From a virus (lineage: Duplodnaviria > Caudoviricetes): 34,690 bases of DNA. The notes beneath the pieces are model-generated. The model saw only the letters and a program-made list of their open reading frames with translations. It made no database searches and had not been told where the DNA came from. Both the position numbers and the translations under genes were made by a program. The stretch is from the IMG/VR virus record IMGVR_UViG_3300011339_000248, positions 1 through 34,690 of that record; one strand, given 5' to 3'. Shown in pieces: positions 1 to 34,690 of this stretch. How positions within the stretch are numbered: the first letter of the stretch is position 1; every line of letters begins with the position of its first letter.

Positions 1-118
1 TTTTTTTTGATTTTTAATATTTTTGGTTTTTGGTTTGTTATCAATCAATTACATAACAAATATACAACCTGTAAACACATTATCCAAATATTTTACACAC
101 TTTGTGATGAACGGTAAA
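1..118. repeat. Copy of 33815-33932
   Basis: 118-bp match with three mismatches (positions 13, 16, 50). Confidence 0.9.
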
Positions 119-137
119 TAAAGCTGATGAACGGTAA

Positions 138-1289
138 TTAAACGAATGAATACCTTCCATTACCCCTTTTCATATTGTAATTATTCCAAGCCAAAGCCAA
201 TGCCATTACACAGTCATCGTGAAATCCACTAGGCGCAGAATACTTTACCCCATTTGCCGTGAACTGATATTCAAAGACCTGCAGTTCATTTGTGATTGCG
301 CCTTCAGGGAATCCAATTTTTTGTTGTTGTATGGCAGTTGCTAGACCTTCCATTAGTTGCTGCTTGCTTGAACTCGTAAACTTCAGACCTTCTATTGCTA
401 TGCCTTCCCTTTGCAAGTCCTCTAGGATAGGGTCGCCTACACCTGTACTATCCACCAATATAGGGCATCTAGGCAGCCTTTTTATATTCTCCTTAGTATT
501 ATGCCAATCCATTTGATACCTGTCAAAATAAGCCACGTTCCCTGCATTATCAAGACCTATTATAACCGTATGGTCTACAGACTTTGCAAGGTCAATACCA
601 AATGCAACTATTTGTTGGTTGCTAATTGGCTTAGTGCAGTTAGTAATAAATTGGTTACCAAATGGGTTTGCACTATTCTCTGAAGGGTTAGCCATATACT
701 CCTGCTCAAACACTACATTTGGCAATTGCATCCTAGCTTCATCTATTTCCATTGGGTCTATGAAAGGATTATCATAACTAGTAAACTTAAAGGATGCCCA
801 ATCATTTTCACCTGCTTTCATAAACAAGCTATAGAAATAGTTTTTACCTCTAGGTGTAGATAAGAAGATTGCCTTCCCTTTGTAATCGGTTAGGGTTGGT
901 CTAATACTATTTTGCCATCCTGATTCTAGGTCAGGTATAAAGGATGCTTCATCTATAATAACCAAATGAAACTTTCTACCTCTTAGGTTATCTAATCGTT
1001 CTCCTGTGAAGAACTCTACCTGTCCACCATTAGGGAAGTCTATTTTTAAATCAGACTTGTTTTTAGGCAATTCTAGGGATTCAGTCAGCTTACTGAAGAA
1101 AACCTTAGCTAATCCATAAGTAGGGGTTATATAAGCCACAGAAAGACCTTTAACGGCATATGTAACAGAAAGTATCTGTGATAGTTCTGATTTACCGAAT
1201 CTACGACCACACATAACTACCCTGAATCTTTTATCACATTCTAGGATTCTCTGTTGGTTTTCGTGTGGATTAGGTAGGAATATTTGCAT
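138..1289 (-). CDS. terL: Terminase large subunit
   Basis: Walker A-like GRRFGKS, LRG..F.LVIIDEA Walker B, STPRGKN coupling motif, nuclease GIDLA...D and C-terminal HDDCVMALALA. Confidence 0.95.
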   Translation of the reverse strand: MQIFLPNPHENQQRILECDKRFRVVMCGRRFGKSELSQILSVTYAVKGLSVAYITPTYGLAKVFFSKLTESLELPKNKSDLKIDFPNGGQVEFFTGERLDNLRGRKFHLVIIDEASFIPDLESGWQNSIRPTLTDYKGKAIFLSTPRGKNYFYSLFMKAGENDWASFKFTSYDNPFIDPMEIDEARMQLPNVVFEQEYMANPSENSANPFGNQFITNCTKPISNQQIVAFGIDLAKSVDHTVIIGLDNAGNVAYFDRYQMDWHNTKENIKRLPRCPILVDSTGVGDPILEDLQREGIAIEGLKFTSSSKQQLMEGLATAIQQQKIGFPEGAITNELQVFEYQFTANGVKYSAPSGFHDDCVMALALAWNNYNMKRGNGRYSFV

Positions 1290-1666
1290 TATAAAATGGT
1301 TTTACCATCTACAAAGATAACCTCTATTTTATTATCTGATTTAATATCCATCTGTTCTTTTGGTTTGCCATATACTCTAGTCAATAAAGTATCTAATGAA
1401 TACAGGCTGCCATTGCTCATAGATTTTAATATGGCTTTAGCAATAGTCTTTTCTAGTACAGTTGCTTTATCATTCGTGCTTACTGATTTTAGTTCTTCTT
1501 CATCCATAGACATTAAAGCCTGAATACTATCATTAATTTCTGATAGCTTATACCCCTGTTCTTTTAACAGGCTGACATATTTTCTAGGTCTACCATTGGG
1601 ATTGCCTGATTCCCCTGCTTCAAATGGTTTTGCTCCTATTGGTGTTACTCCTTTTTCAAATGGCAT
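1289..1666 (-). CDS. terS: Terminase small subunit (DUF5681-like)
   Basis: F..GESGNPNGRP motif, C-terminal GKPKE; coupled to terL start. Confidence 0.75.
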   Translation of the reverse strand: MPFEKGVTPIGAKPFEAGESGNPNGRPRKYVSLLKEQGYKLSEINDSIQALMSMDEEELKSVSTNDKATVLEKTIAKAILKSMSNGSLYSLDTLLTRVYGKPKEQMDIKSDNKIEVIFVDGKTIL

Positions 1667-1682
1667 TTCTGTAATATTTCTG

Positions 1683-2036
1683 TTATTTATCTAATTTTGC
1701 TTTAAAATGTTCACAAAGTACTTCCATCTTAGCTATGTAATAAGTTGTAAAGTCTTTGTACCCCTCGTTGTTTTGCTGATAGTTTATATATAAAATACCC
1801 CTCAATCTTTGTGATGGGGTTTTATTTGTGTCTAGGTCTGTTTTAATATCATCTAGATTATCTAGTTCTTCTTGTTGGAATGTTTCTTCTTTAATAGCTA
1901 TGTAACAATATCTTTGGTTCAGTTGGAATACCTGTGCTGCATTAGCAGGGGATAGTTCCTGTGTGCCAAAGGTTACCTTTATTGTTTTATCCTTTCTAGA
2001 TGTTAGTCCTTCTATTTGTGCAGCTAATATAATCAT
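1683..2036 (-). CDS. Hypothetical phage protein
   Basis: 117-aa ORF in the packaging gene run; KTPSQRLR motif. Confidence 0.7.
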   Translation of the reverse strand: MIILAAQIEGLTSRKDKTIKVTFGTQELSPANAAQVFQLNQRYCYIAIKEETFQQEELDNLDDIKTDLDTNKTPSQRLRGILYINYQQNNEGYKDFTTYYIAKMEVLCEHFKAKLDK

Positions 2037-2155
2037 TTGCCTTGTCCTCTACTAGGTTTTGGTTTTGGTGTATGTTTGTTATAGGACTTCTTTGCGTATC
2101 CTCTTTTGCGTTTTCCGAATGAAACTTTTGATGAATCGGTTTTACCTTTTGCCAT
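2033..2155 (-). CDS. Small basic peptide ending RGQGK
   Basis: Hand-translated MAKGKTDSSKVSFGKRKRGYAKKSYNKHTPKPKPSRGQGK; fills the gap exactly with an ATGA overlap. Confidence 0.7.
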   Translation of the reverse strand: MAKGKTDSSKVSFGKRKRGYAKKSYNKHTPKPKPSRGQGK

Positions 2156-2399
2156 TTAATTTCTCTTTATGTTTGCTTTTTAAATATTCCATATGTGTCT
2201 TAGTATCCCCCATCACCAAATGACATTGCCTACATAGTGCCATCAGATTATTTATATTGTCAGCCTTTTTATCACCGCCCATTCCCCTAGCTTCTATGTG
2301 ATGTATGTCTACTGCCTTAGCACCACAGGATTCACAAGGGATAAAATCTTCTATGCCATAACCAAAGTAATCTAAATATAGTTTAGTGTGTTTCTTCAT
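2142..2399 (-). CDS. HNH endonuclease (packaging-associated)
   Basis: CESC...DIHHI...NNLMALCRQCH. Confidence 0.9.
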   Translation of the reverse strand: MKKHTKLYLDYFGYGIEDFIPCESCGAKAVDIHHIEARGMGGDKKADNINNLMALCRQCHLVMGDTKTHMEYLKSKHKEKLNGKR

Positions 2400-2565
2400 T
2401 GAACATTATGAAGTTCAAAGATACGAATACAAATCCTATATTTAAACTCTTATGTAGTTCACCAAATTCATCTACTGAATAGCCTATTGAAATACCTAAT
2501 TGAATAGTTTCAGTTAATACCCCTAATGATATTCTAAAGCTACCAAATTGAAAATAGTATTCCAT
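2383..2565 (-). CDS. Hypothetical beta-rich hydrophobic protein
   Basis: 60-aa ORF overlapping both neighbours. Confidence 0.55.
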   Translation of the reverse strand: MEYYFQFGSFRISLGVLTETIQLGISIGYSVDEFGELHKSLNIGFVFVSLNFIMFNEETH

Positions 2566-3293
2566 TACTTGTCTATTTGTTTTAGCTTATTTATTGCCCA
2601 TTCAATACCTGAAGTGCCACCCCAAGCATCCCACATTAGACCACCACAACCTTCAGAATAAGGGACATCTTTACTTTGCTGATGTCTTTTAAATGATGCC
2701 ATCCTAGCTATTGTATCCCTAGATATATTTTCTTTATTTGCTAATTGATTTGCCCTAGCTTTACCTACTGCAGTTCCACATTCACCCCAACCATTTTCTT
2801 CTGCCCATTTCAATGCCCTTTTTGCATTGTTACTAGCAGATTCAGGATAGTCATTATAACTTTCTTGTAACTCAAATTTAACACCTCTAGCCTTTGGTAA
2901 AGCATTTACTTCTTTTATAACATCAGGATTATTGTCAGTATGTATTTCTATACCTAATGAATTAATTTTTTCTACCTTAGCTTTATTAGAACCTGTTGCA
3001 TAAACTCTATCTGCAGGAATGCCTAAATATTTTGCAGTACCTAACATAGATTCTTTATCACCTCTAGCTGAAATAATATAAACTAATTCACCTGCTGCAA
3101 TATCCCTTTTAGCTTTATCTTTACCTGCCTCTGTACTTAATACACCATCATAATCATAGCTTACTTTTTTAGCAGCATATTTGCCACTAGCTAAAATAGC
3201 TGCCCATACTTCTGCAGCCTTTTCGTGTGTGTCATAAACGCAACTACCTGTACCTATTCTGTACTTACCATTGCTACATTTGTATATCGGCAT
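2565..3293 (-). CDS. Tri-modular protein with central HAD-like phosphatase domain, probably head-associated
   Basis: SYDYDGVL (motif I), IISAR (II), K (III), HTDNN (IV); C-terminal module ending WDAWGG..G..WA. Confidence 0.65.
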   Translation of the reverse strand: MPIYKCSNGKYRIGTGSCVYDTHEKAAEVWAAILASGKYAAKKVSYDYDGVLSTEAGKDKAKRDIAAGELVYIISARGDKESMLGTAKYLGIPADRVYATGSNKAKVEKINSLGIEIHTDNNPDVIKEVNALPKARGVKFELQESYNDYPESASNNAKRALKWAEENGWGECGTAVGKARANQLANKENISRDTIARMASFKRHQQSKDVPYSEGCGGLMWDAWGGTSGIEWAINKLKQIDK

Positions 3294-4284
3294 TCCCTAT
3301 CAATTTATTATAAATAGCAAATCTTCTATTATTTATTGTGTGCAGGTTATAGTTGGTATTACAGTAATCAAATAGCTTCTGCCCATATTCCATTCTAGCT
3401 GCTTCATCAAAGGTCAATAGCTTTATCCATTTGTACCAATCCTGTTGGTTATTTACATAGCATACAGGCATATCTTTATAAGGATGCACGTTGCTAACTA
3501 TAGCAGGGTTTTTCTTAGATGCAGTTTCTAATACCTTTAGATTAGATTTCATTGCAGAGAATTTATTATCTACCAAAGGAATTATACTTATATCAGAATC
3601 AGCATAAGCACCCATATATTTACTAATTTCTGCATAATCATAAATAGTTGGATTAAGTTTCAATCCATTAGTGAATACCCCAATCATTCTATCCCATAGA
3701 TGTTTTTCCCCTAGATTATATCCTGCAATAACAGTTCTTACAGGGAAGTTAATCTTCTTCATTGGGTTACGCAATATATCTAAATCAGGAACGTGCGTAC
3801 CTGACCCTGACCAAAATAATCTAACCAAATCAGATTCTAATTTATTATCTTGGAACTGTTCCTCACCATATGGTAAAGCATTAGGGATTATTTCTACGTT
3901 TGTATTAAACTGATATATTTCTTCTGCAAGTCTTTCGTGTGTACAGGTGCAAAGGTCTGCCACTCGCATATATTCTGTTATGATATCTGTGATATTGCTT
4001 TCTCTATATCTTTGTGCTAGAACGTGCGAAGGTGGTAAAATCCAATAATCATCATTGTCTACTATTAATTTAAAGTTGTATTTAATCTTCATCTTTACTA
4101 ATAGTTTAGCATCAGTTGAAGCTAAGAATCTATTAAATAAAACTATGTCATAGTTATTATCAAATACTGCTTCATTTATTGTATCAGTTATCATACAATA
4201 GTCTTTGCGCATATTAACTAATGGCATCATAATCCTATGATAGCCAACCCCACTAAATTTATTTGTAATTGCTAGTATTCTCAT
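3274..4284 (-). CDS. Glycosyltransferase, GT-B fold (GT4-like)
   Basis: SGVGYHRI..P, D.DD, IIPNALP, DISIIPL..N.F...KSNLKVLE. Confidence 0.85.
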   Translation of the reverse strand: MRILAITNKFSGVGYHRIMMPLVNMRKDYCMITDTINEAVFDNNYDIVLFNRFLASTDAKLLVKMKIKYNFKLIVDNDDYWILPPSHVLAQRYRESNITDIITEYMRVADLCTCTHERLAEEIYQFNTNVEIIPNALPYGEEQFQDNKLESDLVRLFWSGSGTHVPDLDILRNPMKKINFPVRTVIAGYNLGEKHLWDRMIGVFTNGLKLNPTIYDYAEISKYMGAYADSDISIIPLVDNKFSAMKSNLKVLETASKKNPAIVSNVHPYKDMPVCYVNNQQDWYKWIKLLTFDEAARMEYGQKLFDYCNTNYNLHTINNRRFAIYNKLIGNADIQM

Positions 4285-4862
4285 AATGGCATATAGTATG
4301 CTTTAGTTCCGTTTGTATAATCTGATACGTTCTTATTGTGTAAGTCCCAAGTCTTTTTTACTAAGTCCATTTTATTATATCCATAGGCATCTGCTCCGTT
4401 CTGCTCTATATGTGTAGCTTTAGTAGATGGAATGAATTTAGTATGCAATCCTGCTGCCCTGCATCTAGTACAGTAATCTAAGTCTATTGCTCCATATGGG
4501 TCTAATTCCTCGTTAAATGCGCCTATCCTATTTATTGCTTCTTTTGATATTGTAAAGTTCCCAATCAAATCTAATGAATCACCGTTAAATCCATTTAATG
4601 GTATTGAGCATATGCCTATGGTATTATCCTGCATAAATTCATTCCTAGTTAATAACCAATTATCAGGCTCTAGTATATCATTGCCCATTATGGTTACATA
4701 ATCTATATTATTTAATTGCATTAATCCTTTATTGATTGCATATGCAATACCTGTTTCATCAATTATGCTAATTAAGTCTATGTGCTTACCTGCATTTTTA
4801 ATGTTATGAAACAAAGTTTCAATGTTTCTACTTTGGTAGTTTAAATATATTACTGCGTTCAT
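4281..4862 (-). CDS. Glycosyltransferase family 2-like
   Basis: GIAYAINKG, MGND, IGAFNE.L..YG..DLDYC.R. Confidence 0.8.
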   Translation of the reverse strand: MNAVIYLNYQSRNIETLFHNIKNAGKHIDLISIIDETGIAYAINKGLMQLNNIDYVTIMGNDILEPDNWLLTRNEFMQDNTIGICSIPLNGFNGDSLDLIGNFTISKEAINRIGAFNEELDPYGAIDLDYCTRCRAAGLHTKFIPSTKATHIEQNGADAYGYNKMDLVKKTWDLHNKNVSDYTNGTKAYYMPL

Positions 4863-5341
4863 CTAGGTTTGTTTTCTCCTAATTTTCTTGCAGGTACTCC
4901 TGCATATTTTGTATATGGTTCTGATTCCCCTTTAAAGAATGCACTTGCACCAATCATACAACCTTCATTAATTACACTAAACTGATGCAATACTGCATTA
5001 AGTCCTATGTTTGAATTTTGCATAATAGTAGAATGCCCTCCTATCTTTGCTCCGCAACTTATTGTAACATTAGATAATATCTTGCAATCGTGTCCTATAT
5101 GAGAATGCTTCATAATATAACAATTATGCGCAATCATTGTGGTATCTGTTGTACCTGCATCTATTGTAACCAATCCTGTAATAATATTATTATCCCCTAT
5201 AAATACTTTGCCCTTTGGCTTGTCCCAATACCTTTTATGTTCTGCAGGGTCGCCTATAATACAATAAGCACCTATATAATTGTTATCCCCTAGTATAACA
5301 TTATCCCCTATTATTGCAGTTGGATGTATATAATTAGCCAT
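4859..5341 (-). CDS. Hexapeptide-repeat acyltransferase (LpxA/NeuD-like)
   Basis: IHPTAIIG, HIGHDC, GGH, terminal GVPAR; left-handed beta-helix repeats. Confidence 0.9.
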   Translation of the reverse strand: MANYIHPTAIIGDNVILGDNNYIGAYCIIGDPAEHKRYWDKPKGKVFIGDNNIITGLVTIDAGTTDTTMIAHNCYIMKHSHIGHDCKILSNVTISCGAKIGGHSTIMQNSNIGLNAVLHQFSVINEGCMIGASAFFKGESEPYTKYAGVPARKLGENKPR

Positions 5342-5645
5342 TTATTTTTGGTTTGCGACCACGTTTTTTTGGTTCTATAATTTCTTGATTATCAACTACT
5401 TCACTTTTTTCACTTTTTTCATTTTCTATTGGTAAATTTTCATAATATTTATAAAGTCTTAATACCATATCCATTCTACAGTTACCACACCAAATAGTCA
5501 AAATAAAATTAGGGTCTATGTATGTTCTATATATATGCTCATACATTTTCATAATACTTAAATCTAAGTTTCTAAGAAATCCACTTTGTGCAGTTTCATA
5601 GTTATTATAATGTTCTTTTAAATATTGCCTATGTTCTAGTTCCAT
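5334..5645 (-). CDS. Hypothetical protein with CxxC motif and basic tail
   Basis: WCGNC; KKRGRKPK. Confidence 0.7.
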   Translation of the reverse strand: MELEHRQYLKEHYNNYETAQSGFLRNLDLSIMKMYEHIYRTYIDPNFILTIWCGNCRMDMVLRLYKYYENLPIENEKSEKSEVVDNQEIIEPKKRGRKPKING

Positions 5646-5875
5646 ATTTTATATATTAAAGTTTCAACAATAGATGCCATAAAGCCTGATATAAATAAAA
5701 CACTTGCAATGTTTACAATTAGTTCAGGTGTGAAATACAATACAACCGCAATCCACGCAGCCAAACAACTTCCGCAACTGAAAGGCTTGAAGTTGATTCT
5801 CCATTTACGATGTAAGTTGTGGATAGTATTAAAAAATAATGATGCACAGATACTAGTTAAAATTATTTGAATCAT
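5636..5875 (-). CDS. Small membrane protein with CxxC motif
   Basis: KPFSCGSCLAAW flanked by hydrophobic helices. Confidence 0.7.
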   Translation of the reverse strand: MIQIILTSICASLFFNTIHNLHRKWRINFKPFSCGSCLAAWIAVVLYFTPELIVNIASVLFISGFMASIVETLIYKIWN

Positions 5876-6354
5876 TTTCGTATGTGTTTTTTCAGTTCGT
5901 TTTTAGTTTGTTTTAAAGTTCTTATAATAGACATATAAGGAATGCCTGTTTGCCTACTCAATTCCTTTGCATTCTTATTAAAATCAAAAGTATATAGTCT
6001 TAATATTTCTTTCTGATACCAATGCAAATTTTCAATCCCCTGTTCCATTACATCTATCACACTATTGTTTTCTACTTCAGCAACTTCTTTTCCATTATAT
6101 TCTGTATAGTTCCTATACTTTTTCCAAAATTGGCTTCTATCAGATTTAATCATATTAAGCATAGTTCTAACTATGTAAAATCTAATTTCATTCCTTTCAA
6201 ATAAGCCAAATAACTTTGAATCTTCCATATCCAATAAAACCATAAACACTTCTACCTTTAAATCATATTGCAATTCTTCAGGCTGCATCTTTGCAAATGC
6301 TTGATTTACTTCATCATTAAGCCAATATTGCTCTATAATTTTATTTTTATCCAT
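5872..6354 (-). CDS. ECF sigma-factor-like protein (probable late transcription regulator)
   Basis: Region-2-like DL..EVFM.L segment and region-4 HTH (AKELSRQTGIPYMSIIRTLK). Confidence 0.7.
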   Translation of the reverse strand: MDKNKIIEQYWLNDEVNQAFAKMQPEELQYDLKVEVFMVLLDMEDSKLFGLFERNEIRFYIVRTMLNMIKSDRSQFWKKYRNYTEYNGKEVAEVENNSVIDVMEQGIENLHWYQKEILRLYTFDFNKNAKELSRQTGIPYMSIIRTLKQTKNELKKHIRK

Positions 6355-6647
6355 TCAATTAGTACAGGCTGATTTTCTTTTTCTGTACAAATATATACAA
6401 TTCCACCACAACTATGAATATCTTCTAATCTTTCTTTTTGTTCAGCACTTAACTTATCACCTATTTTTTTTACTTCTACTGCTACATATTTACCATCTGA
6501 TGTATAACCTTGAAGGTCTGCCCATCCTTTTTGTATTGTTCCTTTTCGCTTACCATATGGAATATTATTAACTCTGTTAAGCCTGTAACCAATAAACTCT
6601 AAATTTTTTTTTGCCCATTTAGTTAGGTCGTTTGCCGATATGTCCAT
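6333..6647 (-). CDS. VRR-NUC (PD-D/ExK) nuclease
   Basis: GWADL...AVEVK...LSAEQ...GG. Confidence 0.85.
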   Translation of the reverse strand: MDISANDLTKWAKKNLEFIGYRLNRVNNIPYGKRKGTIQKGWADLQGYTSDGKYVAVEVKKIGDKLSAEQKERLEDIHSCGGIVYICTEKENQPVLIEWIKIKL

Positions 6648-6805
6648 AGTAAATCGTAAAATTGTTTTTTAAATTTAAGTCTATTTATGCCATCAATTGC
6701 ATCCTGCCTAGTTGGATAGCAATCAAAAAAGTTGATAGTGTAACAATATTTAACACTACCACAATAGGTATATTTAACCTGAAAGACCCTCAAAGTATTT
6801 GACAA
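6623..6805 (-). CDS. Hypothetical protein
   Basis: 60-aa ORF bridging neighbours. Confidence 0.45.
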   Translation of the reverse strand: MSNTLRVFQVKYTYCGSVKYCYTINFFDCYPTRQDAIDGINRLKFKKQFYDLLWTYRQTT

Positions 6806-7514
6806 GTGCTAATTTTTTACATTGTGTATCAATAAAATCATCATCTTTTAGTTTTTTGCTAAACTCCTTTGCATCTAATCCATCTAATTTATTCATTTTC
6901 ATTAGGTTATCTTCCCTAACCATCCTGATAATTTGTAACATTTCATCAGGTTCAAATTTTAATTTTCCCTGTTTTAGTAAAATGTTAAATACCTTGTTGG
7001 CATTAAATACCCTATTAAAGTCATTTTTAGCCGATTGTAGCCACTCTTTCTGTGTGAATGATACAATATCATCATCAGATAATTTTGGCGGCTCTATTTC
7101 GTTTATAATCGGTTTTATCATTTTTCTAACTTCTAATGCTTTTTTTGTGTAGGCTAACATAACCTGACCTATAAACTTTGGACTGAACTTTTCATAGTGT
7201 TCTGTGCTACAGTCTAACTTACCCTGTACTGCCATCTTGAATGCTAACCTAAATTCTTCAACTGTAAACAATGGGTAGCTAGTTCTGATAAAATCTTCAA
7301 TGACTACCATTTCCTGTGTATCAGGATATTTAGTAAATCCTAACAATGTAAAGATGTAAGCTAAATTTTCTTTCAATGTTATGGGTGAAACTAGATTTAG
7401 TTTGTTCCCTTTAAATGCTTCAGCTATAGCATTATCAACTATGAACCCACTTTGCAAGGGCATCCATTCGTTCTTTGCTTGTGGCAGTTGGGTTAAGTGT
7501 TTTTGAATTTCCAT
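6774..7514 (-). CDS. Replication-associated protein (possible helicase loader/accessory)
   Basis: Directly downstream of and overlapping the initiator; no catalytic motif recognised. Confidence 0.45.
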   Translation of the reverse strand: MEIQKHLTQLPQAKNEWMPLQSGFIVDNAIAEAFKGNKLNLVSPITLKENLAYIFTLLGFTKYPDTQEMVVIEDFIRTSYPLFTVEEFRLAFKMAVQGKLDCSTEHYEKFSPKFIGQVMLAYTKKALEVRKMIKPIINEIEPPKLSDDDIVSFTQKEWLQSAKNDFNRVFNANKVFNILLKQGKLKFEPDEMLQIIRMVREDNLMKMNKLDGLDAKEFSKKLKDDDFIDTQCKKLALVKYFEGLSG

Positions 7515-8070
7515 ATCTTAGTTTGTTTTTTGTCCAAGTATTTATTCTTCTTTTAACATCAAAGAATTTTTCTAACTCATAACGCAATTTACCTTTTTTA
7601 TTTGGTTCGCACCAATATTCAATAAATTCATTATAAGATTCACCTAATATTTCTTTATACTCATTGATACTATTAATAAATAATTCTTTGTTATTTACAT
7701 TTACATTTACATTTTCCATATGACCTATCATATGTGTGGTCATATGACCTACTTCTTTTTCTTTGTTTTTAGTATGTTGATTTTTGCCTGAAATGTTGTT
7801 GCGCCTAGATTCCGTGAAAGTTTTCCTACGTTCTTTTTCTAGGTCTAATCGTTCATTATACCAATTACCTTCAGCATCTTGTACAAACTTGTCCTGTATC
7901 TTGACCCAAATTTGACCTACCGTTTGACCAATCATATGTGTGGTCATATGACCTCTATTAAATTGCAACATTAACAGTTCCATATATGCACCTTTTTCTT
8001 CAAAGGTCATACCCATTGTTCCCCCAATGTAATCATTTGGGTAAAATAAAAATGCAGGGTCTTTTGACAT
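7435..8070 (-). CDS. Replication initiator-like protein (DUF1376/YdaU-like N-terminus)
   Basis: PAFLFYPNDY...MTFEEKGAYMELL; C-terminal F.EYW...TW helical domain; internal iterons. Confidence 0.75.
   Translation of the reverse strand: MSKDPAFLFYPNDYIGGTMGMTFEEKGAYMELLMLQFNRGHMTTHMIGQTVGQIWVKIQDKFVQDAEGNWYNERLDLEKERRKTFTESRRNNISGKNQHTKNKEKEVGHMTTHMIGHMENVNVNVNNKELFINSINEYKEILGESYNEFIEYWCEPNKKGKLRYELEKFFDVKRRINTWTKNKLRYGNSKTLNPTATSKERMDALAKWVHS
7717..7954. repeat. Two clusters of 12-bp-period iterons (probable origin)
   Basis: 7717-7752 and 7901-7954 share ATCATATGTGTGGTCATATGACCT; flank an AT-rich spacer within the initiator gene. Confidence 0.7.
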
Positions 8071-8160
8071 AAAATAAAAATGGGGTTCAGATTCCCTGCT
8101 AGTCGCATTAGCAGTTCATCTTCCCCCCAATATTGTTTATAAACTAAATGCGACTTAGTT
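8071..8160 (-). promoter_or_regulatory. Structured leader/attenuator upstream of the initiator
   Basis: Hairpin CTGCTA/TAGCAG inside a GGGG/CCCC stem with U tract; loop complementary to 8147-8155. Confidence 0.5.
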
Positions 8161-8165
8161 TCTAG

Positions 8166-8594
8166 TTATTTACTTGACAAATATAAAGCATATTTATCCA
8201 TTTCTTCACAAAGTTGTTCTATTTTTTCTTTGTACCAATATTCAGTTCTCATTATATCCCTACACTTAGTGATTGAATATAATACTGTTGTATGGTCTTT
8301 AACTCCTATATAAGAAGTTATTTCTGATAGGCTTAACTTTGTATACATTCTCAACATATAAGCTGCTGCCTGTCTGCCAAAAATTGTTTTTTGCTTTCTG
8401 TTATTTGCTTTTATATCTGTGCTAAATACTTCTTCAACTAACTGTACAATCTTTTCAGGCTTGATAGTTTTATCTGTTACAGGCAATCTAACATCATCTA
8501 AAATTACACCTTCTTTAATTAAAAGGTTTTGTAGGTAGTTAAAGCTATCTTTTTGCATTACATATGCAGCATATATTTCTTCTTTGTTTGTCAT
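8166..8594 (-). CDS. DnaA C-terminal (domain IV) HTH-like protein
   Basis: RQAAAYMLR..TKLSLSEI...IG.KDHTTVLYSI. Confidence 0.85.
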   Translation of the reverse strand: MTNKEEIYAAYVMQKDSFNYLQNLLIKEGVILDDVRLPVTDKTIKPEKIVQLVEEVFSTDIKANNRKQKTIFGRQAAAYMLRMYTKLSLSEITSYIGVKDHTTVLYSITKCRDIMRTEYWYKEKIEQLCEEMDKYALYLSSK

Positions 8595-8596
8595 AA

Positions 8597-8791
8597 TTAA
8601 AATTCTAAATCTTTGTTTTCACTTTTCATTACATAAGTATCTTCATAAATCTGATAGTCAGGATGGGAATTTTTATCTTTATATTTGTTTTCCCACATTG
8701 AATACCTTTTCCCTTCTATGGTAAAGTTAATTACAATACCTTTTGTGGTTTCTTTTTTCCAAGCACCATATTTCTTTTTTTCTTCTGACAT
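8597..8791 (-). CDS. Small putative ssDNA-binding protein (DUF736-like)
   Basis: GAWKK...N..K....PDY, ends DLEF. Confidence 0.5.
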   Translation of the reverse strand: MSEEKKKYGAWKKETTKGIVINFTIEGKRYSMWENKYKDKNSHPDYQIYEDTYVMKSENKDLEF

Positions 8792-9003
8792 TACTTTGTG
8801 TTTTTAATAAGTGAATACTTTGCTACAAATTTAGGGTTTTTTTTAGTACCTACATTTACTCTTTCGGTAATTATATTATGCCCTTCATCTTTAAGATTAA
8901 ATACTATTGCAGCTAATCTTAATGTCCCATACTTTCTTAATGCTACTAATGGGGTTAATGGTTCTTTTTTAAGGTGATTAAGCACCTGTGTTTGTTGGCT
9001 CAT
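8791..9003 (-). CDS. Winged HTH protein
   Basis: Q..QVL.HL....LTPL.AL..YG..RLAA....LK..G..I. Confidence 0.8.
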   Translation of the reverse strand: MSQQTQVLNHLKKEPLTPLVALRKYGTLRLAAIVFNLKDEGHNIITERVNVGTKKNPKFVAKYSLIKNTK

Positions 9004-9181
9004 TTTGTTTGTTTTTTAATTTTGAGAAATTATATTGATTGTTTAAAGACATTGCATTGTGAATTAACTTTTTATCACGATATTGACTAGATACATTTAA
9101 TCTTTTAACCCATTCATTAAAGTCTAATCTTTCATCAGGAAAAGCAATTCTACTTAATTTAATACCCCATTTGTTTTCCAT
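8978..9181 (-). CDS. Hypothetical protein
   Basis: 67-aa ORF in the early operon. Confidence 0.6.
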   Translation of the reverse strand: MENKWGIKLSRIAFPDERLDFNEWVKRLNVSSQYRDKKLIHNAMSLNNQYNFSKLKNKQNEPTNTGA

Positions 9182-9182
9182 A

Positions 9183-9728
9183 TTATTTTATTTGATTTTC
9201 TTTAATACTTTTTAATGCCTTATTGTATTGTTCTAAGGTAGTATATTGGCTGATTCTATTTGCTATTGAATCTTTGGTCGTACTATCATATATTGTGTTT
9301 TCTAATAATACAATAAGTTCCAATCTTTTTTCTTCACCTAATTCATCTTTATGCTCATTAGTAGCATCAGAATCTTTAGTGTCATCTATTGCAAATAAAC
9401 CATTTAAAGCATATTTTCTTGCATAACTAGATGCGCTGCCTGTTATCTGTGCGGCATCCATACCTTTTTTAACTTCTTCTTCCCTTGCCCAACCGCTTAC
9501 ACTTATGCTATCATCTGTACCATCAAGTAAAGTTGCAGTTGCTTTTACATAAATCCTATCACCTACTTGTACTATTTCATCACTAACTACTAAAGCATTT
9601 CCATACTTACATAAGATAGGTTTTACTGCTTCTACAATATCCTCTGCACTTCTGTATTTATATTTACCAAATGCATTGGTTTGATTTTTTGGTGCTTTTA
9701 ATTCAGCTTGAATTTTTACTAAGTTCAT
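9183..9728 (-). CDS. erf: ERF-family ssDNA annealing recombinase
   Basis: IQAELKAPK...FGKYKYRSAEDI; Q.TGSASSYARKYALNGLFAIDDTKD; start set at MNLVK. Confidence 0.92.
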   Translation of the reverse strand: MNLVKIQAELKAPKNQTNAFGKYKYRSAEDIVEAVKPILCKYGNALVVSDEIVQVGDRIYVKATATLLDGTDDSISVSGWAREEEVKKGMDAAQITGSASSYARKYALNGLFAIDDTKDSDATNEHKDELGEEKRLELIVLLENTIYDSTTKDSIANRISQYTTLEQYNKALKSIKENQIK

Positions 9729-9747
9729 AGTTTTTGTTTTTATAAAG

Positions 9748-10023
9748 TTACTCAATTTCTGCCATTTTATTATATTCTATTTCTGCCTGATGCTGCATCC
9801 ATTGTCCGAATGTAAACGCATCATCTTCATAATCATAACCTGCAAACAGGGTTGGCTTTTTGTTATAGAATTTAAAATAATCATCTATTGATACTAAGGT
9901 ATTGTTTACATTAACTCTGCCTTTGTATTGCATTTGCCAATAGATAAAAGTATCTAAAGCATCAATAGTTTCTGTACCATATTTGGCACATAGTTCTGTG
10001 TAGGTGTGTAGTTCTTTTTGCAT
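9748..10023 (-). CDS. Hypothetical early protein
   Basis: ATG after A-rich leader (MQKELH...). Confidence 0.65.
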   Translation of the reverse strand: MQKELHTYTELCAKYGTETIDALDTFIYWQMQYKGRVNVNNTLVSIDDYFKFYNKKPTLFAGYDYEDDAFTFGQWMQHQAEIEYNKMAEIE

Positions 10024-10033
10024 ATGTTTGTTT

Positions 10034-10252
10034 TTAATTAATGAAATGTTCCCAAGCATTATTTGGTAGTTTATTATAAGCAGATAGAAAATAAGTATCT
10101 AGTTGTACTATAATACCATATTTAACATCACTTACATAAAATAAATTTTCCAATTCATTTTTTAAGTCTTGTACTGCTAATGGGTATTTATCAACAGATT
10201 CTTCAATTTGATTTAAAATTTCAGGCTTTAATTTTTCTAGTAGATTTTTCAT
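10034..10252 (-). CDS. Hypothetical early protein
   Basis: ATG after A-rich leader (MKNLLEK...). Confidence 0.65.
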   Translation of the reverse strand: MKNLLEKLKPEILNQIEESVDKYPLAVQDLKNELENLFYVSDVKYGIIVQLDTYFLSAYNKLPNNAWEHFIN

Positions 10253-10262
10253 AGTTATTATT

Positions 10263-10472
10263 TTAATTATATTGGCTTTCATTTATTGATTCAAAAATAC
10301 TTTGCAAGTATTCAAAAGTTACATACTTGTCAAGGTCTTTATTTTCAAAAATTAATTTTTTAATAAAATTCAATCTTTTGTTTGCAAATTGCTTTTCACC
10401 TAATAAGATTTCGTGTTGAGCATCTGATAAATGACTTGCAATCGCCATAGATAATTTGATTTCCATTTTCAT
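10263..10472 (-). CDS. Hypothetical early protein
   Basis: First ATG downstream of the promoter at 10514-10545. Confidence 0.65.
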   Translation of the reverse strand: MKMEIKLSMAIASHLSDAQHEILLGEKQFANKRLNFIKKLIFENKDLDKYVTFEYLQSIFESINESQYN

Positions 10473-10513
10473 AAGTTTAGTTTTTTTTGGTTTGTTATCA
10501 ATCAATGACATAA

Positions 10514-10606
10514 CGAAACTACAACTTATCTACATACTATCCAAGTATTATGTACTAAATTCTATTAAAATATGATGAACGGTAAATGGGACTGATGAAC
10601 GGTAAA
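10514..10606 (-). promoter_or_regulatory. Bacteroidota-type early promoter with upstream double box
   Basis: CTTG-N20-TAGTTTCG; TGATGAACGGTAA at 10573 and 10593. Confidence 0.7.
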
Positions 10607-10642
10607 TTGTCCGATATTTTGTCCGGACAGAAAACCGGACAA
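10607..10642. repeat. Imperfect 36-bp palindrome built from TGTCCG units
   Basis: TTGTCCG-atattt-TGTCCGGACA-gaaaac-CGGACAA. Confidence 0.6.
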
Positions 10643-10656
10643 GCCAATAAAATTAG

Positions 10657-10926
10657 CTATTTGCTGCCATCCTGCAGGGGTAAATGCTTACTATTGTCTA
10701 CCTGTCTATAGCCTAAAGACCATAGCATTTTGGTAAGGGTAACACTTTTTTCAACTATCTGTTCTTCTGAATCTTCAGGATTTAACAGGTGGAAAATTTC
10801 GTGTATGATAATTTCCATTTTCTTTCTACCCTTTAATCTAGGGTCTATATATATAATGCCATCACTTTCAGCTATGCCGTGTGCCTGTTCTCTGCCTAGC
10901 TTTTTATATACTATTTTTATTTTCAC
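10657..10926 (-). CDS. Small HExxH zinc metalloprotease-like protein
   Basis: G.A......IYID......MEIIIHEIFH. Confidence 0.7.
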   Translation of the reverse strand: MKIKIVYKKLGREQAHGIAESDGIIYIDPRLKGRKKMEIIIHEIFHLLNPEDSEEQIVEKSVTLTKMLWSLGYRQVDNSKHLPLQDGSK

Positions 10927-11108
10927 GACTTCATTAAGATTTCATCAGGTCTATCCATTTCTATTAACTCTACCTTTTGACCACCTCTTATTTTTGCTAA
11001 GATTCTTCTGTATTCAGTCTCAATAGAATGTATTTCCTGCAACTTGTTGTTAAAATAATTTTCTTGCTCTAGTAGTGTCCATTTGTTAAAACCTTTTGGC
11101 ATTTTCAT
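10923..11108 (-). CDS. Hypothetical protein
   Basis: 61-aa ORF coupled to neighbours. Confidence 0.6.
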   Translation of the reverse strand: MKMPKGFNKWTLLEQENYFNNKLQEIHSIETEYRRILAKIRGGQKVELIEMDRPDEILMKS

Positions 11109-11289
11109 TTTGTTTAGTTTTTATAATTTTTTTTAAATAAATAGCTAAGTCTAGTGCTTCTTCATATGCGTGCTGCAACCAATCCTGTTCACTTAAATCA
11201 GTTCTATCCATTGTAGTACCATATTCTTTTAATCCTTTATCTTCCCTTAGTAAAAGGTCATCTATGATTGAGTATAATATCCTGCTCAT
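11086..11289 (-). CDS. Small all-alpha NTP-pyrophosphatase (MazG)-like protein
   Basis: R...G.K.YGTT.DR.DL....WL.HA.EE..D...Y. Confidence 0.55.
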   Translation of the reverse strand: MSRILYSIIDDLLLREDKGLKEYGTTMDRTDLSEQDWLQHAYEEALDLAIYLKKIIKTKQNENAKRF

Positions 11290-12023
11290 TATTTGTCAGT
11301 TTTTGAATGGTATTTATTACAAGTATTGCATTTATATTGTATCCTAGTTAAGCCTGTTGCAGTAATTACCTTGTTGTTTCTTATTAGGTCATCACTTCCA
11401 CATTCAGGGCAACTGCCTCTATCGTGTCCAAATGCTACTCCATAATGTGTTTTAGGTTCTATATGCAAAGATAAAGCCTTGTGAACTTGCTCCAATAATA
11501 TTACATCTTTTTTGCAGTATTTAATCATTTTCTCCATTGCAACCTTATCCTTTTTTAAAAGAATATCTTTCCATAGAGAATACTCTGTTTTAATCTTTTG
11601 ACCTAAGCCTAGATAATCTGCAATATAATTAAGCCTATTTGAATTAAACCTAAACTTTTGCCTAGCTACTTTTAATGTATCAATGGTCAAGTACTTTGGG
11701 AACATATCTATTTTGTGAAATAAGCATCTAGTTCTAATCCAAGCTAAATCAAATTTGTCGCCATTATGCCCTACTAGTTCTGTTGCAGTATTTGCTACTT
11801 CTATAAACTTTTGTAGCATTGTTTTGTCATTCTGCTTTGCATCCCATTGTAATGCGTAAACTTCTTTTTCTTCTTCCCATTTATAACATATACATATGAT
11901 TGCCCTTTCTTGTATAATGTTTGAATAGTCTATGTTTTTTTTATATCCTGCCTCCCAAAATAAGCCAATGTTAGGACTTGTCTCAATGTCAAAGAAAAGC
12001 CTTCTGCGTTTTGTTTTTAGCAT
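11289..12023 (-). CDS. RNase H-fold 3'-5' exonuclease (YprB-like) with C-terminal Zn ribbon
   Basis: FDIET, GHNGDKFD, IDTL, YC.KDV; CPEC...CNTC. Confidence 0.85.
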   Translation of the reverse strand: MLKTKRRRLFFDIETSPNIGLFWEAGYKKNIDYSNIIQERAIICICYKWEEEKEVYALQWDAKQNDKTMLQKFIEVANTATELVGHNGDKFDLAWIRTRCLFHKIDMFPKYLTIDTLKVARQKFRFNSNRLNYIADYLGLGQKIKTEYSLWKDILLKKDKVAMEKMIKYCKKDVILLEQVHKALSLHIEPKTHYGVAFGHDRGSCPECGSDDLIRNNKVITATGLTRIQYKCNTCNKYHSKTDK

Positions 12024-12481
12024 TATATTTGTTTGTAGTGTGTAATTCCATTTGTTTTAGTTGCTTGTAAAATCTGCCTTCTGTGTCTATCTGAATAAGA
12101 AACGTGAACCCAAAAAGGATTCAATACATTACCGAATTCCCAAATCAATTGGTCAAATGGTAACTTATCTTTTATAAAGTTAAATATATCTGCATTGGTT
12201 ACATCATAGGTTGTACCATCCATATCTATGTCAATAGCTTGTCCTAATGAATGTTGTGATGTATTAGACCCCCCAATTTTGGCATTTAATTCCTTTGACC
12301 TATAACCACTTGAAATTAAGATAGGGCATCTAAAATTGGCTCTAATAGGCTCAAATATGTTTTCTGCTAATAGCTTTAAATTAGCTATATGTTCAGGTGG
12401 TGGCATATTAGTTATGCCATTACGTTTAGCTGATTCACTACGAATTAATTCTGCTAACGTAAGATGTTCAGAAATGACCAT
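12023..12481 (-). CDS. Endolysin, peptidase M15 family
   Basis: SGYRS..LN..IGGS..SQH..GQAID...WVHVS. Confidence 0.92.
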   Translation of the reverse strand: MVISEHLTLAELIRSESAKRNGITNMPPPEHIANLKLLAENIFEPIRANFRCPILISSGYRSKELNAKIGGSNTSQHSLGQAIDIDMDGTTYDVTNADIFNFIKDKLPFDQLIWEFGNVLNPFWVHVSYSDRHRRQILQATKTNGITHYKQI

Positions 12482-12966
12482 AAAAATCTTTTAATTAATA
12501 TGAATCCAATTAAAATGCCTAATAAACCCCAAAAACGACCCCTCCACTTTTTGCTAGTGTTTATACTATCTTGCAAAGAAGTCTTATAAAAACGTACAGA
12601 ATCCTGTACAATTCCTAGCCTTCTTGTATCTACAATATACCCTGTGTGAACTTTATGAACCGTAACTGTCTTTACTATTGTTTTAGGTTGTTCTTTAATG
12701 GTTATATATTCAATCCCATTAATATTGACTGTATCTGTTTTGTAGTTAGTAATGGTATCAACAAGTAAGGTAGTGTCATTTTTTGTAATTATGGTTGTGT
12801 CATTAGCACAAGGTCTTGTTTTCTCTAATTCTCTAAATACCCTTTCACTACTTTGTATATCATTTAAAACCCTGCGTTCTGCCTTCATTATTGGGTTACA
12901 GGCTGAAATAAGTAATATGATTAAACATATTAAATAAATAATAAATATCTTACTTTTGTTTCCCAT
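12454..12966 (-). CDS. Putative unimolecular spanin
   Basis: N-terminal lipobox ISAC, beta-rich middle, C-terminal TM helix; next to endolysin. Confidence 0.7.
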   Translation of the reverse strand: MGNKSKIFIIYLICLIILLISACNPIMKAERRVLNDIQSSERVFRELEKTRPCANDTTIITKNDTTLLVDTITNYKTDTVNINGIEYITIKEQPKTIVKTVTVHKVHTGYIVDTRRLGIVQDSVRFYKTSLQDSINTSKKWRGRFWGLLGILIGFILIKRFLWSFLNILR

Positions 12967-13147
12967 ATCTAGTATCGTGTGGATTTAGATAGTTAACAAT
13001 TATAGGCAGGACTGATATAACTCCTGCGCTAATACATTCTTCTAATGTAATTAAATAAATATTTCCTTTAGAAATTATCATTGTAATAACTGCAGAAATA
13101 AATACTTTTATCCAACTACCATATAAACTATTTAGGAATTTCATCAT
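12950..13147 (-). CDS. Putative holin
   Basis: Two TM helices, ends YLNPHDTRYG; in lysis cassette. Confidence 0.7.
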   Translation of the reverse strand: MMKFLNSLYGSWIKVFISAVITMIISKGNIYLITLEECISAGVISVLPIIVNYLNPHDTRYGKQK

Positions 13148-13319
13148 CTTTAAACTTTTTAGTTGCATTGTAATAATAACGAATAGCAAAAATACCTGAA
13201 ATAATAGCAGTCAAACCTGCTACCAAAGTTACAAAAGGTTGTACCTGTGTTAGTGTTAAAGAAGCTGCAGTTAGACTGATGCCTGTATTAACTAATGCTT
13301 GACTGCTATCTTGTGTCAT
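13128..13319 (-). CDS. Putative holin/antiholin
   Basis: 63 aa, hydrophobic helix and charged C-terminus. Confidence 0.55.
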   Translation of the reverse strand: MTQDSSQALVNTGISLTAASLTLTQVQPFVTLVAGLTAIISGIFAIRYYYNATKKFKDDEIPK

Positions 13320-13472
13320 CTAATCTTCTTTTACTTCTGTTTGTACTTGTTGTGGATTTTGCTCCTGCGCTAATTTACCCAAGAACTGCAATAATGGTAA
13401 GCCATATTGAGTTGGGATTTGATTAATAAATTGCTCTAATTCTTTAACTTGTTGCTCGTTTAATGTAATCAT
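13320..13472 (-). CDS. Small hypothetical protein (50 aa)
   Basis: Hand-translated MITLNEQQVKELEQFINQIPTQYGLPLLQFL...; abuts next ATG; TATATTTG at 13491-13498 upstream. Confidence 0.7.
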   Translation of the reverse strand: MITLNEQQVKELEQFINQIPTQYGLPLLQFLGKLAQEQNPQQVQTEVKED

Positions 13473-13526
13473 ATTATTTTATTTTATTCACAAATATACT
13501 TATTATCTAAATATGTTTATAATTTT

Positions 13527-13853
13527 TTATGGATTCGTAAAAGGTAAAGGCAATGTGACAATCGGTGGGTTAACTTGATTCTCTATTTGAGCATCTAAGT
13601 TTAGGTCTAAAGCCTCTACATCTAAAGAAGCATCCAACCAACCACATACAATTTCATAAGTTAAGTCGTCATAAGGTATAAAGTTAGTAACATCATCCTT
13701 TGAGAATGATTGGCTACCATATACCGAAGCAAAGTACTCTTTGTCATTGATTGTTTCTTTTGCTAATCTCGACCAATGTGCTACCACAACGAAGTCTGTT
13801 AAATCGCCATCTTGTGGAACGCAGTCTAATTGATTGATGTACCAGTATTTCAT
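13527..13853 (-). CDS. Tail-fibre-associated acidic protein
   Basis: FIPYDDLT.E.V.GW...QI..Q.NPP....PLP pattern typical downstream of fibres. Confidence 0.7.
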   Translation of the reverse strand: MKYWYINQLDCVPQDGDLTDFVVVAHWSRLAKETINDKEYFASVYGSQSFSKDDVTNFIPYDDLTYEIVCGWLDASLDVEALDLNLDAQIENQVNPPIVTLPLPFTNP

Positions 13854-13855
13854 AT

Positions 13856-14104
13856 TTATAAATTTTCTATTTCTTTTTTAACTTCTTCCCAATATTTGTA
13901 TGGTATCACTGCTATTATATTTGATGGTAGCTCATATCTAACAACATCCATAATATCATCGTGATATTTAATTAGTTCATCTACTGCTATTAATGCGCAA
14001 TTTTTTACGTATGGTATAGATGAAACTCTATCTATTGGACTTTCAATTTTTATCATACTAAAATATTTATGATATAATTCTTGTGCTTTTTCTTTAGGTG
14101 TCAT
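13856..14104 (-). CDS. MxPKEKA-family small protein (paralog of 32752-32958)
   Basis: PKEKAQEL..KY / C.LIAVDE / YW.EVK.EIENL. Confidence 0.75.
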   Translation of the reverse strand: MTPKEKAQELYHKYFSMIKIESPIDRVSSIPYVKNCALIAVDELIKYHDDIMDVVRYELPSNIIAVIPYKYWEEVKKEIENL

Positions 14105-14127
14105 ATAGTTTTTTTTGTAAAATTATA

Positions 14128-17100
14128 TTATTTAGCTGCAATTAATGCTTTTAATTCTTCTATTTGTGCTTGTTGTTCTTGGATGCTTTTTACTAATAAC
14201 GCAACCATATTTCCATAAGACAATGCGTCTGGAGTGCCATCTTCTGCATATTGCACAAATTCAGTCAATCCTAATTCGTGTATTTCCTCTGCTATTAAAC
14301 CAGCATAAGTTTGTGTTTCAGTTTCATTAATGCTATTATAAGTAACTGGTCTCATTTGCATAACCTCTGCTAATCCTTTAGTATAATTTTCTACATTCTT
14401 TTTATATTTAATTGAAGATGTTGAACGAGCAAAAAATCCATTACTATCAATTTGCATATTAGCACCTAATCCAGTAGTATTATTATAAGTAGGTAATGAT
14501 TTTAATATACCATCACTTGATATTCTTAATCTTTCTGTAGGAGCACCACCATTTGTTCTTGTTCCAAAAGATAGATAAGCAGCAAAATCTCCAGCAGTTG
14601 AATTTTCTTTACCACCTTTGATATAAGAAAAAGTATTAACGAAAGAACTTGTACCACTAAAATACCCTGCAAAAGAAATACCACCACCAGAATTTGTAGT
14701 AGCTGAATTAGTATCAAATACTCTTATTGTAGTTGTAGTATCTCCTTGACTTACATTACCTCCATCAACTGCTAATTTAAACCCTTGAGTATCGGTTGTT
14801 CCAATTCCAACGTTGCCACCGCTTGTGATACGCATTCTTTCGGTATTGTTAGTACCAAATAATAAAGCATAAGAAGCGTTAGTAAATATGTGTGCATAAG
14901 CATCAATCATTTGCATTCTTAATCCTGCTCCTATTGTAGTATTTGTAATTACAATATCATTAGCATTTTGAGCACCTGCTATCTCCAATTTATAACTTGG
15001 GCTACTCGTTCCGATTCCTACGTTGCCACTTGAAGTGATTCTTACTTTTTCACTATTATTTGTTTCAAATGTCAATGCAGTATTAGATACGTTTCTAATT
15101 CTTGCATAACCATTTGCATTATCATAACCCATTAACAAACCATAAGTACCATTATTATTTGATGCAAAATATGCTTGACTTGATGCACCAGCATTAATTT
15201 GAATTGGTAATAAAGCATCTGCTATTGCAGTAGCACCTCCAGCCGTTACACTACTTGAGAATGTAGCAGCACCAGTAGAGGATATTGTAAGTCTTGCAGC
15301 AGAATTTGTTGAAAATGCTAAAGTATTAGCTGCACTTCTATACATTCCATTTGTAGGTACAGTTGAATTAGTTGGAATAAATGCATCAGCAGAAACATAA
15401 CTTGTTACAGTTAAAGGATTTTGCACATTTAATGTATTAGCTATAAAAACACCTGTTTCAGCACCTTGACTTATTGAACTATTTTCTATTGTATTTGTAC
15501 CGCTAAAAAGTGGTATGTATGTTGCAGTTCTTGTACCTGTTCCTGTAATAGGATTTGTTAATAATGGTTGGTATGATGTTGAATCAACTGAACCATCAGC
15601 CTTTAAGAATTGGCTTGATGTACCACCGCTTTTAATAATTGACGTTGCAGTTACGCTACTTGAAAAACTTGCACTCGTTCCACTCAATGCACCAGTAAGT
15701 GTTGTAGGAGCATTTAAATTAATTGTAGTTGCATAAAAAGACAAAGGAATATATGCTGAACCAGCACTATTTTCTGCATTAATTCTTGCTCCTATACTTG
15801 GATTCCAAAAAGGGAAAAACTTTAAATTACCTGTTGAACCAATTAATTGTGTTGCAACTCCACCATCAAATGTTGTAAAAGTACCTGCATTATTTACACC
15901 TGCTCCACCTGCTATTAATTGATTTGCCGTAAGGCTATAAACACCCAAATTAACATTTGTAGTTGCTCCAGTATAAGGAACAAGACCTGTAATTGAAGGT
16001 ATATTACTTGTCAATGCTATTGTACCTGAAGCAGCAGGGAATGTGTAGGTTTGAGTTGAGTTATTAAACTCTAATTTAGCAATACTTGAATTATCCCTAA
16101 TAACAATATTATTAGTTGTAGCATCTGAATAAATATTAGTTGTACCACTACTAAATGCTAATGGTGTATTTCCTTTGTTAATATATGCACCATATTGCAT
16201 ATTAATACCAGATGTATTTGTAAAACTTGCTAATCCACTAAATGTTTTTGCTCCGCTAAATGTTTGCGTTCCTTCTAAAAGTGCTAAAGTACCTGATAAG
16301 TCAGGTAGGGTAAATGTTTTAGCAGTTCCTAAAGCAGTTAAAGAAGAAAAATCTAAATTAAACCTTTTAGCAAATGATGCATCTTCCCAATAAAAAACAA
16401 ATTGTTGTAAAGTATTTGTTGCAATAGTGCCATAATTTATGCCAGCAACATTTATAGTATCATTTTGCTTTAAATGTAATGAACCACTTGAACCAGCATT
16501 TCCATTAGCCGTTAAAGTTTTACTTGATAAACTAAAAAATCCTAAGTCAACATTAGCCGTCGCACCTGTATATGGCACTTTACCATTAAACGTACTCCAA
16601 TCGGTAGAACTTAATTTACCAGTATTTGTAGCCGAAGCCACAGGTAGGTTAAAAGTATGTGTATCGCCACTTGAAACTATCGCAAAGTTAGTTCCACTTG
16701 TTCCTGTGGTTAAGTATTGTGATTGGTCAGTTAAGTTATTTAAAGATGCCAACCCCTTTGAAAAGGTAGTTACCACTTGACAAAGCCTGTTATCTTCTGT
16801 GTATAATGTTACTGTCTTAGAAGCCACGTTTGCATAAATCCTAATAGCTAATCTATCTGTAACAGATAAAGCAGAAGTAGGCATAGCCACACTTGTATAA
16901 TAAGCATCAACAGTTGTTGTGTTTGTTAATTCTTCAGGTGTAGCAGAATTGGTAGCTAAAAGAGTAAAAGTAGAACCGTTATATTTATAAAACTCTACAT
17001 AGAAAGAAGCTAAAGCACCACTAGATGCACTTACATTCATAAAAAATTCTATGTTCCAATTACCACTAGGTATTTGAACTACATCAGGGTCGTTTGCATC

Positions 17101-17553
17101 TGTAATAAATTGAGCAATCAAGCCATTAGAAGAAATTGAAAAATTAGTACCTGTCCCAACAATAGCATTCTTACTCATTTGATAATAAGTAGAACCACCA
17201 AAAGTACCTTGATTGACACTACCATTAAGATAATAAGATACAGAACTACCACCACCTGTTGAAGTAGGGAAGGGTGCTAAAGCACCATCACCTCTTACAT
17301 ATTGATTAGCAGAACCTGCAAATCCTATATTAATAGTACCTGCAGTTGTAATAGGACTACCTGTGATATTTAAAGCATTTCCACTTTCTGTAACCGCTAC
17401 ACTTGTAACAGTTCCTGTAGTTTGAAATAAATCAGCTATCTGTAGTAATGTAATTTTTTTAGAAACACCTGTTATAGGGTCGCCAATTATTGTTAAGTCC
17501 GAAATTGCAGGAGACATTTCAGTCGCCAACTGATTTATTTTTTTAGATTCCAT
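14128..17553 (-). CDS. Tail fibre with C-terminal intramolecular chaperone (peptidase S74)
   Basis: G/T/S-rich, RITS.GNVGIGT repeats; SS.KYKKN...GLIAEE...LVKSIQEQ coiled coil. Confidence 0.92.
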   Translation of the reverse strand: MESKKINQLATEMSPAISDLTIIGDPITGVSKKITLLQIADLFQTTGTVTSVAVTESGNALNITGSPITTAGTINIGFAGSANQYVRGDGALAPFPTSTGGGSSVSYYLNGSVNQGTFGGSTYYQMSKNAIVGTGTNFSISSNGLIAQFITDANDPDVVQIPSGNWNIEFFMNVSASSGALASFYVEFYKYNGSTFTLLATNSATPEELTNTTTVDAYYTSVAMPTSALSVTDRLAIRIYANVASKTVTLYTEDNRLCQVVTTFSKGLASLNNLTDQSQYLTTGTSGTNFAIVSSGDTHTFNLPVASATNTGKLSSTDWSTFNGKVPYTGATANVDLGFFSLSSKTLTANGNAGSSGSLHLKQNDTINVAGINYGTIATNTLQQFVFYWEDASFAKRFNLDFSSLTALGTAKTFTLPDLSGTLALLEGTQTFSGAKTFSGLASFTNTSGINMQYGAYINKGNTPLAFSSGTTNIYSDATTNNIVIRDNSSIAKLEFNNSTQTYTFPAASGTIALTSNIPSITGLVPYTGATTNVNLGVYSLTANQLIAGGAGVNNAGTFTTFDGGVATQLIGSTGNLKFFPFWNPSIGARINAENSAGSAYIPLSFYATTINLNAPTTLTGALSGTSASFSSSVTATSIIKSGGTSSQFLKADGSVDSTSYQPLLTNPITGTGTRTATYIPLFSGTNTIENSSISQGAETGVFIANTLNVQNPLTVTSYVSADAFIPTNSTVPTNGMYRSAANTLAFSTNSAARLTISSTGAATFSSSVTAGGATAIADALLPIQINAGASSQAYFASNNNGTYGLLMGYDNANGYARIRNVSNTALTFETNNSEKVRITSSGNVGIGTSSPSYKLEIAGAQNANDIVITNTTIGAGLRMQMIDAYAHIFTNASYALLFGTNNTERMRITSGGNVGIGTTDTQGFKLAVDGGNVSQGDTTTTIRVFDTNSATTNSGGGISFAGYFSGTSSFVNTFSYIKGGKENSTAGDFAAYLSFGTRTNGGAPTERLRISSDGILKSLPTYNNTTGLGANMQIDSNGFFARSTSSIKYKKNVENYTKGLAEVMQMRPVTYNSINETETQTYAGLIAEEIHELGLTEFVQYAEDGTPDALSYGNMVALLVKSIQEQQAQIEELKALIAAK

Positions 17554-17977
17554 TTGTAGGTATTTGACAAGTATCGTTTAATGAAGATAATGTTAATGAA
17601 AAATCAATCTTTACACCTGCTAAATAATCAGGGTCTGATTCAGTATAAAATGTCATTGGCATATTGTCATTAGCAATCCAATTATATTTAGGGTCTCTAA
17701 GTTCAGCTACCAAATCTTGACCTACTAAAGTCATATCACTTAATACTTCTGTTTCGTTTGTTTCTTCCATCAACATCCTATCCATAACATAGATAGAAAA
17801 ATTATATTGTATTTGCTTAGCTAAAATTTGGGCATCAATTAAAGTAAAAAACATAGCAGGATAAGTTACCTCACCATTGCTTAATCGTTCCCATACATCA
17901 CCAAAGTAAACAAATTTAATTTGCTCGTGATTGTTTGCGAATGTTGTTATTTGTTTTACTATTTGATTTAGTGTCAT
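17543..17977 (-). CDS. Tail terminator/completion-like structural protein
   Basis: YPAMF motif, acidic, 144 aa, in morphogenesis block. Confidence 0.55.
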   Translation of the reverse strand: MTLNQIVKQITTFANNHEQIKFVYFGDVWERLSNGEVTYPAMFFTLIDAQILAKQIQYNFSIYVMDRMLMEETNETEVLSDMTLVGQDLVAELRDPKYNWIANDNMPMTFYTESDPDYLAGVKIDFSLTLSSLNDTCQIPTNGI

Positions 17978-18044
17978 TCTTTTTACTTTTTTCTAAATAA
18001 ACTTTTAGCTTATTTTGATTCTTAATGTTCGCTTCTTTGCTCAT
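17916..18044 (-). CDS. Small basic hypothetical protein
   Basis: MSKEANIKNQNKLKVYLEK... starts 1 nt after upstream stop. Confidence 0.4.
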   Translation of the reverse strand: MSKEANIKNQNKLKVYLEKSKKNDTKSNSKTNNNIRKQSRAN

Positions 18045-18045
18045 A

Positions 18046-18621
18046 TTAGCAACCTATTTTACCTTGATATTTTTCTGATAAAGGTTTTTTACTATCATAA
18101 CAACTATCATCATCTAAATAAAGTGATGTTGTATAACCTTCCAAATCAGGAACTATTGTATCAATGCCACTTGTGAAATTTAAATATTCAGGGAACAATG
18201 TATTATTTTGTCTTAAATATTTTATTAATCTTTGTTTGTAAAACTCTGCTCTAGTTCTGTATCTATTAGCCACATCAATCATATCTTGCATTGATGGGTT
18301 TTCTGTATTATCACCTGACTTTCTTAATAAACCTTTATTGTAAAATTGATATGATAACCCCATAGGGAGTTCACTCATTACATAATATATAAGACAATCA
18401 GTAACATAATTATTTAATAATGCTTGTTCATTAGCATTCAAATTTGAACCGTTAATACCTGCCTGTAATCTATTGTATAATGTACTACCTAATGCAGGCA
18501 TTATATACATATCTTGTGCAGTCTTGATTTCAGGTAACACTAATTTTTCATCAACATTTGCGTGCAATCCTGTTCTGTCTTTGATACTTTGTACCGATAT
18601 AAATAATGTATTTAATGACAT
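18046..18621 (-). CDS. Head-tail adaptor-like protein
   Basis: Follows portal; AQD.YI...LG..LY motif. Confidence 0.65.
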   Translation of the reverse strand: MSLNTLFISVQSIKDRTGLHANVDEKLVLPEIKTAQDMYIMPALGSTLYNRLQAGINGSNLNANEQALLNNYVTDCLIYYVMSELPMGLSYQFYNKGLLRKSGDNTENPSMQDMIDVANRYRTRAEFYKQRLIKYLRQNNTLFPEYLNFTSGIDTIVPDLEGYTTSLYLDDDSCYDSKKPLSEKYQGKIGC

Positions 18622-18624
18622 TTC

Positions 18625-20610
18625 TTATTTTTTTCTTGTAACTATATTTGTTTTCCACTCGTGTCTGCAAGATTCACTATGCTCACCATCAGGCATTGTC
18701 CACCAACCACCGCCTCTATCCCATACTGAATAACCTAATCTTGCACTCATTGATTCAATATCACTTCTGCTATATAACTTATTGGCATTGATTAAAGTTT
18801 TGCAAAATGGTCTGCTATTTTTTAAATCTGAATTATCAAATCCTGATTTCCAACCATATGAATACCTAACTAAAATTTCTGTAGTCTGTGGTTTTACATT
18901 ACCAACAGTTTTAGATAATGGTTGTACTAGTTCCCTTGAAACTATAATATTACTATTTATTCCTTTACCTATTTTAGTTTCAGTTGTTTTTAATATTTTC
19001 CTATCTTCTAAATCTTTTAAAATATTATTGATAGTATCTACATCTTCATTTAAAACTTCTGCTAATACTTCAGGTGTAACATCTTTTTGCTTAGCTATTT
19101 GGTCTAATATATCAGATTCTAATTGGTTCACATCAGCAAACATATAGAAATCAGATTCATCATTAAAACGTTTTTTAGATTTCCAAATATTATATGCTTC
19201 TTTATTATCACCAAATTCATAAAATACACTAAAATCTTGTGCAGCAAATTCTGCTTCTAATTCTTCAGCACCTAACCAAAGATTTACTTCTTCATCATTT
19301 AATGCATAACCTGTTTTAAGCATTGCACTAGCTTGTTCTCTGTTGATTTTACCTTTAGTAAATTCACGAATGATGCGCTGCATATTCTGCCATTCACGAC
19401 CCTTTAACCCTTTGATATGCTCATTAACTGATAACTCCTGCACAGGTGCAGCAGCATCAGCAGCAGGTGCATATTTTGTCATATCAATACCAATTTTTTC
19501 TAGTATCCATTCTTTAGGTGCTACTGATACTATTGTCTGCTCTGTAAATTCTAGACCTATAGGTTCTGTAGGGATTATCTTAATTTCACTTTCAACTCCC
19601 CTATATTTAGCCAACATATTGAATATACTTTCTAAATGCATTTGCTTAGCATTTACATAAGTATTTTTAAATATTTCATAGCCATCACGCATTTCAGTTC
19701 TGCTTCCTAATTTACCTGCTTCAGCAATACCCATAATGGATGGGGTAGTAACCTGATGTCCACTAAAAATATTAGTCTGTATTAATTCATCAATCTTACC
19801 AAAATCTTCTTTTGTTAAATCACTTGTACCTAAATCATCAACTACAGGCTTTCTAGATATATCATTGACAAAAGCAATCATATATTTTTTACCATCAGCA
19901 CCACTATAAGTCTTTCTTAACCTTTGGTCTACATTGCGTTTTTCTTCATCATTAGGTTCACCATTTGGTAAGGTAATAAGTTTACTAGCAGAAAACCCTG
20001 TTTGAGCATTACCCAAAATATGCTTAGATACTTCAATATCAGATTCAATATAGTTTAATGCAGCAAAATAACTAGGCAATCCATAGATACCAATGTTAGG
20101 TCTGTATTCCTTAACATATAAAATCTGCTTACCTACAGGTTGTCTAGGATTAAATCCTGCAACAACTACAGGCTTTACCTTGTTATCCTTCCAATCTTCT
20201 TTATACCAAAACTGTGTATTATCTTTATTTGTACGAATTTTAGTATAATCACAATGCCATAATTCTGCAAGGTTACCTGATAAATCCCAAATAACTTCCA
20301 AGTAAGCACCACCAAATATTTCAATATCCAAAGATACCTTTCTAGTTAAATCATCTAAAGATTCAACTCTATTCGCCTTATCTATGAAACCCTGTGCATC
20401 AGGCTGACCTGACCAACCATTGCCTGTGATATAATGCACCTTGCTTTTTATGATTGCACTATGCTTGCTAGACTTATTATATAAATCTACTATATATTCA
20501 GGATAGTCATTGTTTTCGCCATATTTAATGTACCCACCATCAATACCCTTTTTCTCTGCGAATTTGGGTTGCTTGGCTTCTGCGAATGTTAATACTCTTA
20601 AATCTATCAT
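18625..20610 (-). CDS. Portal protein with long C-terminal extension
   Basis: YGE.N.YP, Y.LP.Y, GH.VT.P core; HTH-like segment and SRPFC...CRHEW module. Confidence 0.85.
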   Translation of the reverse strand: MIDLRVLTFAEAKQPKFAEKKGIDGGYIKYGENNDYPEYIVDLYNKSSKHSAIIKSKVHYITGNGWSGQPDAQGFIDKANRVESLDDLTRKVSLDIEIFGGAYLEVIWDLSGNLAELWHCDYTKIRTNKDNTQFWYKEDWKDNKVKPVVVAGFNPRQPVGKQILYVKEYRPNIGIYGLPSYFAALNYIESDIEVSKHILGNAQTGFSASKLITLPNGEPNDEEKRNVDQRLRKTYSGADGKKYMIAFVNDISRKPVVDDLGTSDLTKEDFGKIDELIQTNIFSGHQVTTPSIMGIAEAGKLGSRTEMRDGYEIFKNTYVNAKQMHLESIFNMLAKYRGVESEIKIIPTEPIGLEFTEQTIVSVAPKEWILEKIGIDMTKYAPAADAAAPVQELSVNEHIKGLKGREWQNMQRIIREFTKGKINREQASAMLKTGYALNDEEVNLWLGAEELEAEFAAQDFSVFYEFGDNKEAYNIWKSKKRFNDESDFYMFADVNQLESDILDQIAKQKDVTPEVLAEVLNEDVDTINNILKDLEDRKILKTTETKIGKGINSNIIVSRELVQPLSKTVGNVKPQTTEILVRYSYGWKSGFDNSDLKNSRPFCKTLINANKLYSRSDIESMSARLGYSVWDRGGGWWTMPDGEHSESCRHEWKTNIVTRKK

Positions 20611-20981
20611 TGTCTAATTGTATAAGTGTCTGTTGTTGTATATTGATTATATGTCAAGGTAGAACCTGAAAGCCACATAATGCCTGTTTCTAGCTTATTT
20701 AAGCCTGTTGGATTCGTATTTGTAGTACTTGCTTGTTCATAGATTTCATAAGTATATTGACCTTCTAATGCGCTTGCAAAGTTGGTATTTGTTACTATGC
20801 TAAACTCATTGTATCTATCCTTATATAAACTTAAATCAGATGCATTTAAAACTACAAATTTTATAACATTGTTGCTACTTCTGTTTGTAAAAACAAAAAG
20901 ATAGTTAGGGTTAGTCAATAACTGCTTTTCAGTTAATGTCATAACAATAGTATTTGTTTCGCCTTTAGTTAAATGTATCAT
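20607..20981 (-). CDS. Structural hypothetical protein
   Basis: Beta-rich, GQY.YE.YEQ.S.TN; between tail tube and portal. Confidence 0.65.
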   Translation of the reverse strand: MIHLTKGETNTIVMTLTEKQLLTNPNYLFVFTNRSSNNVIKFVVLNASDLSLYKDRYNEFSIVTNTNFASALEGQYTYEIYEQASTTNTNPTGLNKLETGIMWLSGSTLTYNQYTTTDTYTIRQ

Positions 20982-21014
20982 CAATTATAAATAGCATTTA
21001 TTTAAATATTTACA

Positions 21015-21049
21015 AAATAAAAACCCCCACCTTGTTTAAGGGTAGGGGA
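21015..21049 (-). terminator. Intrinsic terminator after tail tube gene
   Basis: GC-rich hairpin followed by U tract on minus strand. Confidence 0.65.
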
Positions 21050-21074
21050 ACTAAACTATGAAAAACTACAAACT

Positions 21075-21593
21075 CTATCCTGCAGTTGTAAGGGCAGCAG
21101 CAACTGTACTATTTACTTCAGGTGCTAATGCAGGCTCTGCGCCTGTAAAAGTCAAAGTGTAACCACTTCTATCACCTTCAGCAGTACCTGATGCAGCATT
21201 ACCTGCAGTCAAATCTAATGCTCTAGTTTTACCTAGATACCAATATTTGCCATTATTATCTTTAGCAACTGCTACAAGTCTATTTTGAGCCAATAACAAG
21301 ATTTCGTTTCTTGTATTAGCTTGTAGCTTATTTAAAATTATTGTTAATTCAGGAGTAAAAAACAAAGTACCATTTTGAACATTCGATGCTACATTCTCTG
21401 TAAACATAGAAGTTCCTTTTGTTAATTCGTATTTATAGAATCTTTTACCTGTTGCTTTAACTAATGCAGTAATTACACCACTAGCTTCGGTAGTAGAAGT
21501 TACATCTGAACTTGCAATAAAATAAACTTCCGTAATACCACCTAGTGAATCACGGCAATCTAAGGTATATCCTTGTGTTAATGCGCACGGCAT
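21075..21593 (-). CDS. Major tail tube protein
   Basis: C.LT.G..LDCRDS.GGI, NGT.FF, D.NG, G....D.SGYTLTF.G.E. Confidence 0.75.
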   Translation of the reverse strand: MPCALTQGYTLDCRDSLGGITEVYFIASSDVTSTTEASGVITALVKATGKRFYKYELTKGTSMFTENVASNVQNGTLFFTPELTIILNKLQANTRNEILLLAQNRLVAVAKDNNGKYWYLGKTRALDLTAGNAASGTAEGDRSGYTLTFTGAEPALAPEVNSTVAAALTTAG

Positions 21594-21614
21594 ATTTTAT
21601 TATTTTATTGTTTT

Positions 21615-21646
21615 AAAAAATGGGGAGTATATTTCAACTCCCCTTT
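21615..21646 (-). terminator. Intrinsic terminator after capsid gene
   Basis: GGGGAGT/ACTCCCC stem plus U6. Confidence 0.8.
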
Positions 21647-21650
21647 ATAA

Positions 21651-22601
21651 TTAGATAGCTACTTTTACGATTTCATCAGGGAATGCTACGTTCACACCCA
21701 TTTTGAATTCTGCAGCGAATCTTACTTCATCAGCTTCTTTAGCAAAGAAGATTTCAAATTTTTCTTCCTCATTCAATAAGTCTGTACCTAAGAACAAGTT
21801 GCTTAAACGCATTGCGTAAACATCATTAGTTCCATTAAGACCTTGTAAAGCTACTACTTTAATTGAAGTACCAGGTAATACGAATTCAGAATCAGCCTTA
21901 CCATCAAATGCATAGTTGAACATATTTGCGTTCTTTAATGCAATAGTGTAAGTTCTGAAAGTATCCATACCACATACTATAACCATATCATCAGCAGCTA
22001 CTACTTTTGCAGGAATTGCTCTGTATACACCATCAAATAAAGCAATTACATTTGAAGCATTAATAGCAGTTAAAGGCGCACCTGAAATAAATCCTGATAC
22101 GTTTGCATCAACTACACCTGAAGCAGCACCAATCAATTTGATTAAACCATCAAACTTGTTTAAGTTACCGTTTGCAGAAGCAGTATCACCCTGCCAAATA
22201 GCAGTCTCTAATTGAGAAGCAATAGTTTTTGCTTTTTTGTCTGAGAATTCTTGCTCAAAAGGAATTGAATCATACTGAGAACCTGTAGGTAAAGCCTTTT
22301 GTAAATACTTAGATTCTAATGTCTTAGGACATAATGCTTCTTGTACTTTGATTTTACCAACTGTTACTGTTCTTTGTGTGAAAGAAGTTGTACCTGATGC
22401 GTTCCAACCACAAGTACCACCTGCTTGGAAAAATGCATCTGTGTCCATAATGTTGATTGTCTCTGCAGACTTTACACCAACCATTACGTTACCTGCACTC
22501 TTAATTAAAGATGCAGTTTTTGCGCCTAATACTGAAGAAGTAACCAATAATGCTTCGTTCTCTTTAGTATAGTTTGCTAATGAACTTACTGAAAATGCCA
22601 T
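21651..22601 (-). CDS. Major capsid protein
   Basis: 316 aa after scaffold; IWQGD....N...FDGL; strong terminator downstream. Confidence 0.85.
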   Translation of the reverse strand: MAFSVSSLANYTKENEALLVTSSVLGAKTASLIKSAGNVMVGVKSAETINIMDTDAFFQAGGTCGWNASGTTSFTQRTVTVGKIKVQEALCPKTLESKYLQKALPTGSQYDSIPFEQEFSDKKAKTIASQLETAIWQGDTASANGNLNKFDGLIKLIGAASGVVDANVSGFISGAPLTAINASNVIALFDGVYRAIPAKVVAADDMVIVCGMDTFRTYTIALKNANMFNYAFDGKADSEFVLPGTSIKVVALQGLNGTNDVYAMRLSNLFLGTDLLNEEEKFEIFFAKEADEVRFAAEFKMGVNVAFPDEIVKVAI

Positions 22602-22612
22602 TGTTTATAAAT

Positions 22613-23218
22613 TTATTTGTTTAAAATTGCGTTTCTATATTTCTCCAATCTTTCATATTTACTATCATTAGTAGTTACATAAGATTGAAATGCGTTTGCT
22701 GCTTTTTGAGTAGGCTCTGCAGTTGGGGTGTTTGAAAGTGCTTCTACTAATTCAGCTACTTGTGCAAAACCTTGTTTTACTTTGCTTTCTAATTCAGCAA
22801 TTTTTGCTTCTAATTGACTTTTTTGCTCTGCAAATTCAGCCTTTAATTCTTCAGCCATAGCAGTTGTGTCTTGTGCAGGTGGAACAGGTGCAGCAGGTGC
22901 TTCAGGTTCTACTTCTACAACATCAGACTTAGGTGTAGAAATTTCTACGATTGTACCTAATTCATCAACTACAATAGATGTACCATCCATTAATTGATGC
23001 TCACCTGCAGGAGCAGGACTACCATCAGCCATTTGTACCATACCACCTAATTCTAAAGCAGAAATCATAACTTTTGTTCCATCTACTAAAGAATATTCAG
23101 CCATTTCTACCTTTGTTACTTCAGGCACTTCAGGTGCAACAGGAGCAACAGGCTCAACAACTAGTGGCATTTCTTCAAATAATGCTTTTATTTGCTTTAA
23201 TGCTTCTTTTGGATTCAT
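22613..23218 (-). CDS. Capsid scaffolding protein
   Basis: Acidic, Pro/Ala-rich, L.DGT repeats, coiled-coil C-terminus; precedes capsid. Confidence 0.75.
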   Translation of the reverse strand: MNPKEALKQIKALFEEMPLVVEPVAPVAPEVPEVTKVEMAEYSLVDGTKVMISALELGGMVQMADGSPAPAGEHQLMDGTSIVVDELGTIVEISTPKSDVVEVEPEAPAAPVPPAQDTTAMAEELKAEFAEQKSQLEAKIAELESKVKQGFAQVAELVEALSNTPTAEPTQKAANAFQSYVTTNDSKYERLEKYRNAILNK

Positions 23219-23262
23219 AAATATTTTAATATAAATATTATAAATGTGGATATGTTATCACT

Positions 23263-23353
23263 TAACCGCTTATCCTTATTATTTACCGTTCATCATATTT
23301 CTAAAAAAAAGTGGTCAAATGTTTGGAATATGTACAGAACCTGTGTATATTTG
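23263..23353 (+). promoter_or_regulatory. Bacteroidota-type promoter with upstream double box
   Basis: TTTG(23322)-N20-TATATTTG; TTACCGTTCATCA at 23283 and degenerate copy at 23263. Confidence 0.85.
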
Positions 23354-23390
23354 TTATGTGATTGAGAGATAACCAACAAAAACCACTATT

Positions 23391-23492
23391 ATGAACCACA
23401 AAATTTTGCCTCCCCCATTAGAAGTTAAATTGTTCCTTTATTTAATAGGAGCAGCTTTCTTTAGCGTTTTAATCCAATTATTAATCAAATAA
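23391..23492 (+). CDS. Small membrane peptide (33 aa)
   Basis: MNHKILPPPLEVKLFLYLIGAAFFSVLIQLLIK; first ORF after promoter, A-rich leader. Confidence 0.6.
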   Translation: MNHKILPPPLEVKLFLYLIGAAFFSVLIQLLIK

Positions 23493-23501
23493 ATATAAAC
23501 T

Positions 23502-24077
23502 ATGAAAAATCTAATTGAAAAGTATGAAAGTTTGGGATTTCATTTGAATGCCCAAGAATCACCAATGGTTGTTGCCTATTGTGTTAGAAAGGTTAGTAAA
23601 GCTAGATTCAAAAAGCCTTTATTTAACTACAGATTTAGAACTGCTGAAAGAATGGCTGAATTCTGTATGGAATGGATTGAAAAAGTAGAAAGAAATATCA
23701 ATGCAGAGAAAGCTAGAAAAGAGCAAAAGAAGATTGCTCAACAGAATATGAATCACAATTATAAGGTTGGTCAGGTTCTTTACAACAGTTGGGGTTATGA
23801 CCAAACTAACATTAACTTCTATCAGGTTATTGAAGTTAAAGAAAAATCAATAATTTTGCAAGAAGTTTGTAAAAGCATTGTTGCAGGGTCTGAAGGGTTT
23901 ATGTCTGCTCGTGTTAAGCCTGTTGAAAATGCCTTTATTGGAGAACCAATCCTAAAAAAAGTAGTTGTTTCAGTTGGTTACAATGGGAATGTTGGTTACT
24001 ACATCAAAGCAAAGCACGGTTGCTTCTGCGAATATTCCGAGAATCAACAAGGTGTTTACAGTAGTTGGTATGCTTAA
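23502..24077 (+). CDS. Hypothetical early phage protein
   Basis: 191 aa; VG..LY.SWGYDQTN..FYQV motif. Confidence 0.8.
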   Translation: MKNLIEKYESLGFHLNAQESPMVVAYCVRKVSKARFKKPLFNYRFRTAERMAEFCMEWIEKVERNINAEKARKEQKKIAQQNMNHNYKVGQVLYNSWGYDQTNINFYQVIEVKEKSIILQEVCKSIVAGSEGFMSARVKPVENAFIGEPILKKVVVSVGYNGNVGYYIKAKHGCFCEYSENQQGVYSSWYA

Positions 24078-24087
24078 TTAAATTAAA

Positions 24088-24612
24088 ATGAATAAAATAA
24101 AATATAACTCACTTGCTCTAGCTGCTGAATACCACAAGTATCAGCAGTATGGGGTTAAGCCTTACTTAGACCATTTATTAAACGTATGGTATGAAGCAGA
24201 AAAGTTCTGTAATGAAAACAATATCAAAGGAATTAAATTAGATATAATCCTTTCTGTGTGTGCATTGCACGATACTTTAGAAGATACTACATTAGATGAA
24301 AATAAAATCAAGCTAATACACAAAGAAGTTTATAATAGTGTTAAGCTATTAACTAAGAAGCCACCATTAAATAAATACTATATTGAAATTGCTAAAAATG
24401 AAATAGCATCTATAGTTAAATTGTGTGATAGAATATGCAATATCAGAGAATGTATTAAGAACAAAGACTACCGTAAATTAAAAAAGTATATAAATGAATC
24501 TAATAAATTCAAGGTTATATACTCTGATTTTAATAAGCCATTATCTAATAAATTAGAAAGACTTTATTTTAAAGGGAAGCTAATTAGTATTTTTCGTATT
24601 GCTCTTTACTAA
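24088..24612 (+). CDS. HD-domain small alarmone hydrolase (Mesh1/SAH/Aph1-like)
   Basis: A..YH..Q.YG..PY..H...V, ALHDTLEDT, V.LLTK, VKLCDR..N. Confidence 0.9.
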   Translation: MNKIKYNSLALAAEYHKYQQYGVKPYLDHLLNVWYEAEKFCNENNIKGIKLDIILSVCALHDTLEDTTLDENKIKLIHKEVYNSVKLLTKKPPLNKYYIEIAKNEIASIVKLCDRICNIRECIKNKDYRKLKKYINESNKFKVIYSDFNKPLSNKLERLYFKGKLISIFRIALY

Positions 24613-24802
24613 TAACATTACCTTCTAAAAATGCCTGCGTTAATGGTTCTGAACCAATTTCTATTGAATATGGCTTACCACCTTTTAATTTAGCTTCATA
24701 CCCACCATCAGGAATGCTTTTAAAAGCTACCCCATCAAATGAATTAAGAAAGTAAACTTCATTACCTGAAGCTAAAAGATTTAATAACTCTGTGTGTTTC
24801 AT
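24584..24802 (-). CDS. Small protein, candidate immunity factor
   Basis: 72 aa directly downstream of the synthetase domain; TATATTTG at 24806-24813. Confidence 0.65.
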   Translation of the reverse strand: MKHTELLNLLASGNEVYFLNSFDGVAFKSIPDGGYEAKLKGGKPYSIEIGSEPLTQAFLEGNVISKEQYEKY

Positions 24803-24828
24803 AATCAAATATAATTAATTTTCTTGAA

Positions 24829-26094
24829 TTACCCTCTAAAATTCTTATAATATTCTTTAGATTTATTTGCAATTTCAGCCATTTTAGCGGCATCTTTTTT
24901 AGGGTCTAGTATTCTATATTCCTCATATAATTTATGCCCTAGACCGCCTTCTTTGCCTGTTTGCTTTGCTATTTGATTGTATTTATCATTACCTAATATT
25001 GCCTTAGCTGATGCTGCACTTTCTTTAGCATAAATCATTTTAGCACTATTTACCTGAACTTCACCTATTAATCCATTACTCATTCTGACATTTGCAATAG
25101 TTCCACTATAACCTAATGGGTCAGAATCAGCAACCTGAACCTTAACTCTTAATGTATTAGGGTTATCTGCTAAATCTTTTATGGCTGATTGTATACCTTG
25201 TTCATTATCTATTATAACTGTATTTCTTACCGAATCTTTTAATTCGTTTACATTACCACCATAATCATTATTCACCTTTCTAGTGATAGATTCCTCTGAT
25301 TTATAATTTAATGGGGTAACTACACCACCGTATTTTGATGCTAAGTCATTACCTAACTTATCTATTTCACCGCCTGTCTGCCTTGCTTTATCCATTACAT
25401 TTTTTACATCTTCTTTGCTCACATTGATTTTAGAAGCAGGTGCATTTTTAGAACTTTCTTTACTACTACCGCCTTCAGGTCTGCGACCACTACCAACCCC
25501 ACCTAATTCAACTTCTTCTAGGATTTTATAGATTTCATTCATCACCTGTTGTTCTTTAGAAACTAAAGGTGCATAGTTAAATATTCCTTCAATAGAAAAT
25601 CCATTAACCATCCCCTGCTTTACCTTGTCCCATACATCATCATTTTCTACTAGCATAGATACAAACCACGAACCATCAGGAGCATCTTCAAATCCTTTCA
25701 TTGGTTCAATACCTCTAGACTTATCACTAATGAAACTTTCAAACATTGTAACCCCTGTCTCAACTTGATTAGGGTCGTGCATCAAGTTAACATTATTCTG
25801 ATAGCCTTTCTTAAAATATTTCTGAACAATCTTTGTAATAGTGTCTTTAGAAAAAGCAACATAGTAATCCCCAAAAGTAGCATCACTTCTAAAAATAGGA
25901 GTGTCAGCCAACATAGCGCAACCACTGATGATGCGCTTATCTTCACTAATAATTTGAAACTTCTGTTCATTTTTAAACGCATTCCAATTCTTTTGAATGG
26001 CAGGTCTATCTACTAATGAAACGAATTGCACCTCTGCATCATCATTCAGGTCATCAGATATTTCCAACATATATAAAGGTAATTCCATACTCAT
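24829..26094 (-). CDS. XkdF-type prohead protease fused to RelA/SpoT-family nucleotidyltransferase (alarmone synthetase) domain
   Basis: N-term SLVDRPAI, N.MH, GSWF, GFSIEG; linker GGVGSGRRP; C-term KSEESITRK, DSVRNT, GYSG, EVQVN. Confidence 0.85.
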   Translation of the reverse strand: MSMELPLYMLEISDDLNDDAEVQFVSLVDRPAIQKNWNAFKNEQKFQIISEDKRIISGCAMLADTPIFRSDATFGDYYVAFSKDTITKIVQKYFKKGYQNNVNLMHDPNQVETGVTMFESFISDKSRGIEPMKGFEDAPDGSWFVSMLVENDDVWDKVKQGMVNGFSIEGIFNYAPLVSKEQQVMNEIYKILEEVELGGVGSGRRPEGGSSKESSKNAPASKINVSKEDVKNVMDKARQTGGEIDKLGNDLASKYGGVVTPLNYKSEESITRKVNNDYGGNVNELKDSVRNTVIIDNEQGIQSAIKDLADNPNTLRVKVQVADSDPLGYSGTIANVRMSNGLIGEVQVNSAKMIYAKESAASAKAILGNDKYNQIAKQTGKEGGLGHKLYEEYRILDPKKDAAKMAEIANKSKEYYKNFRG

Positions 26095-26114
26095 AAATAG
26101 AATTTTTTAAAATA

Positions 26115-27812
26115 TTAACTAAATCTTGCTCTTTGTCTAATAGCTGCTATTCTTTCTTGATTGCTTGTAACATCACTTTCAATCACATATGCTCTTACTG
26201 CCTGATTGCCAATATCGTTAATTGTCTGTTGATTTAATTGTGTTACCTGTGCAGTAGGTGTTTGTGGTGCCATTGGTGCTGCACTAGAAATACTTGGGAC
26301 ACCTGCAGAACTACCACCACTTCTAGGTACAGATACTGATGCAATTTGTTTTACCCTAGCTATACCTGCTAATACTGCAGGAGCAGCCATTAAATAAGGA
26401 TATGCAGGATTTACTACTGTTATTGGATTTTTTGCTGCTTGTTTAAATATTGTTGATGCACTTAAATAAGTATCAATTGTAGCAGATGCAATTGCAATAG
26501 CTTTACCTGCAGCAGTTTCTTGACCTAATAAATTTGATATTCCTGCAGTAATATCAGCAATAGCATAAGCAGATGCTATTTTACTTTCTTTTTCTAATGC
26601 ATCAATTCTTGCTTTTGCTGCTGCAGTTTCTTCAGCTTTTTGTATAGATTCTAAATCAGCCTTTGCTCTAATTGCTAATACTTTTCCTAATCCATCTTTT
26701 TCACTTTTTTCATTAAAGTCCTGTAGTCTTTTTTCTCTATCAGCTTTAGCTTTTTCATCATCTTCTACTTTTTTCTTTCTCTCTGAATCAGTTAATCCAT
26801 CTTGACCAATTATTTCTTTATTTAATTTTTTAGATTGTTCTTTTCTTTTTTCATAAAGAATAAGGTCTTGATTTAACAACCATTCATTATATTTTTCTAT
26901 TTCAGCTTTTTCTGCTTCAATTATTTGTTCTTTTCTTTTTTGTTCCTGTATATCTAATATTCTTAATTTAGAATTTAAATCTGCTCTTTCTTCAATTTCT
27001 TTTTCTGAATTACCTTTAATTGCTTGTAATTGATATTCAAGTCTTTGTCTTTTTAATTTATATACTTCATCTTCCCTACCACCCTGTGCTTCAAGTTCTG
27101 CTATTTGATTGTCTAATGCTTTTGTAATTTTACCAATAGCCTTTATCCATTCATCAGATTCCCTTTTTGCTTGTGATGTAATACCAACAAAGTCTGTAAT
27201 TTTTTGAACTACATTACCAATTGTTTGTGCAAATTTGAATAATTCAGGAAAACTATTTTTAATATATTCTGTAAATTCATTAAAATTAGCAATAAGTAAT
27301 CCAATAGCTACTGCTAATGCACCAAATCCTGTAGCTATAATAGCACCTCTTAAAGTACTAAATGCTCCTACAACTTGTGTTCTAACTACTGCACCTAATT
27401 GTTTAAAAGAATCTATGCTTTCACCTACAGATTGCAACCCCTGTGAAAGTGCCATTGCTGACTGAACCTTTAATAAAGTCTTTTGTACATCTTCTGATTC
27501 TTTGCCAAATAAAGCCATTGCTCCCTGTACTGCACCGAATCCACCTGCTACACCTGATAATGAAGCAGTAAGTGCTTTAAATTTAGCATCAGGATTAAAT
27601 GCATCAGTCAATGATTTAGCATCACCTATCCTATCCCTAAGTTCTGCAGCTTTTTTTGCTGCGTTTACTGCCTCTACTGAAGTAGCACCAAACTTATCAG
27701 ATAATGCTATTACTTCAGCTTGTGCTTCCCTCATTTGCTTTTTAAGTGAACCTATAGAACCTTCAGCACCTGTCGTATTTATATTTACGTTTAAATTTAA
27801 ATTCTCTGCCAT
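26115..27812 (-). CDS. Tape measure protein
   Basis: Ala/Gly-rich helical N-half, coiled-coil middle, C-terminal RAYV.ESDVT..Q. Confidence 0.8.
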   Translation of the reverse strand: MAENLNLNVNINTTGAEGSIGSLKKQMREAQAEVIALSDKFGATSVEAVNAAKKAAELRDRIGDAKSLTDAFNPDAKFKALTASLSGVAGGFGAVQGAMALFGKESEDVQKTLLKVQSAMALSQGLQSVGESIDSFKQLGAVVRTQVVGAFSTLRGAIIATGFGALAVAIGLLIANFNEFTEYIKNSFPELFKFAQTIGNVVQKITDFVGITSQAKRESDEWIKAIGKITKALDNQIAELEAQGGREDEVYKLKRQRLEYQLQAIKGNSEKEIEERADLNSKLRILDIQEQKRKEQIIEAEKAEIEKYNEWLLNQDLILYEKRKEQSKKLNKEIIGQDGLTDSERKKKVEDDEKAKADREKRLQDFNEKSEKDGLGKVLAIRAKADLESIQKAEETAAAKARIDALEKESKIASAYAIADITAGISNLLGQETAAGKAIAIASATIDTYLSASTIFKQAAKNPITVVNPAYPYLMAAPAVLAGIARVKQIASVSVPRSGGSSAGVPSISSAAPMAPQTPTAQVTQLNQQTINDIGNQAVRAYVIESDVTSNQERIAAIRQRARFS

Positions 27813-29914
27813 TAGTATGTTGTTTCAATTACTTTTAATAAACTTATTTTGGTCGTATTGTATTCCATTGGATTAAAGTTCTCTATTTTGTTTAATCTAA
27901 ATAGAACCCCATCAATCCAAATATATTTGCTGAAATCTAAATTATTAATATCTATACTATTTAATAATGCAGAGCAGGTTAATAGCTTACTATTTTTATC
28001 TGTTATTTCTGCCATATATTCACTATGGTATACATTAAATAGATTAGCAGTAGGATAAGATGTAACACTTACATATACTTCTTTAGGTGCGCCAAAGTTT
28101 AAATCTTGGTCAGGCACTCCACTTCCGTTAAAATGCAAATGCCCTGCATAACCATAAACCGTACCTGTATGTAAATCACCACTAGCATCTTGTTTTCTTA
28201 TTTTCCAACTTGCTACACCTGTTATTTTTTGCACCTGCATTATTCTAATAACACTATCCATCTGTTGTTCCTTAGTATTATTATCAGATAGTTTAAGTAT
28301 TTGTGTTACTCTTTTATCTACTCCTGATACTTGTACTAATGGACTAGATGCAAATATTATTTCAAGTGATTCTGTATTTTTACTGAAATCATAATTAGTA
28401 TCATATAACCTATCACCATAGTTTTGATTATATTTCTTTTTATAGTTTTCATTGTAATAGTCTGAATCATCTTTATATTTATATTGATAGTACCTTGCAT
28501 TTAGTTCACTCATAGGCTTTATGCTTAATGGCTTAGACCTGTCAATTTTATTAGACCAATCTAATGCATTAGCACTTGTTATAGGATAGAAGTCAATGTA
28601 TGGTTTTATATAAATCTTTTTATCAGTAAATATATCATCATAGACATAAAGATTATACATCTTACAAATACTTAAAAAGAAATCTTTTTGAAATATACCT
28701 TTTGGTATTGCACTATTTAATTTAATTGCTTCATTATAATTAACAGGTACAACATCTGCACTTGTAGTAGTTAAACTTAATGTGCTACCTGCAAATACAT
28801 TTAATTTATAAGCAGCAGAACCTGTCCACTCCATTTGAATTATTAAAGTTTCACCTGTATTAAATGTAATACCTGTTAAGTTAATATTAGCAGTAAAATA
28901 TCTTGTTGAAAAACCTGCACCAACATAATAGCTTCCAATAATAACACCATTTTTTCTAACATTTAAAGTAGCTACATTACCAATTTCCCACAATCCATTT
29001 ACGGTCAAGTCTAAGTTCATTATCTTAGTTCCTCCTGTATAAGTAAAAATATATCCACTACCTAAAGTAAAACTACCTAATGATGTTGAACTGCAAAATA
29101 AACTAATTAAAGTTCCTGTACCTGTATAAGTATAAACATCAGGAGTAGCTTCTAATTGCACATTGCTAATAGTAGATAGTACTCTTTGATTATGTGGTAT
29201 AATTAATCTTTTAAATGCATCTGTATTCAATAAAGGGAAATCATAATCATAACCGCTAGCTGCAAAAATCTTTTCTAAATATTCTTTAACAAATAATGCA
29301 GGTCTAAATGTCATTACATTATAATCAACTTTATTTGTACTATATGTTCCATAATCAATCAATGGGTAGTAATAGCCTGAACCATATCCTGAACTGTTGT
29401 TAGTACCCCTTGCTCCTGATACTTCCCAACTAGCAGTTATATTTTCGTGAGTAAATACGTGGTCATAAGAACTAAAATTTAAATCATCATTAGGATTATC
29501 ATTTCCTGCTAACCTCTTATTACCCAATGCAGAAATAAAACCACCTAATTCACCAAATACTGAACATTGATATTCTATAGTTTTATCATCTAATACAATT
29601 TCTAATATCCTTAATGTGCCTTTGAATATCTGTATTTTATCAATAAAGATTCTACATTGAGCAGATTTAGATGCATTAAAATTATAGTTTACATTTGGTA
29701 ATGTATCATCAGTAAAGTTAGCATTGCCTAAATCAAATACAAATCCAAATATTTTATTATTTGTTGCAGTACCTGAAATATTTATAGTCTTAGAAAAAGA
29801 AGTATTTTTAGAACCAAAATCATTTATGTCATCAATGGCATAATTAAATTCAGTACTTATATCCTGTAATAAGTCTAGCTTGTATCCCTCAATATATATT
29901 TCTGTACTTATCAT
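27812..29914 (-). CDS. Tail tip/hub structural protein
   Basis: 700 aa; FSKTI...GT..NNKIF, YPLIDYG, I..DG..FRLNKI. Confidence 0.7.
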   Translation of the reverse strand: MISTEIYIEGYKLDLLQDISTEFNYAIDDINDFGSKNTSFSKTINISGTATNNKIFGFVFDLGNANFTDDTLPNVNYNFNASKSAQCRIFIDKIQIFKGTLRILEIVLDDKTIEYQCSVFGELGGFISALGNKRLAGNDNPNDDLNFSSYDHVFTHENITASWEVSGARGTNNSSGYGSGYYYPLIDYGTYSTNKVDYNVMTFRPALFVKEYLEKIFAASGYDYDFPLLNTDAFKRLIIPHNQRVLSTISNVQLEATPDVYTYTGTGTLISLFCSSTSLGSFTLGSGYIFTYTGGTKIMNLDLTVNGLWEIGNVATLNVRKNGVIIGSYYVGAGFSTRYFTANINLTGITFNTGETLIIQMEWTGSAAYKLNVFAGSTLSLTTTSADVVPVNYNEAIKLNSAIPKGIFQKDFFLSICKMYNLYVYDDIFTDKKIYIKPYIDFYPITSANALDWSNKIDRSKPLSIKPMSELNARYYQYKYKDDSDYYNENYKKKYNQNYGDRLYDTNYDFSKNTESLEIIFASSPLVQVSGVDKRVTQILKLSDNNTKEQQMDSVIRIMQVQKITGVASWKIRKQDASGDLHTGTVYGYAGHLHFNGSGVPDQDLNFGAPKEVYVSVTSYPTANLFNVYHSEYMAEITDKNSKLLTCSALLNSIDINNLDFSKYIWIDGVLFRLNKIENFNPMEYNTTKISLLKVIETTY

Positions 29915-31140
29915 TATCTAAATTGACTTGTTATATATTTACCAACCTCAATGTCTATTTCAAAGTTAAATAACTTATCAGAACTTTCTAGCTTGTACTC
30001 ATAATTTGTGCTACTAATTGTAACAGGGAAGTATGCACCTTGTACTTCCATATAAGTAATTGTGCTTGCAAATAATTGCGCCAACCATTCGTAATCTTGT
30101 TGACTAACCCAATCAGAAATTAGATGGAATCTATCCTTATGCTGAATAGCATAATTTAAAGTAGTCTCATTATACTTGTTATAAGAATCAATGTTTGTCA
30201 TTGTATTTCCTGAAAGCTGCCAATCATTCCTTCTATAAGATGCCCTTTGTACTTCAGTAGACCTTTTATTTACTAGTGCAAATTTCATAGTATCCCAACC
30301 GCCTAGCCTATTAAGAAAGTGCAGATTGTACTGCTTGTATTTAGGATAGCATTTTTGAATGAACTGTAGCTTTCTAGATACTGCCACACCTCTTTTTAAA
30401 TATACATTATATCCATAAGTAGATTCTGTAATTAAGGTTCTACCTGCAAAAGTATTAATATGCCCTGCCTGACAATTAAATAGGTTCATTTCACCACTTA
30501 AAGTAATACCACCACTAACTGTATCAATAACAGAACCTGATTCATTTATGACATCTACCCAAGCATAATATGTACCTGCAGTTACCTTAAAATATGTGGC
30601 ATAGAAATTATCCCCATATTCAATAGTTATATTCTCTGTGTCCCTTTCTGTAAGCCAATCATCTGTAAAGTTTTCAATCAATAGATTATCATAGTAATCT
30701 GATAGAACCAATGGTGTGTTATTATTTACAAATAAGATGTCTGCAAATAATGGTGGATAATAATTATAGGCACTTAATGCTCCTGATACTAAGTTTAAAT
30801 TAGTAATTAGATTTCCACCACTTACATATTCTTCTCCTACCTGTATTGTTGAATTAACTTTTATCTTGTCATTAGATGCTACTAATATAGAACTACCTGA
30901 TGGTTCAAAATAATTAGTTACATATGCCCTTACCATTGGTGATGCATTGAATATACCATAGCTGCCTTCAGCAGATGGTGCAGGATATACCTTTGTTCTG
31001 CTTACCTGTGAACCATTAACGTATACATCATACACAAATTTAAATGCAGTTTGACCTACATTATTTGAACTAGAAACGTACCATAAGTCATCGTGCATAC
31101 TTGAATAAGGTGCAGGACTACTTTGTATTGTTATTGCCAT
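29914..31140 (-). CDS. Tail structural protein
   Basis: 408 aa beta-rich; FLNRLGGWD motif; coupled to hub gene. Confidence 0.65.
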   Translation of the reverse strand: MAITIQSSPAPYSSMHDDLWYVSSSNNVGQTAFKFVYDVYVNGSQVSRTKVYPAPSAEGSYGIFNASPMVRAYVTNYFEPSGSSILVASNDKIKVNSTIQVGEEYVSGGNLITNLNLVSGALSAYNYYPPLFADILFVNNNTPLVLSDYYDNLLIENFTDDWLTERDTENITIEYGDNFYATYFKVTAGTYYAWVDVINESGSVIDTVSGGITLSGEMNLFNCQAGHINTFAGRTLITESTYGYNVYLKRGVAVSRKLQFIQKCYPKYKQYNLHFLNRLGGWDTMKFALVNKRSTEVQRASYRRNDWQLSGNTMTNIDSYNKYNETTLNYAIQHKDRFHLISDWVSQQDYEWLAQLFASTITYMEVQGAYFPVTISSTNYEYKLESSDKLFNFEIDIEVGKYITSQFR

Positions 31141-31786
31141 TTTTTATTTCTTTACCTATTTGTCTAATTTTAATTTGAATATCTTTTCCTACTGCAGCTT
31201 CCATTACCTCATAGAAGTTTTTACCGAATACCTCTTTTTGTGCATTGTCAAAATAATGGGTAGACCTTAATCCCTTTCTATGAATTGACCTAGCTACAAC
31301 ATAGGCTAAAGACTTTTTTTCATCTATTGCTTTAGCTTCTACCCCTAGTTTTCTATATGGTTTTACTGAAGTTGCTTTTAATTTGTTATATCCTAGCCAT
31401 CCCTGTACTGCAGATATTGGAATGCTCTTTTTTGATGGGTTAAACTTATAAGGTGTTTTTGAATCTGCCTTTATATTTTTAGTACCCTTCACCCCTTTAT
31501 TTACAAAATCCCAATACTTAGAAGCAGGTTCTGATTTAGGATAACCCAAAGAAATACTATAGGTTGTGCCAAATTTATTAAAGTACATCCTAATATCGTT
31601 AATAGCACCACTAGCTATTGACCCATTCGCCCTTAGATTCTCCTGTGCAGTTGTGATGAATTCACCTCCAAATTTCTTTAATAAAGTTTCAACAACAGGC
31701 ATTTGTCCCTCTTTCATAGGTTGCTCACCTAGTGTATTTAGGAATCCATCAGCTATTGCCTTTGCCTGTGCTTTACTTATGCTCAT
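31118..31786 (-). CDS. Tail completion/morphogenesis protein (HK97 gp10-like)
   Basis: Basic; ASG, Y..FV..GV.G, A..VARSI..KG...T.YF. Confidence 0.6.
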   Translation of the reverse strand: MSISKAQAKAIADGFLNTLGEQPMKEGQMPVVETLLKKFGGEFITTAQENLRANGSIASGAINDIRMYFNKFGTTYSISLGYPKSEPASKYWDFVNKGVKGTKNIKADSKTPYKFNPSKKSIPISAVQGWLGYNKLKATSVKPYRKLGVEAKAIDEKKSLAYVVARSIHRKGLRSTHYFDNAQKEVFGKNFYEVMEAAVGKDIQIKIRQIGKEIKNGNNNTK

Positions 31787-31816
31787 ATCAATAAATAGGG
31801 TTATGGCATAAAAATA

Positions 31817-31847
31817 ACTAACCCCACCTTTTTAGGGATGGGGTAGT
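31817..31847 (-). terminator. Hairpin terminator after tail chaperone
   Basis: ACCCCA.CCT/AGG.TGGGGT stem, U-rich downstream; resembles 21015-21049. Confidence 0.6.
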
Positions 31848-31870
31848 AAACCAAATAACCGTATGAAAAT

Positions 31871-32148
31871 TTACCTAACCTTTTTTATCTGTTCATTATC
31901 ATAATCTGTTTTAGCTTTTAGATATGATAAGATATTTAAGCACTCTATTGTACTAAGTTCATATGCTTCTGAAACTGTGCAATTTTCGTAGTCGGCAATA
32001 AGTTTGGCTGAATACTGCCATCCAAAATACTGCATAAATTTTGAACCACCTCTTTCGCCTGTGCCTCCTGCATCCCTGATTGCACCATTTTCTTCACCAA
32101 ATAACCCTGTGAAACTTCTATCCAATTTCTGTATACTTGATAAAAAAA
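31871..32148 (-). CDS. -1 frameshift extension of tail chaperone (GT-like)
   Basis: -1 frame open from the T9 run: FLSSIQKLDRSFTGLF...FGW...CLNILSYLK. Confidence 0.7.
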
Positions 32149-32625
32149 AACCAATGAATGATATACATTTATAAATTTAGCAGTTAGCATATCTTCAGAA
32201 TATTCCTGATGTCTACTTGCATCATATGTTTCATTAAACCATATACCAAATTTACGTTTCTGTGGTATTACCATTGTAGCTGCTAACTTATGAAGGTTAT
32301 TATATAAATCTTCACTAAATACTTTGCTTTCTATGTACCTAGCAAAGGGCATCTTACTGACATCATAATTTAATTTATACCTTTTATTTATTGATATTGG
32401 TATATACTTAACAGGCTCCCCTTTTATAGGCTCATTTAAAAAAAGAATAGTAGATTTTAACTCTGCATATTTATTTAAAGGTAGACTGTCTACTTGCATT
32501 TCAGTCATATTATTGACTATTGCAATTAGCTTTACGTCTGTATCTAAGTCAGTATCGTTTTTGTCTTTTGTCTTTATGACATTATAAATCTGTTGATATT
32601 GCCATACGTTTATTTTGTCCCACAT
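31945..32625 (-). CDS. Tail assembly chaperone (G-like)
   Basis: W..I...QYQ N-terminus; VFF on a T9 slippery run. Confidence 0.7.
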   Translation of the reverse strand: MWDKINVWQYQQIYNVIKTKDKNDTDLDTDVKLIAIVNNMTEMQVDSLPLNKYAELKSTILFLNEPIKGEPVKYIPISINKRYKLNYDVSKMPFARYIESKVFSEDLYNNLHKLAATMVIPQKRKFGIWFNETYDASRHQEYSEDMLTAKFINVYHSLVFFYQVYRNWIEVSQGYLVKKMVQSGMQEAQAKEVVQNLCSILDGSIQPNLLPTTKIAQFQKHMNLVQ

Positions 32626-32735
32626 AGCTCCTTGATTTTACATAAAGATACTGCAATTATATATACAAAACAAGCTAATGGTACTGAAATTACTATAAAC
32701 TTTAATAGTTCATAAATAAATGTTAGTTCTTTCAT
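32610..32735 (-). CDS. Small membrane peptide (41 aa)
   Basis: MKELTFIYELLKFIVISVPLACFVYIIAVSLCKIKELCGTK with the shared leader. Confidence 0.6.
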   Translation of the reverse strand: MKELTFIYELLKFIVISVPLACFVYIIAVSLCKIKELCGTK

Positions 32736-32751
32736 AGGTTATTTGTTTTGG

Positions 32752-32958
32752 TTATAAGTTTTCTATTTCAGTTTTAACTTCTGTCCAATAATCTATTTTA
32801 GCTACAAATTCTAATCCATAATCAAATGGAGGTAAAGCATTTAATATCTCATCTACTGCTATTAAGGTGCATAGTTTAGCTTTTATTAGGTAATCCCAAT
32901 CAGTTGTATAATTAGAATACTTATCTACTAATTCTTGTGCTTTTTCTTTTGGTTTCAT
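32752..32958 (-). CDS. MxPKEKA-family small protein
   Basis: Same three motifs as 13856-14104. Confidence 0.75.
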   Translation of the reverse strand: MKPKEKAQELVDKYSNYTTDWDYLIKAKLCTLIAVDEILNALPPFDYGLEFVAKIDYWTEVKTEIENL

Positions 32959-32978
32959 ATTTTATTTGTTTTGGTTTT

Positions 32979-33182
32979 TTAATTGGTTTTGTAAAGGTCA
33001 TTGTAATAGTCTAAAATATCTTCATCTTCAACACCAAGAGTATTTGCAAATTTCTTAGCTGCATCCATTATTGCTGACCTTTCGTTATCATACAATTCAT
33101 TAATTGCATTATTTAATTCTTCTTTGGTAATAGTATCATCATTTCTGAAATAATACTTTAAATTTTGTAATGGCGTTTCCAT
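32979..33182 (-). CDS. Hypothetical early protein
   Basis: 67 aa acidic, shared leader. Confidence 0.7.
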   Translation of the reverse strand: METPLQNLKYYFRNDDTITKEELNNAINELYDNERSAIMDAAKKFANTLGVEDEDILDYYNDLYKTN

Positions 33183-33259
33183 AATTTATTTGTTTTGGTT
33201 TGAATGTAAAAATGGTTTATTTATATTAATAAATGTTAAGTATAAATACTGATTTTTGT

Positions 33260-33340
33260 ATTAGAATTATATTTCCAATTTGGTTAAATAATTGTTTTTT
33301 TTAGTGTTGTTTTTTGCTTAATTAGAATTATATTTCTAAT
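33260..33340. promoter_or_regulatory. Pair of 20-bp palindromic operator-like sites
   Basis: ATTAGAATTATATTTC(C/T)AAT at 33260 and 33321. Confidence 0.55.
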
Positions 33341-33409
33341 AAACCACCCCAAGTTCCCCAAATCACTATCTTGTTATTAATATATAATTTCTTAGGGTGG
33401 TCTATGCTC

Positions 33410-33493
33410 TTAAATGTTTTGATAAAATGCAACTATTAAGAATGCAAATATAATAATAATTACTGCTTCTGTATTGTATTGTTTCTGTTTCAT
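33410..33493 (-). CDS. Small hydrophobic peptide (27 aa)
   Basis: MKQKQYNTEAVIIIIFAFLIVAFYQNI. Confidence 0.45.
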   Translation of the reverse strand: MKQKQYNTEAVIIIIFAFLIVAFYQNI

Positions 33494-33496
33494 AAA

Positions 33497-33524
33497 AAAT
33501 GTGCGTTGGTCAGCCGCACCCCTG
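33497..33524 (-). terminator. Conserved hairpin, copy 1
   Basis: CAGGGGTGCG..TG...AACGCACATTT after the 33539 stop. Confidence 0.55.
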
Positions 33525-33538
33525 ACTTTGGAGGTTAG

Positions 33539-33832
33539 TTAATTTAATATTTCGTTTATTAATTCTTGACTAGGCTCATTTTCACTAGCAGCCACACTAA
33601 GCAATTTAACTAAATTTTCAGGCTTATAGACTTTTAAAATGAATTGAATTGCTTCTTCTTTATTTCCACCATTTGCAACCATCAACATTGCATAGCTATT
33701 AGCCATTGCGCTTTCTAGTGGACTGCTACCTTCCCATTCTAATTGTCTAAGAAAAGATGCTCTAGCTATTTCATAGCCTTTGTGGTTTCTTAAATACTGA
33801 TAAATTTCTTCAGCTTTTTTTTGATTGTTCAT
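33539..33832 (-). CDS. Hypothetical early protein
   Basis: Start at MNNQKK downstream of promoter; the longer call runs through the promoter. Confidence 0.7.
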   Translation of the reverse strand: MNNQKKAEEIYQYLRNHKGYEIARASFLRQLEWEGSSPLESAMANSYAMLMVANGGNKEEAIQFILKVYKPENLVKLLSVAASENEPSQELINEILN

Positions 33833-33870
33833 ATTTTTGGTTTTTGGTTTGTTATCAATCAATGACATAA

Positions 33871-33951
33871 CAAATATACAACCTGTAAACACATTATCCA
33901 AATATTTTACACACTTTGTGATGAACGGTAAAAATTAAGGATAAATGGTAA
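33871..33951 (-). promoter_or_regulatory. Bacteroidota-type promoter with double box
   Basis: TTTG-N20-TATATTTG; boxes at 33919 and 33939 (degenerate); same promoter repeated at 57-88. Confidence 0.85.
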
Positions 33952-33977
33952 ATGTGCGTTCAACAGTCGCACCCCTG
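33950..33977 (-). terminator. Conserved hairpin, copy 2
   Basis: Near-identical to 33497-33524, after the 33984 stop. Confidence 0.55.
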
Positions 33978-33983
33978 TATAGA

Positions 33984-34466
33984 TTACTTATTTTCTCTTT
34001 TAGTTATAATAAATCTGTAGTGTGGTGCGTTAATCATTCCACAAGCTAAAATAACTCTTGCGTGAACTATTATATTATTGTGAGAAATCATAAATTCAAA
34101 ATCATAAGGTGTGCCACTATTAATTCTTTCAATTTTTAAAGGATGTGCCTTAATGCCATACTCAACTAAAGTTTCAATTAATCTTTCAAATTTGATATTA
34201 TAACCTTCATTACCTTCATTTAAGAACTCTAAATAGCAACTAAACTTTCTTGCTTTTTTATTTATCAAATGATTATTATTATAACCATTCTCTTCCCCTC
34301 TTTTAATTGATAAATCAATTTCTTTCAATCTGTAATTCACATAAGATTCTAAATACATTTCTTTGAAATTCAGAAGTTCTCTGTTTAAAACATAAGTTAA
34401 TTGTTCTTTAGCTTGTTTGTTTCTTTTTTCTTCTGCTTTTGTAATTGGCTTTTGTAAAGTTTGCAT
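33984..34466 (-). CDS. Hypothetical early protein in a moron-like cassette
   Basis: 160 aa; C-terminal AR.I.A.G.I..PHYRF. Confidence 0.75.
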   Translation of the reverse strand: MQTLQKPITKAEEKRNKQAKEQLTYVLNRELLNFKEMYLESYVNYRLKEIDLSIKRGEENGYNNNHLINKKARKFSCYLEFLNEGNEGYNIKFERLIETLVEYGIKAHPLKIERINSGTPYDFEFMISHNNIIVHARVILACGMINAPHYRFIITKRENK

Positions 34467-34490
34467 AATTGTTTGGTTTTTTTGATACAG

Positions 34491-34583
34491 TAAAGATATA
34501 GTATCTTATCTACACTTTCCAAACATATTGTCAACTATTTTTAAACTTTGTGATGAACGGTAAATAAAGCTGATGAACGGTAA
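34491..34583 (-). promoter_or_regulatory. Early promoter with double box
   Basis: TTTG-N21-TATCTTTA; boxes at 34551 and 34571. Confidence 0.7.
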
Positions 34584-34690
34584 TTAAACGAATGAATACC
34601 TTCCATTACCCCTTTTCATATTGTAATTATTCCAAGTCAAAGCCAATGCCATTACACAGTCATCGTGAAATCCACTAGGCGCAGAATACT
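34545..34690. repeat. Terminal overlap with 99-244 (circularisation)
   Basis: 146-bp match with one mismatch; repeats the terL 3' end. Confidence 0.95.

Follow-up and report, generated by a model that had tools for sequence, protein, structure and literature searches.

Introduction

Polymorphic toxins of the MuF type join a conserved N-terminal phage head protein to a variable C-terminal toxin and occur alongside toxin-free short forms and small neighbouring genes; as described in the accessible text of these reports, their payloads include RelA-like and zeta kinase domains (PMC5576092, PMC3482391). They have been reported almost only in temperate phages. The described system closest to the present locus is MuF-Apk2/IapK/Aph1 of temperate phages, in which, according to its main descriptions, a head-module gene with a C-terminal Tas1-like synthetase is followed by a gene for a Tis1-fold inhibitor (IapK, or BcTis1) and then by an HD hydrolase gene (PMC10083569, PMC12226406), the inhibitors being described as allele-specific and the hydrolase as less so. 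A further relative is the Tas1/Tis1 (Apk1) pair of P. aeruginosa (PDB 6OX6), of which Tas1 is delivered via PAAR and the T6SS.

In T4, the internal proteins and Alt are injected into the host and trimmed by the gp21 prohead protease at a phage-specific residue; they are separate proteins with N-terminal targeting peptides and, unlike the locus described here, they have no cognate antidote genes. As a head-packaged effector, Alt resembles the product proposed below (packaging, PMC5512222). Effectors have also been noted on head-processing peptidases themselves, in one case a Nudix domain (PMC9503650) and in another an assemblin-like peptidase at the C-terminus of a polyvalent protein (PMC5512222). 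What these fusions have in common with our locus is the idea of a maturation peptidase that brings enzymes into the head; a toxin-immunity module, a peptidase-borne alarmone synthetase or a swappable cassette is not described in the accessible text of either source. Here we analyse a virus record of 34,690 bases with a completeness rating of 100%, referred to as the window, in which a prohead protease is probably a new type of carrier by which toxins would be loaded into the virus particle.

Results

A prohead protease fused to a Tas1/Apk2-like synthetase

The three ORFs on which the first-pass annotation had focused, a protease-synthetase fusion, a 72-aa neighbour and an HD-domain protein, were all recovered in place. 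Further upstream in the antisense unit lie a promoter-like site, an ORF for a 33-aa peptide and a gene of 191 aa, none of which that annotation mentioned (Table 1).

Table 1. Features of the toxin cassette and its surroundings in the window
Feature	Position	Strand	Basis
421-aa fusion of an XkdF-type prohead protease with a tag and a predicted (p)ppApp synthetase of the Apk type	24829..26094	-	Pfam, PHROG, PDB sequence and fold comparison
Protease part, aa 1-197	25504..26094	-	Pfam XkdF aa 49-171; whole gene in 36/80 relatives
GG.GSGR.PEGG tag GGVGSGRRPEGG, aa 198-209, adjoining Leu197; predicted cargo joint and cleavage site	25468..25503	-	Relatives' joints, tag pattern scan
Tas1/Apk2-like synthetase domain, ~aa 222-421	24832..25431	-	Tas1 by sequence and fold
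72-aa Tis1/IapK-fold immunity protein (predicted)	24584..24802	- (toxin strand)	Homologue Pfam, fold, complex model, profile match
Predicted small alarmone hydrolase with HD domain, terminal gene of antisense unit; PHROG 990, closest solved structure 6YVC	24088..24612	+	Pfam, PHROG, PDB
191-aa phage protein, PHROG 37844, no function assigned	23502..24077	+	In all toxin cassettes, in no toxin-free locus
33-aa hydrophobic peptide ORF, first in antisense unit	23391..23492	+	Comparable frames in several relatives (judged by eye)
Predicted promoter of the Bacteroidota housekeeping type, TTTG-N20-TATATTTG, heads antisense unit	23322..23353	+	Consensus match, conservation
Likely scaffold gene (context)	22613..23218	-	PHROG; in toxin-free relatives 40-50 nt after protease

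The N-terminal part of the fusion protein matches Pfam Peptidase_S78_2/XkdF at aa 49-171 (E 4e-16), as the annotation had proposed, and Pfam and PHROG together extend the assignment to aa 11-189. His106 and Ser167 are invariant among 23 aligned fusions; domain, kept His and Ser and a neighbourhood of scaffold and capsid genes are those of an XkdF prohead protease, a family for which proteolysis is a prediction that Pfam itself labels 'putative'. A MuF domain was found at the N-terminus by neither Pfam nor PHROG, the XkdF protease standing there instead.

For the C-terminal part, Tas1 was the first match both by sequence (PDB 6OX6_A, E 6e-41) and by fold (TM 0.87 on the target, rmsd 2.1 Å, 42% identity, E 3e-17), with other alarmone synthetases ranking at E 2e-6 or weaker, so that a RelA-like (p)ppGpp enzyme is ruled out as the nearest kin. 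The comparison that had been suggested for this domain upheld the Tas1/Apk assignment over RelA: Pfam RelA_SpoT gave no score on the fusion protein of the window at E <= 0.01 and scored below its cut-off on two relatives. The match to PHROG 7625 (head morphogenesis) is confined to aa 227-404, and residues 185-223 of the model have pLDDT < 50, which fits a linker.

The domain carries RxT in syn2, GYSG and E.Q.N, the motifs of Apk-type enzymes, and among the best 120 of 413 longer homologues the four synthetase motifs are kept in 70, 69, 70 and 63 of 70 Apk fusions. The Tas1 active-site residues named in the accessible text of PMC12691689 are R330, E382, the neighbouring Gln, K353 and N370; R330, E382 and the Gln align with R290, E345 and Q347 of the fusion, K353 is replaced by Arg and N370 by Ile. 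By eye, the motif set equals that of the active B. caccae Apk2, including the Ile at Tas1 N370 (PMC12691689 supplement), and the syn3 GxN Asn named in PMC12226406 is likewise Ile in both proteins. Because R330, E382 and the Gln of Tas1 are kept and the Ile also occurs in active B. caccae Apk2, the product of the synthetase is likely to be (p)ppApp. An assembly chimera or chance read-through is ruled out, since the same fusion recurs among the best-scoring relatives, in 27/80 viral loci and in 70/120 longer homologues.

The 72-aa neighbour as a Tis1/IapK-type inhibitor

The gene directly after the toxin encodes 72 aa and overlaps the convergent HD gene by 29 nt. Pfam gave no match to the ORF of the window at E <= 1, and a PDB sequence search with the 72-aa alignment did not return Tis1; the relationship emerged from homologues and fold alone. 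Tis1_ImmP (PF24154) matched in 6/6 scanned homologues, one of them over the cut-off, with a best score in three close homologues of 28.5 bits against a cut-off of 27. The model of the 72-aa protein (pLDDT 93) has the Tis1 fold, its top match being Tis1 itself (6OX6_B; TM 0.71, rmsd 1.4, E 9e-3), and a profile of the family matches the ORF that follows Apk in the gut-phage locus L254 with a probability of 90.5.

The modelled complex of toxin and 72-aa protein reached an ipSAE of 0.88, compared with 0.00 for the best control, at a contact agreement of at least 98% and a partner pLDDT of at least 92, a pass that likeness to the solved Tas1-Tis1 complex may explain. The mark used for complex models was reached by 116/157 solved pairs and by 2/215 mismatched pairs. 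These data support the 72-aa ORF as a Tis1/IapK-type protein that may inhibit the adjacent toxin, with binding favoured by the model, in agreement with the candidate immunity gene of the first-pass annotation.

A predicted small alarmone hydrolase outside the Aph1 signature

The HD protein has a single HD domain with H..Q, PY..H, LHD..ED and K..DR..N motifs that are invariant in 10/10 aligned sequences, as in SAH/Mesh1 enzymes, and its best PDB matches are 6YVC, 6Z3N/O and MESH1. Its nearest solved relative is described as acting on both alarmones. The published Aph1 signature comprises D24, R96, D116, R119, K133 and Y134 (PMC10083569). Compared by eye, the HD protein retains 2/6 of these residues (the KY pair only), with Tyr at the D24 position, and no Aph1-named chain was among its 10 PDB matches at E <= 10; Aph1 membership was rejected because most signature residues are absent. 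With the Aph1-like gene beside Apk in L254, the HD protein shares 29% identity across 96 aa. By signature, it is predicted to be a phage SAH of a branch other than Aph1. As to the earlier proposal of a SpoT-type hydrolase with an Aph1-like role, the hydrolase motifs and the proximity to 6YVC and MESH1 hold; the Aph1 signature does not, and the gene sits in an antisense unit of its own.

Because the family also stands alone in 197 phage records, the HD gene looks separately recruited, and these standalone relatives together with the 2/6 Aph1 residues seen by eye leave its substrate not fixed. The accessible text of PMC12691689 gives 180,000 turnovers per min for Apk1 and < 1,000 per min for known hydrolases, which are over 100-fold slower; the hydrolase alone may therefore not keep pace with the toxin, and this kinetic gap is the chief difficulty for the delivery reading discussed below. 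B. caccae Apk2 is described as bacteriostatic and milder (PMC10083569).

An antisense unit headed by a predicted host-type promoter

The promoter-like site upstream of the 33-aa ORF agrees with the Bacteroidota consensus as given in the accessible text of PMC6847099. A site at the equivalent position is present in 41/42 cassettes, 17 of them with the exact consensus, the relaxed pattern being low in information. The strict pattern has 4 matches in the window compared with 1.3 expected (4/100 shuffles reach 4); two of these lie close to the ends of the window and are identical to each other. One match, which belongs to the genome's two further TTTGG-type sites, stands ahead of a gene that shares 53% identity with an optional member of the antisense unit. 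A sigma-70 promoter scan returned 16 sites versus 16.7 by chance. In one RNA run, 5% of words were present, and the short contigs covered no toxin, inhibitor or HD gene. For the 191-aa gene, we found no naming beyond PHROG 37844. An NCBIfam search yielded no meaningful match.

Because a host-type promoter heads the antisense unit, the hydrolase, or the partner of the zeta kinase described below, would be made early by the host polymerase on entry, and toxin and inhibitor would be made late.

Payloads and partners change together among relatives

Relatives are encoded by 528 viral stretches, of which the best 80 were retained. As had been anticipated for homologous proteases, their C-termini after the linker vary: Apk is the payload in 27 loci and a zeta kinase in 15 (Pfam E 1e-29; PDB zeta E 5e-4), 2 loci have a 110-aa domain without an assignment, and the protease stands alone in 36 (35 intact, 1 split). 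The best 120 of 413 longer homologues divide into 70 Apk and 50 zeta fusions.

The neighbouring genes follow the payload. Inhibitor and HD genes are present in 26/26 Apk loci with downstream DNA (L022 was left out, as its contig stops inside the gene), in 0/15 zeta loci and in 0/38 other loci, and the hydrolase slot of 15/15 zeta loci is occupied by an antisense ORF of 56-57 aa that occurs in zeta loci only. The 191-aa gene accompanies either toxin (41/41 Apk or zeta loci with downstream DNA) and is found in 0/38 toxin-free loci, where the scaffold gene lies within 40-50 nt of the protease. The Apk layout is kept in 5 distant loci with a protease identity of 58-62%. Because the loci are kin, such counts are not independent events.

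Identities to the window differ from part to part. In L005-L009 the protease is 97-99% identical, compared with 52-56% for Apk, 54-58% for the inhibitor and 88-94% for HD; in L004 the values are 70%, 87%, 81% and 68%, respectively. Across 19 non-identical loci, the Mantel correlation was 0.87 for Apk and inhibitor and 0.22 for inhibitor and protease, and HD identity tracked both Apk (r 0.67) and the protease (r 0.65), which partly reflects common descent. On a protease tree of 62 distinct domains, from which partial and identical rows were left out and whose long branches are unsure, Apk requires 11 gains or losses, at least 5 of them forced by starred branches. Toxin and inhibitor swap as a pair. 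The family shows two hallmarks of polymorphic toxins, a constant N-terminal carrier with variable C-terminal toxins and a cognate immunity gene that changes with the toxin. A scan with the Apk domain alone returned 5 close loci, all from the same phage group, and among 68 bacterial-genome loci none had the tag, Apk, zeta, the inhibitor, HD or the 191-aa gene.

A short tag marks the joint between protease and payload

All payloads in the 80 loci follow L, F or M and GG.GSG, and one of these three residues precedes the tag in 119/120 longer homologues. Of the intact genes with the protease alone, 13/35 stop at the very position of the joint, with Phe as their last residue. A pattern scan located the tag at 102 viral loci, including portals, other head proteases and tandem small proteins; as judged by this distribution, the linker would be a general head-cargo tag. 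In 7/8 de-duplicated multi-tag contigs the residue before GG is constant within the contig, and it varies between contigs (K, A, F, E). Within contigs, the preceding residue agrees in 87/88 pairs, a value reached in 0/100,000 shuffles; K-type contigs account for 3 of 7 concordant ones, or 4 counting L171. Maturation proteases of the T4 type cut at a phage-specific residue, and a constant preceding residue is the pattern expected of such a site, although duplication may contribute.

One further payload is present in L148. Some residues of the L148/P0178 payload resemble the R-S-E motif of ADP-ribosyltransferases, an identity that found no support from Pfam, PHROG or PDB and was not assigned. 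Among the best 150 of 4,996 representatives, P0179 and P0189 are two more protease-Apk fusions with a different short tag, and many proteases there have inserted modules, often beginning after Phe by eye.

Genome context and host

The minus strand holds terminase, portal, capsid-like, tail-fibre, endolysin and ERF genes (Pfam, PHROG), and two genes are clear on the plus strand (23502-24077 and 24088-24612). The host is likely a member of the Bacteroidota because the nearest relatives of the protease are Nonlabens phages among cultured viruses (38%) and Chitinophagaceae bins among bacterial genomes (66%). The absence of a recognisable integrase, remarked on earlier, was borne out: a tyrosine integrase (PF00589) was found neither in the window nor in any of 5 near-complete relatives, and a serine recombinase or resolvase (PF07508, PF00239) was not found in the window. 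The window contains no exact terminal repeat, and its ends share a similar promoter-bearing stretch of ~120 nt.

Discussion

From the observed domain identities, pairing of toxin and neighbours, swapping of payloads and gene layout, we infer loading, cutting and injection. In the most economical reading, which we consider rather probable, the toxin is loaded into the head late, held by its inhibitor in the producing cell and released by the protease; it then leaves the particle together with the DNA and is counteracted by an antidote expressed early. Synthesis of the fusion would come late, as part of the head operon, and the Tis1-like protein transcribed along with it would bind it and shield the producing cell. 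The protease would enter the prohead and cut after L, F or M, in the window at the Leu-Gly-Gly joint, freeing a fragment of ~24 kDa that starts with the GG.GSG tag. Once ejected, this fragment would turn ATP and ADP into (p)ppApp and stall the new host, until the incoming genome expresses the antisense unit from its host-type promoter and the HD hydrolase restores ATP and ADP, allowing infection to proceed. A cell that receives the toxin and no working cassette, either because the DNA is destroyed by defence or because a mixed head carries a cassette-free genome, would have no antidote. Zeta relatives would follow the same plan, with the 56-57 aa antitoxin candidate in the hydrolase slot. For MuF toxins too, packaging and injection are stated as open in PMC10083569.

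It is fairly unlikely that the toxin instead acts in the producing cell and is never delivered, the protease gene serving as insertion and expression site of a late toxin-antitoxin module that, for example, is set off by the protease or late transcription of a co-infecting phage and aborts that phage, or stabilises a carrier state. Toxin-linked neighbours and allele swapping would suit any toxin-antitoxin module, and phage proteins are known triggers of ToxSAS enzymes (CapRel, in the accessible text of PMC12691689), yet such a module would have no need of a fusion. Here the payloads are all in-frame on a head protein, behind a tag that unrelated phages have on their portals and on small proteins in tandem, and the same enzyme families ride MuF head proteins. 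Head loading followed by release is shared, in its late expression, cutting and ejection steps, with a further reading, in which the effector is packaged and injected but mild: a short (p)ppApp or (p)ppGpp pulse would blunt ATP-dependent defences and the hydrolase would mainly clear host alarmones, a role that its standalone relatives may have in other phages, with no lethal toxin-antidote logic. We hold this to be unlikely. The bacteriostatic action described for B. caccae Apk2 (PMC10083569) is in keeping with it, as are the frequency of the HD family as a standalone phage gene, the activity of its nearest solved relative on both alarmones and the missing integrase, which makes poisoning one's own host look costly. 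On the other hand, HD occurs only with Apk (26/26 vs 0/53) and is replaced by another small ORF with zeta, which makes it payload-specific, and the diverging toxin-inhibitor alleles fit antagonism.

Temperance by an unrecognised route, plasmid-like or through an integrase of a new kind, appears very improbable to us. The antisense unit would then be an immunity moron expressed by the lysogen, and the virion toxin would act in competition between lysogens and non-lysogens, a model published for MuF toxins (PMC5576092, as far as its accessible text goes). A host promoter would function in a prophage too, and more distant relatives (~36-52% protease identity) reside in long contigs of Chitinophaga, Ferruginibacter and Mucilaginibacter genomes; against this stand the lack of a tyrosine integrase in the window and in 5/5 near-complete relatives, the lack of a serine recombinase or resolvase in the window, and the 0/68 bacterial-genome loci with any of tag, Apk, zeta, inhibitor, HD or 191-aa gene.

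A possible, if doubtful, extension of delivery with an early antidote is a selfish toxin-antidote element, as defined in the accessible text of PMC11601442: the parent infection would load toxin into every head and only cassette-bearing genomes would make the antidote. If so, cassette-free relatives in mixed heads would be killed, as would hosts that destroy the incoming DNA, and the system would be a phage counterpart of the maternal-toxin, zygotic-antidote elements of animals, built on a general protease-cut GG.GSG cargo tag.

How does the locus compare with known systems? By sequence it appears to work like MuF-Apk2 without MuF, and it falls outside that system on its carrier, an XkdF protease, and on the Aph1 signature of its hydrolase, which moreover is antisense with its own host-type promoter; no integrase was found. 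The three-part Apk2/IapK/Aph1 logic first proposed for it survives in part: synthetase, Tis1/IapK-type inhibitor and HD hydrolase are present, but the hydrolase is not Aph1 by signature and forms a separate antisense unit. With MuF polymorphic toxins it shares the overall plan, differing in an N-terminal domain that could itself release the payload. Tas1/Tis1 has a synthetase domain 42% identical in sequence with the same fold, and the same inhibitor fold, and differs in delivery and in Asn370, which is Ile here as in B. caccae Apk2. We found no account of a toxin-immunity module borne by a head protease in a search mainly of the text of open-access papers; such fusions could be listed in the figures and supplements of PMC5512222, PMC9503650 and PMC10083569, and the PMC12691689 supplements (Apk1 homologue lists) contain no XkdF, FSIEG, FSVEG or GGPGSG string. 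The claim of an undescribed carrier can be kept to this extent for toxin-immunity modules; other effectors on head peptidases are mentioned in print (PMC9503650, PMC5512222).

The role of head-borne phage toxins, from packaging and injection to purpose, is stated as open in the accessible text of the Apk2 papers. Near-identical phages with Apk, zeta or nothing provide natural controls for such questions, and a layout that parts the late inhibitor from the apparently early antidote yields a sharp prediction on timing. The short tag, preceded by a phage-specific cut residue, may direct cargo into the head, a property that protein delivery by phage could exploit. The maturation protease is added as a likely toxin carrier, and such systems would extend to phages without a detectable integrase.

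Partner genes and tagged payloads

Among the loci examined, a 56-57 aa antisense ORF was confined to those with a zeta kinase payload (L031 and 14 others); it is a candidate for a new zeta antitoxin. Relatives of the window's 191-aa protein were found in eight phage records.

Small partner genes of the toxin cassettes
Feature	Locus and position	Strand	Remark
56-57 aa ORF	L031:1807-1977	-	antisense; counterpart in 14 further zeta loci
191-aa protein	window 23502-24077	+	linked to both toxin types

A gut phage (L254:2435-3843(+)) carries a three-gene set in which the Apk synthetase appears as a standalone 204-aa ORF without carrier; the two genes after it resemble IapK and Aph1, in that order. 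Another payload lies behind the tag without neighbour genes (L148:2229-2765(+), P0178, P0224); it has residues reminiscent of an ADP-ribosyltransferase, and searches of Pfam, PHROG and PDB gave no match.

Tag and module distribution

In unrelated phage contigs (L090, L101, L105, L087, L158), the GG.GSG tag occurs as many as 11 times in 6 kb, always preceded by the same residue, and divides head-region proteins into small modules; portals bear the tag too (L112, L115, L129, L136, L144). A recurrent module of ~95 aa (PHROG 2859) is inserted on either the N- or C-terminal side of the protease domain in many distant relatives (P0180, P0183, P0188, L202, L214, L222), and its family also matches a separate ORF near the terminase (window 2565-3293(-)).

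Window ends and packaging region

Next to the packaging genes, at 3274-5341(-), lie a pair of genes resembling glycosyltransferases and one for a hexapeptide acyltransferase. An open frame at 34584-34688 resembles a terminase C-terminus. Identical host-type promoter sites near the window ends (57-88(-) and 33871-33902(-)), each embedded in one of two similar stretches of ~120 nt, likely head early genes.
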